Source: an uncultured Thermoplasmata archaeon
Lineage (GTDB): Archaea; Thermoplasmatota; Thermoplasmata; UBA10834
DNA length: 64,000 nt
Direction: 5' to 3'
Assembly (NCBI GenBank): GCA_963719945.1
Contig: CAVRDX010000001.1
Location: 576,001 to 640,000, forward strand
In this document: in pieces, positions 1 to 64,000 of the stretch
Layout of the letters: each line of letters opens with the position of its first letter
How positions within the stretch are numbered: position 1 is the first letter of the stretch
Made by a program: the position numbers and the translations under genes
The notes under the pieces: model-generated
Database searches by the model: none
The model's input: the letters and a program-made list of their open reading frames with translations, nothing else
Told to the model about the DNA's origin: nothing

Positions 1-1205
1 TAACCATCATTCGATTCAATGCACTCGACAGAGATTCGACTGATATTACCACCATGGGCAATCGAATCCTCTAGGAGGTTTCTAAAGACCCTGTCAAGTG
101 CGTAGTCAGAACGAATTTCGATAGCATTAACGCATATCGTGAATTCAACCTCAGGTCTTTGCACAGCAAAGATAGCGGAATCTAGGACTTCCCTCAATGA
201 CTTCCAGACAGGTATCCCTCCGACCGTCTCCTGATAGCTACTTGAAAACTCTAATTGTCTCATGATGACGTTTGATGCAGTGATGATTCGACCAATGGCT
301 TTCTTGACCATCTCAGGGTCTCCTTTTCGAGCCAGGTCAGCATATCCTATGATGGCATTCAATTGGTTGAACGTGTCGTGCTTAATCAGATGGGTCATTA
401 GCTCCAATTTCTTATTTGCCTGCCGTAGAGCCTGCTCATTCATCACCCGTTCAGTGACATCGCGACTGATACCCTCTATCATCACCACATCACCTGATTC
501 GTCCTTTATGAAGCCCCATCGATCTTCGGCCCAGAGCACCGTCCCATCTCTTCTGACCCACCTCAATGTCAATGGCTGCTTGAATTCATCGACATCTGCA
601 AATGCATGATTGAGCTTCTCTGCATCCTCTGGGTGGATGCATCTGAATAGAAGATCCGGATCGGAATAGAATTCTTCAGGGGTGTAGCCAACCCAATCAA
701 TCGATGCATTGTTCATATACTCAACCTTGATCACAGGCTTCATCAGGACCCTCCAAATCAGGTCCGGGACGGTCTGTGCCAATCTCTGAAAACGGTCCCA
801 CATTTCTGCTCTGGATCGTTCAGCAAGCACGGTCTCATATGATTTAAAGATCAGATTTGACAATTCGGAAATCATGCGAGGTGTATCCGTCGATTTCTGG
901 ACATAGAAATCGGCACCCTCATTCAACGCTTGCATCGCAACATCCTCCTTTCCTCGACCAGTTAGGAGGATGAATGGGGTATCGTTCCCTTCGCTGCGGA
1001 GAACCTTCAGTAGCTCGATACCATCCATCTCAGGCATCTGGTAATCCGACACTACAACATCAAACTCATCAGCTCTGATGCGTGACAATGCTTCGAGCAC
1101 GGCAAGAGATATCTCCACGGCAATGTCCTCCTTCTTCTCAAGAAGGACCTTCATCACGTCAGCCATGGACTCCTCATCGTCAATGTACAGGACCTTGATA
1201 GTCAT
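1..1205 (-). CDS. Hybrid sensor kinase, REC-PAS-HisKA-HATPase (3' end runs off the window)
   Basis: Hand translation from the ATG at 1205: MTIKVLYIDDEE...VVSDYQMPEMDGIELL...FILLTGRG...ALNEGADFYVQK (receiver). A PAS region with IHPEDA and an H-box IKHDTFNQLNAIIGY follow. Absent from the ORF track because it is truncated. Confidence 0.9.
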   Translation of the reverse strand, partial: MTIKVLYIDDEESMADVMKVLLEKKEDIAVEISLAVLEALSRIRADEFDVVVSDYQMPEMDGIELLKVLRSEGNDTPFILLTGRGKEDVAMQALNEGADFYVQKSTDTPRMISELSNLIFKSYETVLAERSRAEMWDRFQRLAQTVPDLIWRVLMKPVIKVEYMNNASIDWVGYTPEEFYSDPDLLFRCIHPEDAEKLNHAFADVDEFKQPLTLRWVRRDGTVLWAEDRWGFIKDESGDVVMIEGISRDVTERVMNEQALRQANKKLELMTHLIKHDTFNQLNAIIGYADLARKGDPEMVKKAIGRIITASNVIMRQLEFSSSYQETVGGIPVWKSLREVLDSAIFAVQRPEVEFTICVNAIEIRSDYALDRVFRNLLEDSIAHGGNISRISVECIESNDG

Positions 1206-1466
1206 CGATTCACCGTCTTTTCGCAGACTAGTAGATCTAGTCAGGTCAATTTTCGAACCTCTAGGTCAACCTAGGATGATGCCGGTATTGATGAGATAAA
1301 TAGAAACATAAAACGCTGTAAAGTTTTCTGCCCGACATACAAAACACAGGCGTACACAATAATACATCCAAGTACAATTCTCTTGAATTCGAACACATTA
1401 TGTCATTCACTCTAATTCATCAATCCTGATAGGATAGATGACAAGGAAGTCAGTACTCGATCTCAT

Positions 1467-2030
1467 CTAGCCGTTCTCAATCATGTCATCGAGATGGAGG
1501 ACCATGAAGATGTCGTCATAATAGTGACCACATTCCTTCACCGCATGAGGTAGGCAACCCACCCGCCTAAAACCGAGCTTCTCATATAGCGCGATTGCGC
1601 GCGAATTGTAGCTATAAGTCACTAGGTCGATCAATTCCAGACCTGACATTCGTTTGCGCGCAAGAGCGACCGTAGTCCTCATCATAGCCTCTCCGATGCC
1701 TCTCCCACGTGCACACTTGTTGATCGCAATGCCAATTTGAGCCCTATGCTTCTCTTTCCACATGCGCCGCTGCACGCTACAGTTGCCGACTATTCTATCG
1801 TCTATCTCAAGGATGAGCATGACCATGGACCTTTTCCGTATCTGTCCGAGGAGAGCTTCAAGCCATGCTTCTTCAGCCTTCAAAGTCATAGGGCGAGTAA
1901 ATGGAATGCCAGACATCGGCTCTCGGATTATCTGGTTGATGAACCTCATCAACTGCTTTGCATCAGTCGATCTCGGTTCCCTCAGAACGATTTCTGAGCC
2001 ATCTTTGGCTCTGAGATGGTAACTGACCAT
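1467..2030 (-). CDS. GNAT family N-acetyltransferase (RimJ/RimL-like)
   Basis: Motif A ARGRGIGEAMM; NSRAIALYEKLGF. Confidence 0.9.
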   Translation of the reverse strand: MVSYHLRAKDGSEIVLREPRSTDAKQLMRFINQIIREPMSGIPFTRPMTLKAEEAWLEALLGQIRKRSMVMLILEIDDRIVGNCSVQRRMWKEKHRAQIGIAINKCARGRGIGEAMMRTTVALARKRMSGLELIDLVTYSYNSRAIALYEKLGFRRVGCLPHAVKECGHYYDDIFMVLHLDDMIENG

Positions 2031-2109
2031 ATGGATAATGTAATCGCTAGCGGAGTATTAGTCTTCTCACAATAGTACTGTCAGAATCCCTGCGGATAGT
2101 CATCCATCT

Positions 2110-2601
2110 TCAAGAACAGAGCTTCTTTGCGAGCGTTGCGACTCTCTTCCCGAGCGCCATGCAGGATTTTATCTCCACAGTCTTCGGAGACTCGACGGCT
2201 GTCGCGCCATAGTGCTTGTTATCGTATCTGCCCTGGACCACCATCCCATGGATCAGAAGAGCATGCGTCATGGATAGCAGGGTCGTTTCCGCACCACATG
2301 CCGTGTCTCCAGAGCTGGTGAACACTCCACCCACCTTCCCGACCAGCTTACCATGAATCTTAAAGGAAGTATCGATAAACTCCTTGAGCTTTCCCGACAT
2401 CCCACCGTAGTATGTCGGAGACCCCAGTATGATGCCATCCGCATCCAGGAGATCATTCAGGCGCACCTTTCCGACCATCTTGACCGTTACTTCAGTGTTC
2501 GCGACTCCCTTGGCACCTTCTGCTACTGCCAGGGCCATCTTCTCAGTATTTCCCGTTCTTGAGTCATATACAACCAATATCTTCGTCATATCGAACACCA
2601 C
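2110..2601 (-). CDS. Flavodoxin-fold NAD(P)H:quinone oxidoreductase (WrbA-like)
   Basis: ILVVYDSRTGNTEKMA FMN loop; GSPTYYG; GKVGGVFTS. Confidence 0.88.
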   Translation of the reverse strand: MVFDMTKILVVYDSRTGNTEKMALAVAEGAKGVANTEVTVKMVGKVRLNDLLDADGIILGSPTYYGGMSGKLKEFIDTSFKIHGKLVGKVGGVFTSSGDTACGAETTLLSMTHALLIHGMVVQGRYDNKHYGATAVESPKTVEIKSCMALGKRVATLAKKLCS

Positions 2602-2740
2602 CGCTTAAACGCGATTTTATAATCGTCGGACAAGTACTTGAACAATCTGTCGAATCCAAGATCGAGTTGCCTTCGGATTACAAGTGCCTCGAATCGATGC
2701 ATGTGAATCATTTAATTCCAACATAGGGATTACCGTTCCA

Positions 2741-3073
2741 ATGAAGAAAGTAAGTCTCGATAAATTCGAAGCAACTAAGCCAGAAGGGACCAAGGGTGTT
2801 GATTTCAGACCAATGCTTGCCCAGAATGTCGATCCACCGAACTTTTATCTCAGAGTGTTCGACATCTCGCCAGGTGGGTACACGCCCAGACATACTCACG
2901 ACTGGGAACACGAGATCTTTGTAGTAAAGGGAACGGGAAAGATCTCATTGAGCAATAGAGATGAGATCATCTCAGAAGGAGATGCCATCTATGTGGAACC
3001 AAATGAATTGCACCAATTCCTCAACGATGGGGCAACCCTCATGCGAATGATATGTGTGGTCCCGAGACAATGA
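2741..3073 (+). CDS. Cupin domain protein
   Basis: HTHDWEHEIFVVKG and PNELHQF cupin motifs; start moved to the ATG at 2741. Confidence 0.88.
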   Translation: MKKVSLDKFEATKPEGTKGVDFRPMLAQNVDPPNFYLRVFDISPGGYTPRHTHDWEHEIFVVKGTGKISLSNRDEIISEGDAIYVEPNELHQFLNDGATLMRMICVVPRQ

Positions 3074-3295
3074 CCCACCTGAGGATGGCACCTCGAGGAC
3101 CCACGCGCTAATTGTGATTGCTTTCATGGCCATCGCAATCTATCGAATTCAAAGAGCATCCCAAGAGAGATCTGCATAGCAGGAGAAAGCATCCAAATCA
3201 CAAGGATTCAACTTCACCATGACGGGATCAGTCGCTGGGACAATCACCCATTGGATCCAGGGCATCAATCTGATTCATAATAGCGCACAGGAGCA

Positions 3296-3814
3296 TCATC
3301 TCATCCTGGACCGCCCGGCGAGCATGTATATGATATCCTGTCGTGTGATTATGCCTATGACTTTCTCAGCCTTTACGACCGGAAGTCGATTGACCCCAAA
3401 TTCGGCCATCAATTTCAATGCTCGATCCAGAGAATCGTTTGCCCCCAATGAATACAATGGTCGTCCTGTCTCAAGCAAGGATGACACTCGACTCTCTGCG
3501 ACCGCACTGATGCTCGAAGTGATCTCTCTCAGAGATTCCGTGTCAGTCGCGGATGTATCGCCATCAGCACTGGTTGCTTTCCGCAATGCATCGGCTTTAC
3601 TGTATCTCTCGAAAATCCATCTGAGTATATCAGTCGTGCTGAGTATTCCAACAAAAACTCCGTCATCGTTCAACACAGGCGCACCAGAGATTTCATGCTC
3701 CATGAGCTTCAGCCAGCATTCTAGAACGTGGTCTGACGACTTCAATGAGATGACGTTCACATTCATCACATTCTGGACGCTCATGTAGCGAATCCTATCC
3801 AAATCTCCCGGCAT
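3296..3814 (-). CDS. CBS domain pair protein
   Basis: ISGAPVLNDDGVFVGILSTTD and VNRLPVVKAEKVIGIITRQD. Confidence 0.9.
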   Translation of the reverse strand: MPGDLDRIRYMSVQNVMNVNVISLKSSDHVLECWLKLMEHEISGAPVLNDDGVFVGILSTTDILRWIFERYSKADALRKATSADGDTSATDTESLREITSSISAVAESRVSSLLETGRPLYSLGANDSLDRALKLMAEFGVNRLPVVKAEKVIGIITRQDIIYMLAGRSRMR

Positions 3815-3880
3815 CGCTGTCGATCTCCACTATTTGATAATGTACGGCACGCATAGATTACCCTTTCTCAATGGTCTGTC

Positions 3881-4978
3881 TCATACATCAGGCCGGCGAT
3901 TCGAGGGACGGCTTGACACCGGATCCGCCATTCCAAGGATCTTGCGGAGTAGTGCACCATAATGACCGTCCCTAAGTTCCTTTGCTGCAGCCGTCGAGAC
4001 CAATGAGATGATCGGATCGCCTTTCAATACATCTGCCTCAATCAATGGCTTCATCATACGCTGCATCTCAGAAAGGTAGTCGCGATAATCCTTGAACATG
4101 TACGTGGTATGGGCCTCATAGTCTCTCTCCAGAGTGTACCAAGAGAGGTTTATCCAATCACCACACGAGAGCTCTCTTCGCACGTCCAGATCAATATCCG
4201 GTCTAAAACGCAGATGAACATAAGCTATGAGATCGATGTTCCATAGAACCAACGGAATCATGCAGACTCGCTTGTACATCCCTTTCCGTTCTAGCCTTTT
4301 GCGCACATTCGTGACAGTCTGCCTAGAACGGCCCATCAGATGACCCAATTGAGCATCGCTGGCATGTGGATACTCGACAAGGTTTACAAGGGTCCGCTTC
4401 TCGACCAGGGATAGCTCCGTTGTGTGAACATCAAATTTCAACGGAAGGTTCGGCTCGGGTCTCGGCGCATCAATCCCGAATATCCGGTGTAGCGCTGGCG
4501 CGAAATTGTATGTATAGCACACATTCGAGATTTCAAGCGGGAAGAATGCGGCCCGAAGATCAGCCTTCTCGCTCGATTGAATGTCTGAAAAGCATCGTTC
4601 GTATCGATCGATGGCGAGTAGATAGTCTGAGAAGCCTCTGTACACTCCGCTCATCATGATGAATCCCTCGCCAGAGGCGCTGTCGAATATCTCAGGGGTC
4701 CGATCGAGGAATCTGAGATGCGCCGAATCCTTCACATCCTTTGGAACCGCAGGATTGGTCGTCCCATATAATTGAACAAAAATCGTACAGCCCAGCTTAT
4801 GAAATGCGGGAGTGTTTGCGAAGTATATGTGTCTCGAATCCATCAGCCTTCTTCGTATCGATGACGCGGTGCTCTCCTTTATCCCAGACCGTCGAGCCAA
4901 AGCTGCATCCGTGAGGTTGGCGTCTCGCATAAGCCAGTAAATGACGAGCATCTCGGATTCTCTAAGCGGCCTTTCCAT
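3881..4978 (-). CDS. Transcriptional regulator with duplicated Lrp/AsnC-like HTH modules
   Basis: Two HTH segments (LTDAALARRSGIKESTASSIRRRL; SDAQLGHLMGRSRQTVTNVRKRLE), each followed by a RAM-like region. Confidence 0.7.
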   Translation of the reverse strand: MERPLRESEMLVIYWLMRDANLTDAALARRSGIKESTASSIRRRLMDSRHIYFANTPAFHKLGCTIFVQLYGTTNPAVPKDVKDSAHLRFLDRTPEIFDSASGEGFIMMSGVYRGFSDYLLAIDRYERCFSDIQSSEKADLRAAFFPLEISNVCYTYNFAPALHRIFGIDAPRPEPNLPLKFDVHTTELSLVEKRTLVNLVEYPHASDAQLGHLMGRSRQTVTNVRKRLERKGMYKRVCMIPLVLWNIDLIAYVHLRFRPDIDLDVRRELSCGDWINLSWYTLERDYEAHTTYMFKDYRDYLSEMQRMMKPLIEADVLKGDPIISLVSTAAAKELRDGHYGALLRKILGMADPVSSRPSNRRPDV

Positions 4979-5070
4979 GGTGACCTAATGGTCACTCACA
5001 TAAGAGAATGTTGCCTTGGAAAGACGCGCGGTCATCCACCAAAGACTCGTCAGAAACGCATTGTGAGAGC

Positions 5071-6447
5071 CTAGACCAGCTCTTTCAGAGTCTTCTTTAC
5101 AGCAGATTCAAAGATGTCCAGACCAAGATCGAGCTGTTCGTCGGATATTATTATGGGCGGGGCGATCCTGAATACGTTCCCATACATACCTGCAGTTATC
5201 ATCATCAGACCTTTCCGCCAGACCTGACCCTGCATCCTTGGAACGAGCATTGGCTCCTTTGTGCTCTTGCTCTTGACCATCTCGACACCGATCATAAGGC
5301 CCTTTCCGCGGACATCTCCGATGATCTCATATTTGTCCTTCATCTCGTTCAATCTCTTGAGCGCATGTGCACCCAATATCTTTGCTCGGGTCGACAGGTC
5401 CTGCTCAATGATCTCCCTGACGTGCGCCAATCCGGCTGCCATGCTTATTCCATTCCCGCCGAATGTCGAAGAATGTGAGCCTGGTCGCCAGACCCCCATT
5501 ATCTCCTTCTTCGCAATTATTCCTCCGAGTGGGATTCCGCCACCAAGTGCCTTCCCTGTGATGAGGATATCGGGTATAGTCGAAGTAGAATCGCACTCCC
5601 AAAGCTCGCCCGTCCGCGCGAGCCCAGTCTGTATTTCATCAGCGACCAGGAGCATCTTTCTCTGATCACACAGTCTCCTCAGTCGCGGCATGAATTCCGG
5701 AGGCGGGACGATATAGCCGCCTTCTCCCTGCAATGGCTCCACGAATATCGATGCGACTGACCCGCTTGGGCCACCGTAGTCCAGTATTCCGTTCTCGAGG
5801 TATTCCATGCAGGCCATGCCACAAGATGGATATTCCTGCTTGAACCAGCACCTGTAGCAATACGGATATGGGGCAAAATGCACGCCGGGTGTGAAGGGAC
5901 CGTGACCATACTTGTACTTCACCCTGCTGGCGAGCGCCAATGCGTTGCCTATTCGGCCATGATACGCACCCATAAATGCGATATGCTCACCAGATTTCGA
6001 ATAGTATCTAGACAGCTTGATCGCAGCCTCGACGCCCTCGGCTCCGCTGTTGCCGAAGAAAGTGTTTGTCAGGGCGCCTCCAGGAGATATCTTTGCCAAT
6101 AGTTCGGCGAACTCAGCCTCCTTGTCAAAATAGGCATCGTTTGCCAATGAATGAATCAGGTCACCTGCCTGCTCCCGTATAGCCTCGACGACCCGAGGAT
6201 TGGACCACCCTGCATTCATCACAGAGATGCCAGCAGAGAAATCCAAATACACGTTGCCATCTGCATCCATTATTGCTGCGCCGGATGAACGCTTCATGGT
6301 GAACTGAAACATTCGATCGTATGCATGTGAAACGAATTCTCGGTCCTTTTCAATGATTGTCTTGCTTGCCGGACCAGGCGGTGGAACGACAAGTTTCGGT
6401 GCGTTCCTTGCCCAACCTGCAACCCATTCTGGAAGACTCAGATCCAT
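5071..6447 (-). CDS. Class III PLP aminotransferase (4-aminobutyrate/putrescine/ornithine aminotransferase-like)
   Basis: NSGAEG, AYHGR, EPLQGEGGY, DEIQTGLARTG, GKALGGG (PLP Lys), STFGGN; start reassigned to MDLSLP at 6447. Confidence 0.92.
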   Translation of the reverse strand: MDLSLPEWVAGWARNAPKLVVPPPGPASKTIIEKDREFVSHAYDRMFQFTMKRSSGAAIMDADGNVYLDFSAGISVMNAGWSNPRVVEAIREQAGDLIHSLANDAYFDKEAEFAELLAKISPGGALTNTFFGNSGAEGVEAAIKLSRYYSKSGEHIAFMGAYHGRIGNALALASRVKYKYGHGPFTPGVHFAPYPYCYRCWFKQEYPSCGMACMEYLENGILDYGGPSGSVASIFVEPLQGEGGYIVPPPEFMPRLRRLCDQRKMLLVADEIQTGLARTGELWECDSTSTIPDILITGKALGGGIPLGGIIAKKEIMGVWRPGSHSSTFGGNGISMAAGLAHVREIIEQDLSTRAKILGAHALKRLNEMKDKYEIIGDVRGKGLMIGVEMVKSKSTKEPMLVPRMQGQVWRKGLMMITAGMYGNVFRIAPPIIISDEQLDLGLDIFESAVKKTLKELV

Positions 6448-6723
6448 GAAATCCCCGATCCGAGGAGGTCGTCCATAAATGACCACGCTCCTCACGGGTG
6501 CGTACTGCGCGCAATGGATATCAAGATTGCTGACATTTTTCCATACTGGCATGGACCAATCAATATCGACAATTCACGGCTCTACACCATACATCTCATG
6601 GATTCTGCAACCCCGCATATCCGCGTGATAACGATTGCCCTTTTCTGAGACATGATATCTGGGATTATGCTAGGTGGGAACCTCGATGCATCGATCAGAA
6701 GCTGATATCCTGTCCCAGACCGA

Positions 6724-7791
6724 CTATCTTGACAATCGTTCCATAACGGCTTTGATGATCAAAGGCCAGGCGATTGTAGCATCCGAGAAGACCTCTGCGT
6801 ATCTGCCACCTTCGGATCTGGGGACGATCTTGCCCCATGAAACACCTTCAGAGTAAGAGCATCCAGAAAGGCCGCCCCAATGTACAGGCTCAGGGCAGAT
6901 ACGAACTGCATAGTCGAATCTCTTGAATCCGCCGCCACTGCCTACACGCTTATTGATGATGTCCAGATATGGACCTACTTGCTGGGCCCAATTTCGGGGT
7001 ACACCTCCTCCGATCGTGAGGATCCCCAGTTTCTTTGATGCCAATACCCTATCGGTATAGTCTTCAAGGTCTGCAAATGCATCATACTTTATAGGGGTCT
7101 TCCCCGCAAGCTTCATGCGTCTCATATATACGCCAAAATCCAATCCCAACTCCGAGTCTGTGAATGATGGCACATAAACCGGGACCTTCTTCAGATATGC
7201 AGACTTCAAAATGCCCCTCTGGTCCTCGGTCGTGTTCTCGGCCAGATGCTTGCCGATCAACCAGTTGAGCGCGAAACTCCCGAGAGATTCAGACCCTCCG
7301 GTTGCTTTCTCCATGACATCCCGAAAGATGAGTTCCATGTCATCGAGACTTCTCTCAAGCTCGATCGTGTCATATATCCGATTGTAGCCCTTGTGATAGA
7401 GTTGCACATCATTCATGAACTCGCTGTGCTTGAAGTGTGCTCGACCCGTGGATTCTACCATTCCGTGAGCCATGATAGCTCCTGTTGTGACGACCGCATC
7501 GGTCATCCCTTGGTCGATCATATCGCAAACGATAAGTCCCATCTTGGCGGGCGTCATCGCCCCTGACAGAGTGAGGACCTTGAAACAGTCTTCATCCTCA
7601 ACCATATCCTGCACTACTTCGGCAGCCTCCCCAACACTCCTTGCTCCGAAACTGCACTTGCCCATCGCATACACAAGATCGGAGACCGTATGGATGTTGG
7701 ATAGGTCCAATGAAGCCAATGGCTCCAACTTGTCGCTCGCGCCGTCGCTCAGATCACCAGTCTTGCGGATCTTCTTACCAGTTCGTGACAT
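6724..7791 (-). CDS. dys: Deoxyhypusine synthase (or DHS-like homospermidine synthase)
   Basis: LSGAMTPA, TTGA, YNRIYD, IGGGVPRN, GGLSGC-SYSEGVSWGK (catalytic Lys). Confidence 0.9.
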   Translation of the reverse strand: MSRTGKKIRKTGDLSDGASDKLEPLASLDLSNIHTVSDLVYAMGKCSFGARSVGEAAEVVQDMVEDEDCFKVLTLSGAMTPAKMGLIVCDMIDQGMTDAVVTTGAIMAHGMVESTGRAHFKHSEFMNDVQLYHKGYNRIYDTIELERSLDDMELIFRDVMEKATGGSESLGSFALNWLIGKHLAENTTEDQRGILKSAYLKKVPVYVPSFTDSELGLDFGVYMRRMKLAGKTPIKYDAFADLEDYTDRVLASKKLGILTIGGGVPRNWAQQVGPYLDIINKRVGSGGGFKRFDYAVRICPEPVHWGGLSGCSYSEGVSWGKIVPRSEGGRYAEVFSDATIAWPLIIKAVMERLSR

Positions 7792-7830
7792 CGGTCAACC
7801 TCCATATCGTACTGGAGATCGTCATCATAT

Positions 7831-8430
7831 CTACTTCGGCCCTGATGCAGGACCACTGACCGCAGAGCGCACATCCTCGCTGTCGTAAACGAACACTGCA
7901 GCTGCAAGCACGGTTGTATATCCACCGGATTTATCGCCTTCAGCAGTCTTGGTCACATTGAACGATCTGACGATCTTGCCACTCATCTTGTATTGATCCT
8001 CGCGCTCGTCCCAATCCATATCGGCATCAAATGAGATGCCCAGGGTCGTTGCTAGCATCGTAGCAGCAAGGTCCTCCGCGATATCTCCAGCCGTCGCGGA
8101 ATTTGAGCCGAATGCATGATATTCAGATATGTAGCCATACTGAGTCTCATCTGCAGGCACGGCACAACCGACCGCCGCAGCCACCATTCTATTGGGCTCG
8201 TTCGTCGAGTTCCTCGACATGACAACGAAAGCGATCTGCCCCGGGTTCATGTCCTTGAGGCCTTCTTCCCTAGAGACGATCTTGCATCCTGGGGGAAGGA
8301 TACTGGATACGGATACCAGGTTGAATTTCTCTATACCAGCATCTCTAAGCGCCATCTCGAAAGATTGCAGCTCGTGCTTATGACGTCCCACACCCTTGGT
8401 GGTAAACATTTTCTTCGGCACTATAGGCAT
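7831..8430 (-). CDS. pdaD: Pyruvoyl-dependent arginine decarboxylase
   Basis: [25 protein letters not shown] (S-S self-cleavage site); YGYISEYH. Confidence 0.93.
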
Positions 8431-8615
8431 AATTCGAACGTATTATGAAATCACGTTCTTAAAACTATTTCTCGGACCAGATTCCCTATCATTTTAGACT
8501 CACCACTGGCAAAATGGTTCTAAAAACGAAATGTTCGAACGATTTTCGGATGTGAAGAAAGGGTCATCGATACGAGAGAATCATCTCACGTCCTGATGAA
8601 TCATAATTCCAAGAT

Positions 8616-9164
8616 TCAATGACCGGATATGTCATCGACGAGATCAATCGTCAGGCCAGATAATGCCTCGAGAGCAGGATCGTCATCGAAGTAGAACGGG
8701 GATACATAGAACACTACTATGGATTCGAAATCGACTTTGCAGAACCATGCGAGCGCACCTATCTCCGCGACTTTCACTCGTTCGATGTGCTGAAGCGGGG
8801 GATATCCGACCACGACATCGTAGAACACACCATAGACGTATTCTTTAGCAAAGTGACCGGCAAATGGATAGTCGGCTGATTTCGACTCAACGACAATATC
8901 GACATCGACCCCGTATTGTTCGTGCACATAGTCTTCGGCATAACTATCAAGACGATCGAAAGCCGCGCTGAATGCTGTGCTCGGAGCACTGATTATTCGT
9001 ATGGTTGCTATCGCAATGAACGCTCTTCCGTTCGTGTATATCGATTCGAAAATATTGGGGAATGAGTTGTATCGCTTCGTCGCAATCGTAAGATTCGCCA
9101 AGCTCGAAGGTTTTGCCTCGGTAACAGGATATGCAAAGAAGGAGACACACAAGAGCACGGCCAC
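8616..9164 (-). CDS. Hypothetical secreted protein (5' end possibly frameshifted)
   Basis: 182-aa ORF with a hydrophobic N-terminus ending in TEA|K; no recognised domain. Confidence 0.55.
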   Translation of the reverse strand: MAVLLCVSFFAYPVTEAKPSSLANLTIATKRYNSFPNIFESIYTNGRAFIAIATIRIISAPSTAFSAAFDRLDSYAEDYVHEQYGVDVDIVVESKSADYPFAGHFAKEYVYGVFYDVVVGYPPLQHIERVKVAEIGALAWFCKVDFESIVVFYVSPFYFDDDPALEALSGLTIDLVDDISGH

Positions 9165-9781
9165 GAACCAGAGGCATAGGCGTTCATAATCCTCTTAGAT
9201 TGGAGCCATGACCCAAACAATATCAGGGATGCATCTAATTCAAGAAAATAATAAAAAGAGAGGGGGGAAGTTCAATACATATTTCGTCTTCTGAGCATAT
9301 AAAGACATAGGATTGGAGTGGTTTTTCCAAACATTCTAATGACGAAAGTTTCATATATTATCTATTTGCCAATTGCACCTTATACAACACACACGTTCAC
9401 ATTCTACCATTGTTGCACCCTCATGTGCTTTGACGGTCACTCGCACTCTCCGCCTGACACAACCTCAAGACTTCAATCAGAATTGCCAGACTAGAGCCTG
9501 TTGTTTTCTCAAGCATCTTGAGTTTCATGTCCTAGAAGAATATCGAAGAGTCTTCGTTCAGAACAATCTTCGTGATCTCTTCGTGCATGAGTCATATCTT
9601 TGAAAGGACCAAACAATACTTCACAGCGTGAACATGACACGCACAATATTCTTGGGGGATGGGAGAGAATCATCAAGTCAGTATCACCATCCGGCATATG
9701 AGAAACCAATTAATACAGCGTTAACCATCACGAGTCATCGGAGTCGAACACCTTCTCTGAAAAGTGAGCCTTTGGGGAGAC

Positions 9782-9818
9782 TCATTTGGGGGGTTGCACC
9801 CCCCAAAATGATTTTTTT
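9782..9818 (+). terminator. GC hairpin plus T-tract, terminator-like
   Basis: TCATTTGGGGGG-TTGCA-CCCCCCAAAATGA followed by TTTTTTT. Confidence 0.55.
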
Positions 9819-9858
9819 CTTATTCGAATCGATTCATCATCCGATGCCATCAGAGCGA

Positions 9859-11667
9859 TTACATATCAGTAGCATGTGATCCTTGAGAAACCATTCGCAA
9901 TACTCTGTATAGGACTCGAGGGATCTCGTCAAAGCTTGATACGGCATACATTCTGCCTCCACCATTTTTCGCAATATCTTCACACACAGAAGGTTGGCAA
10001 TCGTGACTTTTAGTCATAATCACAAAAAGGCGCCGGTAGGACATGGCTGCACTTCGAGGATCGGCACCCACCGTGTAATTGCCATCTGTTATCAATATCC
10101 CAACCCTATTCTTCGTGGAAGCCTTTGAGAGCTCATCAACGCCCTTGTGAAGGGCCAATTCGATGTTTGTATATCCTGCCGCGCAGAAGGACAACAGCTC
10201 GGATATCAAATCATCCAACCCCTTAGACTGATCAATTCTCTTGACAGTCCGAGGACGATCATTGAATGTGATCAGGAGATAATCCACCGTCTTCAATCTG
10301 TGAGCGATGACTGCAATTGCGGCTGTGGCGATTGCCAATTTATCTCCCGTCATGGAAAGGCTGGCATCTAGGATGAGTCCAACAGCCATCTCTCTGGGAA
10401 TGCGCTTTTCCACCACGATATCGGAGGGCATTATTTCACTGAGATGAAGCGCATTGTCAAATGTCGCTTCCAGGTCAATCTCTGATTCCTCATCAAGAGA
10501 GTAGCCTTCCCGAGTGATAGATGTCGGCAAAGAAACAGGCCCCAGCAGTTGCAGGACATGGTGAATGGTCGCTCGAACCGCAATCCGCTTGGCCATGTCC
10601 CCCAGCGCAGGGTTCGGCATCAAATATCTCAAACGGGAATAGTTCTTCGCTATCGTCCATCCCAGGTCATCTGAGCTGTTATCATTCCGACTGACGAGGC
10701 CATCAAGGAAAGGCATTAGATCTGAGACATTCACATCACGGCCCCTACGATCACCGACACGTTTCTCACCAGAGTAGGTGGCCCCATCGGTCTTGAAGCT
10801 CATCGCATCCACTTCCGGTCCCAGAGATGATAGGCACTGGTTGACGATATCATCGATGATGTCGTGTAAGCTGATCGGAGATTCTTCCCTCACTTCAATT
10901 CTCGTTGGGAGAGCCATGTGCGCTGCTGACCTCAATCCGACATTCGGGTCATCGGAGATTATCATGGATAGGTCAACCATGCTCATGGCAGCCCGGATGC
11001 TCGCTCCCCGACGTATGTTCTCGTGGTTTCTGGATTTCCTGGTAATCCATACAGCCTTGTGAATGATATCAGCAGAGGCTTCTGGATATCTTCCCCTCAC
11101 GATCGCTATCTCCTCGGCCTCCGACTGATAGTCAAGCCTCAATAATTCAAACCTATCAGATAGTGCTTCAGACAGAGCTGTTGTAGCGACGAATTCCCTT
11201 GGGTTCTGGGTCGAGATTATAACAAAACCATGAGCAGCGTGAACGGTCCCGAATCTCGGTATCTCGATAATCCCTTCATCCATAGCGGGGAGCAATATGT
11301 TCTGTACACCTTCCGGCATCCTGTTCATCTCGTTCAGGAACAAGACTTTTCCACTTTGCATCGCTTCAGTCAAGGGCCCGGGAACAAATGCTTCACTGCA
11401 ATAACCAATCTTCAGGACGAGTGCAGGATCGAACCAGCCGGACAATTTCTGTTCCGTATAACGTTCATCACCATCGATTCTTATGACATCAATACCCATA
11501 TGATTTGCAACCGCGGTCGCCAATATGGTCTTGCCAACACCGACAGGGCCTTCGATCATCAGATGTCTTCGGACCTTCAGCGCAGCCATGGCCCTTTCGA
11601 TCTCATGGTCCCGTCCAATTATACCATGTTCGCGCTTCACCGATTCCACTTTCTCACGAGGGTCCAT
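9859..11667 (-). CDS. MoxR-family AAA+ ATPase fused to a C-terminal vWA domain
   Basis: Walker A GPVGVGKT, Walker B variant LFLNEMNR, TQNP, ALSDRF; vWA MIDAS DASLS...GYT...ITDG. Confidence 0.88.
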   Translation of the reverse strand: MDPREKVESVKREHGIIGRDHEIERAMAALKVRRHLMIEGPVGVGKTILATAVANHMGIDVIRIDGDERYTEQKLSGWFDPALVLKIGYCSEAFVPGPLTEAMQSGKVLFLNEMNRMPEGVQNILLPAMDEGIIEIPRFGTVHAAHGFVIISTQNPREFVATTALSEALSDRFELLRLDYQSEAEEIAIVRGRYPEASADIIHKAVWITRKSRNHENIRRGASIRAAMSMVDLSMIISDDPNVGLRSAAHMALPTRIEVREESPISLHDIIDDIVNQCLSSLGPEVDAMSFKTDGATYSGEKRVGDRRGRDVNVSDLMPFLDGLVSRNDNSSDDLGWTIAKNYSRLRYLMPNPALGDMAKRIAVRATIHHVLQLLGPVSLPTSITREGYSLDEESEIDLEATFDNALHLSEIMPSDIVVEKRIPREMAVGLILDASLSMTGDKLAIATAAIAVIAHRLKTVDYLLITFNDRPRTVKRIDQSKGLDDLISELLSFCAAGYTNIELALHKGVDELSKASTKNRVGILITDGNYTVGADPRSAAMSYRRLFVIMTKSHDCQPSVCEDIAKNGGGRMYAVSSFDEIPRVLYRVLRMVSQGSHATDM

Positions 11668-11721
11668 GGATAGCTCCGCTGATGGATGTGGAATGCAGCT
11701 ATAAATTATTGTCCCGCAGCA

Positions 11722-13620
11722 TCAGGGAAGTGGAAGCAGGACATTGAATATGCTCCCCATCGAATGGTCGGCATATACTCGATTCTCGACCCAGACGCGC
11801 CCTCTGTAACGTTCGGCCAAGGATTTTACGAGGGACAGGCCCATGCCAGCACCTTTTGATCTCGCAGCAATCCCTCTGGCTTCGAGTCGTTTAGTGTCAC
11901 GGAATCCTCTGGAGAACACCTTATCCTTCACATCGTCAGGTATTCCTATTCCGCGGTCCACCACTCTCGTGCGGGCGTACATTTTGCCCTCGAATTCGTT
12001 CACATCCATCTGAATGTCGATTATGACTTCTTCGTGATCATCATACTTTACCGAATTGCTCAAGAGGTTGTAGAACAACTCCTCCATGAACGAATCCGAC
12101 ATGACCCAAACCTCATCCTCGGGGAGATTGAGCCTTATGTCCACATTGCGGTTCAGGAATGCGCCTCGAACATCATTGGCCACCTGGAGCAATCCCTTCT
12201 TGAGGTCACGTGGGACTATATCGATGTGTTCGTCATCCAACATCTCCGATGATCGTCGCACATTCCTTATGATATGGGATATGCTTCGGGTACCTTCGAT
12301 TGCTGAGGCGATGTATTTCTGCTGCGTACGAGTCAAGGTCGTAGTGGTGAGGACAAGCTCGAGATATGCAGAGATTGGGTTCACGAAGTTGCCGACATCG
12401 TGCGTGAGCAGATCAAGATACATCTTCACTCTCCTCTTGGCATCGTTCATATCGTTGAACATGACCGAATTGCCAATAGCAATCGACGCGATGCTTGCAT
12501 ATGCCTCCATAGATTCCATCTCATCTCTTGTTGGAATCTTGCCATTCGTGGGATAATCCAATTGTATTAATCCTGTAAGATGACCTTCGCGATCATATAG
12601 ACCGAAATACAGCAGATCTAGCTCATGCCATGTCTCGGGACTTGATCGAGGTGCGATTATCTTATCGGGGTTTTCTATGAAGACGAATTCGACGGCTCCA
12701 CCCTTCTGGCTTTCGCCAGGGATGAAGTAGCCAGTAGTAGTGACCCTGAACTCTTCCCTCAGATCCTCAAGTGTCTTCGACTTCGACAATTCGCTCGTCT
12801 TTATGATCTCTTCTTCTTCCTTCGTGTAGCCAGTGAGCGCATCAACAAGGACCTTATCCGAATCATTCGAGTATAATGATACTCCTACGCGCCTGTATCC
12901 AAACGCGGAGCTCATGGCATCGGCCACTTTTTGCAGGACAATATGGATGTCATCCACTCTGAGAACGATTCGGGACAGCTCAAGGAGTCTCAGAGTGTTC
13001 TCAGACTTCAACTCATTCTCTATCAGCAGGTCCTTGGCACGATGGTAGATCCTCGAATTTTCGATCCCAATGGCGGCGATCGTGGCGAACAGTTCCATCT
13101 CAGCCACGGTCTCCATGTCGGGTACCCTATTATCTACTGGATAGTCCACCTGCATGTATCCTATCATCTCGCCCTTCCGATCGTGAAACGCGAGATACAG
13201 AAGATCGAGCTCATGCCACATGCCAGGGGCTTTCCTGGGTGCCAGTGCAGCCTCCAAATCCCTCAGAACGACGAAATCCGCTGCGGGAGTTGTCTGCTTT
13301 TCAGCGGGGATATAATAGGCAATACGAGAAATCCTGCAATCATCACGGAAATCATCGAGAATCGTGTCCAAATCGAACGCATCTTCTCGCGATTGTATCT
13401 CCGCAATCTCCTCAACAGAATACCCTGCAAGAGCATGGTCAGTGAACATCTTGTTCTTATTGTCAATTATGGATATACTGACACGGTCGAATCCGAACTG
13501 CTCCCGCACCGTCTCGACGATCCTCTGCAGCAGGACTCCTATGTCCTCCACATTGAGTAGACTAGTCGTGATATCGAAGATTCTAGAGAGCGTCCTCATC
13601 CTCTTGTCTTGATCTTTCAT
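11722..13620 (-). CDS. GAF-GAF histidine kinase
   Basis: Two GAF repeats; H-box LLTHDVGN; NLLSNSVKY, VDRGIGI, GAGMGL. Start taken at MKDQDK; the ORF is open to 13731. Confidence 0.9.
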   Translation of the reverse strand: MKDQDKRMRTLSRIFDITTSLLNVEDIGVLLQRIVETVREQFGFDRVSISIIDNKNKMFTDHALAGYSVEEIAEIQSREDAFDLDTILDDFRDDCRISRIAYYIPAEKQTTPAADFVVLRDLEAALAPRKAPGMWHELDLLYLAFHDRKGEMIGYMQVDYPVDNRVPDMETVAEMELFATIAAIGIENSRIYHRAKDLLIENELKSENTLRLLELSRIVLRVDDIHIVLQKVADAMSSAFGYRRVGVSLYSNDSDKVLVDALTGYTKEEEEIIKTSELSKSKTLEDLREEFRVTTTGYFIPGESQKGGAVEFVFIENPDKIIAPRSSPETWHELDLLYFGLYDREGHLTGLIQLDYPTNGKIPTRDEMESMEAYASIASIAIGNSVMFNDMNDAKRRVKMYLDLLTHDVGNFVNPISAYLELVLTTTTLTRTQQKYIASAIEGTRSISHIIRNVRRSSEMLDDEHIDIVPRDLKKGLLQVANDVRGAFLNRNVDIRLNLPEDEVWVMSDSFMEELFYNLLSNSVKYDDHEEVIIDIQMDVNEFEGKMYARTRVVDRGIGIPDDVKDKVFSRGFRDTKRLEARGIAARSKGAGMGLSLVKSLAERYRGRVWVENRVYADHSMGSIFNVLLPLP

Positions 13621-13860
13621 AGGGACGTGCAGCCTCTTCATCTCCCAATTGGGCCATCCAATCAGCCAATCATCATGCATCCGATAAAAGGCTTTGCGAA
13701 TGGTTTCACGAAATGAGATTGATTGCATCATCGCATAATCGACAGCTTCCGGCCTGACATTCGTGCATGACCAGGCCGCACGCCATCAGCTATGGCAATA
13801 TCATCAAAGGCAAAGGATTAATTGCCAACAGTCATTTGAGACATTTATCGGTGAGGGCGA

Positions 13861-14310
13861 TTGAGAGACCTGCATAATGAAATGGTTATCAGACCGATAA
13901 GGGAAGAGGAACTTGGCGCATTGGTGAATCTTTGGAAGGATTCAGGCCTCCCATTTAGACCAGAAGGGAGGGACCGCATGGACAGACTATCTCAGCAGAG
14001 GAAAGACGACCCCGACCTGTTCATTGGCGCATTTGAGAAGGGTATGATGATTGGAGCTGCAATAGCCAGTGACGATGGAAGGAAGGGGTGGATCAACAGA
14101 CTTGCGGTTTTGCCTGCTTTCAGGAGGAAGGGCGTGGGAATGTATCTCGTGGAAGAGTCTGAGAAAGTCCTGAGGAAGCGAGGGAGAAAGGTGTTCTCCA
14201 TACTCATCGAAGGAGAGAACAAGGCCTCAGAAGATTTGTTCATCGGCGCGGGCTACAAAAGAGAAGATGATATCATATACTATGCAAAGAGGGATGATGA
14301 AGCGTTCTGA
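13861..14310 (+). CDS. GNAT acetyltransferase (YpeA-like)
   Basis: DGRKGWINRLAVLPAFRRKGVG. Confidence 0.88.
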   Translation: MRDLHNEMVIRPIREEELGALVNLWKDSGLPFRPEGRDRMDRLSQQRKDDPDLFIGAFEKGMMIGAAIASDDGRKGWINRLAVLPAFRRKGVGMYLVEESEKVLRKRGRKVFSILIEGENKASEDLFIGAGYKREDDIIYYAKRDDEAF

Positions 14311-14321
14311 GCGAATTGTGC

Positions 14322-15158
14322 TCAACCCAATTCGAACCCTGCGATTCCGAAAACCCTTGTCAAATCACCTGTGTATCGAGGAAGACCTCGAGTCATCATC
14401 CTGACATCGAAATTCTTGACCTGCGCATGTGAGTCGATGATTCGTCGAATATTGGGATTATCCTCAAAATAACCCATGTCAACCCTCATACCATCGAACG
14501 ATGACAGTACAGACGAAAGCAAATGATGGGCATCGTGCGTCCTGCATATCCAAGGACCAATATCCCCACCAAGAGGGGTTCTTCTCGCGAAGATATATCC
14601 ATCAATGACTCCGCCATTCACGGTCTTCCGACACAGGTCAGGGTTATCAGCATGGAGATTCTCCAGAAGATTGGCTCTCGAATCTCCGAATAGTCGTTCA
14701 TCGATCGCTGCAACCTCATCGAGGTCATCAGGGAAGACAGGTTCTGTTGTGGTCAGTCTCGGAAAAGGACCAGTAACGTTCATGCCATATGAGACGACCT
14801 TTGGCCCTTTTGAGAAGCCCATCCGCTCGTACAAACTAGTGCCATCCTCCGTCGAGAATGTAATCACGGACTCGATTCCAGAAGAATCAAGAATGGACAA
14901 TACGTGCTCAAGGAGGCTTCTTCCGATACCGACTCCTCTATTTCCCGCAGTGACGAGAAGATGGCCGATGATCGCTGTGGACGAATGAATCATACTCGTT
15001 ATAAGACCGCGAAGCTCCTCGTCCTCCCACACATAGCTCAAGCCTTTTGACAAGCTGAGGACGCGTTCTATCTCGACCCGCGAATATGCCCACCGCACCT
15101 GATTGGTAGCATTCAGAACGAAGTCTATGTCACTAGTTCTCATAGTCCGTATCATCAA
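14322..15158 (-). CDS. Tandem GNAT acetyltransferase (YitH-like)
   Basis: NRGVGIGRSLL...LYERMGF; second domain IDERLFGDSR...IGPW; ends FELG. Confidence 0.85.
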   Translation of the reverse strand: MMIRTMRTSDIDFVLNATNQVRWAYSRVEIERVLSLSKGLSYVWEDEELRGLITSMIHSSTAIIGHLLVTAGNRGVGIGRSLLEHVLSILDSSGIESVITFSTEDGTSLYERMGFSKGPKVVSYGMNVTGPFPRLTTTEPVFPDDLDEVAAIDERLFGDSRANLLENLHADNPDLCRKTVNGGVIDGYIFARRTPLGGDIGPWICRTHDAHHLLSSVLSSFDGMRVDMGYFEDNPNIRRIIDSHAQVKNFDVRMMTRGLPRYTGDLTRVFGIAGFELG

Positions 15159-15384
15159 ATTCGTCCTCCAGGCGGAATATCCGTGGTCTCGACCGAAAAG
15201 GCTCGGTCTATCGACGATGTCAAATGTTTAAACTCGACCTTGTCGATGATGATGTCATCAGCAACATATCGCATAATGATTGCCTTGCCAGTGAGATCAA
15301 TCCCGATATGCAACAATAACTTCGACATGTTTTTATAACGGGGTGTAAATCCCAAGATGCGCGATTTCGACCCGAGGGATTGGG

Positions 15385-16752
15385 ATGCAGAGCAGTGTAA
15401 ACCCTATCAATAATGCTATCAAGCAGACTAGGTCAACCAGAACAATTCCGATCAATGATCTCCTAGAGATACTCAAAATAATTTCTCGCGTCGAGCCTCT
15501 TGAGGTGCTCCTTGATAAAGTCACCACTACTATCTCATCGGCGTTCGGCATCAAATCACTGGTGATATGCACTCTCGATGACGGGGCAGGAGTGTTCAGC
15601 CCTACAGCAATCAAGGGATTCCCTCTGGACAGTGTAAATGCGATCAGAAGACACACCTATACGCTCGACCGCAAGAAGCATGATTTCAGAGACGATTTGC
15701 GCATAGGTGAGAGAACGTATTACATGCGGCCAGAGGTTCAGCACAAACTCACAAACGACGATATGGACTATGTAATCGACCCCTCCACGATCTCAAAAAA
15801 GCGGGCGCGTCCAGATGAGTGGCATCCATTGGATGCCATATCGTTTCTGATGGTTGACCGCCTTGGGAACTGGATCGGTTGGATTGAGATTGACGAGACG
15901 ATAGATGGAAAGGTTCCGACACCGGATGTCATTGGGAGGATCCAGCTGCTTGCAGACCTCACCGGAATCGCCATAGAGAACTCAAGGGTGTATGAAGACG
16001 CCATCGCAGCTATGAACGAATCACAGAGTTACCTCGACCTGATAGTACATGATATCGGCAACATCGTGAACCCGCTCATATATTATCAAGAAAAGATCGA
16101 AGCAAGCGATGCTCTCGATGAAAAGAACCGAGAATATCTCGGCCGAGCAATTGCTGCATCCAAAGCCGCAAAAGGCCTCGTGGACAACGTGAGGAAGGTC
16201 TCGGAAGCGAAATCCTCAGATGCTCTGGTCCAAGAGAACATGGATCTCAGGGAAGTCCTGGTCAAATGCATCTCGGCACTGAAGAGAGATTTCCCATCCA
16301 AGGACATCATAGTGGGCCTCGACTGCCCGGAGAACGAATGCATGGTCAAGGTCGACTCACTAATCCACGACTTATTCATGAATATTTTGAGCAATGCGGT
16401 GAAATACAATCCTAACCAGACCGCGGAGATAGAAGTCGGGATAGGCAATGGCCCAGGAGTCTGGACTGTCTTGATAGAGGACCATGGAATTGGGATTCCA
16501 GATGAGAATAAGAACGGAGTGTTCAATCGGTTCGCCAAGCGCCCGGACGGCGTCTCAGGCACGGGTATGGGATTATCAATCGTATCCCTGCTGGTTGAGA
16601 GATACAATGGTGTCATCAGCGTCAGAGACCGCATTCCAGGCAACCCCCACGAAGGAGCATCCTTCGAAGTAGCCTTCCCAAAGCCCGCATCATCCAACAA
16701 CGGCAAGGTCTCCGCGAATCACCTTGTCATGACCGGTGAGGACAGTTTCTAA
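15385..16752 (+). CDS. GAF histidine kinase
   Basis: H-box LIVHDIGN; NILSNAVKY; EDHGIGI; GTGMGL. Confidence 0.9.
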   Translation: MQSSVNPINNAIKQTRSTRTIPINDLLEILKIISRVEPLEVLLDKVTTTISSAFGIKSLVICTLDDGAGVFSPTAIKGFPLDSVNAIRRHTYTLDRKKHDFRDDLRIGERTYYMRPEVQHKLTNDDMDYVIDPSTISKKRARPDEWHPLDAISFLMVDRLGNWIGWIEIDETIDGKVPTPDVIGRIQLLADLTGIAIENSRVYEDAIAAMNESQSYLDLIVHDIGNIVNPLIYYQEKIEASDALDEKNREYLGRAIAASKAAKGLVDNVRKVSEAKSSDALVQENMDLREVLVKCISALKRDFPSKDIIVGLDCPENECMVKVDSLIHDLFMNILSNAVKYNPNQTAEIEVGIGNGPGVWTVLIEDHGIGIPDENKNGVFNRFAKRPDGVSGTGMGLSIVSLLVERYNGVISVRDRIPGNPHEGASFEVAFPKPASSNNGKVSANHLVMTGEDSF

Positions 16753-16828
16753 CAACTGAATGACAGACCATGAACCACATCCGCTATCTCCGAAAGAAAT
16801 ATCTAAGCAAGAGTCTGTCCCATGAATC

Positions 16829-17278
16829 ATGCCAGATGATGAAATCGGAGGCCAGCCAGTCATCAGAAAGACCGACGACTTCGAGACGATGAGAAGATTG
16901 GCATTGGATGCCGGTCTAGAAGACGGCACTTTCGAGAACATAATATCTGCTGTTGGATTCTTCATTGGTAACCAGATGATGGGAACTGTGGCGCTCAAGA
17001 AGGATGGAGACCGATACTCCATCGAGTGGCTATCGGTTTCTGAGCCACTCCGCGGAAAGGGGATCGGCGGTATGCTGGTCAGTAGAATCGAGTCCGAAGC
17101 GAAGGCGAGAGGAGCGAGCACTCTATGGGCGCTTGCTCGTGCCCCGAAGTTCTTTCAGAAGATAGGATTCAAAGTGGCATCACGCGATGAGGCGGGAGGA
17201 CCGTCCATGAACAACTGCCTCCTCTGTAAACAATTCCAGAAGAACTGTTTCCCCGCCATAGTATCCAAGGCGCTCTAG
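16829..17278 (+). CDS. GNAT acetyltransferase with C-terminal Cys cluster (short ArgA-like)
   Basis: LRGKGIGGML; FFQKIGF; CLLCKQFQKNC. Confidence 0.82.
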   Translation: MPDDEIGGQPVIRKTDDFETMRRLALDAGLEDGTFENIISAVGFFIGNQMMGTVALKKDGDRYSIEWLSVSEPLRGKGIGGMLVSRIESEAKARGASTLWALARAPKFFQKIGFKVASRDEAGGPSMNNCLLCKQFQKNCFPAIVSKAL

Positions 17279-17355
17279 CCCCACCCAATGAACATTATTC
17301 GACATCTATAAGTATCCTCATGCCGTGATGCTCGCCAACCAATGGGGTTGGCTTA

Positions 17356-18516
17356 ATGGGCATCACAGAAAAGAGAATAATCGAATGCGCCAAGAACATG
17401 GTCAAGACATGCAATGTGAAGAAAGGCGACGGAGTCGTGGTCAAAGGAGGGGCTCACACACAGATGCTTCTCGAGGAGATCGCGCTGGAATGCTACAGGA
17501 AAGGTGCAACCCCGACCATAGTCTGCAGCTCCGATAGATATGCGAAGAAGATCTACAAGGATATCCCTGCAAAGACCCTCGAGACGGTCCCTAAGCAATA
17601 TGTCGGCATGATTCAGGCAGCGGATATCTTGATATCGGTTGAGGAATTCGACGATCCCAAGATCGCGGAAACATTTCCCAGGGACAAGTTGACTGCCAGG
17701 CAGAAAGCGAACCTCCCCATATTTGACATAATATTCCATCCCACAGAAGGAAAGAGATGGCTATATGCTGGCTGGCCTACGGAAGCAGCCTCTAGGAGCT
17801 TCGGCATACCGTACAAGGAACTCGAGAACATCATTCTTGGGGGAATAGGCGTCCCCTGCCAGGAACTCATGAATATCGGCAAGAAGATGGCAAAGGGGTT
17901 CAAAGACGCCGAATGGGTCCACGTATGGGACAAGAAGGGAACTGACTTCAGGGTCAAGGTCGATGGAAGGCGACTGAACATCGACGACGGATTCACTAGC
18001 GATGAGGATTACAAAGTTGGTGACAGAGGGGCGAATCTTCCCGCAGGCGAGCTATTCATCGCCCCCCACGAGACTCAAGGAGAAGGCACCCTATTCAGCC
18101 CAATAACGAGGGACCGGATGACGGAGAAGCTAGTGACCAATGTCAGACTGGCGTTCAAGAACGGCAAGCTGCTCCTGAATAAGACCACTGCAGACAAGAA
18201 TCTCGATGCGCTCATCTCCAGTTTCGAGGAATGTCAAGCTGTGGACAAGAAGAAATACAAGCCGGTCAGAACGATGAATGTCGGCGAGTTGGGGATAGGA
18301 TACAACCCTAGGATAAAGAAAGCAGTGGGATACATATTGACGGATGAGAAGGTAGCAGGGACAGTCCATGTAGCCTTCGGCTCGAACAACTCCTACGGTG
18401 GGACTTCCGAATCAACCATGCATTGGGACTTCGTCAGTGCCCCTGGCATCAATATAGAGGTTCAGAGACTGGACGGCAAGGTCATCCAAGTAATGACGAA
18501 AGGCAGACTACTCTGA
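17356..18516 (+). CDS. Aminopeptidase, M29 (AmpS/AmpT) family
   Basis: NLPAGELFIAP; GELGIG; DEKVAGTVHVAFG; HWD. Confidence 0.9.
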   Translation: MGITEKRIIECAKNMVKTCNVKKGDGVVVKGGAHTQMLLEEIALECYRKGATPTIVCSSDRYAKKIYKDIPAKTLETVPKQYVGMIQAADILISVEEFDDPKIAETFPRDKLTARQKANLPIFDIIFHPTEGKRWLYAGWPTEAASRSFGIPYKELENIILGGIGVPCQELMNIGKKMAKGFKDAEWVHVWDKKGTDFRVKVDGRRLNIDDGFTSDEDYKVGDRGANLPAGELFIAPHETQGEGTLFSPITRDRMTEKLVTNVRLAFKNGKLLLNKTTADKNLDALISSFEECQAVDKKKYKPVRTMNVGELGIGYNPRIKKAVGYILTDEKVAGTVHVAFGSNNSYGGTSESTMHWDFVSAPGINIEVQRLDGKVIQVMTKGRLL

Positions 18517-19107
18517 GAAGGGGGACTCGGGCACGAGCCTTCTGCCCGCAGCCTCTGCAGACACGAGAGCCGTCTGCTTTCTTGGCCCCATCGCGGGGTC
18601 ATCCGTATGACCCAGGAGCACCTCGCCAACATATTGATAGTCGATGGCAGCAAAGAATGCTTTGACAACGTGCAGTGCTGGTTCGAAGATGTTGGGTTTC
18701 GGAGATCCAGCGCACGATACGAATAAACCCTTGGGGCGGATCTTTCCCTCGTATGCACGCCGCTCAAGAACATAGCGTTCTACCCAATAACTCTGGCATC
18801 TGTCCACCATCGCCTTCGTCTGAGCGGAGACACCCATGAAGAAGATGGGTGATGCGAGAACAATCCCGTCAACGTTCCGTATCCTTGAATATATCTGACC
18901 CATGTCATCATCGTCGGCAAACGCACACGTGGCGCCAGCATCGCACGCCCTGCATTCCTTGCAGGGGTTTAGATTCATATCAGCTAGATCCAAACGCTCG
19001 GTCGTGGCCCCTGAGCTGCGGGCGCCGGAAAGAGCTGCCTCTAGCAAGTCTGCTGTGTTGCCGTCCTTGCGCGGACTTCCGAGTATTCCCAGAATTTTCG
19101 AAGACAT
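18508..19107 (-). CDS. Iron-sulfur flavoprotein / NADPH-dependent FMN reductase
   Basis: GSPRKDGNT; CKECRAC...C cluster motif; ASPIFF. Confidence 0.88.
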   Translation of the reverse strand: MSSKILGILGSPRKDGNTADLLEAALSGARSSGATTERLDLADMNLNPCKECRACDAGATCAFADDDDMGQIYSRIRNVDGIVLASPIFFMGVSAQTKAMVDRCQSYWVERYVLERRAYEGKIRPKGLFVSCAGSPKPNIFEPALHVVKAFFAAIDYQYVGEVLLGHTDDPAMGPRKQTALVSAEAAGRRLVPESPFSE

Positions 19108-19231
19108 ATTCTCAAATCCGTTATTGGGTATGGTCAAAAGAAGTCCTGACCATTATTTGTAGCTAATGGATTGTGGAGACGCATAAAGGTTTAACATAAT
19201 GACCTGTGCTCTCTGAACGGGGATTGATACG

Positions 19232-20005
19232 GTGAGTCAAGCGAGATTCAACGACAGGGCGGTGATTATAACAGGCGGAGCCTCGGGCATAGGCAAGGCT
19301 ACCGCGGAGGGGTTTCTCGAAGAGGGTGCCAGAGTCGCAATATTCGATGTTTCAAAAGATGGATGCCGCTCCGTGGCAGATGAATTCAAGAAGAAGGGGC
19401 ACCAGATATTCACTGCGACGGGAGACGTTAGTAGCCAAGCCGATGTCAAGAGAATGGTGAAGGCTGCGACCAAACACCTTGGGGCAATCGACGTGTTGTT
19501 CAACAATGCGGGTATCCTGGTTGAAGGAACAGTAGATCAGGTATCGGAGGCGGATTGGGACAGGATAATGGCAATCAATGTCAAGGGAGTATTCCTGATG
19601 TGCAAAGAGGTGATCCCTCTGATGCTATCAAACGGTCGCGGAACCATTGTGAACAACGCATCCTGTAGCGGTCTTGTTGGGGACAGAGGAGCGATAGCGT
19701 ACAACACATCAAAAGGCGCCGTCGTCCTGATGACCAAATGCCTCGCACTGGACTACGCGGATCAAAGCATTCGGGTCAATTGCGTATGCCCAGGTGAGAT
19801 AGAGACACCGATGTTCAAACAGGAAGCGAGATCGAGAAGGATGTCTCTCGAGAAGTATCGGTCACAACTGGCTGCTTGCCATCCTATTGGCAGGCTTGGC
19901 AAACCAAAGGAGGTGGCCGATGCAGTCCTGTTCCTCGCATCGTCCGATGCGAGTTTTATAACAGGTGCCGCATTCTCAGTCGACGGTGGGTATACCTGCC
20001 AATGA
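19232..20005 (+). CDS. SDR family oxidoreductase
   Basis: TGGASGIG, NNAG, YNTSKG, DGG. Confidence 0.93.
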   Translation: MSQARFNDRAVIITGGASGIGKATAEGFLEEGARVAIFDVSKDGCRSVADEFKKKGHQIFTATGDVSSQADVKRMVKAATKHLGAIDVLFNNAGILVEGTVDQVSEADWDRIMAINVKGVFLMCKEVIPLMLSNGRGTIVNNASCSGLVGDRGAIAYNTSKGAVVLMTKCLALDYADQSIRVNCVCPGEIETPMFKQEARSRRMSLEKYRSQLAACHPIGRLGKPKEVADAVLFLASSDASFITGAAFSVDGGYTCQ

Positions 20006-20013
20006 GAAGCTCA

Positions 20014-20391
20014 TCACAATCGAATCAGGCGCACCCTAGCTCCAGGGCGGACGGTTCCGAGTATCGTCGGATCACTTACCGCCTTTCCGACAATATTGCA
20101 TTTTGAATACGCTCTTGGCCTATCATCTATGCTCGCAGGAGTCTTGCCAAAGAATAGAGCAAGTGCATCACCATCCGGCCAGTATGCAACCTCACCCACA
20201 TCCATATCGGCACGCGCATCGCCTTCCAGGTCTGTATGGAATGGCGCCCCAAAATATACCTCGTCTCCCCATCTGCTAGCCTTCCCTTCGAAAGGCAGAG
20301 CGGATATTAGTGCATCCGTCGTTGGAGTCGCATCTTCCCGCAGCTTTATCTTAAGCGAGAGGTCACCATCAATATCGCATAGAATTTCCAT
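20014..20391 (-). CDS. Cyclophilin-like fold protein (DUF369/TM1367-like)
   Basis: LPFEGKASRWGDEVYF; GEVAYWPDGDALALFFGKTP. Confidence 0.85.
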   Translation of the reverse strand: MEILCDIDGDLSLKIKLREDATPTTDALISALPFEGKASRWGDEVYFGAPFHTDLEGDARADMDVGEVAYWPDGDALALFFGKTPASIDDRPRAYSKCNIVGKAVSDPTILGTVRPGARVRLIRL

Positions 20392-20582
20392 CTTCCGTCC
20401 CCTGATAGGGGACGACGACCAGCATATTACATCTTTCGTTCTCAGCACATACACCTGCTCTAGCGCATATGCTGCCCATCTTCGGTACTATCTTTATCAA
20501 GCAAGATAGCCATCGACAAACAGTCAAGGGCAGGGTGGTTCGCCCAAGTAAGGGTATCCGGCCCTGAGATAGGAGGAATTAG

Positions 20583-21011
20583 ATGGCATCAGAAAAATTG
20601 AAGGAATTGTTGAATAAAGCTATTGCGAGAGAGATCCAGGTCTCCATCCAGTATATGTGGCAACATGTGCAATGGATGGGGGTCGATCACTTCGCAGTGA
20701 CAGACAACATCAAGCAAGTTGCGATTGCGGAGATGAAGCATGCGGAAAAAATTGCCGAGAGGTTGTGGTACCTCGGAGGTGTCCCTACGACGAAGCCCTC
20801 ACCGATAAGTGTCGGCGATGAGCTCTGGCAGATGATTGATTTCGACATAAAGGCCGAAGAAGAGGCGATTTCGCTTTACAAGGAGATTCAGAAGGTCGCC
20901 GAGGCGGAAGGAGACCCAACGACTCGATTCATCTTCGAGAGCATACTCGAAGATGAGGAGAACCATCACGACTTCTTCACATCGCTGAAGGAGAAGCCAA
21001 CGAAGAAGTGA
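20583..21011 (+). CDS. Ferritin-like (bacterioferritin/Dps-like) diiron protein
   Basis: AREIQ..QY; EMKHAEKIAER; AEEEAI; DEENH ferroxidase ligands; RBS AGGAGG. Confidence 0.9.
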   Translation: MASEKLKELLNKAIAREIQVSIQYMWQHVQWMGVDHFAVTDNIKQVAIAEMKHAEKIAERLWYLGGVPTTKPSPISVGDELWQMIDFDIKAEEEAISLYKEIQKVAEAEGDPTTRFIFESILEDEENHHDFFTSLKEKPTKK

Positions 21012-21031
21012 TTAAAAAGAAACGAAAGGAC

Positions 21032-21053
21032 CGAAGAGGCTCAAGCCTCTTCG
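21032..21053. terminator. Perfect 9-bp hairpin between the convergent ferritin and sdhB genes
   Basis: CGAAGAGGC-TCAA-GCCTCTTCG with an A-rich run on the left and a T-rich run on the right. Confidence 0.65.
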
Positions 21054-21075
21054 TTATTTCTTGGGTTTGAATTGC

Positions 21076-21813
21076 CTACTTCTTCAGCGCTCGCTTTCCG
21101 AACAACTTTCGCTTTACGGCCTTGATTTTCATCCTCTGTATGGCCTCTGTCGGGTTGAGCTTCTTCGGACATACCTCCACACAGTTGAACTGAGTGTGGC
21201 ATCTCCATACTCCGCTCTCGCTCTCGACGATGTCCATGCGCTGTTCGGGTATCGAATCACGCGTATCGACCAGGAACCTATACGACTTCAGCAACGCTGC
21301 AGGGCCCAGGTAATCGCTGTTTGTCCAGGCCATTGTACAAGAGCTCGTACAGGACCCGCACAAAATGCAGTCGATCGGCTCGTTTATAGGCGTCCGCTCC
21401 TTCGGCAACTGGATGAACTCCTTCTCAGGGTAGGGCTCCTTGCCCACCATGTAAGGTTTCACCTTCTTGATCCTGTCGAAGAAGTGCGTGTAGTCGACCG
21501 CTAGGTCCTTGACGACCTTCTGGTGCGGCAGAGGGCTGATCATAAGGTCACCCTTGCCCAGGAACTGGCTCATCTGGGTCTCACAGGCCAATCGTGTCTT
21601 CCCGCCTATGACCATGGCGCATGAACCACATACGCCTGCCCTGCAACAGAATCTGAAGCCCAATGTCCCGTCCTGATGGTTCAGGACCTCGAACAATGCA
21701 TCAAGTACCGTCATCCCTGGCTTGAGCTTCACATTGAAGGTCTGCCAGTAGGGCAGTTTGTCGGCCGCTGGGTCGAATCTCTGTACCTTTATCGAAATCT
21801 CTCCATCGGTCAT
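21076..21813 (-). CDS. sdhB: Succinate dehydrogenase/fumarate reductase Fe-S subunit
   Basis: CRAGVCGSC, CILCGSCTSSC, CHTQFNCVEVCP. Confidence 0.95.
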   Translation of the reverse strand: MTDGEISIKVQRFDPAADKLPYWQTFNVKLKPGMTVLDALFEVLNHQDGTLGFRFCCRAGVCGSCAMVIGGKTRLACETQMSQFLGKGDLMISPLPHQKVVKDLAVDYTHFFDRIKKVKPYMVGKEPYPEKEFIQLPKERTPINEPIDCILCGSCTSSCTMAWTNSDYLGPAALLKSYRFLVDTRDSIPEQRMDIVESESGVWRCHTQFNCVEVCPKKLNPTEAIQRMKIKAVKRKLFGKRALKK

Positions 21814-21814
21814 C

Positions 21815-23515
21815 TCAGTACCTCCTTGCCTCAGGCTTGTACTTGGTTATCTTGACCGGCGAGTAGCTGATCTCGATCCCCTTCGAGGTATATGTGGCAA
21901 TCGTGTGCCTCAGGAACTTCGCATCGTCCCTCTCCTTGAAGTCGAGCCTGGAGTGTGCACCCCTGCTCTCTTCCCTATTGAGAGCGCCAATGATAATGGC
22001 CTCTGCGACATCGAGCATCCCTTCCAGTTCGAATGCCCGGAAGAGATCCACGTTGTAGCTCTTGCCCTTGTTCTGCACGGTTATCCTCTGGTAGCGCTCC
22101 TTCAGCTCACGAATCTTCTTAAGCGCCTCCTCCATCGGAGCCTTGTCCCGATATATTCCGACCTGCTTAATCATCGTCTCCTTCATCTCTACCCTTATGT
22201 CAGCATGATTCTCGGGACCCGACCTTGCGAGGAGCGAATCTATCTTCGCTTTCGCCTCGCGGAGGCATTTGTTCATCGCGCCTTCGCCTTCCTTGAGCTT
22301 CGCCTTCGCGAGCACGTGCTCAACGGCCGCACGTCCAGACATCTTGCCGAAGACGACCGTATCCAGAAGCGAGTTTCCGCCGAGCCTGTTCGCGCCGTGG
22401 ACGCTCACGCAGCCGCATTCGCCGGCCGCGTATAGGCCTTTGAACTTTGTGGCCCCATGGACATCGGTGTCTATGCCGCCCATGGAATAGTGCTGCCCAG
22501 GCTGGATCGGAATCGGCTTCTCTATTGGATCCACATCCACGAAGTTTATGGCTAGGTCGCGGATGCCAGGAAGTCTCTCCAGAATCTTCTCTCTGCCGAG
22601 ATGCCGCAAATCGAGATGGACAAAGTCCTTGCCATCTATGCCTCTGCCCTCGTTGATCTCCGTCTGGATGGATCTGGACACGATATCTCGTGGAGCCAGC
22701 TCCATGGCCTTGGAAGCGTATTTGGACATGAACCGCTCTCCAAGGGAGTTCACCAGGTATCCGCCCTCCCCTCTCGCGCCCTCGGTCATCAGTATGTTGG
22801 TTCCGAAGAGCGATGTCGGGTGGAACTGAACGAATTCCATGTCCTTCAGGGGCACCCCGCGTCTGAAGCAGGTAGACTGCGCAGAACCGGTGGAGATCAA
22901 CGCATTGGTCGACCTGCCATATATCTGGCCGCTTCCGCCGCTTGCGATTATCACAGCCTCGGCCATGAACGGCTCGAGTTCCCCGGTCCTGAGGTTAAGG
23001 CATATGACTCCTCGGCAAGTGTCTCCATCCAGCACGAGGTCAACCATGACCCTATCCTCATAGAGCGGTATGTTCATCTTCACAGACACTTCCCAGAGCG
23101 TGTGCAGCATGAACATTCCAGTCTTATCGGCTGCGAAGCAGGTTCTAGGATATCCAGCCCCTCCGAAAGGCCTCTGAGCGATCTTTCCCTCATCGGTCCT
23201 CGAGAACGGGCAGCCCCAGTGCTCAATCTCGTATATGCAGGGGCCAGCCTCCTTTGTCATATATTCGACAGAGTCCTGGTCCGCGAGGTAATCGCTTCCC
23301 TTGATAGTGTCGAATGCGTGCTTCTCCCATGTGTCGTCCTTGGCTTCAGGGTTGTTCGCTAGAGGTGCGTTGACACCACCTTGCGCAGCCCCGGAGTGAG
23401 ATCTCACAGGGTGAACTTGCGATATGATCGCAGTATCCGCCTTGGGACCACACTCTATGGCTGCCCTGAGACCTGCCAAGCCGCCACCAATCACCAGTAT
23501 CTTGTGGTAGTGCAT
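21815..23515 (-). CDS. sdhA: Succinate dehydrogenase/fumarate reductase flavoprotein
   Basis: GGGLAG, RSHSGAAQGG (covalent-FAD His), QFHPT, TEGARGEG, HYSMGG, HGANRLGGNSL, ESRGAH. Confidence 0.96.
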   Translation of the reverse strand: MHYHKILVIGGGLAGLRAAIECGPKADTAIISQVHPVRSHSGAAQGGVNAPLANNPEAKDDTWEKHAFDTIKGSDYLADQDSVEYMTKEAGPCIYEIEHWGCPFSRTDEGKIAQRPFGGAGYPRTCFAADKTGMFMLHTLWEVSVKMNIPLYEDRVMVDLVLDGDTCRGVICLNLRTGELEPFMAEAVIIASGGSGQIYGRSTNALISTGSAQSTCFRRGVPLKDMEFVQFHPTSLFGTNILMTEGARGEGGYLVNSLGERFMSKYASKAMELAPRDIVSRSIQTEINEGRGIDGKDFVHLDLRHLGREKILERLPGIRDLAINFVDVDPIEKPIPIQPGQHYSMGGIDTDVHGATKFKGLYAAGECGCVSVHGANRLGGNSLLDTVVFGKMSGRAAVEHVLAKAKLKEGEGAMNKCLREAKAKIDSLLARSGPENHADIRVEMKETMIKQVGIYRDKAPMEEALKKIRELKERYQRITVQNKGKSYNVDLFRAFELEGMLDVAEAIIIGALNREESRGAHSRLDFKERDDAKFLRHTIATYTSKGIEISYSPVKITKYKPEARRY

Positions 23516-23528
23516 CTTGGAAACCTCC

Positions 23529-23924
23529 TTATCCAGTTATGAAGGGCCACAGGATGACGATTCCCCAGATCATAGTCGCTATACCCAAGACCCAGAGACC
23601 TACATCGACCAGTTTCCTTCTTCTGACGAACATGTCGAAATCAAGCATGACCGTCCTGAGACCATTCAGACCGTGGAGCAGCACCATCGACAGCATACCG
23701 TAGTCGACTACTATGTACAGCACCTGGTCCAGTCTGAGACTCACTTCCTCATATGAGAGCAGTGGCTCTTCCCCGGTCTCCTCACTGACGCCCATGAAAT
23801 GGGCGGCATACAAGTGTATTCCGAGGAATACTACCAGCAATATCGCAGACAGTCTCTGCAGGAACCATGCCCAAGTACCCGCCACCTTCGATGTCGCAAC
23901 TTTCTGTTCAGACATTTCAGGCAC
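23529..23924 (-). CDS. sdhD: Succinate dehydrogenase membrane anchor, small subunit
   Basis: WFLQRLSA; three TM helices; heme His residues in GIHL and LHGLNGLR. Confidence 0.85.
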   Translation of the reverse strand: MPEMSEQKVATSKVAGTWAWFLQRLSAILLVVFLGIHLYAAHFMGVSEETGEEPLLSYEEVSLRLDQVLYIVVDYGMLSMVLLHGLNGLRTVMLDFDMFVRRRKLVDVGLWVLGIATMIWGIVILWPFITG

Positions 23925-24333
23925 CTCCGCCAGGGAATATCAAGTGCCAAATAGCCAGCAAACCACCGACAACGAGCACTGCGGAGACAGCCATGGCCAC
24001 CCAGAAGACCAACTTCTGGCGCCTGATGCCCACTCCCAAGTCGAAGAGTACGACCCGGAATCCATTCATAGCGTGGTATATGACCACAATGACGAGCAGG
24101 AAGTCCATAGCGACGAACAACGGTTGAGAGGTGGTCGCCATAAGTGAATCGAAGCTCGACCCGTCCTCTCCCATAGATGCTGTGGATATGAACGACAGGT
24201 GCAAGAACACATATGCCACGAGAGCCAATCCCGTCAGTCTGTGTCCGACCCATGCCCACATCCCAGTCTTCATGTTCGTCGGCCAGAACTCAGAGTTCCT
24301 GCCGAACAACCATTTGAAGCTGCTTACTTTCAT
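23917..24333 (-). CDS. sdhC: Succinate dehydrogenase cytochrome b subunit
   Basis: WVGHRLTG, FLHL, YHAMNGFRVVLFD; three TM helices. Confidence 0.9.
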   Translation of the reverse strand: MKVSSFKWLFGRNSEFWPTNMKTGMWAWVGHRLTGLALVAYVFLHLSFISTASMGEDGSSFDSLMATTSQPLFVAMDFLLVIVVIYHAMNGFRVVLFDLGVGIRRQKLVFWVAMAVSAVLVVGGLLAIWHLIFPGGGA

Positions 24334-24371
24334 TCAAACACCTTGCCCAAACTCCATATTCGATCTTGCTT

Positions 24372-24425
24372 TGCGGGACTGGCAGGCTTGGAACCTGCGA
24401 GCAGACTTTCATCTGCTGAGTCCCC
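24372..24425 (-). ncRNA. tRNA-like structured leader element upstream of sdhC
   Basis: GGGGACTC AGCAGAT-GAAA-GTCTGCT C GCAGG-TTCCAAG-CCTGC CAGTCCCGCA: three stems, a GNRA loop and a 5-bp/7-nt T-arm-like hairpin. TATA-like TTAAGTAT starts about 30 nt upstream. Confidence 0.6.
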
Positions 24426-24672
24426 GGTTCGCCTAGACCAGCAAGAATATACTTAAGAGTATCTAATCGAACAAAATATGAGCGACTTTCATACGCCACG
24501 CTTCAATTTCCTCTGCAATATCGTCAAATAGATTACGAATTTCGTCTATTCTTGTCGAGGATTGTTCAGATAGAGCAGATGATGTTGAGCGCATGCAGAA
24601 TCCGGAACCGATGGCGCTGTATTGACCCGAACAAACGAACAATGTCAAGTATATGCATGGAGATACTGGTAC

Positions 24673-24840
24673 ATGGCAGAGATGGCCAAGTATCAATGCA
24701 GCGTTTGTGGATACATATACGACCCTGAACAGGGTGACCCAACCCAATCAATCGCGCCAGGAACTCCATTCGAAGATCTGCCCGAAGATTGGACATGCCC
24801 GGAGTGCGGTGTCACAAAGGATGAGTTCGTGCAACTGTGA
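24673..24840 (+). CDS. Rubredoxin
   Basis: [12 protein letters not shown]...[15 protein letters not shown]. Confidence 0.95.
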
Positions 24841-24887
24841 GAGCATTTGACCCCAGTTACAATCCACTAAGAACCAGAGGTTGAGAG

Positions 24888-25931
24888 ATGATTCTACGCT
24901 TGGCGATAATCGGATTCGGAAACGTCGGTCAGGAATTCGCGAGGATGCTCCTTGACAAGAGGGACTGGCTCCTCAAGACTAAGGGGTTAGATGTGGAAAT
25001 CGTTGCGATATCCACGCGCAGCAGGGGATCCCTGATATCAGACAGAGGATTGGACCTTGAGCGAATCCTCGATCTGCTCGCCAAAGGGAAATCACTCGAT
25101 GAGTATGGTGAAGAGGCTACAGAATGCACGGCAAGGCAGATCATCGATCGCACAATCGCCGACATGATGGTCGAGCTGACGGCCCTTAATGTCGAGGACG
25201 GGCAACCTGCGACGGATCACATCGCCCATGCTCTGTCAGAGGGCATGGATGTCGTAACAGCGAACAAAGGACCGATAGCATTCGCATATAGGGACCTCAG
25301 AACCCTAGCAAGGTCAAGGGGAGCGAGATTCAGATTTGAGGGCACCGTCATGGATGGGACTCCGATATTCAGCCTCATGGAGAAGACTCTGCCCGGATGC
25401 GAAGTAATGGAGATGCGAGGCATACTGAACAGCACCTCGAATTACGTCCTCACTGCGATGGCTAATGGACGGAGTATGAAAGATGCAGTTATGGAAGCTC
25501 AGGCCAAAGGGATCGCCGAAGCTGATCCTAAGCTCGATCTGGAAGGGTGGGATGCTGCTGCAAAGATAACCGCACTCGCCAATGTGCTCATGGATGCACG
25601 CATGACCCCTCGAGATGTCGACCGGATGGGCATAAATGACATCGCATCGGAAATCATGAATGAGGCAGCCAAACAGGGCAATCGGGTTAGACTCGTTGCG
25701 AGCGCTTCGAGGAATGGCGATAGAGTCGAGCTGCGAGTGAGACCTGAGTCGGTTTCGTCGGATAGCCCGTTTTGGTCCGTGAACGGGACTTCGAGTGCGA
25801 TCACGATAAGAACTGACCTAATGGGAGAATTGACCATCCTCGAGACGAATCCCGAACTGACTCAGACGGCCTATGCCGTGTTCTCGGACATGATTCATGT
25901 CGTCGAATCTATAAGATCCGGAACCCTATGA
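24888..25931 (+). CDS. hom: Homoserine dehydrogenase
   Basis: IIGFGNVG, VVTANKGP, EGTVMDGTP, GILNSTSN, AEADP..DLEGWDAAAK. Confidence 0.92.
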   Translation: MILRLAIIGFGNVGQEFARMLLDKRDWLLKTKGLDVEIVAISTRSRGSLISDRGLDLERILDLLAKGKSLDEYGEEATECTARQIIDRTIADMMVELTALNVEDGQPATDHIAHALSEGMDVVTANKGPIAFAYRDLRTLARSRGARFRFEGTVMDGTPIFSLMEKTLPGCEVMEMRGILNSTSNYVLTAMANGRSMKDAVMEAQAKGIAEADPKLDLEGWDAAAKITALANVLMDARMTPRDVDRMGINDIASEIMNEAAKQGNRVRLVASASRNGDRVELRVRPESVSSDSPFWSVNGTSSAITIRTDLMGELTILETNPELTQTAYAVFSDMIHVVESIRSGTL

Positions 25932-25938
25932 TCATCCT

Positions 25939-26469
25939 CTACTCGACCTCGAGACTGAATTCCTGGCCATCATAGTAGAATCCGGACCCGGAACGGCTAT
26001 CAAACTCCGCTTTGAGAATCAGAAGATGACCGGCTTCCTCGCCCACAAGCCAGTCGAATATCTCACGCGCCTTCGGATCGTCAACCTTCGATCCAGCATC
26101 GCGATAGTAGTCGATCGATCTCTTCTCAACATCAATGCCAAGGTTGATGACCTCTAATTCACCAACATTTGGGTCCAGCCCCTTGAAAGGTATCCCCTTA
26201 TCTCCGAAGACGGAGATGCGCGGGTATCCTTCCGGAGCGGATTTCGCGGCCTCAAGGGTCGACCATTCCAGACCGTTCTCGATCCTGTGCAATTCATGTC
26301 CGATGACCTGCACATGGCGCATCTCCTGTTTGACCAGACTAAGGAACATCTCCTTCGCACGAGGATGCTTCATCCTTTCGGATGCATTCTCGAAAAGCCT
26401 CTGCCCTTCAAGCTCCATTTCGATTGCTGTTCGCAGGATATTCGCTGCCATCGATTGACCCTCAACCAT
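25939..26469 (-). CDS. Rubrerythrin-type ferritin-like protein
   Basis: AIEMELEG..., QEMRH, EKRSIDYY, EEAGH; start reassigned to MVEGQS. Confidence 0.85.
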   Translation of the reverse strand: MVEGQSMAANILRTAIEMELEGQRLFENASERMKHPRAKEMFLSLVKQEMRHVQVIGHELHRIENGLEWSTLEAAKSAPEGYPRISVFGDKGIPFKGLDPNVGELEVINLGIDVEKRSIDYYRDAGSKVDDPKAREIFDWLVGEEAGHLLILKAEFDSRSGSGFYYDGQEFSLEVE

Positions 26470-26589
26470 GCTCCAGCCACCGATACCAGATTCCCATCGG
26501 AAGCCCATATTACTTTCCACGAACTTCGGAATATCAAAAAGTTGATGAATGGAAAGATTAGAGTAGTGGATTCCTACTCTGCCCCTTTC

Positions 26590-27015
26590 ATGACAGACGC
26601 CCCATGGATCAGCACCTTTGTTGCCCTTGCGTTGATTCCAGTGGCAATACTGTTCACGCATGCATATATCTCAGGTCGCAAGAACCTGCCATATCATAGA
26701 TGGACAGGAATGATTGGAATATTGTGGGATCTGACACTCTCAATATTCTACATGGCTTACAGGAGTTTTGGTGGAGAGATCGAAGGCAGCAAGCTGGATA
26801 TCGAGGGGCTGATGATCGCTTACTTCGCGATTCATGGCATCATAGCGATCATCGTCATAGGACTCGAGATTGCAATGCTCATCACAGGAGTCTACTCGCG
26901 GAGAAAGGTCAAGTTCAATGCATTGCACACGAAGCTCTCACCATATCTCTACATCGTATGGTTCATGGCGTTCCTTTCAGGGGAAGCGGTGTATGTCGCA
27001 TACTATGTACTATGA
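26590..27015 (+). CDS. DUF420-like membrane protein
   Basis: Four TM helices with conserved His (YHR, AIHG, LHTK); start reassigned to MTDAPW. Confidence 0.65.
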   Translation: MTDAPWISTFVALALIPVAILFTHAYISGRKNLPYHRWTGMIGILWDLTLSIFYMAYRSFGGEIEGSKLDIEGLMIAYFAIHGIIAIIVIGLEIAMLITGVYSRRKVKFNALHTKLSPYLYIVWFMAFLSGEAVYVAYYVL

Positions 27016-27020
27016 CTACC

Positions 27021-27803
27021 TCACTGCGCCGTGAGGCCGCCGTCCACTGACAATGCTGCTCCGGTCACGAATGAGGAATCATCAGAAGCCAGGAATAGAA
27101 CCGCCCTCGCCACCTCATCAGCTCGACCGACGCGCCCTATGGGATGTTCCTCGTTCATCCGCTTCAGATAGACCTTCGGTTCCCCCGATGCCTTTGCCTC
27201 GTATGCTAGCATGGGAGTATCAATCGTGCCAGGATTAACAGAATTGACGCGGATATTGTGTTGGGCATAGTCAAGGGCCATCGCTTTCGTCATGATTGTC
27301 ACACCACCCTTCGAAGCGCAGTATGCAGGGCAATTACGATTGCCTACGAGACCTGCATCTGATGAATTGTTGACAATGACCCCTCCGCCGTTCCTCTTCA
27401 TGTATGGCACTGCATATTTCACCATGAGGAATACGCCCTTCAAATTCGTATCAATCACCCGATCCCACTCGAGCTCGGTCGTATCCTCCGCAAGCTTCTC
27501 GATGTACACCCCAGCGTTATTGAAGAGAATGTCGATGTGACCATACCTTGTAGCCGTCGCCTTCACGATCCTACGCGCATCACTGCTCTTGGACACATCA
27601 CCTTTCAGGAAGATCACATCACCAAGATTCTTCAGATCATTGATTGCTCTGTCCCCCTTCCGCTTCGAACGACCAGTGATTGCGACTCGAGCACCTTCTT
27701 GAAGAAACAGTCTCGCGGTCGCATAACCTATCCCTTCAGAACCACCAGTTATGAGCGCGACTCTCTCAGCCAGCTTCATCATACTCATATGATGAACCGG
27801 CAA
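27021..27803 (-). CDS. SDR family oxidoreductase (paralog of 19232..20005)
   Basis: TGGSEGIG, NNAG, YCASKG, DGG. Confidence 0.93.
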   Translation of the reverse strand: MPVHHMSMMKLAERVALITGGSEGIGYATARLFLQEGARVAITGRSKRKGDRAINDLKNLGDVIFLKGDVSKSSDARRIVKATATRYGHIDILFNNAGVYIEKLAEDTTELEWDRVIDTNLKGVFLMVKYAVPYMKRNGGGVIVNNSSDAGLVGNRNCPAYCASKGGVTIMTKAMALDYAQHNIRVNSVNPGTIDTPMLAYEAKASGEPKVYLKRMNEEHPIGRVGRADEVARAVLFLASDDSSFVTGAALSVDGGLTAQ

Positions 27804-27852
27804 GCTACAAAATAAACGTTCTGGAATCAGGATCTAAAATCATCTAGGCGGC

Positions 27853-29178
27853 TCACTTCGCAGATGTCATGGGCAGCGCCACTCGGAAAATGCACCCCTT
27901 GGAATGGTTTCCCGGGACCCTGTCTTCGACCCAGACCATGCCATGATAGGCTTCGACAATCGCTCTGACGATCGATAGGCCTAGGCCGCTAGCAGGCTGG
28001 CTGTCCTCTTCGCGATTGAACCTTCCGAAGACCAGGTTCTTCTTCGAATCTGGTATTCCGATGCCGTTATCTGCAATCGAAACGCACCAGTATCTCCTAT
28101 AATCTACGAAGAATTCGCCTATGCTGACTTCCACTTTCAAATTCTCATGCGGATCGTATTCGACAGCATTGCGTAATAAGTTCACGAATATCTCTTTCGC
28201 GAGCTCGTTGCCTTGAACAAAATATCTATGATTGCCAAGGGCGAGGTCGATCGTGACCTTAGATTCGAATGGTTCACGGAGAATTTCTGCTGAGCTCTCC
28301 TTCAAAACCTCACCGAGCTCGACAGGGCCCATGTTATTTGCGCCTTCCTCTTCTATCCGAGTGAGCTTGCTCGCTCTCTGGATAAGCTCACTGATGGACC
28401 ACGCAGATGAGGAAGCACGGTCGAGATATTTCCTTGTGCGGTCAGGGATGGATTCCTCGTTCAGTGCCATCGCCATGTAGCTGGTCACTGCTTGGTTGAA
28501 ATTGTTGATATCATGAGCGATTATGTCTGCCAGGAACCTGGATCGCTTGGCGATCTCCACCTGTTCCTGGAACATCTTGGCATTCTCGATGGCAACTCCT
28601 GCGAGCTGTGAGAATATCTGCATTGCCTCAAGGGTCTCTTTATCGAAGATATTCTTTGACAATGGCTCGACGATCTCGATGTACCCCTTGGGTGAGCTTT
28701 CCTTGTCGGTGAACACCAGTTTGAGATAATCCAGTTCGTGCCATTCATCCGAATTAGTCCTTGGCTTGGTGATATCCTGGATATTGAAGTAGAATGGTTC
28801 GTCGGATTTTACGAATTCCTCGGGGCCAGGCTGGACGAAATAGACACCGTCGAGTATCCTGTACTTCTCATCCAAATCCTTCCTCATCCTTTCGAGGCTG
28901 TGAGTGATCTTCTTTATCTTCTCGACCTTTGCATCATCATAACCATGAGTCGCCCTAATTCTGAAGACTTGCTCATTTTCATCCAGTACTGATATGAACA
29001 ACGCCCGGATTGAGAATAGATCTGCAACAGTTGATGCAATTTTCTGAAGGACGGAATCGAGATGCTCAACAGACATGACGTCGGAAACTACGCTAAGCAT
29101 CTCCCCTGCAAATCTAGGGGGAGTTGACCCGCGCTTCACCACGGGCTTACGCTTGACCTTATCAGTATTCCCCATCAC
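27853..29178 (-). CDS. GAF histidine kinase
   Basis: H-box IIAHDINN; NLLRNAVEY; ADNGIGI; SGLGL. Confidence 0.9.
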   Translation of the reverse strand: MMGNTDKVKRKPVVKRGSTPPRFAGEMLSVVSDVMSVEHLDSVLQKIASTVADLFSIRALFISVLDENEQVFRIRATHGYDDAKVEKIKKITHSLERMRKDLDEKYRILDGVYFVQPGPEEFVKSDEPFYFNIQDITKPRTNSDEWHELDYLKLVFTDKESSPKGYIEIVEPLSKNIFDKETLEAMQIFSQLAGVAIENAKMFQEQVEIAKRSRFLADIIAHDINNFNQAVTSYMAMALNEESIPDRTRKYLDRASSSAWSISELIQRASKLTRIEEEGANNMGPVELGEVLKESSAEILREPFESKVTIDLALGNHRYFVQGNELAKEIFVNLLRNAVEYDPHENLKVEVSIGEFFVDYRRYWCVSIADNGIGIPDSKKNLVFGRFNREEDSQPASGLGLSIVRAIVEAYHGMVWVEDRVPGNHSKGCIFRVALPMTSAK

Positions 29179-29392
29179 GCATCCCCAGACGGTCCCTTAG
29201 GCCATATTGAGTGAAACACTCCCGCCTATTATAACTTTCGTGAAGGGCTTGGCAATTTTCTAACACCATTGACACGATTTCTATTCACTCTGGCACGAGC
29301 GACGAATCAATCACGGGACAAGCTTCTGTGCATCGATTTGGAGTACAAACAACCTAAATATTCGTACAAAGATTCACGCCAGGAGAGGGATC

Positions 29393-29653
29393 ATGGCCGA
29401 AGAGATTGAAATCGGAAGAGTGACAATATTCTTCGCCAAGCCCAGCGTGGCTGCGGTGGAGATCACTTCCGGCAGCCTTTCGCTCGGTGAAGTGATTCGT
29501 ATAAAGGGTTCGACCACCGATTTTGAGCAGAAGGTCGAGTCCATGGAAATCGAACGAAAACCTGTCACGATTGTGAGTGTGGGTCAATCAGCGGGGATAA
29601 AGGTCAAAGACCGCGTGAGACCTCATGACAAGATTTTCAAGTTGAAGGTGTAG
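29393..29653 (+). CDS. Small EF-Tu domain II-like beta-barrel protein
   Basis: IGRVTIFFAKPSVAAV...IKGSTTDFEQKVESMEI...GQSAGIKVKDRVRPHD. Confidence 0.82.
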   Translation: MAEEIEIGRVTIFFAKPSVAAVEITSGSLSLGEVIRIKGSTTDFEQKVESMEIERKPVTIVSVGQSAGIKVKDRVRPHDKIFKLKV

Positions 29654-29686
29654 CTATAAGTGCAGAGAAATGAGATTCCCTGAGGC

Positions 29687-30589
29687 ATGAAGCCCTCAAT
29701 AATAGTCCACGGTGGTGCATGGGACATTCCTGACGCACTCGTTGGCGATCATATTTCTGGATGCAGGAAGGCTTCAGCGTATGCATATGACACATTATCC
29801 CGAGGTGGCACTGCTCTGGATGCTGTAGAGGCTGCCGTTGCGTCGATGGAAGATGACCCCATATTCGATGCAGGTGTCGGGTCAGTCCTGAATCAAACTG
29901 GGAAAGTGGAGATGGACGCGATGATAATGGACGGAGCCACTCTCGGATCAGGAGCTGTGGCAGCCATGAGAAACGTCAGGAACCCCATCCGTGTCGCTCG
30001 GAAGCTGCTTGATACGACACAATTCTCAATGCTCGTAGGAGAAGGTGCTTTCGATTTCGCCATGAAGTGTGGCTTTGTGGAATGTACCGAAGAGGAACTC
30101 CTGGTCGGGCGGGAACTCGAGGATTATAGAGAATTCCTCAAGACAGGAGTACTCAGGACAAGACGGTTCTTTTCGGGTACGGATACTGTGGGTGCGTGCG
30201 CAATCGATGTCGAAGGACATCTAGCCTGTGCAACCTCCACTGGCGGCACTTCTAGAAAGATGGCCGGAAGGGTCGGCGATTCGCCGATCATTGGATGCGG
30301 GGGATATGCAGACGACACGCTGGGAGCTGCATCTAGTACTGGCTGGGGAGAGAAGATCATGGCCGTCGTGCTCGCGAAGACGGCGATTGACATGCTGTCA
30401 GGCGACGACGACCCACAGGCAGCTTCGGAAAGGGCCATTAACATCCTCAAAACGAGGGTAGACGGTATGGGAGGCCTGATAATGATCAACAGGTCTGGGA
30501 AGGTAGGCTATTTCCATAATACCCCGAGGATGGCTTTCGCATTCGTAGAGGGAAAGTCAGATTCCTCGATGGCGGGAATCAGTCTTTGA
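29687..30589 (+). CDS. Isoaspartyl peptidase/L-asparaginase (Ntn hydrolase)
   Basis: IIVHGGA, EMDAMIMDG, DTVGACA (Thr nucleophile), STGG, GRVGDSP. Confidence 0.93.
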   Translation: MKPSIIVHGGAWDIPDALVGDHISGCRKASAYAYDTLSRGGTALDAVEAAVASMEDDPIFDAGVGSVLNQTGKVEMDAMIMDGATLGSGAVAAMRNVRNPIRVARKLLDTTQFSMLVGEGAFDFAMKCGFVECTEEELLVGRELEDYREFLKTGVLRTRRFFSGTDTVGACAIDVEGHLACATSTGGTSRKMAGRVGDSPIIGCGGYADDTLGAASSTGWGEKIMAVVLAKTAIDMLSGDDDPQAASERAINILKTRVDGMGGLIMINRSGKVGYFHNTPRMAFAFVEGKSDSSMAGISL

Positions 30590-30598
30590 TGATTTTCA

Positions 30599-31459
30599 TC
30601 AGAATGAAAGACCATCTTTGTTGCTCAGACATGGAGAAGGACCGCACACAATCGACTCGACTTCTACGAGCAAGTCATCATGCTCTTTTCGAGATATCAT
30701 GAATGTCTTCCTCAGATTCTCGATTATTTCTACCTCGGGACCGGCCAGGATTCCGTCGGCTAACGCGATCTCAAGCACGCCCCGATATATGCGAAGGAAT
30801 TCCATCCTATCTTGAGCCAGTTGCTTCAGTATCTCCGTTTCCAGCTGCTTGTGCTGTTCATCAGACACGTTCAGGTGCTTCCGCAACTCTTCGATCAAGA
30901 ACCTTTCAGTCGCTGTAACCCGACCATCACGCCATGCGGTCTTCAATGCCCTGCGATAGGTATCCGTAGCCTGTTCCTTGCTCTCCAGCGCATTGCGCTT
31001 CTTTGTCTCGATGTTCCTGAGATCTGCCATATCCAAACGTCCACTCTTGATCGCCTCTCGCACAATATCACAGTATGTTATATGGACAGGAGTGCAGTCA
31101 TCGATCTCGGACAGTTTCATCCTCTTTGTTTTCCCGCCATCAACGACGTCGACGACGACTTTGCTCAACATGGAACGAAGTATGTCTGACTTCGCATAAC
31201 CATTCTGAGTAAGGTAATATCCGTTCATCCTCTGTTTCATGCCCTGGATGTGTGCCTTTCTCTCGACCACTAGAAGTTCGGAAATCAGGTCTTGGAGATA
31301 CTTGGACAGATGCTTCCTCTGAATACCAGTACAGAATGAGATGGTCTCTTGAATCAGGTCTGCAGGCAGTTCGTATCTGTCATCCATATGATTGAATTCC
31401 GAAAGGTAGAGCAAAATGCGTTCCTTGCTCGTGATCGATATCAAATCATCTATTGGCAT
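30599..31459 (-). CDS. Winged-HTH protein with two C-terminal TerB-like helical repeats
   Basis: N-terminal HTH QETISFCTGIQRKHLSKYL...YYLT; repeats YRRALKTAWRDG..T..E..LIEELRKHL and YRGVLEIALADG...E...IENLRK. Confidence 0.7.
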   Translation of the reverse strand: MPIDDLISITSKERILLYLSEFNHMDDRYELPADLIQETISFCTGIQRKHLSKYLQDLISELLVVERKAHIQGMKQRMNGYYLTQNGYAKSDILRSMLSKVVVDVVDGGKTKRMKLSEIDDCTPVHITYCDIVREAIKSGRLDMADLRNIETKKRNALESKEQATDTYRRALKTAWRDGRVTATERFLIEELRKHLNVSDEQHKQLETEILKQLAQDRMEFLRIYRGVLEIALADGILAGPEVEIIENLRKTFMISRKEHDDLLVEVESIVCGPSPCLSNKDGLSF

Positions 31460-31559
31460 GCGAATGGAATTGGATTACCCCATATTTGCAGGTTGCTAGA
31501 TTCACAGAACCTCATGGGAAAGGATTAAGGCCGAATCCAGAGATAACAGGGAGAGCGAA

Positions 31560-31652
31560 ATGATCGATCGAAGAGCATTGCTGTTCCTATTCGTCGTGCT
31601 CATGGCGTCTTTTGCAGCTATTGCGCTCATAATCCTGGTAAGCGGGATGTAG
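31560..31652 (+). CDS. 30-aa single-TM micropeptide
   Basis: Hand translation MIDRRALLFLFVVLMASFAAIALIILVSGM; upstream GGGAG. Confidence 0.55.
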   Translation: MIDRRALLFLFVVLMASFAAIALIILVSGM

Positions 31653-31884
31653 GCACCTTGTCGTCGGAGCGAAGCAGTCATCGACGAAATTAGACAGAAT
31701 GCATACGAAATCCGTTCATGATGACGGGATTCATCAGATATTTATGTTGTCGACACATTACAATTAATAATATATAATGCCACTTATTCTAAATCTATAC
31801 CCAGCATGAAATAATACGCCTCCTAGAAACGACATTTTTTCACAATTTCCACTCATTGCACAGTTTATATATTATTTATTGTAT

Positions 31885-31899
31885 GTTACTCGGAGTAAC
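31885..31899. promoter_or_regulatory. Perfect 7-1-7 inverted repeat (putative operator) just downstream of TATA-like TTTATATA
   Basis: GTTACTC-G-GAGTAAC; TTTATATA at 31864-31871. Confidence 0.5.
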
Positions 31900-32078
31900 G
31901 AGGAAAGCATCATATATCGCATCGATGTAAGGAGTGACGATAGCATGCACGCAAACAAGTCCGCAACAATGGATTCATCCTCCCTAGATCGCGGACTCAT
32001 GTGGGCTCCATGCTAGGGATAGTTCCGTCCAACAGGGATGCAGGGCCGAACGATCCTAAGTTCTTGGAGGTGTTAAAA

Positions 32079-32201
32079 GTGCGACCGATAGGAGTCTGGA
32101 CAACAGTCAAGCAAGTGCAGTTGCAGAAGCAACTCTTGCAAGTCCCGAGAGCACAGCGAGCTGCGCTCAAGGCCTATATCGCCGGCAAGCGAAACGATTA
32201 G
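32079..32201 (+). CDS. 40-aa basic small protein
   Basis: Strong RBS GGAGGTG, then GTG: (M)RPIGVWTTVKQVQLQKQLLQVPRAQRAALKAYIAGKRND. Confidence 0.6.
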   Translation: MRPIGVWTTVKQVQLQKQLLQVPRAQRAALKAYIAGKRND

Positions 32202-32273
32202 GCAACAAACCTCTTACCTTTAGCGTATGCCATTCGATTCAGCAGGATGGCTTCCCAACAGCGATTACATCTT

Positions 32274-33617
32274 CTAAATCAGCCTTCTCTCACCACTCCT
32301 CAGACCTCTCAACCATTCTCGCGCCAACTGTCGGAGAGTGAATGGGTATTTCACCGGATCTTTGAGCTTGAAGAACCAGACAGCGCAAATTCCTCTGCCA
32401 AAAGCTGAGATGGCATAGACTGCACCGAGTGCAATGACTAGATTCTGAAGATAGACACCGAGGAAGAACAGCGCAAGGTATCCGCCAATGACGGATCCAG
32501 CGAATGTCACGAGACCAATCATTGTATTGTATACGGCGAAATATTCGCCCTTCTTCTCCTCAGGAGCGACATCCAATATGTAAGCAAAGAACGCAACATT
32601 CGACATCGCTGTGGCAATTCCCAGAGCGGCGTTTATCGCATATATGTGCCATATTTGCGTTGCCAGAGCATATACAATGGGGACCGATATGAATGCGAAC
32701 CTTGAGATCAAGATGTGAGGCATTGGGCCCGTCAGATCCATCCATCGACCAACCCTGGTCTGGAAGAAGAGAGCGGAACCGGTCGATATCACCGTCATCA
32801 ATGCGATATCGAAGAGCGTCGCGCCCAGAACGTCAATATATGTCAGATACAGAAGCGGCCAGATGAGCGACATTATGAAGTTGAATATGCACTGCAGGAT
32901 TACGAGATTTCTAAAATAGATATTCTCCGTGAGATCGGATATGAATATGAACGAACGCAGGCTGAACGAGAATATCGTCTTTGGTGATGCATACAGCCTC
33001 CTCTTGCTCTCCCTAAGCCGAAATAGGACGAGAGAACCGATTATCCCGCTTCCGCCAGCAATCAGGAACGGTATCGCGAATATGCTCAAGACCGACCCTT
33101 CGCCCTCAGGCATTATGGCGCCAGCCAAAAGTGTCGCCGCAAGACTGGCAAGAGATGAGATTGCAAAGAACTTGCTCATTATCGAACCGCGGTTTCGGGG
33201 CGTGGTGATGTCACCCACCAATGCAGACCAGGTCGGAATCATCATCGACCCGATGAACATCTGGATGGCGACGAGGAATATGAGTTGAGATGCATTGACG
33301 ACGCCGAGCATGAAGAAATACATCGAGAATGAGAGCACCCCTCCGACAACCAGGAATGGAACTCGCCTTCCCAGGAAATCACTCAGCTTCCCCCAGGGAA
33401 CCTGCATCACGGCGGGGAAGAGGTTCACGAATGCCTGAAGCCAGCCAAGCTGAGCAGGGGTGGCACTGAGATGGATTGCGAGTGCAGGCACGAACGGATC
33501 GGCCATACCCTTTCCGAAATTGACGGCAGCCTGGTTGGAATACATCAATCCATGTGCGTCAGGTTTCCCGTCTTTTGCAGCACCTGTTTGACCATCGGTT
33601 GCATCGACTAAAGGCAT
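32274..33617 (-). CDS. MFS transporter
   Basis: About 12 TM helices; WGKLSDFLGRR motif A. Confidence 0.9.
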   Translation of the reverse strand: MPLVDATDGQTGAAKDGKPDAHGLMYSNQAAVNFGKGMADPFVPALAIHLSATPAQLGWLQAFVNLFPAVMQVPWGKLSDFLGRRVPFLVVGGVLSFSMYFFMLGVVNASQLIFLVAIQMFIGSMMIPTWSALVGDITTPRNRGSIMSKFFAISSLASLAATLLAGAIMPEGEGSVLSIFAIPFLIAGGSGIIGSLVLFRLRESKRRLYASPKTIFSFSLRSFIFISDLTENIYFRNLVILQCIFNFIMSLIWPLLYLTYIDVLGATLFDIALMTVISTGSALFFQTRVGRWMDLTGPMPHILISRFAFISVPIVYALATQIWHIYAINAALGIATAMSNVAFFAYILDVAPEEKKGEYFAVYNTMIGLVTFAGSVIGGYLALFFLGVYLQNLVIALGAVYAISAFGRGICAVWFFKLKDPVKYPFTLRQLAREWLRGLRSGERRLI

Positions 33618-33783
33618 CCCTTCCCATAACCTGCATCGGGCAGATGAGATATATTACCTTTTTAAGACCGAATCCACGGTTTCCCTATGCCAGTTAGGTG
33701 AACCTTAGGGTTGGCGTTGCCAATCTGGAAATCATACAAAAGACTATATATTAACACTAGTCGATATAGGGGCGGTGGGAAAT

Positions 33784-33924
33784 TTGGTTAAAGCCTACTG
33801 CGTCAAGTGCAAGAAGTCCGTCGAGATGAAGGATGCCAAGAAAGTCAAGCTCAAGAACGGCAAACCTGCCACGAAGGGTACATGCCCAAAGTGTGGCACT
33901 AAGGTATTCAGAATCGGTGGATAA
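33784..33924 (+). CDS. 46-aa basic zinc-ribbon protein (DUF5679-like)
   Basis: Hand translation (TTG start) MVKAYCVKCKKSVEMKDAKKVKLKNGKPATKGTCPKCGTKVFRIGG; TATATATTAA promoter upstream. Confidence 0.85.
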   Translation: MVKAYCVKCKKSVEMKDAKKVKLKNGKPATKGTCPKCGTKVFRIGG

Positions 33925-34006
33925 GCGCAAACCTTTCAAAAATAAGAGATCGAGGACTCCCCGTCGACTGCAATATGTGCTGTCGCAGCAGGGCTTTCCT
34001 AGATGT

Positions 34007-35404
34007 TTATTTCTGTTTCATCAAGTAGTTGCCCCGCTCGTGCAGAGCAGCTATCGCCCTAATCGTCCGCCAGATCGATGGATATGAGGGAATCTTATAG
34101 CTTTCGAGTGCTTTGAGTGTCTCCTGAGTCCTGCTTCCCCCGAAAGCGCTGATAATTATCGGGATCCTACCCGGTGACGACCTTCGAGCCGCAACGTCGA
34201 CCAATCCTTGCGTCACATGAGGTGGTTGCAGCTCCAGAGACATCATTATCACATCAATCCCAGGATCACCCTGAAGCGTCTCCAATACGTGCTCATACAT
34301 CATATCCGTGACCTCAGCAGTCAGGTCAACAGGATTGTTGACAGAGGAGAATATCGGCATCGCTCTGGACAAGCGAGCACGCGTCTCTTCCGACAAGTCA
34401 GCCATGATCATTCCGACTCCATGCTCCTTCGATTCCACAAAATCGGATGCTATGACTCCGAACCCGCCCGCGCTAGCCACGATGCAGACCCTGGCGCCAT
34501 CTATCTTCCCCTTATATGCGAGGGCCCTGGCAACATCCACCAATTCCTCATCGTCGTAGACCCTTATGACGCCGGCTTGTCTGAGTGCGCCTGCCACGAG
34601 CTCGTCGGAATCCGAGGCGATTGCGCCAGTGTGTGAACTGGCCGCTTTCGAGCCTGCACGAGTGCGACCAGATTTCAGAACCACGATGGGCTTTATCTTG
34701 GAAACCTTTCGAGCGACATCAATGAAGCCCCTACCGTCGGCAAATGATTCGAGATACAAAGCTATGCAGTCAGTATTGGGATCATCAGCGAAGAATTCCA
34801 GCAATTCATTCTCATTGATATCCACCCTGTTTCCAAGGCCTATACATGCGGATATACCCATCCCGAATGATTCTGCCTTCTCGAGGAATGAGACGGCTAC
34901 CGCCCCGCTCTGGGAGATCATCGCGATCGAACCCGCAGATGGTCTACGGCTCTTCTCCACAGGGATGAATAGTGTGTCAAGACCGCGAGAGGGGACCAGT
35001 AACCCCATTGTGTTCGGGCCGAGGAGCCGCGTTCCATTGACCCCCACCAGATCACTCAATCCCGCCTGAAGGCCCTTTCCATCATCCCCGCTCTCCGCAA
35101 ACCCAGATGATGTCACAATCACGACCCTCACGCCTTTCCGAACGCACTCATCAACAGCGCGAACGGATAGCATCGCTGGCAATGCAATGAGAGCAAGGTC
35201 TATATCATCAGGAATCGAGGATACGGACGGATAGCAGCGTGCGCCAAGGATCTTCTCTTCCTTTGGATTGACCGGATACACCTTGAAAGAGGAATCCAAG
35301 AGATTTTTCAGAACAACATTGCTGATCTTGCCCGTGCTGGCAGAGGCTCCGATCAAGGCGATCGACCGTGGGTTGAAAAGTGGATCCAACGACCCGTTCA
35401 TCAA
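34007..35404 (-). CDS. ADP-forming acyl-CoA synthetase alpha subunit
   Basis: PRSIALIGAS, VYPVNP, LGPNTMG, SQSGA, LYLE, ASSHTGAIA (phospho-His), NPVDL. Confidence 0.9.
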   Translation of the reverse strand: MMNGSLDPLFNPRSIALIGASASTGKISNVVLKNLLDSSFKVYPVNPKEEKILGARCYPSVSSIPDDIDLALIALPAMLSVRAVDECVRKGVRVVIVTSSGFAESGDDGKGLQAGLSDLVGVNGTRLLGPNTMGLLVPSRGLDTLFIPVEKSRRPSAGSIAMISQSGAVAVSFLEKAESFGMGISACIGLGNRVDINENELLEFFADDPNTDCIALYLESFADGRGFIDVARKVSKIKPIVVLKSGRTRAGSKAASSHTGAIASDSDELVAGALRQAGVIRVYDDEELVDVARALAYKGKIDGARVCIVASAGGFGVIASDFVESKEHGVGMIMADLSEETRARLSRAMPIFSSVNNPVDLTAEVTDMMYEHVLETLQGDPGIDVIMMSLELQPPHVTQGLVDVAARRSSPGRIPIIISAFGGSRTQETLKALESYKIPSYPSIWRTIRAIAALHERGNYLMKQK

Positions 35405-35543
35405 CCTCTTGATTGGTTTGGCGCATTATTATTGTGTTTCGTCAACTCAGATAACATAGTATCCACGGATTCGTCGCCTTCCGAGAACTTACTTATATGG
35501 TCTAAACAATAACAGAGTGATACGCGTATGGGGGGTTGAGGGA

Positions 35544-35960
35544 ATGGAACTAAGAGATGTTGTCAAGGGTACGATGCCGGTGAGGATATCTGTGGGCTCG
35601 ACTGCCGCAGATGCACTGATTGCAATGATGGAGAATAAAACTGACTTCTTGCTTGTAGATAGAACAGGGATCGATGATGCCTATGGAATCGTGACACATA
35701 GAGACATCGTCGAGAAGGCAGTCGCAGAGGGGAACGACCTTTCGGAGGTACCAATTGCCGATATCGCTAGAAAGCCTCTGGTCGCGACAAATAATCTCGA
35801 CTTGGACATACGATGGATTGCCAAGAAGATGGCAGATGAACATGTATCGAAACTCGCTGTCTTCGATCGCGACAACTTCATGGGGTTCGTTTCTGACATC
35901 GATCTGCTCAAGGCAGCAATCGGAGAAACCCATGAAAAATCAACCAAGGAGGCGAACTGA
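35544..35960 (+). CDS. CBS domain pair protein
   Basis: DAYGIVTHRDIV...KPLV; GFVSDIDL. Confidence 0.85.
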   Translation: MELRDVVKGTMPVRISVGSTAADALIAMMENKTDFLLVDRTGIDDAYGIVTHRDIVEKAVAEGNDLSEVPIADIARKPLVATNNLDLDIRWIAKKMADEHVSKLAVFDRDNFMGFVSDIDLLKAAIGETHEKSTKEAN

Positions 35961-36406
35961 TGACCTCAGAGAGGTTGATTCTCCGAGACATCGTTAAGAC
36001 TTTCGAGATGCCGACGATCGACATGAACTCGACAATCAAGAATGCGATCGAACGTATGATCGAACTCAACAACTATTCACTCCTAGTCCCGAGAAAGAAC
36101 AAGAGCGATGCCTATGGCATCATCACGAAGAAGGACATAATATCCAAGGTGCTCGCCGAGGGAGCGGATCCGTCCAAGGTGAAAGTGAAGGACATCATGT
36201 CGAAACCATTGGTCATACTGACCAATCTCTCTCTCGACATAAGGTGGGTCGCCAAGGCCATGGCCAATTCTCAGGTCTCGACCATTGCAGTCTTTGACAG
36301 AGGAGATTTCTATGGTTATGTGACGGAGGCCTGCGTCCTCGACGGTGTCTATAACGCAATGAGACGTGCGAAGCTCGAGCAGGGTGTGGAGTTCGTATCC
36401 TGCTGA
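35960..36406 (+). CDS. CBS domain pair protein (tandem paralog)
   Basis: DAYGIITKKDII...MSKPLV; TGATG overlap with the upstream gene. Confidence 0.85.
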   Translation: MTSERLILRDIVKTFEMPTIDMNSTIKNAIERMIELNNYSLLVPRKNKSDAYGIITKKDIISKVLAEGADPSKVKVKDIMSKPLVILTNLSLDIRWVAKAMANSQVSTIAVFDRGDFYGYVTEACVLDGVYNAMRRAKLEQGVEFVSC

Positions 36407-36436
36407 CCAAATCATTGATGCTCTGGAGGACGAATC

Positions 36437-38209
36437 ATGGGAGATTCAGGGACGGACAATGTGGGCCAGAAGAGAGGGATCGCAGTCTACTTATGCGGAT
36501 GCAGGGGAGAGATATCCAAAAAGATCGACCTTGCAGCGATAGCCTCCACAATCAAGGATATACCCGCAGTCGTGACCGTCGGCATCCACGAGTCACTATG
36601 TTCAAGGGAAGGCCAGCAATTTCTGAGGGACGAATATGCCAGCAAAGGGTTCGATAAGGTTGCCGTTGCAGCATGTTCCCCCAACATACAAGGGCTGATA
36701 ATCAGCAGGTTCCTCGAAACTGAAGGTATGAACAAGTACCTCTTCGACCAGGTAAACATACGCGAACAATGCGCGTGGGTACATGCAGACCGCGAACGGG
36801 CAACTAGCAAGGCCAAGAGCCTGTTGCTGGGCTCATTGGCAAAGGTGGAGAAGCTGATGCCACTGGAAGATATCGAAGTCCCCATCCTCGGATCTACCCT
36901 AGTGATAGGAGGAGGGGTCACTGGCATGGCGGCTGCTCTTGATATCGCATCCAATGGATTCAAGGTATATATTGTCGAAAGGAGCAATGAGCTCGGTGGG
37001 AGAGCATACAAGCTGAGCATGACATTCCCCACCCACAACTGTGGAATCTGCTGCATGCAATACTGCAAGGAATGCGTGTTCACCCCCAAGATAGAAGACG
37101 TCCTCCAGAACAAGAACATCGAAGTCCTCTTGAATTCAAATGTCGAGGACATGACCGGTGGTTTCGGCAACAGACATGTCAAGGTGAAAACACCGGAGGG
37201 GCACAGGGAATTCGATGTCGGGACAATAATCGTCGCTACTGGAAGCAAGACTTTTGACCCGGCAAGAATCTCCGAGCTGCATTATGAGATCCCGGACGTG
37301 ATCACAACGACCGAGTTGGAGCAACTCATAGTCAAGCAGCGCGAGCTGGGAGGCGGTCTGAAGAGGCCGTCAGATGGCAAGAACCCGAAGACTGTGAATT
37401 TCGTTCAATGCGTCGGTTCACGCGACAAGGTGAAGGGCAATCTGCATTGCTCGCTCGTCTGTTGCACATATGCCATCGGTCAGGCGAGGGAGATAAAGAA
37501 ACTGAATCCTGATGCTGATGTCTATGTACATTACATCGACCTCCGTGGGCCATACAGAGGTTTTGAGGAATTCTACGAAGATGCCAGAGAGGAAGGGATC
37601 AATTTCGTGCGAGGACGAGTCGCCGAGGTGGTGGTCGACAAGGACAAGATGTTCGTGAGGGCCCTTGATACAGACATGGACACTTTGCTCAATATCGATT
37701 CCGACCTGGTAGTACTGGCTGTAGGTCAGGAACCTTCCGAGGACAGCGACAGAATTGCCAAACTGCTTCACATCCAGATGGACATCGACAAGTTCATGAA
37801 GGACATCAACCCGATGTTTCCATCCGAATTCAGACGGGGGATATATGTGGCAGGCACTGCCCAAGGTCCCAAGGGGATCAGATACTCCATAGAAGATGCG
37901 CGAGCAGCTGCTGCAAGTGCCATTAGTATCATGAAGGATGGGAAGGTACAGTTCCCAAGAATAGTCGCATTCGTCGACGAATCCAGGTGCAGGGGTTGTG
38001 GCAGGTGTGAAGATATCTGCGAGTATGATGCGATCAAAGTGACGGAAGACCCCGAAAAGGGTATTCTCGTATCCAAGGTGGACGAGATAAGGTGCGAAGG
38101 GTGCGGGACCTGCGCCGTAGTCTGCTGCAACAAGGCAATAACTGTCTACAATTTCATGAGGGATCAGGTCGAAGCGCAGATACGAGCCATCATCGAGGAG
38201 GTGCCCTGA
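36437..38209 (+). CDS. hdrA: Heterodisulfide reductase subunit A-like flavoprotein lacking the inserted ferredoxin domain
   Basis: VYLCGC, AACSP, NIREQC, IGGGVTG, QCVGSRD..CSLVCC, RGRV, C-terminal CRGCGRC and CEGCGTC. Confidence 0.9.
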   Translation: MGDSGTDNVGQKRGIAVYLCGCRGEISKKIDLAAIASTIKDIPAVVTVGIHESLCSREGQQFLRDEYASKGFDKVAVAACSPNIQGLIISRFLETEGMNKYLFDQVNIREQCAWVHADRERATSKAKSLLLGSLAKVEKLMPLEDIEVPILGSTLVIGGGVTGMAAALDIASNGFKVYIVERSNELGGRAYKLSMTFPTHNCGICCMQYCKECVFTPKIEDVLQNKNIEVLLNSNVEDMTGGFGNRHVKVKTPEGHREFDVGTIIVATGSKTFDPARISELHYEIPDVITTTELEQLIVKQRELGGGLKRPSDGKNPKTVNFVQCVGSRDKVKGNLHCSLVCCTYAIGQAREIKKLNPDADVYVHYIDLRGPYRGFEEFYEDAREEGINFVRGRVAEVVVDKDKMFVRALDTDMDTLLNIDSDLVVLAVGQEPSEDSDRIAKLLHIQMDIDKFMKDINPMFPSEFRRGIYVAGTAQGPKGIRYSIEDARAAAASAISIMKDGKVQFPRIVAFVDESRCRGCGRCEDICEYDAIKVTEDPEKGILVSKVDEIRCEGCGTCAVVCCNKAITVYNFMRDQVEAQIRAIIEEVP

Positions 38210-38210
38210 T

Positions 38211-39884
38211 ATGAACGAATCAGGGTTCGAGCCGAAGATAATCGCTTTCACCTGCACATGGTGCGGGTATCCATCGGCGAACCTGGCAGGTGTCAATAAG
38301 ATAGAGTATCCACCAAATGTGAGAATTGTCAGGGTCATGTGCAGCGGAAGCGTCGAGCCAGCGATCATCATGGATGCTTTCGAGCATGGAGCGGACGGCG
38401 TCATCATCATAGGATGCCTCATAGACAATTGTCATTACGTTTCTGGGAACAAGAGAGCCCAGGAGAGAGTAGATGCATTCAAGGACCTCATGGACATCTT
38501 GGGTCTGGATTCACGAAGGTTGCGCACCGAATGGATCAATGCATCCGAGAGATACAGATTCGCCAAATCCATGAGTGATTTTGTGGAAGAGGTGCGTGGC
38601 CTAGGGCCGCTTCCAATACAGAAGAAGCAGCAGAAAGAAGGGAGGTCCAAGGAGCAGACGGCCGCCTCAATCAAGCAACTGATAGAAGATACTGGCGCAT
38701 TTGACTGTGTTGAATGCGGTAAATGCACCACCGTTTGTCCGATACCCAAGTTCGACAATGAATTCGCTCCGCGCACGATCGTACTGAAAGCAATGGAAGG
38801 TATCGTCGAGAATATAGCCCAGGACAAGGACATCTGGACCTGCATAACATGCGAGCAATGCAATGCGATGTGCCCATACAAAGTCGATTATTCGGGATTC
38901 ATACGTGGTATGAGAGAGGAGGCCCTCCATTTTGGTGCTGCCCCACTATGCTCCCAAGGAGGCTTGATCCATGCAGTGCAGAGGATTATGGCATCCTCAG
39001 ACATGAAACAGAATAGGCTGCAATGGATCAAAGACGATATGAAGATCGCAGATAAGGGAGATGTATTCTACTTCGTCGGATGTCTCCCGCATTATGATGC
39101 TATATTCCGGGACAGGGAAGGTCTCGCACTCACCAAGATATGCGAATCAGCTGTCAGGTTGATGAACCGGGCAGGCGTCGTTCCTGTCGTAAGCAACGAT
39201 GAGAAATGCTGCGGTCATGACCTCAATTGGGTCGGAGAGGAGGGTGAATTCGAGAAGCTGATGGATTTCAATGTCGACTTGATAAAGAAATCCGGAGCAA
39301 AGAAGGTGGTGTTCACGTGTCCCGAATGCTATAGGACATTCAACATGGACTATCGAGATTTCGTTGGTGAACTGGGATTCGAAGTCCAGCACATAGCGGA
39401 CTACCTTAAGGAGCTGATCGATACAGGAACTCTGAAGGCGGATGATAAGCAGAAGGAGAAGTTCAAATTCACTTATCACGACTCGTGTCGTCTCGGAAGG
39501 CATTCAGGGATCTATGATTCTCCGAGGGACCTCGCAACTGTATTCCAGGGATGCGACTTCATCGAGATGCCGAACACGAAGGACAAGGCCATATGCTGCG
39601 GCGTGAGCGGGTGGTCCAACTGCAACAGCAACATCAAGAGGATGCAGATCGAGAGGATGATAGAGGCCAAGAAGACCGGAGCAGACAAGATGCTCCTATT
39701 CTGTCCCAAATGCCAGATACATATGCGATGCGCAGTTCAAGACAAGATACCGGTGGAAAAGTCAGAGGTTGATGTGGAAGTGGAGGATTACACGGTCGCA
39801 ATCGCAAAGGCTTTCGGGCTTGTGAACGATGATGAAAGAAAGGAAGGAGAGAAGCTCGATACGAAGAATGAAAAGAAGGATTAG
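38211..39884 (+). CDS. MvhD-HdrC-HdrB (MvhD-HdrD-like) fusion oxidoreductase
   Basis: MvhD: CTWCGY, MCSG, GCLIDNCHY. 2x[4Fe-4S]: CVECGKC, CITCEQC. Two CCG domains: FVGC..KCCG..CPEC and HDSC..ICCG..CPKC. Confidence 0.9.
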   Translation: MNESGFEPKIIAFTCTWCGYPSANLAGVNKIEYPPNVRIVRVMCSGSVEPAIIMDAFEHGADGVIIIGCLIDNCHYVSGNKRAQERVDAFKDLMDILGLDSRRLRTEWINASERYRFAKSMSDFVEEVRGLGPLPIQKKQQKEGRSKEQTAASIKQLIEDTGAFDCVECGKCTTVCPIPKFDNEFAPRTIVLKAMEGIVENIAQDKDIWTCITCEQCNAMCPYKVDYSGFIRGMREEALHFGAAPLCSQGGLIHAVQRIMASSDMKQNRLQWIKDDMKIADKGDVFYFVGCLPHYDAIFRDREGLALTKICESAVRLMNRAGVVPVVSNDEKCCGHDLNWVGEEGEFEKLMDFNVDLIKKSGAKKVVFTCPECYRTFNMDYRDFVGELGFEVQHIADYLKELIDTGTLKADDKQKEKFKFTYHDSCRLGRHSGIYDSPRDLATVFQGCDFIEMPNTKDKAICCGVSGWSNCNSNIKRMQIERMIEAKKTGADKMLLFCPKCQIHMRCAVQDKIPVEKSEVDVEVEDYTVAIAKAFGLVNDDERKEGEKLDTKNEKKD

Positions 39885-39914
39885 GGAAGTGGTTTATCCC
39901 TTTCATAGAGCGGG

Positions 39915-41102
39915 TTAGTAGTACTTGGTTGAGGTCGTTGTCCTCTCCTCGACATTGATCTTCCTCTTTCCGAGCTCCTCGAAGAATGGCTCGGGATCCA
40001 CCGTTGCCTCAGCTGGGAACACACCGGGCGCTTTTATCTTTCGTTTCATCTGCCAGAGCGATACTATCGCAGGTGGCACGGCCGTATCTCTTGCCGATGA
40101 TATTCCCCTTACAGGATCGTTCCAGGTCACTATCGAATAAGTCACGGTCGATGGCATGCCGTCCTTCTCACCGGAACAATCGATTCTGAATATATCATAT
40201 TCATACTCATCTTTTGGAATTGCAGTGCGCCCCTGCTCAATCCCCCTCTGATGCATGCTAGTCAAGAAATCAAGTGGAGATATCTTGCATCCAGAGACAT
40301 TGAGAGGCGTCTCATCTGCGAATCCCAGCGCGCGCAGCGTTTGAAATGTGCTCATGTCGTTGGGCGGGAACCCGATTCTGAATGTCACATTCTTCGCTTT
40401 CAGATATTTGCCCATAGTAGCAGGTTCCGAATGCTTGACATAGTATGTCTTGATCTTGCCTATCGGATCAGGCATCATGACTTCCTTCTCGCCACCCAGG
40501 ATCTCCTGTTTCTGATACTTGTTCCGTATCCATTGTACGGATTGTTGTGTGAATTCGTCAAGAACCGTGCGAATCGAATAGCCTGGCCATCCCGCCTCTT
40601 TGATGGGGAGGGTGTTGCCCCAAGCACAGACGATATCGATCGAGTCGATCTTGTCCAATCGCTTAGCCCCGGCCGCACCAGCCACGTTCGTCATTCCTGG
40701 TGTGCTTCCAAGACCGATGGTCGCATTAATTCCAGCATCCTTCCACTTCTTGTGAAGTTTGAGTTGCTTGAGACAAGTGTCAAAGAAACCTCCGAGGTCA
40801 GTGTATGAAGCTCCACCTTTCAGACACGCGTCCATCGCCGCAAGATTGGTCTGATACCAAGCACAGTTGACGACAGCATCGACTTTCTCATTCTTTATGA
40901 CCTTGACCACGTTGTCGACATCGTATGCATTGAGCTCGACCATCTGAACCTTCTTGTCCAGTTTCAGGGCAGTCATAGCGTTCTTGACATCATCCAATCT
41001 CAGACTAGATGCGATGACATCCTTCACGCCACACATCTCAACAAGGTCCTGCACCGTATAAGCGCCTATTTGTCCAGAAGCACCAAGAATCAACGTCTTC
41101 AT
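39915..41102 (-). CDS. Saccharopine dehydrogenase-family oxidoreductase (lysine 6-dehydrogenase/carboxyspermidine dehydrogenase-like)
   Basis: ILGASGQIG, VVNC, YTDLGG, GLGSTPGMTN, HSEP. Confidence 0.85.
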   Translation of the reverse strand: MKTLILGASGQIGAYTVQDLVEMCGVKDVIASSLRLDDVKNAMTALKLDKKVQMVELNAYDVDNVVKVIKNEKVDAVVNCAWYQTNLAAMDACLKGGASYTDLGGFFDTCLKQLKLHKKWKDAGINATIGLGSTPGMTNVAGAAGAKRLDKIDSIDIVCAWGNTLPIKEAGWPGYSIRTVLDEFTQQSVQWIRNKYQKQEILGGEKEVMMPDPIGKIKTYYVKHSEPATMGKYLKAKNVTFRIGFPPNDMSTFQTLRALGFADETPLNVSGCKISPLDFLTSMHQRGIEQGRTAIPKDEYEYDIFRIDCSGEKDGMPSTVTYSIVTWNDPVRGISSARDTAVPPAIVSLWQMKRKIKAPGVFPAEATVDPEPFFEELGKRKINVEERTTTSTKYY

Positions 41103-41233
41103 ACATCCACCTCCACAATCATTCCTCAATCAAAATGCTCTTCCAGCTCCCCATCTCAGTACAATAAACATCTACTTAAATATTCTCGGATAAAGGAATT
41201 CATTTGACAAGATCGTGAATTGGGACGCTGCAT

Positions 41234-41650
41234 TCATCGACTCGCAATCAGATCTATCTCAATCAATGCATCCTTCGGAAGACCTGAGACCTCTACCACC
41301 GAACGCGAAGGTCTGTACTCTCCAAAGAAGTCAGCATACACTTGGTTGACCAATGTGAAGTCCTTGATGTCTCTGATGTAGATTGTGACCTTCAATACAT
41401 TTGCGACTCTTGATCCTGATGCTTCCAGAATCTTCGACAGGTTACGTAGGGCTTGACGAGCTTGATTCGCAACATCGCCCTGAACAATCATCCCACTGAC
41501 TGGATCGATGCCAAGCTGACCTGAGCAGAATATCATGTTTCCAGACATAACTGCCTGTGAGTAGGGTCCAACTGGTTCAGGCGCATCAGGTGTCAGGACA
41601 ATCTGCGGTCCACCTTCAGGAGTGCTTCTTGCCGACCCTCGTGCCATCAT
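41234..41650 (-). CDS. ridA: RidA/Rid family enamine deaminase
   Basis: APEPVGPYSQA, SGQLG, VNQVY, PSRS, LIEID. Confidence 0.9.
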   Translation of the reverse strand: MMARGSARSTPEGGPQIVLTPDAPEPVGPYSQAVMSGNMIFCSGQLGIDPVSGMIVQGDVANQARQALRNLSKILEASGSRVANVLKVTIYIRDIKDFTLVNQVYADFFGEYRPSRSVVEVSGLPKDALIEIDLIASR

Positions 41651-43196
41651 ATACAACTTCACCACCCATTATCGTCTTCAGCACAGACACGTCGCGGACG
41701 AGAGAAGGATCACTGAATGGATCTCCTGAGAGGACAACAAAATCAGCATACTTGCCCTCGGCAATGGTCCCTTTCACATTCTCTTCGAATGATGCATAGG
41801 CAGCGTCTCTAGTATATGCGGCGGTCGCCTCCTCTGCAGTGATCCTCTGAGAATCATGTGGAGCATTGACTGCTGAAATCACCCCATATAGTGGAGAGAA
41901 TGGCATGCAATCTGATCCGAAGACCATCTTGACCCGAGACTTCAAAACCTCCTTGAAAGGATTGTTCAGTATCGCGCGTTCTGGACCCAGTCGCTCATAG
42001 TACATGCCGTTGATGCCACCCCATTCCCCCACGAAGTTCGGCTGCATTGAAGCAATGATTCCAAGTGACCTCATCCTTTTGAGTTGATTCGCTGTCGGCA
42101 GTTCCAAGTGTTCTATCCTGTGCCTGTGGTTCTTCCTGGGAGTGCACTCGAGCGCGTCCTCCATCGAATCAATCACAGCCTCGATCCCTTTGTCGCCTAT
42201 CGCATGCACGACCAACTGGATGGAAGCTTCGTTGGCCTTGTGAATCATATCATCGAGTTGATCTATAGGATGCACGAACATGCCAGTGTTCTTCGGGTCA
42301 TCGTTGTACGCCTCTGATAGTGATGCGGTCCGGGCACCCAATGCGCCATCACAGAATATCTTCAGTCCGCCAATCTTCAGTCGCTCTGAACCAAGCCCGG
42401 AAGATAAATTCAGACTGCGCATGGAATCCAGATTCGGGTATGGCACATTGAACCATACACGAACTCCGAGCCGTCCTGCCCTCTCAGCGGTCTGGTAGAT
42501 AGAAAGATGTTCCGCTTCACCATTATCCTGGACTGAAGTCACGCCGAGGGAATGCGCCTTTCGAGTAGCAGCAATCAAACCTTTCATCTTTCGACCTGCA
42601 TCTGGGGCAGTTGCCTCTCTGACGAATGCAACAGCGGATTCTTTGAGCACGCCAGTCAGCGCGCCTGACGCACTCTTATCGACTCCGGGCATGTCAGTAT
42701 TGAGTCCCAAAACAGATATTGCCTTCGAATTGACAGTCGACAGATGACCGCATATGCGATGGGCAACCGCGGGATGATTCGGACAACAGGAATCTAGGTC
42801 TTCTTTAGTGATGAACCGGCCATGGTCCCATCGACTTTCCATCCATCCAGCACCTAGTACCCATTCACCTTCGGGGGTCTTCTTCGCGCCCGACTTCATG
42901 CGAGACATCACATCGTCCAGGGATTTGCAGCCAAAGAGATCGACATTCATGGAATCAATGCCCATGTTCACGAAATGAGTATGTGAATCGATGAAGCCAG
43001 GTATCACTATCTTGCCGCCCAGATCATACTTGTCACAACCACGGGGAGCTGAGTTCCTTATCTCAGCATCAGTCCCGACAGCTATGATTCGACCATCGGC
43101 TACGGCAATTGCTTTCGCTACTCTAACCTCGGAATCGAAACTATAAACTCGGCCATTATAGAATATCGCATCTGCCCTTCGTGCAACCATTCGCAT
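41616..43196 (-). CDS. Amidohydrolase 3 family (YtcJ-like)
   Basis: PGFIDSHTH, KIFCDGALG, HAIGD, HRIEH, FGSD, GKYADFVVL. Confidence 0.92.
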   Translation of the reverse strand: MRMVARRADAIFYNGRVYSFDSEVRVAKAIAVADGRIIAVGTDAEIRNSAPRGCDKYDLGGKIVIPGFIDSHTHFVNMGIDSMNVDLFGCKSLDDVMSRMKSGAKKTPEGEWVLGAGWMESRWDHGRFITKEDLDSCCPNHPAVAHRICGHLSTVNSKAISVLGLNTDMPGVDKSASGALTGVLKESAVAFVREATAPDAGRKMKGLIAATRKAHSLGVTSVQDNGEAEHLSIYQTAERAGRLGVRVWFNVPYPNLDSMRSLNLSSGLGSERLKIGGLKIFCDGALGARTASLSEAYNDDPKNTGMFVHPIDQLDDMIHKANEASIQLVVHAIGDKGIEAVIDSMEDALECTPRKNHRHRIEHLELPTANQLKRMRSLGIIASMQPNFVGEWGGINGMYYERLGPERAILNNPFKEVLKSRVKMVFGSDCMPFSPLYGVISAVNAPHDSQRITAEEATAAYTRDAAYASFEENVKGTIAEGKYADFVVLSGDPFSDPSLVRDVSVLKTIMGGEVVYDGTRVGKKHS

Positions 43197-43256
43197 CTAC
43201 TCCCTCAAGCTCAATGGATGACAATCCAGATGAAACTGACCTGATCCAATGCAGGT

Positions 43257-43799
43257 TCAATCCGGATTGAGTATCATGTCAACAAGGGTGGCAAAAGCAT
43301 TCTCGACATTGTATCCAGTCTTCGCAGAAGTCAACAATGCGGGAGCACCATGCTTCATGGCAAAGACCTCAAGGTCTTTGGATTCGATTCGGACATCATC
43401 CTTCAAATCATACTTGTTGCCAAGGAATACAATCGGTATCTCACCAGTAGTCGATGTCATAGCTTTGATCCAATATCGGAGCTCGCCGAGGCTCTCCTTG
43501 CTCGTCAGGTCACAGACAGCTAGTGCACCCTCCGCACCATAGAAATAGGCCTCTCGCAACACTTCTCGAAAACTTGGCTGGCCCATGATATCCCAGATCA
43601 AGAGGACGACTTTCTGCGTCTCACCAGTCTTTGCATTCTTTGCCTCGATCTCTTTCTTGGTGACCTTCGTCCCGATTGTGGCAATATACTTGTCATCGAA
43701 GACATCGAGTACATATCTCCGAATCATGCTTGTCTTGCCGACACCCACATCACCGACCAAGCATATCTTCAATTTCTTTGTATCATTGCTTTCAGCCAA
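43257..43799 (-). CDS. Rab-like small GTPase
   Basis: G1 GDVGVGKTS, G2 YIATIG, G3 WDIMGQ, G4 NKYD, G5 SAK; TTG start chosen after a GGGGT RBS. Confidence 0.92.
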   Translation of the reverse strand: MAESNDTKKLKICLVGDVGVGKTSMIRRYVLDVFDDKYIATIGTKVTKKEIEAKNAKTGETQKVVLLIWDIMGQPSFREVLREAYFYGAEGALAVCDLTSKESLGELRYWIKAMTSTTGEIPIVFLGNKYDLKDDVRIESKDLEVFAMKHGAPALLTSAKTGYNVENAFATLVDMILNPD

Positions 43800-44007
43800 T
43801 GACTCAACGACCCCTTGCTCATCTGATGTATGGGTAAGTAGTCTAAAAAACGTTTGCACACTGTGAAGCCTTCGTACTCTCATTCAATTCGTGCTCATCG
43901 ATTGTCATCATGAAGAAGAAACATGAGGGAGTGATGATTCTTCGTTATCAAAATGCGAAAGTGAATCAAAAGAGTATTATTATACATAACGCGCTTACAT
44001 ATTCAGA

Positions 44008-44070
44008 GATGCGTCATGAAAGTTGAGCAAAACCTGACGGTAACAGGTGCTTGATGGGGAAAGATGCATC
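44008..44070 (+). promoter_or_regulatory. Long imperfect hairpin in the leader of the Lys-rich micropeptide genes
   Basis: GATGCGTC/GATGCATC, GTTGAGC/GCTTGAT and ACCTG/CAGGT stems; begins about 25-30 nt after TATA-like TTATTATA. Confidence 0.45.
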
Positions 44071-44098
44071 AATAATTCCGATAGGAGGAAAAATACCT

Positions 44099-44197
44099 AT
44101 GTCGTGCGGAAAATGTGGAAAGAAGACGAAGAAGAAAGCAGTGAAGAAGCCCGCGAAGAAGGTCGCGAAGAAGGCCGTTAAGAAAAAGAAGAAGTAA
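44099..44197 (+). CDS. 32-aa CxxC plus Lys/Ala-rich micropeptide (histone-H1-tail-like)
   Basis: RBS AGGAGG; MSCGKCGKKTKKKAVKKPAKKVAKKAVKKKKK. Confidence 0.8.
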   Translation: MSCGKCGKKTKKKAVKKPAKKVAKKAVKKKKK

Positions 44198-44238
44198 TTT
44201 TTCTTATGAGATGTTCTTCCGTCAGGAGGGTTCATTAA

Positions 44239-44328
44239 ATGCCTGCAAAGAAGAAATCCAGCAAATCTGGCAAGACGAAAAAAGCAGAGCCCAGAGGCAA
44301 GGAAATTCGAGCTAGCAGGACAAGGTGA
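44239..44328 (+). CDS. 29-aa basic micropeptide
   Basis: RBS AGGAGG; MPAKKKSSKSGKTKKAEPRGKEIRASRTR. Confidence 0.65.
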   Translation: MPAKKKSSKSGKTKKAEPRGKEIRASRTR

Positions 44329-44564
44329 GTTCCAGAGCGATGGAAGGCCCTTGGATTCTGTCCTGGGATCAAATCTCATTAAACTTCTTCTTTAATTCCC
44401 TATTTTATTGACACAATCGGACACACGGTTATCGCTCTTCACACGGTTTTCGAAGATATCGTTACGACATGAAACGAATGACTCTGCGATCGATCATGGT
44501 CTCATCAATCATTCTCAGCAAAATGACATATGCAAGATCGCGATTCACTCATGAGAAGCTTGGC

Positions 44565-45725
44565 ATGTCAAGTGATAAGAGACTGCTATGGGTGATAAGC
44601 TATCATCATGCATGCAATGATGGCGCGCTCCTGGCATTGGTTGCGATATTGCCGATACTCGTTCGGGAGATGGATCTATCGTACTCAGAGATCGGCCTCC
44701 TAGGTTTCGGTCTGCTTATCACGGTCATCATTCAACTCGTAGTTGGTAAAGCCGCGGACAAGATATTCTCGAGGTATCTCCTGGAGCTGGGTGCAGGACT
44801 CATGGCATTGTCATTCGTCCTTATTCCGCTTGCATCGAATTTCTTGGGGCTATTCGTCGCAGTGATCTCCATGAGAGTTGGAGCGAGTTTCTATCATCCC
44901 ATTGGAATCAGCTGGATAACCAAGAGATATGAAGGCTCATTCCTAGATACTGCCCTCGGCATTCAAAGTGGCGTGGGGAACCTTGGAGTTATTCTCGCAT
45001 TCGGGTCATCGGGGTTCTTGGGAGAGATGTACGGATGGAGGACACCTTGCATCATCTGGGCCGTGCTCAACATTATAGCAATGATCGCAGGCATCATACT
45101 CACGCGGAACGAAGAACAACCCGAGGCAAAGATTGTCAGCAGAGTCGAGACCTCATTCAAGGACACATTCACAAGGATAGGGATTATGGCAATCCCGATA
45201 GCTGCAGGCGGGGCGCTCTACCAGGTCACGAGCTATTTTGGGCCACTCAACCTCACGGAATTGCATGGATGGAGCGTCGGAGATGCGGACCTGTTGTTTG
45301 CCATCTGGATTGGCATAGGAACTGTGTCTTCGTATTTCTTCGGACGATTGAGCAATCGCTTTGGGAGGGGGAGGCTGCTCATCTACGGATATGCAGCTTC
45401 TTCGGTCTGCGTGTTGATGCTCCCATTCCTATCGACATGGGTTACAATTGCACCAGTCCTTGTCCTATTTGGAGCGATGCTGTTCATCACTTACCCCGCG
45501 CTCTTCTCAGTAATATCAAAGGCGACACGACATGAAGAAAGAGGTACCGCATTTGGGTTGCTTTTTGGATTGCAGCTCGGCGGTGGCGCTGCCGTCGTGT
45601 ATCTCTGCGGAATCGTGTCGGACCACTTCAACGACCCATCATATTCGTTCTTCGTGGTATTCATACTAGGGCTAGCAGCCATAGGTGCTCTCTCAATTTG
45701 GATGAGGAAAGCAGACATATCATGA
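44565..45725 (+). CDS. MFS transporter (FSR-like)
   Basis: HHACND, FYHP, GRLSNRFGRG; about 12 TM helices. Confidence 0.88.
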   Translation: MSSDKRLLWVISYHHACNDGALLALVAILPILVREMDLSYSEIGLLGFGLLITVIIQLVVGKAADKIFSRYLLELGAGLMALSFVLIPLASNFLGLFVAVISMRVGASFYHPIGISWITKRYEGSFLDTALGIQSGVGNLGVILAFGSSGFLGEMYGWRTPCIIWAVLNIIAMIAGIILTRNEEQPEAKIVSRVETSFKDTFTRIGIMAIPIAAGGALYQVTSYFGPLNLTELHGWSVGDADLLFAIWIGIGTVSSYFFGRLSNRFGRGRLLIYGYAASSVCVLMLPFLSTWVTIAPVLVLFGAMLFITYPALFSVISKATRHEERGTAFGLLFGLQLGGGAAVVYLCGIVSDHFNDPSYSFFVVFILGLAAIGALSIWMRKADIS

Positions 45726-45741
45726 AGGATGGCCGCTTGAT

Positions 45742-46524
45742 TCACTCGATACGCCCTCGATTCACTACTACTGGCTGTTTTGAAGCACCCCGCTCCTGCA
45801 CCGGGGTCGGACCATATCCAGCGGGGAACTCATCAGACAGATATTGATAGCCTCTTTTCTTCTGCTGATGCCTTGCCCATGTGAGGATTAGAGCCACAAT
45901 CACGGCTACAATTCCAGTAAGGTATACCATATCGAATATGTTCGCACCGCCGATGCTGAGCATGGCAAAATCATCGGACGGTGCTTCGAATGCCAGAGCC
46001 TCTCCCAGGTGGAATACATCTGCTCCAAGCAATGTTCCAATTATCCCTGATACGTAGGCGAGAGGCGCAGCTTTCCGGACATCCATCCAGAATACAGATA
46101 GAGAATAGAGTCCCGCCGCGAGTGCTGGCGCAAAAGCCATTGGAACTTCGGCCACGATGCCGACCCCAGCCTCAGCACGGGTGATGTTGTACGTGATAAA
46201 CGAGACGATAGTAATGCCAATGAACGCTTCAGGGAGGTCGATCCGACGCTTCCACAGTATATTGACACATATCAGCAACGGTATCAACGCTCCACCGATG
46301 CTTATGCCAACCCACCAACCACCATACGGAAACAAGGGGATGCTAATCCATCCGAGGAACAGCGTGCCGAAGATGATTGTGGATGCCTCTCCGTGGGTGA
46401 ATCCCATTGACACCAGGACTTTCTCTATTGAGCCCACATACAAATAGAGCAATAACAGGATCGAACCCAGTGCTACTGCGACCCATAGATAATCCGAACC
46501 CTCCGCCATCGATAGATGTAACAA
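45742..46524 (-). CDS. DUF1614-like membrane protein
   Basis: IGGALIP, GVGI, AYVSGIIGTLLGAD, SIGGANIFD. Confidence 0.85.
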   Translation of the reverse strand: MLHLSMAEGSDYLWVAVALGSILLLLYLYVGSIEKVLVSMGFTHGEASTIIFGTLFLGWISIPLFPYGGWWVGISIGGALIPLLICVNILWKRRIDLPEAFIGITIVSFITYNITRAEAGVGIVAEVPMAFAPALAAGLYSLSVFWMDVRKAAPLAYVSGIIGTLLGADVFHLGEALAFEAPSDDFAMLSIGGANIFDMVYLTGIVAVIVALILTWARHQQKKRGYQYLSDEFPAGYGPTPVQERGASKQPVVVNRGRIE

Positions 46525-46607
46525 TCAACGACTGATAAAATCCTATCTAGTGGGGTCAGTACTCAACACCCGATGGCTGACAGACATCGAGACGACTGAC
46601 AATCGCC

Positions 46608-47042
46608 CTACATCGACCTAAGATAGACCGAATCGAGCATTGAGACATTCCAGGCAATTGATTCGGTCACGGCCTCCATTTCCACATCTCCGAAATATAT
46701 CAGATGTGAATGACAATGGCAATCTGAGGAGCCGAAACCATCGGCGACCACACAGGCACCTTCTGTATCAAGGAGCGATTGTGCGACCGCGCATTCGTGT
46801 TCCTTCCCTTGGATAGGAATAGAGACCGTGCACATAACCACCGCATTCTCGAGGAAATGGTCGATGTGCCAGCGCAGCTTCTTGGTCTTTCGACGATGAC
46901 GCAGGACTCGAGCCTCAATACCCATCTGGGCGGATCCAACATATGCATATATGCCCTCAGGAAAACGGAACTCCCCAAGTGCCCCCACCTGTTTCACGAG
47001 AGGTTCTTCGAGCATGATCACAAGGACATACGTGCCGCGCAT
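46608..47042 (-). CDS. GIY-YIG nuclease family protein (DUF123)
   Basis: GIYAYVGSA, RVLRH, WHIDH, GFGSSDCHCHSHL. Confidence 0.9.
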   Translation of the reverse strand: MRGTYVLVIMLEEPLVKQVGALGEFRFPEGIYAYVGSAQMGIEARVLRHRRKTKKLRWHIDHFLENAVVMCTVSIPIQGKEHECAVAQSLLDTEGACVVADGFGSSDCHCHSHLIYFGDVEMEAVTESIAWNVSMLDSVYLRSM

Positions 47043-47132
47043 CGAGGATATGATGCGCAGCGCATCTAAGTAACTTGCTCACAACAAGCTGCCGCATACT
47101 AGCCAGTCAAAAGCCATATATCCAAGGATGCC

Positions 47133-48164
47133 ATGCAAGTTATGGCTGATGCATCGGGATGGGATATGGCCGAATATTCACTCGTATACATACCACTGGC
47201 GGCCATTGGATTCATAGTCTTGAATCAGGGCGCTAAGTTCATCACAGACAATGCAGTTGCCATCTCCAGGAATTTTGGCATAAGTCGATTTGTAATCGGC
47301 ATGTTGGTTGTCTCCACCCTAGCCGCGCTCCCAGAAGTAGTCGTCTCGATCCTTGCGCTGAGTGAAGGAGCAGAACAGATTGCCCTGGGAAACGCTCTCG
47401 CATCCAATATCGTCACTATTGCATTCGTAATTGGCCTGACTGCGATCATCGTCCCGCTCAAGGTCACACGAGAGATGATAATGCGAGATGCAATCTTTCT
47501 CATGACCGTGACCATAGTATGCTCGGTCCTCCTGCTGGATGGCTCACTCACATTCCTCGAAGGGATAGCGTTGATGATCCTGTTCGTACCATACACAATG
47601 AATCTGCTATTGACAGGCAAATCATCAAGCGCCAAGGATATCGAGAAATCGATTGAAGATGTCAAGATACAACTTGAACTCATGGGAACGCTCTTCGGCC
47701 GCAAGATCGAGATAAGGGCAGGACCTCAGTGGCTGGTCTTTGGAATCGCCTGGACGGTGATCGGAGCTGAATTCGTAGTCAGAAGCATCATGCAAATGAC
47801 TGACTCATTCAGCCTTGACCCATGGCTTGTCGGAATCACAATCGCAGCTCTGGGAACAACGCTTCCCGACATCGCGGCATCCTACCATGCCGCCAGGAGA
47901 GGTTTCGGCGATCTCGCTCTAGGGGAGGGCATCGGAGCGAACATTGTCACGGTCCTCCTGACGCTCGGACTAATGGGGATCATCCATCCGTTTGATTTCC
48001 AGACCTCGAACGTGCTACCTATGATCCTGGCACTCAATCTTGCGACATTCATGGTGCTCGCATTCATGCTCAAAGGCATGAGAATCTCTCAACTAGGAGG
48101 ATACATACTCATCAGCACCTACTTCGGCCTGGTCCTTGCGGTCGTAGCCCTGTCCGTGTTCTAG
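47133..48164 (+). CDS. Na+/Ca2+ antiporter (CaCA, YrbG-like)
   Basis: Alpha repeats STLAALPE..GNALASN and GTTLPD..GEGIGAN. Confidence 0.88.
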   Translation: MQVMADASGWDMAEYSLVYIPLAAIGFIVLNQGAKFITDNAVAISRNFGISRFVIGMLVVSTLAALPEVVVSILALSEGAEQIALGNALASNIVTIAFVIGLTAIIVPLKVTREMIMRDAIFLMTVTIVCSVLLLDGSLTFLEGIALMILFVPYTMNLLLTGKSSSAKDIEKSIEDVKIQLELMGTLFGRKIEIRAGPQWLVFGIAWTVIGAEFVVRSIMQMTDSFSLDPWLVGITIAALGTTLPDIAASYHAARRGFGDLALGEGIGANIVTVLLTLGLMGIIHPFDFQTSNVLPMILALNLATFMVLAFMLKGMRISQLGGYILISTYFGLVLAVVALSVF

Positions 48165-48224
48165 AGCCATTCATCTTAATTACTGGTTAATCTAATCCAT
48201 ATCTCGACCGAGGAGGTAGACCGT

Positions 48225-49046
48225 TTGGGCAAACAAATGATCACAGGCCTTGAACCCGGAGAAGTGGCAGGATACGTATTCCTCTGTGGAGAACCTGAGA
48301 GGGTACCGAAGATAGCATCTGTTCTCGAGGATGGGAAGAAGCTCAGACAGGCACGTGAATACCTGATATATGGCGGGACCCTTGATGGTACACCGATCAC
48401 GATTGCATCCACTGGAATAGGCGGGCCTTCTGCGGCCATACTCGTCGAGGAGATGGCCAATCTAGGGGCGCACACATTCATCAGGATAGGGACCAGCGGA
48501 GGCATAGCGGATGGCCTCGAAAAGGGGGATTTTGTCATTGCAACTGGAGCAATACGTGCCGATGGCACCTCAAGGAGCTACGCTTGGACGGAATATCCAG
48601 CCATGGCAAACCACGAAATCATTATGGCACTAATAGACTCCGCGACCAGGAAGAAGGTGAGATTCGATGCAGGGATATGCTTCTCTGTTGACGGGTTCTA
48701 CAGCGAGAACAAGGTCATCGTTGATGGGAAGATCCAGCCAATGTCACATTCGAGCTACATGACATCGACGATGATCAGCAGGTTGGGCGATGTCAAGAAA
48801 ATGCAGGGAAAGAACATCGAGATGGAGAACGGGACGATCTTCACCGTATGCTCCTTATTCGGTCTTCGGGCCGGCGCAATCTGCACCGTTTCGGATGTGG
48901 TCCCCTGGCACCCTACGGAAAAGATACTGGATTTCGAGCAGAACATGGCAGATTGCATCTCTGTGGGCATTGATGCGATGAAGACGCTCATCTCGTGGGA
49001 CAAGAAGAAGCATGGAAAGAGATTCTACGCACCGTCACTCGGCTAG
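48225..49046 (+). CDS. Nucleoside phosphorylase (uridine phosphorylase-like)
   Basis: GEPERV, STGIGGPS, IRIGTSGG, IEME. Confidence 0.9.
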   Translation: MGKQMITGLEPGEVAGYVFLCGEPERVPKIASVLEDGKKLRQAREYLIYGGTLDGTPITIASTGIGGPSAAILVEEMANLGAHTFIRIGTSGGIADGLEKGDFVIATGAIRADGTSRSYAWTEYPAMANHEIIMALIDSATRKKVRFDAGICFSVDGFYSENKVIVDGKIQPMSHSSYMTSTMISRLGDVKKMQGKNIEMENGTIFTVCSLFGLRAGAICTVSDVVPWHPTEKILDFEQNMADCISVGIDAMKTLISWDKKKHGKRFYAPSLG

Positions 49047-50218
49047 GACGAGTCTTTCTTCCTTCGGCCACCCTTCTTTGAAGGTGTGGCTTTGGGCTCC
49101 TCTTTCGGGTTGCCCAGGACGGCGAACGGTTCTGGCCAGTCCACTGCATGGATACTGGGGGCGTCCTCCCGATCCCGGAAATATTGTTGGTAGAACTCTT
49201 CTGCGACATTCGGTATCACTGGGGAGATCATCTTGAGCAGACCAAGCCCGGTGGCCCACATAGTATACCACGCGGCCTCGTCCTTCGCATCGAGCCTCTT
49301 CCCATCATTCATGAGATAGCTGGCTGAGATCTCGTTCCGGATGAAATCCTCCACCGTCCGAAGAGCGTCCGCGGGTCTGCTGTCCTGGATATTATCATCC
49401 ACCTTCCGAGCAACTCTCACAAAACTATCCAGCAGGCTCCGATCAGAATCCTTTAGCACCATCAACTCGACGATCGGCTTTGCCTTTATGCGCTTGGTGA
49501 TATATTCCTCGAGACTCCAGAGCTGCTTCCACAATCTCGTCTCCTGACGTCGCAGTGCCAAAAGTGTTGTGGCATCAGAATATTCCCTGGACTGCAGGGC
49601 AGATGACAGATTTCGAATCGAGTCTTGGATCGAATCCACCTGGACACCGCTTCGTCCGAGCATCGGGGTGAGCTTCAGCACATCCTTGATGTATCCTCTA
49701 AGATGGCCGTGCCATTCCAGCCGGTCCTCCAGAAGATCCTTCGCCATCATCATGTTGGTCATCGCCTGATCGAACCTGCCCTCCTTGTAGGTCTCGATCG
49801 AGTCAGCAATCAGATCCTCAACGTCCTGACAGAATACCTCCGCCTTCCTGGCCTGAACAACGAGATTCTTCGCTTGTCTGAATGTGTCGATGAAGTGGAT
49901 ACTATTGAAATTGCGTTCCTCAAGGAGCTTTGCGGCCGTGTCGGAGATCAGCGCGTCTCGACTGAACAGGCATTCCACCATTGCCAACTCACCGGGCTCG
50001 GATTGCGTCAACCGTGCAGTGCTAGTCTTCACCTGCTCGCGAACCTTGGGGTTATCGTCGTTGTAATGTTTGAGAAGTATAGGCACGATAGAGAGGGGGT
50101 TCTTCCTCCCGTGCTCTTCAATCCTGTCAACCATCTTGCGTCTCCGTCCAGGCATAATGGATGACAAGTCATTAACCAAGTGCCTGTCGATTCTAAGACT
50201 CTCGACATCCTTTGACAT
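49043..50218 (-). CDS. HEAT-like helical protein with a C-terminal class Ia aaRS anticodon-binding domain
   Basis: C-terminus DRSLL...ALRTVEDFIRNEISASYL...KRL...AAWYTM...LLKMISPVIPNVAEEFYQ...SIHAVDWP; no HIGH/KMSKS. Start uncertain (ORF is open to 50344). Confidence 0.75.
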   Translation of the reverse strand: MSKDVESLRIDRHLVNDLSSIMPGRRRKMVDRIEEHGRKNPLSIVPILLKHYNDDNPKVREQVKTSTARLTQSEPGELAMVECLFSRDALISDTAAKLLEERNFNSIHFIDTFRQAKNLVVQARKAEVFCQDVEDLIADSIETYKEGRFDQAMTNMMMAKDLLEDRLEWHGHLRGYIKDVLKLTPMLGRSGVQVDSIQDSIRNLSSALQSREYSDATTLLALRRQETRLWKQLWSLEEYITKRIKAKPIVELMVLKDSDRSLLDSFVRVARKVDDNIQDSRPADALRTVEDFIRNEISASYLMNDGKRLDAKDEAAWYTMWATGLGLLKMISPVIPNVAEEFYQQYFRDREDAPSIHAVDWPEPFAVLGNPKEEPKATPSKKGGRRKKDSS

Positions 50219-50404
50219 TTCGACATCAGCGTCGCTGACATAGATTGCTCTGGTCACTATAGCACCTGGCACCCTTATGATGAGTCTGCGGATACATAAG
50301 CCTTTTCGGGTTCTGTGAATAGGCCAGAGAATCTGAGCCAGCATGCTAGGACGTTACAGATAGAGTTATCAAACAGCATCGCACTCTCCTTTAGAGGTGA
50401 ATTC

Positions 50405-50974
50405 ATGGGAGTCATTGAGTTCATTGATGATATTTGGCAGAATCTAAGAGAGAACCTGCTTGATGGCATACCAAATGCTATCGTGTTGGTTATTGGTGCA
50501 GTGATATTCCTTATCGTCGCTATGGCGATAATAATGATCATACGAAAAGTACTGACGACAATCATGCAGAGGAGCCCTCTGGACAAGAAGATAGGCGGTC
50601 TGATCGTGAAATCGATCTATGCCCTCATGCTTTTTACTATTCTTGTCGCGTTCCTTGAGATGATAGGTCTTTCACAGATCGCACTCGCCCTTGGTGCCGC
50701 GATTGCGTTCATCGCGTTGGCGATAGGCCTGGCGATGAACAGCGTCCTCGGTGACTTCGTGTCTGGCGGATTCCTCTTGGGAGAGAAGGATTTCGGAGAG
50801 GGTTTCCAGGTGGAGGCAGCAGGAGTGAAAGGCACCGTTGTTGACGTGGATATGCGGAAGACCAGAATTCAGGGGGACGATGGCATTTACTATGTCATAC
50901 CTAACAAAGCAGTGGAAGGAGCCACCTGGAAGGTTTTCAAGAGACCCGCGGAGACCAAGAAGAAGATCTTCTAA
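50405..50974 (+). CDS. mscS: Small-conductance mechanosensitive channel
   Basis: AIGLAMNSVLGDFVSG; GVKGTVVDVDMRKT; IPN. Confidence 0.88.
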   Translation: MGVIEFIDDIWQNLRENLLDGIPNAIVLVIGAVIFLIVAMAIIMIIRKVLTTIMQRSPLDKKIGGLIVKSIYALMLFTILVAFLEMIGLSQIALALGAAIAFIALAIGLAMNSVLGDFVSGGFLLGEKDFGEGFQVEAAGVKGTVVDVDMRKTRIQGDDGIYYVIPNKAVEGATWKVFKRPAETKKKIF

Positions 50975-51705
50975 ACCCTTCCCTTTCCCCTCATTTTCCT
51001 TATCTCTGGAAATCTCAACGCTTTGTTTCCAGTGAACACGATGGGAATGAAGCCGCCAAAACCTATTCCCTCGAAGAGGGGGGACATGGTGTCTGACGAT
51101 GACTGTCTGACGACATCGACCCCTCCGGCCAGTATGCTCTGGGCGGGCAAGACTAGGGTGCTCTGCTCCTCGCTATAGAGGAAACAATTATCCTTCACCG
51201 AGGCCCCGGCTGTATCCCTAAGAACGATCGAAGGATGCAAATGCCCGATGATTGTCGGCCGGTCGTCCAACGAACCCTGATGTCCGTGAAGGATACGGAT
51301 ACCGCAAACCTCTAACTCTTTCACAAGAGGAATCGAATGCTCCCGAAGTATCAGCCCGAGATAATTGTCATGATTACCCTTCACCACCTCGACTGACAGA
51401 TTTGAGGAGAGGTCGGACACGAAACTGGACACATCATCCCATTCCTGTTCAAGGTTACGTGAGAAATTGTGTTTGAGATCCCCCACAATGATTATTCTGG
51501 AGACATCCAGATTATCGATGAGTCCAGACAGGTAATTCCGGATATGACGAGTCTGCATCCTTGGGATGCTCATGCCTTCGTATTCAAGCGCCGCTTCACA
51601 GCCCAGGTGTAGGTCTGATATAAGGAGAGCTTTTGCATCTGGCAGCAGCGCTGCTCCTCCTGGGAACAGCCTTATCGAATCGTTAAGTCTAAAACCGCGA
51701 CGCAC
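50971..51705 (-). CDS. Calcineurin-like metallophosphoesterase
   Basis: SDLHLG, GDLKH, GNHD, HGH, GHLHP. Confidence 0.9.
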   Translation of the reverse strand: MRRGFRLNDSIRLFPGGAALLPDAKALLISDLHLGCEAALEYEGMSIPRMQTRHIRNYLSGLIDNLDVSRIIIVGDLKHNFSRNLEQEWDDVSSFVSDLSSNLSVEVVKGNHDNYLGLILREHSIPLVKELEVCGIRILHGHQGSLDDRPTIIGHLHPSIVLRDTAGASVKDNCFLYSEEQSTLVLPAQSILAGGVDVVRQSSSDTMSPLFEGIGFGGFIPIVFTGNKALRFPEIRKMRGKGRV

Positions 51706-51803
51706 GTCTGAGGACTAGTGCGGACCTTCTTAACAACCTTTGCGACTATTTTTGTGCACCTGGGTAGCTGTTTAAATACGGTCAAAGGCAGTCGCCCGTC
51801 GAT

Positions 51804-52601
51804 ATGCTCGAGAATACTTTCGTTCTCCTCAAAGGCATAGGCGCTTCCAGGGAGACCATGCTATGGAGATCGGGCATCCACACTTGGAAGGATTTTGTAT
51901 CTTCAGAAGAAGTAAAGGGCATCGCCGATGCCCGCAAGGAATCCATGAATCTCACCCTAATGGAGGCACAGGCCAGACTCAGAGAGCGGGATTCACGCTA
52001 TTTCGCATCTAACCTGCCATCGAAAGAGCTGTGGAGATGCTTATCAGATTTCTCAGGCAATGCTATCTATCTAGACATAGAGACCACGGGATTATCCTTG
52101 ATGTCCCCCGTAACTGTCGTCGGCATATACGATGGCAGGAGGATGCACACTCTCATCAAGGGCCAGAACCTGTCGGCCAGCTCGCTCAATGCGATCCTGG
52201 ACTCTGCGGATATGATAGTTACCTTCAACGGCGCGAGCTTTGATCTGCCTGTTCTCAGAGCACAGTTCCCAGGAACCATACCTGATGTGCCCCATGTTGA
52301 TCTCAGGAATGTCCTCCGCAAGCTCGGCCTGAAGGGCGGACTCAAAGCGATAGAGAGGCAGCTTGGAATAGATAGAGATCAGAGAGTCGAGTACATGACC
52401 GGGTCGGAAGCGGTGTATCTCTGGCGACTTTGGGAGAGACAGGGGAAGAGGAACGCTCTGGACCTATTGATCGAATACAACTCCGCTGACTGCGTGAACC
52501 TGAAATCGTTATCCGAATATGCTTATGGCAAACTCAGACATGCCACATTCGAACGCATCGCTTTGATGAATGACCGATTATCGGATGAAGCTTTGAGGTA
52601 G
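51804..52601 (+). CDS. RNase H-like (DnaQ/YprB-type) exonuclease
   Basis: YLDIETTG, TFNGASFDLP, GGLKAIERQLG, YNSAD. Confidence 0.88.
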   Translation: MLENTFVLLKGIGASRETMLWRSGIHTWKDFVSSEEVKGIADARKESMNLTLMEAQARLRERDSRYFASNLPSKELWRCLSDFSGNAIYLDIETTGLSLMSPVTVVGIYDGRRMHTLIKGQNLSASSLNAILDSADMIVTFNGASFDLPVLRAQFPGTIPDVPHVDLRNVLRKLGLKGGLKAIERQLGIDRDQRVEYMTGSEAVYLWRLWERQGKRNALDLLIEYNSADCVNLKSLSEYAYGKLRHATFERIALMNDRLSDEALR

Positions 52602-52606
52602 ATTGA

Positions 52607-52753
52607 ATGGATGGGCTTCTAGGACTTATCTTGGCAATCCTCGTGTTCGTGATAATAATACTACTCGTGAATCGTTCGATCAAGACTATAATACTGCTTG
52701 GAGTATGCATAGGCGTATTCCTGGTACTGGCATACATGGGGGTCCTGGGTTGA
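52607..52753 (+). CDS. 48-aa two-TM small membrane protein
   Basis: Hand translation MDGLLGLILAILVFVIIILLVNRSIKTIILLGVCIGVFLVLAYMGVLG; fills the gap between the exonuclease and recJ; RBS GAGGT. Confidence 0.75.
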   Translation: MDGLLGLILAILVFVIIILLVNRSIKTIILLGVCIGVFLVLAYMGVLG

Positions 52754-52755
52754 CG

Positions 52756-54237
52756 ATGGACGCTGCTGATGAATTCATAGAGACAGTTCACATGGATCTA
52801 TGGCGTTCTGCTGAGGAAGCGGCAAGGGCAATCAGATCTAGCACAGATATTATCGTCGCCACGCACATAGACGCGGATGGCATATCCGCTGGTGCAATCG
52901 CAAGCGGCGCTCTCAGGCGACTCAATAGAAAGCATAAGGTCCTCTTCTTCAAGAAGCTCGACGAGGAAGCCATCGATTCCATCAGGGCGGAGGAGCCTGA
53001 CCTTGTATGGTACACTGATCTCGGAAGCGGGTCTATATCCAAGCTGGGAGACATTCTCGCAGTCGTATCGGACCATCATGTGCCTGAACCAGGACACGAG
53101 ACGAGCTCCAAGAACGGCCAGGCCAGACTCTTCGATTTCCCCAGTGTGATACAGGTCAACCCTCAATTGCACGGCATATCTGGAGCAAACGAGCTGAGTG
53201 GGGCGGGAGCCACATTCCTTGTGGCTCTGGCGCTAGACAAGGACAACATAGACCTTGCGCACCTCGCGGTGTTGGGCAGTGTCGGAGACCTGCAGGACCA
53301 GAAGAGCAGGAGATTGATCGGCCTCAATAGATCCATAATATCAGCCGCAATCTCCGCAGGAAGGCTCGATGCCTTCGAGGATCTGCGCCTCTTTGGAAGA
53401 GAGACGAGACCGGTATACAAGATGTTGGAATACGCCTCCGACCCATTCCTTCCAGGAATAACCGGGAACGAGCAGGGAGCAATTGGATTCATTCTGGAAC
53501 ACGACATCGAACCGAAGGAAGGAGATATTTGGAAGTCCTGGTCTATGCTGACTCCGGCCGAGAGGGATGAACTCATATCAGGACTTCGAGAACATCTGCG
53601 TCTCAAGGGGCGCAAGATGGAGACCATACTGAGATTGACTGGTGAAGTCTATGTCCTAAAGAAGGAAGCCAGCGGGTCCCCGGTCAGGGACGCAAAGGAA
53701 TTCGCGACCCTTCTGAACGCGTGCGGACGGCACGGGAGCGCGGAGACTGGGCTTGAGATCTGCCTTGGAGACCGAGGTGAGGTGCTGGCGCGGGGGTTGG
53801 CGCTACTCAGAGACCACCGATCCGCACTGAGCCAGGCGATAGAATACGCGAAAAGCATTGGAATAGTCAGGTTGAGGAACATACAGTACTTCGATGCGGG
53901 AGACGAGATAGAGGAGACCATCGTCGGAACCGTGGCGGGCATGCTATTGGGTGACGCTGGTTCTGACAGGAGCGCACCGATGGTCGCATTCGCTGATTCC
54001 CTGGACTCCTCCGACGAGATAAAGACCAAGGCTTCCGCAAGAGGAACTCAGGATTTGGTGGCAAGAGGCATGGACCTCTCGGTAGCTATCAGGGCAGCAG
54101 CAGAAAAAGTAGGTGGCGTTGGAGGCGGGCACAATATCGCTGCTGGCGCAACGATCCCGGCCTCCAGGAAAGAGGATTTCTTGAAGGAACTGGACACCAT
54201 CGTAGAGGTGCAGCTCACTTCGAAAGCGCGGCCATGA
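52756..54237 (+). CDS. recJ: Archaeal RecJ/GAN-type DHH-DHHA1 exonuclease
   Basis: HIDADG, TDLGSG, SDHH, GDLQD, LNACGR, GGGHNIAAGA; start reassigned to MDAADE. Confidence 0.9.
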   Translation: MDAADEFIETVHMDLWRSAEEAARAIRSSTDIIVATHIDADGISAGAIASGALRRLNRKHKVLFFKKLDEEAIDSIRAEEPDLVWYTDLGSGSISKLGDILAVVSDHHVPEPGHETSSKNGQARLFDFPSVIQVNPQLHGISGANELSGAGATFLVALALDKDNIDLAHLAVLGSVGDLQDQKSRRLIGLNRSIISAAISAGRLDAFEDLRLFGRETRPVYKMLEYASDPFLPGITGNEQGAIGFILEHDIEPKEGDIWKSWSMLTPAERDELISGLREHLRLKGRKMETILRLTGEVYVLKKEASGSPVRDAKEFATLLNACGRHGSAETGLEICLGDRGEVLARGLALLRDHRSALSQAIEYAKSIGIVRLRNIQYFDAGDEIEETIVGTVAGMLLGDAGSDRSAPMVAFADSLDSSDEIKTKASARGTQDLVARGMDLSVAIRAAAEKVGGVGGGHNIAAGATIPASRKEDFLKELDTIVEVQLTSKARP

Positions 54238-55135
54238 GGACTGCTTTCTGCGCATGCATCCTGTTCTCTGCCTGATCGAACACGACACTGTGTGGTCCGT
54301 CGATTATCTCGGCAGACATCTCGTATCCACGGTGTGCAGGTAGGCAGTGCATGAATATCCAGTCCTTGTTGGCCTTCTCAGCTAGCTTCTCGTTCACCTG
54401 ATACGGCAGGAATATCTTCTCACGAGCAGCCTTCTCCGCTTCCTGGCCCATTGATATCCAGGTGTCAGTGTAGATCACGTCTGCACCTTCGGCTCCCTGG
54501 AACGGATTCGACATCAGTTCGATCTTGCAGCCGGTCCCGCTTGCGATTCCTTCGGCCTTTGAGACAATATCTGCGTTGGGCCGGTAGTCTTTGGGGGTTA
54601 CTGCTCGCATGTTCATGCCCAACAGGGCAGATCCCAATAGCAGCGAGTTGCACACATTGTTGCCGTCTCCGATGTATACCAGTTGAAGGCCCTTGAAGTT
54701 CTTCTTCTTCTCCAATATCGTCAGCATATCAGCCGCGCACTGGCAGGGATGCTCCAAGTCGTCCAGGCCGTTTATCACCGGGACCTGGGCGTGCTCCGCG
54801 AGCTCACGCATTATCTTGTTGCTGAACGCCCTGTACATTATGACATCGACATATCTGCTGAGAACGTTCGCCACATCAGAGACAGTCTCGCGCTTGCCGA
54901 TCCCGACTTCGTCGGGGCCTATGTACATCGACTGTCCACCCAGCTGGGACATTCCAACCTCGAAGGAGACTCGCGTCCTGAGACTTGGTTTCTCAAAGAC
55001 CATGCCTAGCATCTTGCCCTTGAGCGGGTCCTTCTTCTGACCTTTCTTTGGTCCGGATTTCATGTTGAGTGCGTTCTCGAGAATCTTCTCGAAATCGTCT
55101 TTCATGTCGAGAACAGAGATGATGTCTCGCTTCAA
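54215..55135 (-). CDS. argF: Ornithine carbamoyltransferase
   Basis: FEKPSLRTR, HPCQ, GDGNN, DTWISMG, HCLP, QAENR; TTG start after GGTGA. Confidence 0.93.
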   Translation of the reverse strand: MKRDIISVLDMKDDFEKILENALNMKSGPKKGQKKDPLKGKMLGMVFEKPSLRTRVSFEVGMSQLGGQSMYIGPDEVGIGKRETVSDVANVLSRYVDVIMYRAFSNKIMRELAEHAQVPVINGLDDLEHPCQCAADMLTILEKKKNFKGLQLVYIGDGNNVCNSLLLGSALLGMNMRAVTPKDYRPNADIVSKAEGIASGTGCKIELMSNPFQGAEGADVIYTDTWISMGQEAEKAAREKIFLPYQVNEKLAEKANKDWIFMHCLPAHRGYEMSAEIIDGPHSVVFDQAENRMHAQKAVLMAALSK

Positions 55136-55518
55136 TACAATCACCGCCCTCCGCAAGTGCCAACAACACCTTAAGTCTTTTGAATGTTCAAAATTGGACT
55201 TCGGTGAAAACCGTCGAGATGCTAATCAGTTACCGCATCTGGATAGACCGCAGAGCAGGCAGGATACGCAGCCAGATAGATTCACTAATATCCCCCCGCA
55301 TTCGGGGCAACACTGAGGTTCATGGACGCGCTGGAAGCGAGTGTCCGATGGATCCAATGTGAATAACTCCCTCTCCATGCATCCAAGAACACATCTAGGG
55401 GAGATACCATTTGGTCCAGGGGTAACGCGAAAGTACTAGGCATCAACTCAAATGAAGAACTGGCCCAGACACCACTGTGACAAGCTTTATGTATGGAAAT
55501 ATCATGGAGGCGAAATAT

Positions 55519-55593
55519 GGCCGGGGTGGGGTAGTGGTATCCTTGGGGACTGTGGATCCCTTGACCCGGGTTCAATTCCCGGTCCCGGCCCCA
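55519..55593 (+). tRNA. tRNA-His (GTG) with encoded G-1 and CCA
   Basis: G-GCCGGGG...GGGGA-CTGTGGA-TCCCT...CCGGG-TTCAATT-CCCGG-TCCCGGC-C-CCA. Confidence 0.96.
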
Positions 55594-55606
55594 CTAATCT
55601 CGACCA

Positions 55607-55972
55607 TTATCCTTCGGTGAATTTCGCCCCGCAGTTAGGACACTCATTGTCGCCCTCAGATACAGGTTTTCCACAAGCAGGGCATTCGTATTCCGTGAGG
55701 TCAGGTCCCTGGGCCTGCGAGACATCATTCTCAGGGCCATCAAGAACGACAGAAGAATTCTCGTCTACCGACTCCGCGAACACAGAGAATTCGGTCCCAC
55801 ATGCTCCGCATCTCGTGCTGTTCAAAGACACCAATTCTCCGCAGAAGGGACATTCGAAACGGATATTCTCGAAGGATGCGCCGCATCTAGGACAGCTCTT
55901 CTCTATCCCAGAAACCGTCTTTCCGCATGAAACACATGCCAAAATGAACACGGGCGCGGGGGATTCGGTCAT
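55607..55972 (-). CDS. Small acidic protein with three zinc ribbons
   Basis: CVSC..CPRC, CPFC..CGAC, CPAC..CPNC. Confidence 0.85.
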   Translation of the reverse strand: MTESPAPVFILACVSCGKTVSGIEKSCPRCGASFENIRFECPFCGELVSLNSTRCGACGTEFSVFAESVDENSSVVLDGPENDVSQAQGPDLTEYECPACGKPVSEGDNECPNCGAKFTEG

Positions 55973-56049
55973 CTATACATCATTAAACTGCAGATATATA
56001 ATCCGTTGCCAGACGACCTGTTTTTTGACCAAGAGAAGGACCGATAGAT

Positions 56050-56895
56050 TCATCTTCTCTTCGATTTAGTCGATTTCTTCTTTGTCGGCTTCTTGGAGGC
56101 CTTCTTTGGAGTGACTTTCTTCTTCGAGGGCTTCTTCGGTGATGATTTCACCAGTTTCTTTGAGGACTTCTTCGTCGCCGATTTCTTCGCGGTCTTCTTC
56201 AAAGCAGGTCTCTTCTTCGGCTTCGCACGCTTGGACACGGGTTTCTTGGCAGGTTTGACGATTTTTCGTATCTTCTTGGTAGTCCTCACCCGAGGTCTGG
56301 ATCTTGCAGGCACAATAGCAGGCGGCGGTTCTTTTGCGAACACTGCATCCGGTACGGATCGCGTTTCATCGATAGCTGGTGGCTCCTCAAATGACTCTTC
56401 TTCAAGCATGGGCGCCATTTCGGGGAGCTCCTCGAAGACCGCCTGACAGCTTGAGCATGATTTTGCAGATATGGATATCTTCTCACCACATACTGGACAA
56501 TCCACCTTTGCTTCCTCTAATGGCAGATCGCATCTTGGACATTTGTCCTCATCCCCTCGGATCATAAGGCCACAGCCTGGGCACGCAACTCGACGGATCG
56601 TCGACTTCAGCTGCTCGAGCTCAGTATTGATGATAGTGTCAACGAACGAATCCATGTCGAATCCTGAGCTGGTCCTCAACACACTCTCCGAGAATTCGGT
56701 CAGGTCGATCCCGCAAGCGGAACACTGGGTAGCATTGCGCCAGATCAAACCAGAACAGAAAGGGCATTCGAAGAGGGTCCCAGGTCCAAATTTGAGTCCG
56801 CATCGCGGACACTCACCGTCCCTGGATCTGACGATCCTTCCGCATTTGAAACAGCTCAGAAAGATGTCCTTTGTCTCCTCGGCCATCATTAACAC
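56050..56895 (-). CDS. Four-zinc-ribbon protein with Lys-rich H1-like C-terminal tail
   Basis: Four CxxC-x10-CxxC units; tail KKPVSKRAKPKK...KKSTKSKRR. Confidence 0.85.
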   Translation of the reverse strand: MLMMAEETKDIFLSCFKCGRIVRSRDGECPRCGLKFGPGTLFECPFCSGLIWRNATQCSACGIDLTEFSESVLRTSSGFDMDSFVDTIINTELEQLKSTIRRVACPGCGLMIRGDEDKCPRCDLPLEEAKVDCPVCGEKISISAKSCSSCQAVFEELPEMAPMLEEESFEEPPAIDETRSVPDAVFAKEPPPAIVPARSRPRVRTTKKIRKIVKPAKKPVSKRAKPKKRPALKKTAKKSATKKSSKKLVKSSPKKPSKKKVTPKKASKKPTKKKSTKSKRR

Positions 56896-56956
56896 GAGAT
56901 AGCATCTCCGTTATTTAAATCATTGAATACAGCGCAAATGAGATTATGATGATAAT

Positions 56957-59900
56957 CTACGATTTATTCTTTGGCTTTCTGGAACGATGACGATATCCTA
57001 CGATGAACACCATCATCATGAAGAACACCGGAATAACGACTTCCGAGAATTCCGGTATCATGTTCTCATATATGACCTCATAAGTGCCGGAAGTATCCTG
57101 TGTCCATTGACAGCAGATGTACGATTCTCCAGGGGCACTGTATATGGAGGTCAGATGATATTTCAGATACGAATTCTGCGAGATCGTCACAAAGGTCCAT
57201 GTGCCACTGACATTCTTCTTGATCTGAACCTGGTTCGTGGTGTTTTCCAACCACATTGCGTACACGTTGCCCGTACTCGAATCTAGAGATATCGTTGGGG
57301 ATCTGTGGGCATAGGTGCCCGTCACGTTCAGTGTTATTGGCGTTGACCAAGCAGTCCCACGGTTATACGCATATTGAATCTTGGCTTTCCAGGAGCCGCT
57401 GTATGTATCCCCGGTCCCGTAAACCACATGGAGCACACCATTCGCATCTATGAGTCCAGAAGGCGCAGCCAGATTGGTATTTGCCTGGCTCGCGCCTGCA
57501 GCATAGATGGTCGCTTTATCGACAGTCTTCCACGAAGATCCGTCATGATACACACTCTCGACATTGCCCTCGTACGTGTATATGGACCACATCAAAACAC
57601 CGGATCCGGACTTGCCGGGGAGGAGTATCCCTTTAGGATCGCCAGGCACTTGAGTGTCCAACAGATTTCCTCTGTCAGTCCAGGCACCCTCGACGTTATC
57701 ACCAGAGGAAGTCGAAGAACACCGAATCTTGAATTTGTCGCCTCCACCACCAGAAGTTGTGTAAGATGTGGATAAGACCCATACAGATCCAGTGTTATCT
57801 TTTGTAATGTAGGTATTCTTGTTTGCACGAGCGATTGTGGATATCAAAATCGATGCCTCATTACCCCAGGCTATAGAATGACCAGAGGGGTTGACCGTTC
57901 CTTTTCGAACATAGACACTCAGTGATGCCACGGCATTATCGCCAGAAACATAGATACTCTGAGTAGCTCCATCGTACCAAAGGCTCGTCTCACTCACACC
58001 ATTCGTCGAACTGAACACCCGTCCAAGGTTCGTCCATGTATGGCCGCCATCACTGCTATACTCGTATGTAGTGTGCGTTCCATTCCAGTACAGGCTCCAG
58101 AAATTAGTGCCGTCGTAGAACAGTTTGCGTTGATATGACATTGCGCTTGCAGATGAACCAATCGAGGACTGAACGACCCAGCTCTTTGTACCTGCAGAGA
58201 GTGCAATGCCTCCGGTCAATGCCAGCATCGTATCGGAATCTAGACCCACTATGTCCTGTCGATTGTTCCAATCGGTTGTCTCGATGATGAAATCTAGGCC
58301 TTCGCCCCCATTAATCACAGACGCGAGCACTCCGATCTCGATCCGCTGAGAATCCAATGCTGCATTCACAGTCGCACTGACAGTCGACCAGCTGTTCGAC
58401 ATGTAGCGATAGACCGACTTGGAGTTGATCTCACCAAAGAGTCCTCGGACCTCGATCATATAATCGGCTCCGATTATCTTGGATTCGACAGACATGAGGT
58501 ATCCAGTGGAAGTTGACAGGTCGCTATCGATGTATATCCGGAGTATATCCTCAGCCGTCCGTCTTTCGTTGGATGGGATGACCGAGCCACCTCCGGAGAC
58601 AGGTTTCCCACGTAGCGCTGGTACGTACGCACCCGCGCACATCTCACCATCGACTTTGATATAGAATGATGAGGAAGATGTAGTGTTGAAAACTCCGACA
58701 GAGGTCACATCGATATTTGGGTTGACTATCGGGATAGTGTCCACATCAGAGGCAGTCCTTGTAGACCAATCTCCGAACGCACCATCGATGTATACAACCG
58801 ATGGCGCAGACCCGATGTATGCTCTTGCAGCATACCCGTTCACTATCACCCTGGAAAACGAGCTCGATATGGAATCGTCCGTGACCATAGCAGAAACGAA
58901 CTGACCATCTGACAATGCTGTCGTGTCCACATATATCTGCTCCTCATGGATGTCGCCAGGAGACAGAGAGAACGACGCGATCGATGTTAACGGTGCTGAG
59001 ACACCAGTGTATACTGGTGTCACCTGCTCTACGACACCATCTGCACCCTCGCATTCGAATATGAGCGTCAACAGAGCAGCCGAAGATGACTGAGGCAGTA
59101 CGCCCGATAGCGAAACTGAAGATGACAATTCCTGAGTGACGATGAGAACGCCTCCGGTGAGAGGCACTTGATTGCTTACTGCACACCTCTCGAGCTGATC
59201 CTGCGAATAGAGCACGAAAGAAGCGCCAGAAGAAACCGCAACCTGAAGATCGACTCCCGCCTCCAACTCATTACCGCTAAGCCGGTGTGAAATCGAACCT
59301 TGCGATACCCAAGCACTCCAATCGAGATGGTCGCCGCTCAGGTCGTAATGGGACAGGGAGGACGATTGGATGCTGTCGTTCCAGCCATCGACTTCGAGGA
59401 AGTAATCCGCACCGATCCCTTCAATCGAATATCCAGTATCGATGTTCCCATCAGAATCCACGAACAGGAATATGCTTTCGACAGCTGTCGTCGACATGAT
59501 GTCATTCGAGGCGGAGACATAGAAGTAGACGCGCGTGCCATCAATCCCTACGGACCAATCATCGATAGAAGTCAGTGGAGTGGATGTGAGTATGGAGACG
59601 GAGTACAAGTCCGAATCGTCCCAGTCCCCGAAATCACCATCGATTGCGTAAGGTCCGGAGTCCTTGGCGTAGGAGATGTAGATGAATGTTGGGATAATGA
59701 TCACGAGGGCGATGAGTACAGCGAGGAACTGCCATCTCGCTATGCCTCTCGGACTTCTTCGGGATGGCATAGGTGGACGCATATCACTCTTATTTCCGTT
59801 GATCATCCCTGTTCCGTTCACGAGCCCCGTCCCGTTTATCATACCGGTCCCATTGACCAAGCCAGTACCATTGATGGCGCCCCTGCCATTCGTCAGCCCT

Positions 59901-60451
59901 CTGCCACCGGATACCGGTTCGGAAGGTATGGCTGTGACTGCTCCGGTTGTGATTTCTGCAACAACAGGCTCGGGCTGGTCCGTGGATATGACGGAGGGCT
60001 CGTCTGGAGGAGTAACAGCTATCTCCTCTTCGATTTGGGGGGCTTCTGCGGATTCCTCCCTGGAATCTTCGAACCCGATCCCGCAGTTTGAGCACGATGC
60101 AGCCCCGACAACCATCTGAGTGCCGCATTCCGGGCACTCGATCATATCCTGTTCAATGCCAAGAGGCACCCCACATCGTGGGCACTTGGCCTCAGTGCCA
60201 ATAAGATCCATTCCACATCCGGGACAAGACACCTTGACCTCAGGAATTGGCGCATTCGGCACCTCAGGAGTTATGAGTTCTTCCTTCTGAGCATTCTTGA
60301 CCCGCCGCATCACTCTTCGCTCGATGACACGCTCCAGCTCACGTTTGACCATTATCGTCTCGATCTGCGTGGAACAGAAAGGGCATTTGTCCGCATCAGA
60401 AGGCACTCTCTTACCGCACAGTGGACAATGTATCTCCTGTTCTTCGGCCAA
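56957..60451 (-). CDS. Large membrane protein: 3 zinc ribbons, GxxNG repeats, TM helix, duplicated DGxFxDW domains, Asp-box/BNR region, PEF-CTERM
   Basis: Motifs read from the translation; C-terminus IPEFSEVVIPVFFMMMVFIVGYRHRSRK. Confidence 0.85.
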   Translation of the reverse strand: MAEEQEIHCPLCGKRVPSDADKCPFCSTQIETIMVKRELERVIERRVMRRVKNAQKEELITPEVPNAPIPEVKVSCPGCGMDLIGTEAKCPRCGVPLGIEQDMIECPECGTQMVVGAASCSNCGIGFEDSREESAEAPQIEEEIAVTPPDEPSVISTDQPEPVVAEITTGAVTAIPSEPVSGGRGLTNGRGAINGTGLVNGTGMINGTGLVNGTGMINGNKSDMRPPMPSRRSPRGIARWQFLAVLIALVIIIPTFIYISYAKDSGPYAIDGDFGDWDDSDLYSVSILTSTPLTSIDDWSVGIDGTRVYFYVSASNDIMSTTAVESIFLFVDSDGNIDTGYSIEGIGADYFLEVDGWNDSIQSSSLSHYDLSGDHLDWSAWVSQGSISHRLSGNELEAGVDLQVAVSSGASFVLYSQDQLERCAVSNQVPLTGGVLIVTQELSSSVSLSGVLPQSSSAALLTLIFECEGADGVVEQVTPVYTGVSAPLTSIASFSLSPGDIHEEQIYVDTTALSDGQFVSAMVTDDSISSSFSRVIVNGYAARAYIGSAPSVVYIDGAFGDWSTRTASDVDTIPIVNPNIDVTSVGVFNTTSSSSFYIKVDGEMCAGAYVPALRGKPVSGGGSVIPSNERRTAEDILRIYIDSDLSTSTGYLMSVESKIIGADYMIEVRGLFGEINSKSVYRYMSNSWSTVSATVNAALDSQRIEIGVLASVINGGEGLDFIIETTDWNNRQDIVGLDSDTMLALTGGIALSAGTKSWVVQSSIGSSASAMSYQRKLFYDGTNFWSLYWNGTHTTYEYSSDGGHTWTNLGRVFSSTNGVSETSLWYDGATQSIYVSGDNAVASLSVYVRKGTVNPSGHSIAWGNEASILISTIARANKNTYITKDNTGSVWVLSTSYTTSGGGGDKFKIRCSSTSSGDNVEGAWTDRGNLLDTQVPGDPKGILLPGKSGSGVLMWSIYTYEGNVESVYHDGSSWKTVDKATIYAAGASQANTNLAAPSGLIDANGVLHVVYGTGDTYSGSWKAKIQYAYNRGTAWSTPITLNVTGTYAHRSPTISLDSSTGNVYAMWLENTTNQVQIKKNVSGTWTFVTISQNSYLKYHLTSIYSAPGESYICCQWTQDTSGTYEVIYENMIPEFSEVVIPVFFMMMVFIVGYRHRSRKPKNKS
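59795..59908 (-). repeat. Six 18-bp degenerate coding repeats (G-[LAM]-[TIV]-N-G-x)
   Basis: GRGLTNGRGAINGTGLVNGTGMINGTGLVNGTGMING; synonymous positions differ between copies. Confidence 0.85.
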
Positions 60452-60723
60452 TCCCCAACACCTCGTTCAATGGTAATCTTCAAAGTACCCCCCTCGCGCG
60501 GGGGTCCGCACATGCCAGTCTTAACTGAGATTAACGCAGCTGTAAGTGCAGTCCAGCATATATATAGCAATCGTCTGATACACGTTCCAGTACTCCAAAA
60601 TTCAGCGGAAAAATATAGATGCTTGTTACGAGAAACGTGACAAACGATGCACAATCGATAAGCAAACGGCAGCTCGCAACGTTAATATATGCCGGTCCTT
60701 GTGAAAGACCAAGGTGAATCTGA

Positions 60724-62178
60724 ATGCCCTGGACAGGACCAATAATCAAGATAGATGAGTTCAGGTACGAAATCCCCAAAACTTTCAAACAGTGCATGTC
60801 AACCTCCGCGATAATATTCGCGGATGATAAGCTGATAAAATCCGTGACAGCTGACAGTGCACCGGAACAGGCTGCGAACGTGGCCTGTCTTCCAGGGATT
60901 GTTGGCAAATCGCTCGCCATGCCGGACATTCATTGGGGGTATGGGTTCCCCATCGGAGGAGTCGCAGCATTCGATTCCGAGACGGGCGTGATATCACCTG
61001 GAGGCATAGGGTACGATGTCAATTGTGGTGTCAAACTCGTCAGAACTGACCTCAAATTCGAAGAAATCAGAAACAAGAGGAAGAACCTCATAGACACGAT
61101 ATTCGATAATGTCCCATCTGGCGTCGGCGAAAAGGGGAAGCTGCGGCTAACAGGCAGTCAGATAGATGAAGTCCTGGATAATGGTGCAAAATGGGCAGTG
61201 TCCCAGGGTTATGGTTGGCAAGAGGACCTCGAAACCAGCGAGGAGAACGGCTGCATGAAGACGGCCGACTCTTCGAAGGTCGATCAGAAGGCGAAACAGA
61301 GAGGTGCACCCCAACTGGGCACTCTGGGAGGAGGCAACCACTTCGTGGAGATACAGAAAGTCGATAAGATCTTCGACGAACAGGCTGCCAAATGCTTCGG
61401 AATCGATTCCGTTGACCAGATCATGGTCAGCATACACTCAGGCTCCAGAGGATGCGGGCATCAGATCGCAAGCGATTACATCCGAGTGATGGAGAATGCG
61501 ATCAGGAAATACAACATCTCTGTTCCTGACAGGCAATTGGCATGCGCTCCTGTGAACTCGCAGGAGGGACGGGATTGCTTTGCAGCCATGAGTGCTGCTG
61601 CGAACTACGCGTGGGCGAACAGGCAGCTGATACTCCACTGGCTCAGGGAATCGTTCGAGAGATCCCTGGACAGGAGCGCAGAGGAGATGGGGATGAAATG
61701 CGTCTATGATGTCGCCCACAACATCTGCAAGCTGGAGGAGCATCAGATCGATGGACGACGAAAAATGGTATATGTCCACCGCAAGGGAGCTACCAGGGCT
61801 TTCGATAGCAGCCGAGACGAAGTCCCCGCGAAGTACAGACAATTCGGGCAGCCCGTTCTGATTCCAGGGGACATGGGAAGCGCGAGCTATGTCCTTGCGG
61901 GCACACCACAGGCTATGGCCGAGACATTCGGATCGACATGCCACGGGGCTGGCAGACTGATGTCCAGGACCGCTGCGACCAGAAAGTTCACATCAAAAGC
62001 AGTTATCCAAGACCTTGAGGATCGAGGGGTATACATCAGAGCTGCATCGAAGGAGGGCATCATAGAAGAAGCTCCTGGAGCCTACAAGAACGTGGACGAC
62101 GTGGTCCGCGTCGCCGATGGTGCGGGGATATCAAGGCTGGTAGCCCGTCTTCGACCGATCGGCGTGATGAAAGGCTAG
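60724..62178 (+). CDS. rtcB: tRNA-splicing ligase RtcB
   Basis: MPDIHWGYGFPIG, GYDVNCG, GGGNHF, HSGSRG, AHN, HRKGAT, HGAGR, EAPGAYK. Confidence 0.96.
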   Translation: MPWTGPIIKIDEFRYEIPKTFKQCMSTSAIIFADDKLIKSVTADSAPEQAANVACLPGIVGKSLAMPDIHWGYGFPIGGVAAFDSETGVISPGGIGYDVNCGVKLVRTDLKFEEIRNKRKNLIDTIFDNVPSGVGEKGKLRLTGSQIDEVLDNGAKWAVSQGYGWQEDLETSEENGCMKTADSSKVDQKAKQRGAPQLGTLGGGNHFVEIQKVDKIFDEQAAKCFGIDSVDQIMVSIHSGSRGCGHQIASDYIRVMENAIRKYNISVPDRQLACAPVNSQEGRDCFAAMSAAANYAWANRQLILHWLRESFERSLDRSAEEMGMKCVYDVAHNICKLEEHQIDGRRKMVYVHRKGATRAFDSSRDEVPAKYRQFGQPVLIPGDMGSASYVLAGTPQAMAETFGSTCHGAGRLMSRTAATRKFTSKAVIQDLEDRGVYIRAASKEGIIEEAPGAYKNVDDVVRVADGAGISRLVARLRPIGVMKG

Positions 62179-63545
62179 AGGCCTAGCACTTTCTGCGCAG
62201 CTTTGGCCACTTTCATCTTGTCCTTCTCTGGACACGCCACCATGATCGCCCAGTCATGAGCCCTTCGGAATTGAAGCGAGGAGGCGATCGAACTCATTCT
62301 AGGCAGGAGGCGCACACGCTTGCCATCAAGGATACGAACATCCATGAGTGACATCCGTGGCTCTGAGATTGGGAGCTCTGCAGAAGGAACATCCATTATT
62401 ACCTTGCCTGACGGGATTCCAGCTCTCCGAGCTATGTCCTCCTCAGCTGTCCTGCGCCTTTCGACGTTGCCAAGCGCATCTATCTTTGACCAGTCATCTT
62501 CACATACGTCCGTCACGGCTATTGCATAGGCGCGCTTGTACAATTTGCGATACTTGAGACAGGTCGCGATCTCGCGCGAATATCCGCCCTGCGATTCCAG
62601 ATATGCGAGCAGACCAGCATCCGTCATCCGATGGATGTGGTCAATCGAGTCCTTGCCCAGCCGCTCCACCGCCTTGGCGAGCATGAGCTCCGGTATCCTC
62701 ACAGTCTTGTGGTAGTAGACCGACGAAAACATGAGTGCTCGCGCGACCAGCATGCCCTCGACCGCACTCAGGCCGCTCCTGTCGATGACCAGATCGCCAT
62801 TGTATATATCGAAGGTCTCGACGAGCCGATCGATGTCTATCACGCCATAAGCAACCCCGGTGTAATGTGCGTCTCGTACGAGGTAGTCGAGCTGGTCGGC
62901 ATCGACTGTTCCGCTGACGATCTGAGAAAGGTAACGCTTCGTGTTGAAGTGCGCCTGCGGTCCGTGTTTCTCAAGAGCGCGCGAAGACTGCCTCAATGTG
63001 TGCTGGCCATCCAACAGACCGGCCACATCCTTTGGGCTGATTGACATCGCCTCCAGCGCCTCAGGAACGGATGCATGCTTTCCTAGGATTGACCTCTCCT
63101 CATCGGCCAGGACGGAATCCTCCCCGCGGATGAGTCTTCTAGATATCTCAGCGTGGTCAACGCCGAATTGTTCGTGGAGGACCATCTCGAATGTATGGGA
63201 ATATGGAAGATGGCCTATGTCGTGTAGAAGCGCTGCAGCTTGGACCAGGAGCGATTCGGAGCGATCCAGGTTGAGGGACGAACATATCCGTCCAGCCACA
63301 TGGAAAGTCCCCAGCGAGTGCTCGAAACGCGTGTGATTGGCACCAGGATAGACGAGATATGCAAGACCGAGCTGGTGGATATTGTGCAATCTCTGAAGCT
63401 CTGGTGTCGACGCCAGAGGCAAGAAACAACCGTCGACCTTGATACTACCATGTACCGAATCTCGGATTATCTTGTATTCGACCACTGTGGCTAACACATC
63501 TTCATGAGATATAATGGTTGAGTAGACAAGCAGCGATGCCATCAA
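62175..63545 (-). CDS. HD-domain phosphohydrolase (dNTP triphosphohydrolase/SAMHD1-like)
   Basis: IRDSVHG, QRL..IHQLG, HTRFEHSLG, LLHDIGH.PYSH, DADQLDYLVRD, VYYHK; true start probably the GTG near 63485. Confidence 0.92.
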   Translation of the reverse strand: MMASLLVYSTIISHEDVLATVVEYKIIRDSVHGSIKVDGCFLPLASTPELQRLHNIHQLGLAYLVYPGANHTRFEHSLGTFHVAGRICSSLNLDRSESLLVQAAALLHDIGHLPYSHTFEMVLHEQFGVDHAEISRRLIRGEDSVLADEERSILGKHASVPEALEAMSISPKDVAGLLDGQHTLRQSSRALEKHGPQAHFNTKRYLSQIVSGTVDADQLDYLVRDAHYTGVAYGVIDIDRLVETFDIYNGDLVIDRSGLSAVEGMLVARALMFSSVYYHKTVRIPELMLAKAVERLGKDSIDHIHRMTDAGLLAYLESQGGYSREIATCLKYRKLYKRAYAIAVTDVCEDDWSKIDALGNVERRRTAEEDIARRAGIPSGKVIMDVPSAELPISEPRMSLMDVRILDGKRVRLLPRMSSIASSLQFRRAHDWAIMVACPEKDKMKVAKAAQKVLGL

Positions 63546-63683
63546 ACCAGTTCATAAGGATGTTGACAATGAGACCGCCTATCAATCGACTCACCATTAT
63601 TAAACATGATATTGAGGGCCAAACTCTTTTAATAGGGACACACGTTTTTAACTTGGGCTTTTCGCCGTAAGGAGGCATCATAT

Positions 63684-64000
63684 ATGGAGTTCGGCGCCAA
63701 CGCTAGTGATGACAGGGTTCAGACTTACATAGATGGCTTCGACAGCAAGATAGGTGGCGGCATCAAGAAGGGCCATGTGGTTCTGCTGGCAGGCACGCCT
63801 GGAACGATGAAATCATCGATTGCGGTGAACCTTCTATACAGCAATGTTCGCAAGAAGGGTGTCAATGTACTCTACATCAGCATCGAAGAAAGCAAGGAGA
63901 GTCTACTGAGCGCGATGGAGATGCTGGGCCTCGGAACCGTCGATGAGAACAAATTCTTCATAGTTGATATCGGCAAGCTCAGACTGGAACACACCGATGC
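63684..64000 (+). CDS. KaiC/RAD55-family ATPase (truncated by the window end)
   Basis: RBS AAGGAGG; MEFG...TYIDGFDSKIGGGIKKGHVVLLAGTPGTMKSS...LYISIEES. Confidence 0.88.
   Translation, partial: MEFGANASDDRVQTYIDGFDSKIGGGIKKGHVVLLAGTPGTMKSSIAVNLLYSNVRKKGVNVLYISIEESKESLLSAMEMLGLGTVDENKFFIVDIGKLRLEHTD

Follow-up and report, generated by a model that had tools for sequence, protein, structure and literature searches.

The sdhC leader of E. coli is targeted by RyhB, Spot42, and RybB, and the 5′ UTR of Drosophila SDH-Ip contains an iron-responsive element. To our knowledge, few cis-acting mRNA structures have been described in archaea and none for a respiratory operon; likewise, we know of no dedicated post-transcriptional element for an archaeal TCA-cycle or respiratory operon. 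In bacteria, mRNAs such as ompA and papA of E. coli and aprE of B. subtilis are stabilized by 5′-terminal stem-loops, and RNase J-like activity is present in all archaea (PMC3997798). Small branched RNAs of another kind, the t-elements of Haloferax volcanii, resemble tRNAs in structure and are cut by both RNase P and tRNase Z (PMC4326828). In a limited literature search, we found neither an archaeal precedent for a 5′ stem-loop stabilizer nor a paper describing the element reported here.

The window analyzed here is a stretch of 64,000 nucleotides from an uncultured Thermoplasmata archaeon (GenBank assembly GCA_963719945.1, contig CAVRDX010000001.1, positions 576,001 to 640,000), and all positions below refer to it unless stated otherwise. 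Its minus strand carries the sdhCDAB operon (21079-24333), which is composed of sdhC (23917-24333), sdhD (23529-23924), and sdhA (21815-23515), whose products match Pfam (Sdh_cyt, FAD_binding_2, and Succ_DH_flav_C), and of sdhB (21079-21813), matching the NCBIfam model of the SDH iron-sulfur subunit above its cut-off. A rubredoxin gene recognized by Pfam (24622-24840, plus strand) is divergent from sdhC, its start being likely the inner methionine (MAKYQC...), and the next gene on that strand encodes a homoserine dehydrogenase (24888-25931). Two minus-strand ORFs (24463-24747 and 24290-24499) overlap the rubredoxin and homoserine dehydrogenase genes and the leader and are spurious. The second of them, considered as a 69-amino-acid uORF of the leader, was rejected as unconserved, because the region is hypervariable.

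Between an archaeal TATA box and sdhC, the original prediction had drawn a three-way junction of 54 nt on the minus strand (24372-24425). RNAfold recovered this junction both as the minimum free energy (MFE) structure and as the centroid, at -28.5 kcal/mol, a stability that was equaled by none of 200 dinucleotide shuffles (z = -3.14). Along the minus strand, the order is TTAAGTAT, 24 nt, GGGACT, C, the GAAA arm, C, the second arm, C, AGTCCC, and GCA. The outer stem, named P1, is formed in the MFE structure by GGGACT (24419-24424), which continues the conserved G-run GGGG[G]AC and is homologous to the covarying P1 of the family described below, and by AGTCCC (24375-24380), which corresponds to AGTC followed by GGGACGCA in the family. 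This stem, described as acceptor-like, and the GCA directly after it (24372-24374) are present as described, and so is the 7-bp arm capped by a GAAA tetraloop, AGCAGAT-GAAA-GTCTGCT (P1a, 24400-24417, also in the MFE structure). The geometry of a T-arm, claimed for the other arm (P1b, 24382-24398), held in part: the sequence GCAGG-TTCCAAG-CCTGC is there, but an unpaired C (24381) separates it from the 3′ strand of the outer stem, and the MFE structure lengthens its stem from 5 to 7 bp, leaving a 3-nt loop (CCA) instead of TTCCAAG. The P1 domain is followed by a linker (24343-24374) without family-wide consensus structure, then by the Shine-Dalgarno sequence GGTG (24339-24342), part of a AGGTGTTTGAATG motif that is invariant in 100 leaders, and by the ATG of sdhC (24331-24333), which 38 nt separate from the element, as had been stated. 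A BLAST search of the element against its own 1.78-Mb genome returned only itself, indicating a single copy.

The absence of a named family for the element also stood, since the 4227 models of Rfam 15 gave no match at E ≤ 10 in the intergenic region of the window, and the leaders of 12 relatives were likewise without a match at E ≤ 1. Apart from these, sub-threshold matches to the Rfam C/D-box sRNA sR30 were seen in or near the sdh operon of three relatives (L026:803-852 and L015:816-865 on the minus strand, L059:2541-2576 on the plus strand). With 21-22 bits (E 0.16-0.41), they remain below the gathering score of 38 and are probably due to chance.

Searches with SdhC in related genomes, GTDB species representatives, and JGI metagenomes yielded about 135 loci and about 100 distinct leaders, their sources being uncultured Thermoplasmata or Thermoplasmatota MAGs. 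The leader is conserved in at least three genera of uncultured Thermoplasmata and, judged by these sequences, would belong to one family of them. The leaders share a common layout: promoter, GTCTAGGCGnCCGGGGG, helix, variable interior, helix, (CGGGACGCA), linker, and AGGTGTTTGAATG. All members of the family have the block GTCTAGGCGnCC plus the G-run ahead of the helix. CGGGACGCA follows the returning strand in genera g2 and g3 and is missing in g1, the genus of the window, and in g4; its position is fixed relative to P1, while its distances to TATA and ATG vary. Between the two strands of the helix, the interior cannot be aligned between clades and is wholly different in other species of the window's own genus. 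In the canonical leaders, the spacing from TATA to P1 is fixed, the first P1 pair coming 27-28 nt after TATA, which, counted from the predicted start, would put P1 at about +2 to +5. The canonical P1 domain measures 26-54 nt, has a mean MFE of -22.5 kcal/mol, and folds as an unbranched hairpin in 58 of 60 leaders; about 30-45 nt without conserved structure lie between it and the ribosome-binding site.

The outer stem of the window (GGGGACT/AGTCCC) aligns with GGGGGACnn/nnGTC of the family, and the 3′ side GTC-GGGA-CGCA of the family becomes GTC-C-CGCA in the window. This replacement of GGGA by C suggests that the G-run itself is paired in the window, whereas it would be unpaired in g2 and g3. 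A covariance model, R1, was built from an alignment of 60 canonical leaders (A3) with P1 as its only helix. It gave exactly one match per genome in 21 of the 49 genomes of the order, including 17 of the 19 genomes of g2, and the matches checked (in G018, G012, G019, G015, G013, and G021) were all directly upstream of sdhC. Neither the window nor genus g4, both with different 3′ flanks, is recognized by R1; the window variant lacks the canonical 3′ flank and aligns with the model over its conserved 5′ block alone. Motifs representing the promoter, the 3′ flank, and TCTAGG[C/G]G, the block at the start site, were scanned for and occurred only at sdhC or by chance. The element is thus neither a repeated element nor a regulon motif. 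For g4, RNAalifold on a MAFFT alignment, in which the 3′ strands were unaligned, gave no consensus fold, and the long hairpins of this genus come from single-sequence folds only.

The roughly 100 leaders are rich in G (36% G, 26% C, and 63% GC, versus 53% GC for the genome), and many canonical ones, L148 for example, have four or more G-runs. In such leaders, it is conceivable that a G-quadruplex competes with P1. A quadruplex was discarded for the window, which has one G-run only.

In order to score P1, nine pairs beside the conserved flanks were considered in A3, a MAFFT alignment. Paired cells amounted to 75.5% (67.7 ± 1.1% in shuffles), double-change cells to 43 (16.8 ± 3.5), and the covariation score to 0.284 (0.157), each value being reached by none of 500 shuffles, a count that overstates the significance since the leaders are interrelated. 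The slid-register control and the number of haplotypes are more robust in this respect: the true register of P1 outscored every slid register, and when three consecutive pairs were taken in strict register, 30 of the 60 leaders, representing 10 haplotypes, were fully compatible with pairing, versus 10.2 expected for strands combined at random. Pair 19-71, for instance, is CG in 34 leaders, AU in 9, UG in 8, GC in 2, and UA in 2. The noisier alignment of 100 leaders gave the same covariation result. When each 5′ strand was paired with its own 3′ strand, the duplexes were more stable than with swapped strands (mean of -8.3 versus -6.1 kcal/mol), and none of 5000 permutations reached the observed mean. 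An extension of the helix outside P1 (P0, GCG...CC with GG...CGC) was tried and rejected, the variants GGGATGAG, GGGAAGC, and GGGAGCA occurring without a compensating change on the 5′ side. Sequence comparison therefore points to a single closing helix, P1, right after the G-run as the conserved feature of the leader, and the best-supported interpretation is that pairing, rather than sequence, is selected in the P1 domain.

The sense strand folded more stably than the antisense in 95 of 102 leaders (means of -28.5 versus -22.0 kcal/mol), and the two strands of P1 can be a few nt or as many as about 40 nt apart; both observations argue for a structure at the RNA level and against one at the DNA level. 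The opposite view is that the region is a transcription-factor site or a cruciform acting as DNA, or else a GC-rich spacer with fortuitous hairpins and no function. It has in its favor that the promoter and the block from -12 to -1 are very highly conserved, making DNA-binding regulators likely, and that the thermodynamic signal over the leaders is modest (mean z only -1.0, with z > 0 in 20%). However, a protein-bound DNA palindrome is incompatible with so variable a strand spacing, G-U pairs are used in P1, the covariation exceeds that of both shuffles and slid registers, and the element evolves more slowly than fourfold-degenerate sites. We consequently hold a DNA-level or functionless region to be quite improbable.

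Unlike P1, the arms of the window are not conserved. The GAAA arm and the second arm were found only in the window and in the three relatives closest to it, with SdhC 91-96% identical, and both are absent from the other species of the genus and from other genera. Even within this subgroup of four, the second-arm loop reads TTCCAAG, TTCTAAA, TTCTAAA, and, in L007, TTTAGAA; the GAAA arm keeps its inner 5 bp and loses its outer 2 bp, P1b of L005 contains one A-C mismatch, and the junction residues differ. Three substitutions disrupt pairs among the four and none is compensatory. The original prediction had looked to relatives for conservation and covariation: the arms have none, and the outer stem covaries. 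The element is 88-90% identical among the four, compared with 75-78% at fourfold-degenerate sites of sdhC and 97-100% in the 38 nt before the start codon, indicating a moderate constraint, below that of the flanks.

These data bear on the proposal that the junction is the top half of a tRNA, either a t-element that tRNase Z or RNase P would cut, giving the mRNA a new 5′ end or releasing a small tRNA-like RNA, or a separate tRNA mimic. The 6 bp of the outer stem and 5 bp of P1b could indeed stack to 11 bp, the 7-nt loop begins with U and has A as its fifth nucleotide, and the t-elements of Haloferax are natural substrates of RNase P and tRNase Z (PMC4326828). Nevertheless, ARAGORN detected in the whole window only a tRNA-His far from the element, and nothing in 24300-24520 at default thresholds, including the armless mitochondrial (-mt) mode; matches obtained at a 70% threshold were dismissed as noise. 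The Rfam tRNA model RF00005 had no match at E ≤ 10 in the intergenic region. In tRNAs, the T stem and the acceptor stem are contiguous, and the 7-nt T-loop follows UUCRANY. Here, the stack would be of 6+5 bp with the unpaired C between, at the acceptor-like strand, versus the contiguous 7+5 bp of a tRNA, the loop UUCCAAG has a C at the position of R57, and this loop drifts to TTTAGAA in L007. Transcription from the base of the stem would moreover leave RNase P without a 5′ leader. Finally, since the arms are missing from most leaders, of which 58 of the 60 canonical ones form a plain hairpin, the conserved function cannot depend on a tRNA shape. Neither tRNA-like proposal, then, is supported, and we consider a t-element or tRNA mimic very improbable. 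On the evidence of the alignments, the two extra arms of the window, the "T-arm" included, appear to be free decoration, a correction to the tRNA-like shape drawn by hand from one genome; the hairpin domain at the mRNA start evolves fast, and the three-armed fold is its local form.

Another suggestion was that of a new riboswitch, in which the junction would bind a metabolite (FAD, succinate, haem, or Fe) and switch sdh expression. A structured leader ahead of a metabolic operon, and a compact three-way junction with a GNRA loop, would suit such a function. On the other hand, the interior columns have no majority residue, the sequence, length (26-54 nt), and topology of the domain are all hypervariable, and the junction residues differ even among the four closest relatives. 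Neither a conserved expression platform nor a sequestration of the Shine-Dalgarno sequence was detected: RNAalifold predicted no pairs in the 3′ part of the 60 leaders, the unpaired probability of the Shine-Dalgarno sequence was 0.35, versus 0.32 in controls with shuffled upstream sequence (Wilcoxon p 0.15), and no U-tract follows the domain. In the absence of a conserved interior, of 3′ structure, of an effect on the Shine-Dalgarno sequence, and of a U-tract, riboswitch and attenuator readings are disfavored, and a riboswitch is to us the least probable of the explanations weighed here.

Two known RNA motifs were also looked for and rejected. The flanks and loops do not fit a K-turn by eye. 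Seven leaders from sister species of the same genus (L009, L012, L076, L013, L074, L010, and L014) have CAGTGCTG(G/A) in common, a sequence similar to the CAGUGN loop known from iron-responsive elements; the folds predicted for them place CAGUGC in a stem or in the 3′ portion of a larger loop, not in an apical hexaloop, and this reading was abandoned.

The promoter of the window contains the TATA box TTAAGTAT (24449-24456), read directly from the sequence. It fits the (c)TTWAWATA-like boxes of the 31 tRNA genes of this genome, in agreement with the TATA-like box that had been noted upstream of the element. CTTAAGTA hardly varies among about 100 related sequences upstream of sdhC, and the promoter common to all family members reads TTTTGTTCGAttAGATAy-CTTAAGTA. 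Further upstream, at about 24457-24530, an anchored consensus of 43 relatives contains the blocks ACGAttA (-67), TTGAA (-49), atGaAAntCGC (-35), and TTTTGTTCGAttAGATAc. Conservation thus reaches -70, with CGATTA-like repeats, and extends beyond BRE/TATA. Between TATA and the predicted start, the block GTCTAGGCGAAC (24427-24438, about -12 to -1) keeps a fixed position relative to TATA and may be a DNA-level initiator or operator; within 100 leaders, GTCTAGGCG is at least 90% conserved. Judging from this conservation, the upstream blocks and GTCTAGGCG are likely operator sites of one or more transcription factors.

In archaea, the 8-bp TATA box is usually found at about -30 to -23. With this spacing, transcription is predicted to start at the pyrimidine-purine step CG at 24425-24427, 22-24 nt after TATA, a position that the match to the TATA consensus supports without proving it. 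The 5′ end would thus be 1-3 nt away from the beginning of the outer stem. Over the leaders, the first paired nucleotide is at most 5 nt from +1 in 93% of cases versus 77% in shuffles, a small difference that makes the test a weak one. An exact look-up of the window's SdhC among RNA-derived contigs gave no match.

Three other features of the promoter region were noted. A terminator-like hairpin was called at 24482-24499 on the minus strand (GTGGCGTATGAAAGTCGC then TCATATTTTG), where it overlaps the promoter block GAAAnnCGC; it is unconserved in relatives and therefore probably no terminator. In L078, L081, and L084, TAGGCGnCC is replaced by GCCCCC just before the G-run, and the resulting GTCTGCCCCCGGGGGAC is a C5G5 palindrome at the predicted start site. 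A long-range pairing of GUCUAGGC with GUUUGGGC was rejected, being limited to the subgroup of the window and located upstream of the predicted start.

Thus, the sdhCDAB transcript carries at its predicted 5′ end a structured RNA with homologs in related Thermoplasmata, and among the functions initially proposed, a stabilizing or regulatory role in the mRNA is the best remaining one. The reading that we favor, with a probability of roughly 45%, is that the sdhCDAB mRNA has a structured 5′ leader specific to this lineage, a 5′-terminal stabilizer protecting the end; both the stabilizing function and the start site are inferred. Transcription would start in the conserved G-run, 22-24 nt after TATA, and P1, some 1-5 nt from the start, would close a stable domain (26-54 nt, about -22 kcal/mol) whose distal part is free to change in sequence, length, and topology. 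The terminal stem-loop would bury the 5′ end of the mRNA and slow its decay by archaeal 5′-3′ exonucleases of the RNase J or aCPSF2 type, which in turn would set the expression level of SDH. The base of P1 and the conserved G-rich flanks may also contact a protein. The genome encodes three β-CASP or RNase J-type nucleases (G000 C1:433778-434152, minus strand; C1:854115-854438, plus strand; C1:696124-696951, minus strand): an aCPSF1-like protein of 640 amino acids, an aCPSF2-like one of 418, for which the Cas14 MBL-CASP model also gives a score, under its cut-off, and an RNase J-like one of 472, whose 87 bits are below the cut-off of the bacterial model. The helix would be terminal only if the predicted start holds, i.e., is not further upstream.

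A pure stabilizer leaves unexplained the CGGGACGCA flank of g2 and g3 and the unpaired G-run there. The main rival explanation is an operator, in which an RNA-binding regulator would recognize the base of P1 and the conserved G-rich single strands beside it, GGGGG before the helix and CGGGAC after it. Such a regulator could act on how the sdh mRNA is translated, degraded, or processed, for example according to the redox, iron, or flavin state. Conservation confined to the base of P1 and its flanks, with a free distal part, is typical of protein-bound hairpins; the constancy of CGGGACGCA relative to P1, in contrast to its distances to TATA and ATG, argues for a role at the RNA level; and the motif occurs once per genome, only before sdhC where checked. 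Yet the family-wide element can do without the 3′ flank, which g1 and g4 lack; the ribosome-binding site is 30-45 nt away, the accessibility of the Shine-Dalgarno sequence is unaffected, and no candidate protein was identified. We regard a protein operator, and the control it would exert, as rather doubtful, and its more specific form, in which P1 and the G-rich flanks would act as an operator or sensor coupling complex II synthesis to redox, iron, or flavin in sediment Thermoplasmata, as somewhat less likely again.

Whatever its function, the stabilizer being preferred, the sequence data describe what appears to be a new structured mRNA leader outside Rfam, present as a single copy in the genome of the window and only before sdhC where checked. 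The element could enter Rfam as a new RNA family, and it offers a test case for the question of whether 5′-terminal stem-loops shield archaeal mRNAs from decay of the RNase J or aCPSF2 type, as they do in bacteria.

Compared with the Haloferax t-elements, the element is likewise archaeal, small, and branched, located beside a functional RNA, and in the window it can be drawn as an acceptor-like stem with a T-like arm. Unlike them, it matches neither a tRNA finder nor the Rfam tRNA model, its T-loop consensus is unmet and unconserved, and most homologous leaders lack the branched shape. With the E. coli sdhC and Drosophila SDH-Ip leaders, it would share control through the 5′ leader of a respiratory-complex mRNA; those mechanisms, however, act at or near the ribosome-binding site or the cap, through defined sequence motifs. 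The bacterial stabilizers differ from it in their host, since the archaeal nucleases would be aRNase J or aCPSF2 rather than RNase E or RppH. The present element has no sequence homology to them, its G-rich flanks are conserved, and its 5′ end is predicted. Still, like the ompA, papA, and aprE leaders, it would place a stable helix a few nucleotides from the (predicted) 5′ end, apart from the ribosome-binding site, and, as in these bacterial stabilizers, where pairing and not sequence matters, its P1 covaries while the distal part is free.

Follow-up and report, generated by a model that had tools for sequence, protein, structure and literature searches.

A catalysis-free paralogue of valyl-tRNA synthetase joining its anticodon-binding module to HEAT-type repeats in Thermoplasmata

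Catalysis-free relatives of aminoacyl-tRNA synthetases with unexpected jobs are represented by HisZ, PoxA, the HisRS-like domain of Gcn2 and DALRD3, and Arc1p and Trbp111 are precedents for synthetase cofactors that bind tRNA without being catalytic. Vertebrate DALRD3, an ArgRS anticodon domain without the catalytic core, targets the methyltransferase METTL2 to tRNA-Arg (PMC7237682). In class Ia synthetases the segment that the protein described here has kept from ValRS contacts the anticodon stem and loop of the tRNA (PMC6372641). Here we analyzed a gene in a stretch of 64,000 nucleotides from an uncultured Thermoplasmata archaeon (hereafter the window), whose product resembles DALRD3 in lacking catalytic motifs and in carrying a class I anticodon bundle at the C-terminus behind an unrelated N-terminal region. 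The two proteins differ in that DALRD3 carries the DALR domain of ArgRS whereas the present protein carries the Anticodon_1 domain of ValRS, and also in their N-terminal parts and in the domain of life to which they belong. Moreover, DALRD3 binds METTL2, whereas no modification enzyme lies beside the present gene in both of the clades that carry it, and the likeness is one of analogy and not of membership. A literature search found no characterized example of the combination of HEAT repeats with Anticodon_1, which agrees with what had been said in an earlier note on this DNA; the architecture is new, although its kind, a synthetase relative free of catalysis, is already known. The features of the gene are collected in Table 1.

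Table 1. Features of the gene, with positions in the window and residues counted from the ATG at 50218
Feature	Residues	Position	Strand	Basis
Whole gene, 404 codons and stop, probable GTG start		49043..50257	minus	ORF open from 50344; N-termini of homologues
Putative Shine-Dalgarno-like AGGTG, 5 nt upstream of the GTG		50263..50267	minus	read from the sequence
N-terminal HEAT-type alpha-solenoid	13-residue extension and 1-105	49904..50257	minus	model helices H5-101; profile matches
Two connecting helices	106-148	49775..49903	minus	model; family-invariant D132 and L136
Central hairpin, two helices of ~45 residues each	149-241	49496..49774	minus	model helices H149-189 and H194-241
Hairpin tip, LKLTPMLGRSGVQVD, catalytically degenerate	181-195	49634..49678	minus	aligns with the KMSKS-equivalent loop of ValRS, PMHTSAGNVID
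ValRS-derived anticodon-binding alpha-helix bundle	257-368	49115..49450	minus	PF08264; fold match; tree
Disordered tail rich in Lys and Arg	369-391	49046..49114	minus	pLDDT < 50; mean identity 0.24

The gene had previously been placed at 49043-50218, and while its end is kept its start has to be moved upstream. Because the residues IYVSDADVE are conserved in relatives upstream of the methionine encoded by the ATG at 50218, the GTG 13 codons further upstream is probably the true start, the ATG being probably internal to the revised gene; translation from this GTG gives the N-terminus MTRAIYVSDADVEMSKD, which agrees with the N-termini of the homologues. Direct reading of the minus strand recovered all the motifs quoted in the earlier note in the order given there, namely VPILLKHYNDDNPKVREQ at residue 45, LFSRDALISDTAAKLL at 84, LWKQLW at 229, DRSLL at 259, VEDF at 289, AAWYTM at 315, GLGLLKMISPVIPNVAEEFYQ at 324 and SIHAVDWP at 355.

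Analysis of the C-terminal part by sequence-based and structure-based approaches pointed to the same result, an anticodon-binding domain of the ValRS/IleRS type, as had been proposed, with matches far beyond chance. The Pfam family Anticodon_1 (PF08264) matches the protein with 56.3 bits against a cut-off of 25.1 (E 4.2e-15), this match being confined to residues 259-368, and the domain is precomputed on nearly all homologues as well. The best match of the protein within its own genome is the ValRS (phmmer E 4e-18), and hhalign against an alignment of ValRS sequences sets residues 183-365 on ValRS 521-711 with a probability of 99.55. The NCBIfam models of ValRS align to the anticodon region only and score far under their cut-offs (45.9 bits against 738 for NF009687 and 36.1 against 612 for TIGR00422). 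In the case of the structural comparisons, the AlphaFold model of the whole protein has a pLDDT of 86, rising to about 90 in the region of the anticodon domain, and the model of this domain was matched by VIA to the ValRS structure 4XKZ (Z 16.1, rmsd 3.0 A, 143 residues) and further to 1RQG (Z 13.1), 1GAX (Z 11.9) and 1ILE (Z 11.7). Foldseek gave a probability of 1.0 to 1ILE, 4XKZ and 1GAX, and nothing in the PDB at E <= 0.001 with either of the two models searched. The core residues of the bundle that are common to ValRS are D259, R308, K329, P336, E340, Y343, S355, W361 and P362, and the domain, homologous to the bundles of 4XKZ and 1GAX, has the D of DRW, R308, K329, P..P..EE.Y and SIH..WP in common with them; the Rossmann, editing and C-terminal domains of ValRS are by contrast absent, and the bundle is fused to HEAT repeats.

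Examination of the protein for catalytic motifs and for the invariant signature residues of ValRS showed that neither have been kept. A pattern search of the protein found no HIGH-like or KMSKS-like pattern, and no catalytic family of Pfam or NCBIfam matched, PF00133 being absent; this supports the earlier claim that both motifs are missing, although the homology to ValRS still reaches the degenerate position of the KMSKS loop, beginning near this relic at residue 183 in the hhalign alignment. The register of the loop is ambiguous, since BLAST aligns it differently from hhalign, and no K-x-S-K-S pattern is present at the hairpin tip. With regard to the anticodon, the ValRS-invariant residues K579, N582, W640, D645, E649 and K652 (numbering of the ValRS of the same genome), which on a cross-check by numbering only with 1GAX (K581, F588 and C646-L650) would line the A35-C36 pocket reportedly described by Fukai 2000/2003, correspond to family positions 232, 235, 294, 299, 303 and 306, and these positions are unconserved among 200 members from both clades. 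The signatures K..WN and F.W...AD.Y.E..K are accordingly features of ValRS that the family has not kept. Because these signature residues are not conserved, it seems unlikely from the alignments that the family still reads the anticodon of tRNA-Val or tRNA-Ile, and the specificity for the Val anticodon has probably been lost.

The N-terminal part is modeled as six short helices making two to three repeats and is mildly basic, with a net charge of +4. The HEAT-like segments previously noticed in it are supported at the level of profiles only: the family profile matches the alphaRep HEAT-type designs (E 1.9e-17, with repeated matches of profile positions 51-121) and the N-terminal profile reaches ordinary HEAT-repeat proteins (E 5e-14 and 3e-8), whereas the single-sequence Pfam HEAT match lies below its cut-off (16.8 against 23.5 bits). 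The ESM Atlas returned weak HEAT leads only for this part (score 0.82). At the same profile level residues 37-107 match two consecutive repeats of the HEAT_2/PBS-lyase type (PF13646, PF03130; alphaRep, CpcE/F), and the structural neighbours of the N-terminal part are alpha-solenoids; the protein differs from these systems in having just two to three repeats and in lacking any context of a lyase or of another known partner. Repeats of the HEAT type commonly serve as scaffolds that bind proteins. Within the protein, conservation is highest in the central hairpin, with mean identities of 0.89 and 0.81 in the close clade and with R166, Y176, L181, P185, L187, G191, R223 and E226 invariant. The basic tail mentioned in the earlier note does exist, with a net charge of +5 to +8, but in the window's own clade only, being absent or acidic in the members from Methanomassiliicoccales.

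Sampling of 401 Thermoplasmata genomes recovered the gene in 56, always in single copy and restricted to the window's own order and Methanomassiliicoccales, the genus Methanomassiliicoccus being represented by the MAGs UBA345 and UBA386; it is present in 41 of the 45 sampled genomes of the window's own family and in all three of the sister family. About 200 members were found in total, and the 64-95% identity across the family is at the same level as that of the adjacent nucleoside phosphorylase. In the domain tree the members form a monophyletic group (SH-aLRT 99) nested among the ValRS of Thermoplasmatota (SH-aLRT 98). The protein is a non-enzymatic ValRS paralogue with a single origin, in that C-terminal part of a Thermoplasmatota ValRS which binds the tRNA arm. 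The segment derived from ValRS runs from the KMSKS loop through the whole of the anticodon helix bundle and is joined to a new N-terminal module of HEAT type, and since then the gene has been inherited vertically, in single copy and under strong constraint. No longer fused form of the family was detected by an all-lengths HMMER search, in which long proteins match over the anticodon domain only, or by a search with the N-terminal profile, which among proteins of near length gave the same family only and among longer ones start-codon variants of the family and generic HEAT proteins only.

Our best explanation of the protein, to which we would give a probability of roughly 0.4 and which is thus offered tentatively, is that it may act as a non-catalytic adaptor binding RNA or tRNA, by analogy with DALRD3. 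The half derived from the synthetase would grip RNA, for which a tRNA-like hairpin or the anticodon arm of one tRNA or several is the most plausible candidate, with a specificity that would no longer be that of ValRS. A protein partner would be held by the HEAT repeats together with the strongly conserved central hairpin and so be carried to the RNA, the logic being that by which DALRD3 targets METTL2 to tRNA-Arg. That the protein has any RNA ligand, whether tRNA or the tRNA mimic suggested as well in the earlier note, is something we infer. Counting against such an adaptor, the ValRS-invariant signature residues are unconserved between the two clades of the family, and the anticodon domain is the least conserved of the folded parts (mean identity 0.66 in the close clade, against 0.89 for the hairpin) and is mildly acidic. 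Isolated anticodon bundles of class Ia generally bind tRNA weakly, which also counts against it. To this must be added that the two clades have no neighbouring gene in common, neither a tRNA-modifying enzyme nor any other partner, and that the gene has no RNA genes next to it: no Rfam family was found at 46-53 kb of the window, and the only tRNA nearby is a tRNA-His at 55520. The tRNA-Val genes found are ordinary (CAC, TAC) in a genome that is 87% complete.

The strongest of the alternatives, though an unlikely one in our estimation, is that the protein is a pure protein-protein scaffold acting without RNA, its synthetase bundle having been turned to structural or protein-binding use; it would for example affect cell division or the FtsZ cytoskeleton, with its HEAT/TOG-like repeats or its conserved hairpin binding FtsZ or a Roadblock/LC7 regulator. 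The gene order in Methanomassiliicoccales (MetRS, PHP, Roadblock, gene, FtsZ, PAPS-reductase/PUA) argues for it, as ftsZ follows directly downstream of the gene in the same orientation in 24 loci (16 full family loci, one locus with a partial match, L085, and seven from a separate genome search), mostly about 110-330 bp and at most about 680 bp from it as measured from the ends of tblastn matches, and the gene is divergent from the Roadblock/LC7 gene in all but one of the loci with an upstream flank. This order persists though the protein diverges to 36-50% identity. Yet synteny extends over the whole 17-kb region of Methanomassiliicoccales, and the adjacency may reflect nothing more than a gene order passed on by descent. 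The gene is not adjacent to ftsZ in the window's own order, where it is flanked by a CaCA exchanger and a convergent nucleoside phosphorylase on one side and by a metallophosphoesterase upstream; an MscS-like gene is variably inserted in this neighbourhood. The best ftsZ orthologue there lies about 600 kb off on the same contig (C1:25150-26298, against C1:625043-626257 for the gene), and the MetRS-PHP-Roadblock block of the window's own genome is followed by a Pelota/aRF1-like gene. Families that do not carry the gene have no Roadblock within 1.5 kb of their ftsZ. The neighbourhoods of the two clades share nothing, and therefore no partner can be inferred from them. A scaffold would also be in agreement with the loss of the anticodon-pocket signature and with the location of the best-conserved region in the hairpin, outside the bundle; on the other hand, a bundle still recognizable at E 1e-15 after deep divergence suggests that the original kind of ligand still matters. 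Tubulin-binding TOG domains are among the top structural neighbours of the N-terminal repeats (5NR4 Z 9.0, 2QK2 Z 8.8, 2OF3/5VJC Z 7.3-7.4, over 68-117 residues), but these values are about those of ATM, SF3b, importin and CpcE/F (Z 7-9 for all of them), no better than generic HEAT and not above the background of helical repeats. A TOG domain consists of six HEAT repeats, about 220-250 residues, with conserved tubulin-binding intra-repeat loops.

A further alternative, which we regard as improbable, is that the protein assists or regulates a class Ia synthetase in trans, much as the cofactor Arc1p does, docking on ValRS or another synthetase through its HEAT repeats and adding to or competing for the binding of tRNA; buffering or sequestration of tRNA under stress would be an example of such a role. 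The derivation from ValRS fits this proposal, as does the clustering in Methanomassiliicoccales with MetRS, ABCE1 and a PUA/PAPS-reductase enzyme of tRNA type within 8 kb. Against it, the gene is next to valS in no genome examined (about 340 kb separate them in the window's own genome), the ValRS of gene-bearing genomes look complete and ordinary, and the residues of the Val-specific pocket have been lost. Arc1p, Trbp111 and the C-terminal tRNA_bind domain of MetRS resemble the protein in the proposed binding of tRNA in trans without catalysis, but they use an OB-fold (PF01588) where we found no Pfam match and an all-helical model; the MetRS of the same genome carries a tRNA_bind domain (PF01588) itself.

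Far less probable is a reading suggested by the long-lived Roadblock-gene-ftsZ order of Methanomassiliicoccales and by the weak TOG-like fold matches, in which the protein would couple the status of translation to the archaeal tubulin cytoskeleton, its ValRS half sensing tRNA and its HEAT/TOG-like half and invariant hairpin acting on FtsZ or its Roadblock/GTPase regulators. Were it true, a checkpoint adaptor sensing, for example, the abundance or charging of tRNA would have been made from a synthetase domain.

We have also considered the integrity of the gene, as a synthetase domain without its catalytic core and nothing further could be read as debris, and split class Ia synthetases exist, LeuRS alpha/beta of Aquifex being an example. 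The genome encodes separate full-length enzymes, ValRS of 873 residues, two IleRS of 1372 and 1030, LeuRS of 960 and MetRS of 735, all above the equivalog cut-offs. All PF00133 matches above the family cut-off fall in open frames of 487-1396 residues, the five longest being these same ValRS, IleRS, LeuRS and MetRS, and the sixth a partial match in the frame of 487 residues (C3:196591-196827). That the gene is one half of a split synthetase, a chimera made in assembly or the remnant of a pseudogene can be ruled out for practical purposes, given these complete enzymes, the fact that no stand-alone gene for a catalytic half was seen, and about 200 full-length relatives of conserved length (370-440 residues) on independent contigs and closed chromosomes, highly identical across genera and without internal stops (the in-match stops reported lie at the C-terminal edge of the model in the one genome checked, G381). 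The earlier description of the protein as non-catalytic and stand-alone, and as neither a split synthetase nor a chimera, therefore stands.

Public annotation names these proteins only as "class I tRNA ligase family protein", "isoleucyl-tRNA synthetase" or "hypothetical", which is misleading and can inflate the synthetase counts of metagenome-assembled genomes. So far as we could find, the ValRS anticodon module would have no earlier stand-alone derivative than this family, whose gene is single-copy and near-universal in two orders of Thermoplasmata, the Methanomassiliicoccus group included. Discovery of the ligand would reveal how a module that reads tRNA is put to new use after the loss of the residues that gave it its original specificity, and would also allow the annotation to be corrected.

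The minus-strand gene studied here encodes a protein that combines HEAT-type repeats with an anticodon module derived from ValRS and has no catalytic part, and this identification stands firm. Translation of 49043-50218 gives an open frame of 391 aa (P0001), whose numbering from the ATG at 50218 is kept throughout. Relatives conserve the stretch IYVSDADVE directly before that methionine, and in the window a GTG at 50257, with AGGTG 5 bases upstream, precedes the equivalent stretch, which points to a gene that most likely spans 49043-50257 and encodes 404 aa from a GTG start. The sole significant Pfam domain is Anticodon_1 (PF08264), located as expected in the C-terminal part (aa 259-368; score 56.3 bits, cut-off 25.1 bits; E = 4.2e-15), a HEAT match at aa 44-63 being sub-threshold. 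The NCBIfam models for ValRS and IleRS aligned just through their C-terminal fifth, with scores far below their cut-offs. The earlier note had quoted a series of motifs and the lack of HIGH and KMSKS; a pattern check recovered all the motifs in the order claimed, and neither signature nor any catalytic-domain family occurs in P0001.

Within the genome, the anticodon-binding helix bundle is closest in sequence to the organism's ValRS, to which it is 28% identical across 187 aa (E = 3e-16 by BLAST and 4e-18 by phmmer). Profile-profile comparison with a ValRS alignment (hhalign, probability 99.55) placed aa 183-365 on ValRS 521-711, so that homology begins where ValRS has its KMSKS-equivalent loop. 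In a domain tree built by a quick maximum-likelihood method, with resolution limited by its 36 rows and 163 columns, the family formed a single clade with a long stem (SH-aLRT 99), nested among Thermoplasmatota ValRS (SH-aLRT 98) with IleRS outside; judged from this tree, the family has a single origin among Thermoplasmatota ValRS. In this archaeal ValRS the KMSKS-equivalent loop reads PMHTSAGNVID, and the tip of the long central hairpin at that position is invariant in the family (L181, P185, L187, G191) and catalytically degenerate. The correspondence between tip and loop is suggestive only, because BLAST and hhalign align this loop in different registers.

Identity of the protein between genomes of the window's family runs from 64 to 95%; the adjacent nucleoside phosphorylase shows similar identity and the metallophosphoesterase a lower one (about 55%). 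Mean identity in the close clade was highest in the hairpin (0.89 for aa 149-189, 0.81 for aa 190-241) and, among folded parts, lowest in the bundle (0.66): by sequence identity it is the hairpin, rather than the bundle, that is under the strongest constraint. Conservation across both clades of the family, the window's order and Methanomassiliicoccales, extends to 37 positions; those in the bundle are mostly conserved in ValRS too (D259, R308, K329, P336, E340, Y343, S355, W361, P362), and the shared ones look like fold-core residues. The genome's own ValRS carries K579 and N582 (motif K..WN) and W640, D645, E649 and K652 (motif F.W...AD.Y.E..K), all invariant among ValRS, yet their equivalents vary in the studied family. 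In T. thermophilus ValRS the pocket for A35-C36 reportedly involves K581, F588 and C646-L650 (Fukai and colleagues, 2000 and 2003); by the numbering offset, K581 corresponds to K579 of the own ValRS and F588 to the consensus Phe, and C646-L650 falls within the second motif. If this assignment of the pocket is right, specificity for the valine anticodon would have been lost in the studied family.

AlphaFold2, given an alignment of 20 sequences, produced a confident, all-helical model (pLDDT 86, pTM 0.67). Structure alignment (VIA) of the predicted bundle gave Z 16.1 against the isolated ValRS anticodon domain 4XKZ (rmsd 3.0 Å, 143 aa), 11.9 against ValRS 1GAX, 13.1 against MetRS and 11.7 against IleRS, and Foldseek gave probability 1.0 to 1ILE, 4XKZ and 1GAX with weak E-values. 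Folded separately (pLDDT 91), the N-terminal part showed only generic alpha-solenoid likeness, its VIA Z of 7-9 against TOG domains, ATM, SF3b, importin and CpcE/F lying within the helical-repeat background. The HEAT-like label given earlier is justified for two to three repeats at aa 37-107, since the family profile repeatedly matched alphaRep HEAT-type designs (whole-sequence E = 1.9e-17) and the N-terminal profile found HEAT-repeat proteins (E = 5e-14). In charge, the bundle is slightly acidic, as are ValRS bundles, and the HEAT part slightly basic; the basic tail described in the earlier note exists as a Lys/Arg tail in the window's clade and is absent outside it.

Features of the predicted protein, of the window and of the window's genome (G000; C, contig; L087, locus)
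Feature	Location	Strand	Remark
Six short helices	aa 5-101		AlphaFold2 model
Two connecting helices	aa 106-145		AlphaFold2 model
Hairpin, two helices of ~45 residues each	aa 149-189 and 194-241		AlphaFold2 model
Helix bundle	aa 257-369		AlphaFold2 model
Disordered basic tail	C-terminal of bundle		AlphaFold2 model
Small MscS-like channel gene	window 50315-50974	+	between metallophosphoesterase and studied gene
Calcineurin-like metallophosphoesterase, 244 aa	window 50971-51705	-	upstream of studied gene throughout window's family
RNase_H_2 (YprB-like) exonuclease gene, then directly DHH/DHHA1 RecJ-like gene with DHH-CID domain	window 51804-54237	+
Pelota/aRF1-like protein, 369 aa, eRF1 domains 1 and 3	G000:C3:264684-265793 (L087:5684-6793)	+
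IleRS, 1372 aa	G000:C1:497616-501734	-	outside window
IleRS, 1030 aa	G000:C4:209437-212529	+	outside window
FtsZ/tubulin-family genes	G000:C1:23707-26298, C4:225443-227756, C4:292651-293622, C4:235645-236610		outside window

Full-length matches in a profile search of 301 genomes sampled across the phylum were confined to the window's class, where 56 of 401 sampled genomes carry the gene, in single copy. It was present in 41 of 45 sampled genomes of the window's family, in 3 of 3 of the sister family of the same order and, for four further families, in 7 of 8, 2, 1 of 5 and 1 genome, respectively, and was not found in five large families (33-59 sampled genomes each), counts that refer to sampled genomes and do not imply group-wide absence. 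Named records, including MAGs labelled Methanomassiliicoccus sp. UBA345 and UBA386 and PtaU1.Bin124, place the second clade in Methanomassiliicoccales/Methanomassiliicoccaceae; the window's clade appears in NCBI as Thermoplasmata or "Euryarchaeota RBG".

A PNP/UDP-type phosphorylase gene converges on the studied gene throughout what was compared of the window's order, and the same-strand metallophosphoesterase gene, which is absent from the Methanomassiliicoccales context, lies upstream of it, at a gap of about 130 bp where the MscS-like gene is missing. The MscS-like gene, which the genus of the window shares with some relatives, looks like a variable insertion because many genomes of the same family lack it, and its real start may be an internal Met about 30 codons in, given that the listed GTG leaves just 57 bp to the studied gene. 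The exonuclease and RecJ-like genes are a possible nuclease pair, and no tRNA or Rfam element adjoins the studied gene.

At 24 Methanomassiliicoccales loci (L060-L065, L067 and L069-L085, of which L085 holds a partial match only) the order is MetRS, PHP phosphoesterase, divergent Roadblock/LC7, studied gene, FtsZ and a convergent TGT_C2-PUA-PAPS-reductase-ferredoxin protein, with ABCE1 nearby; FtsZ lies downstream of the studied gene on the same strand, at a gap of mostly ~110-330 bp. The cluster is strongly conserved across this group, although loci ending at a contig end miss the MetRS-PHP-Roadblock side and L082 gave no Roadblock match. This order is maintained over distances at which the studied protein retains just 36-50% identity and FtsZ 60-83%. 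The window's genome keeps MetRS-PHP-Roadblock on another contig, followed, in the slot of the studied gene, by the Pelota/aRF1-like gene, and has its best ftsZ orthologue elsewhere. This genome encodes at least six members of the FtsZ/tubulin family, among them a divergent FtsZ pair whose neighbours are a multi-zinc-ribbon/RING-like protein and an ORF resembling TnpB/Cas12f. No neighbour common to both clades was found, so that no partner can be inferred from context, and the placement beside ftsZ may simply be an inherited gene order. That the protein is purely a protein scaffold, possibly tied to FtsZ or Roadblock, seems to us rather doubtful. A synthetase cofactor comparable to Arc1p is still less probable.

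The window's genome (1.78 Mb, four contigs, 87% complete) holds six Anticodon_1 matches, the sixth being the studied gene and the others lying in long frames that also carry a class I catalytic domain and exceed their NCBIfam equivalog cut-offs: ValRS (873 aa), two IleRS, LeuRS (960 aa) and MetRS (735 aa), all separate and intact. Both IleRS exceed the TIGR00392 cut-off, the longer with a C-terminal extension several hundred residues past the model and the shorter scoring high on MupA/MupB-type models. About 200 full-length relatives, 370-440 aa long, are present in public data, where they are spread over many independent contigs, closed chromosomes among them. The long proteins of an all-lengths HMMER search matched the anticodon domain alone and were ordinary ValRS and IleRS. 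When the N-terminal 228 aa were searched as a profile, the hits of similar length all belonged to the family, and the longer hits were either start-codon variants of its members or generic HEAT-repeat proteins. A split synthetase, remnant or artefact is thus excluded by the complete synthetases and the full-length relatives.

A literature search found no paper describing a HEAT and ValRS anticodon-bundle architecture without a catalytic part; the earlier note, too, knew of no characterised example. We favour, with a probability of about 0.4, an adaptor that would join RNA binding to a protein partner. In such a scenario, the ligand of the synthetase-derived half would be a tRNA anticodon arm or a hairpin resembling one, recognised with altered specificity, and the HEAT repeats and the invariant hairpin would hold the partner, a role analogous to that of DALRD3, which directs METTL2 to tRNA-Arg (PMC7237682).
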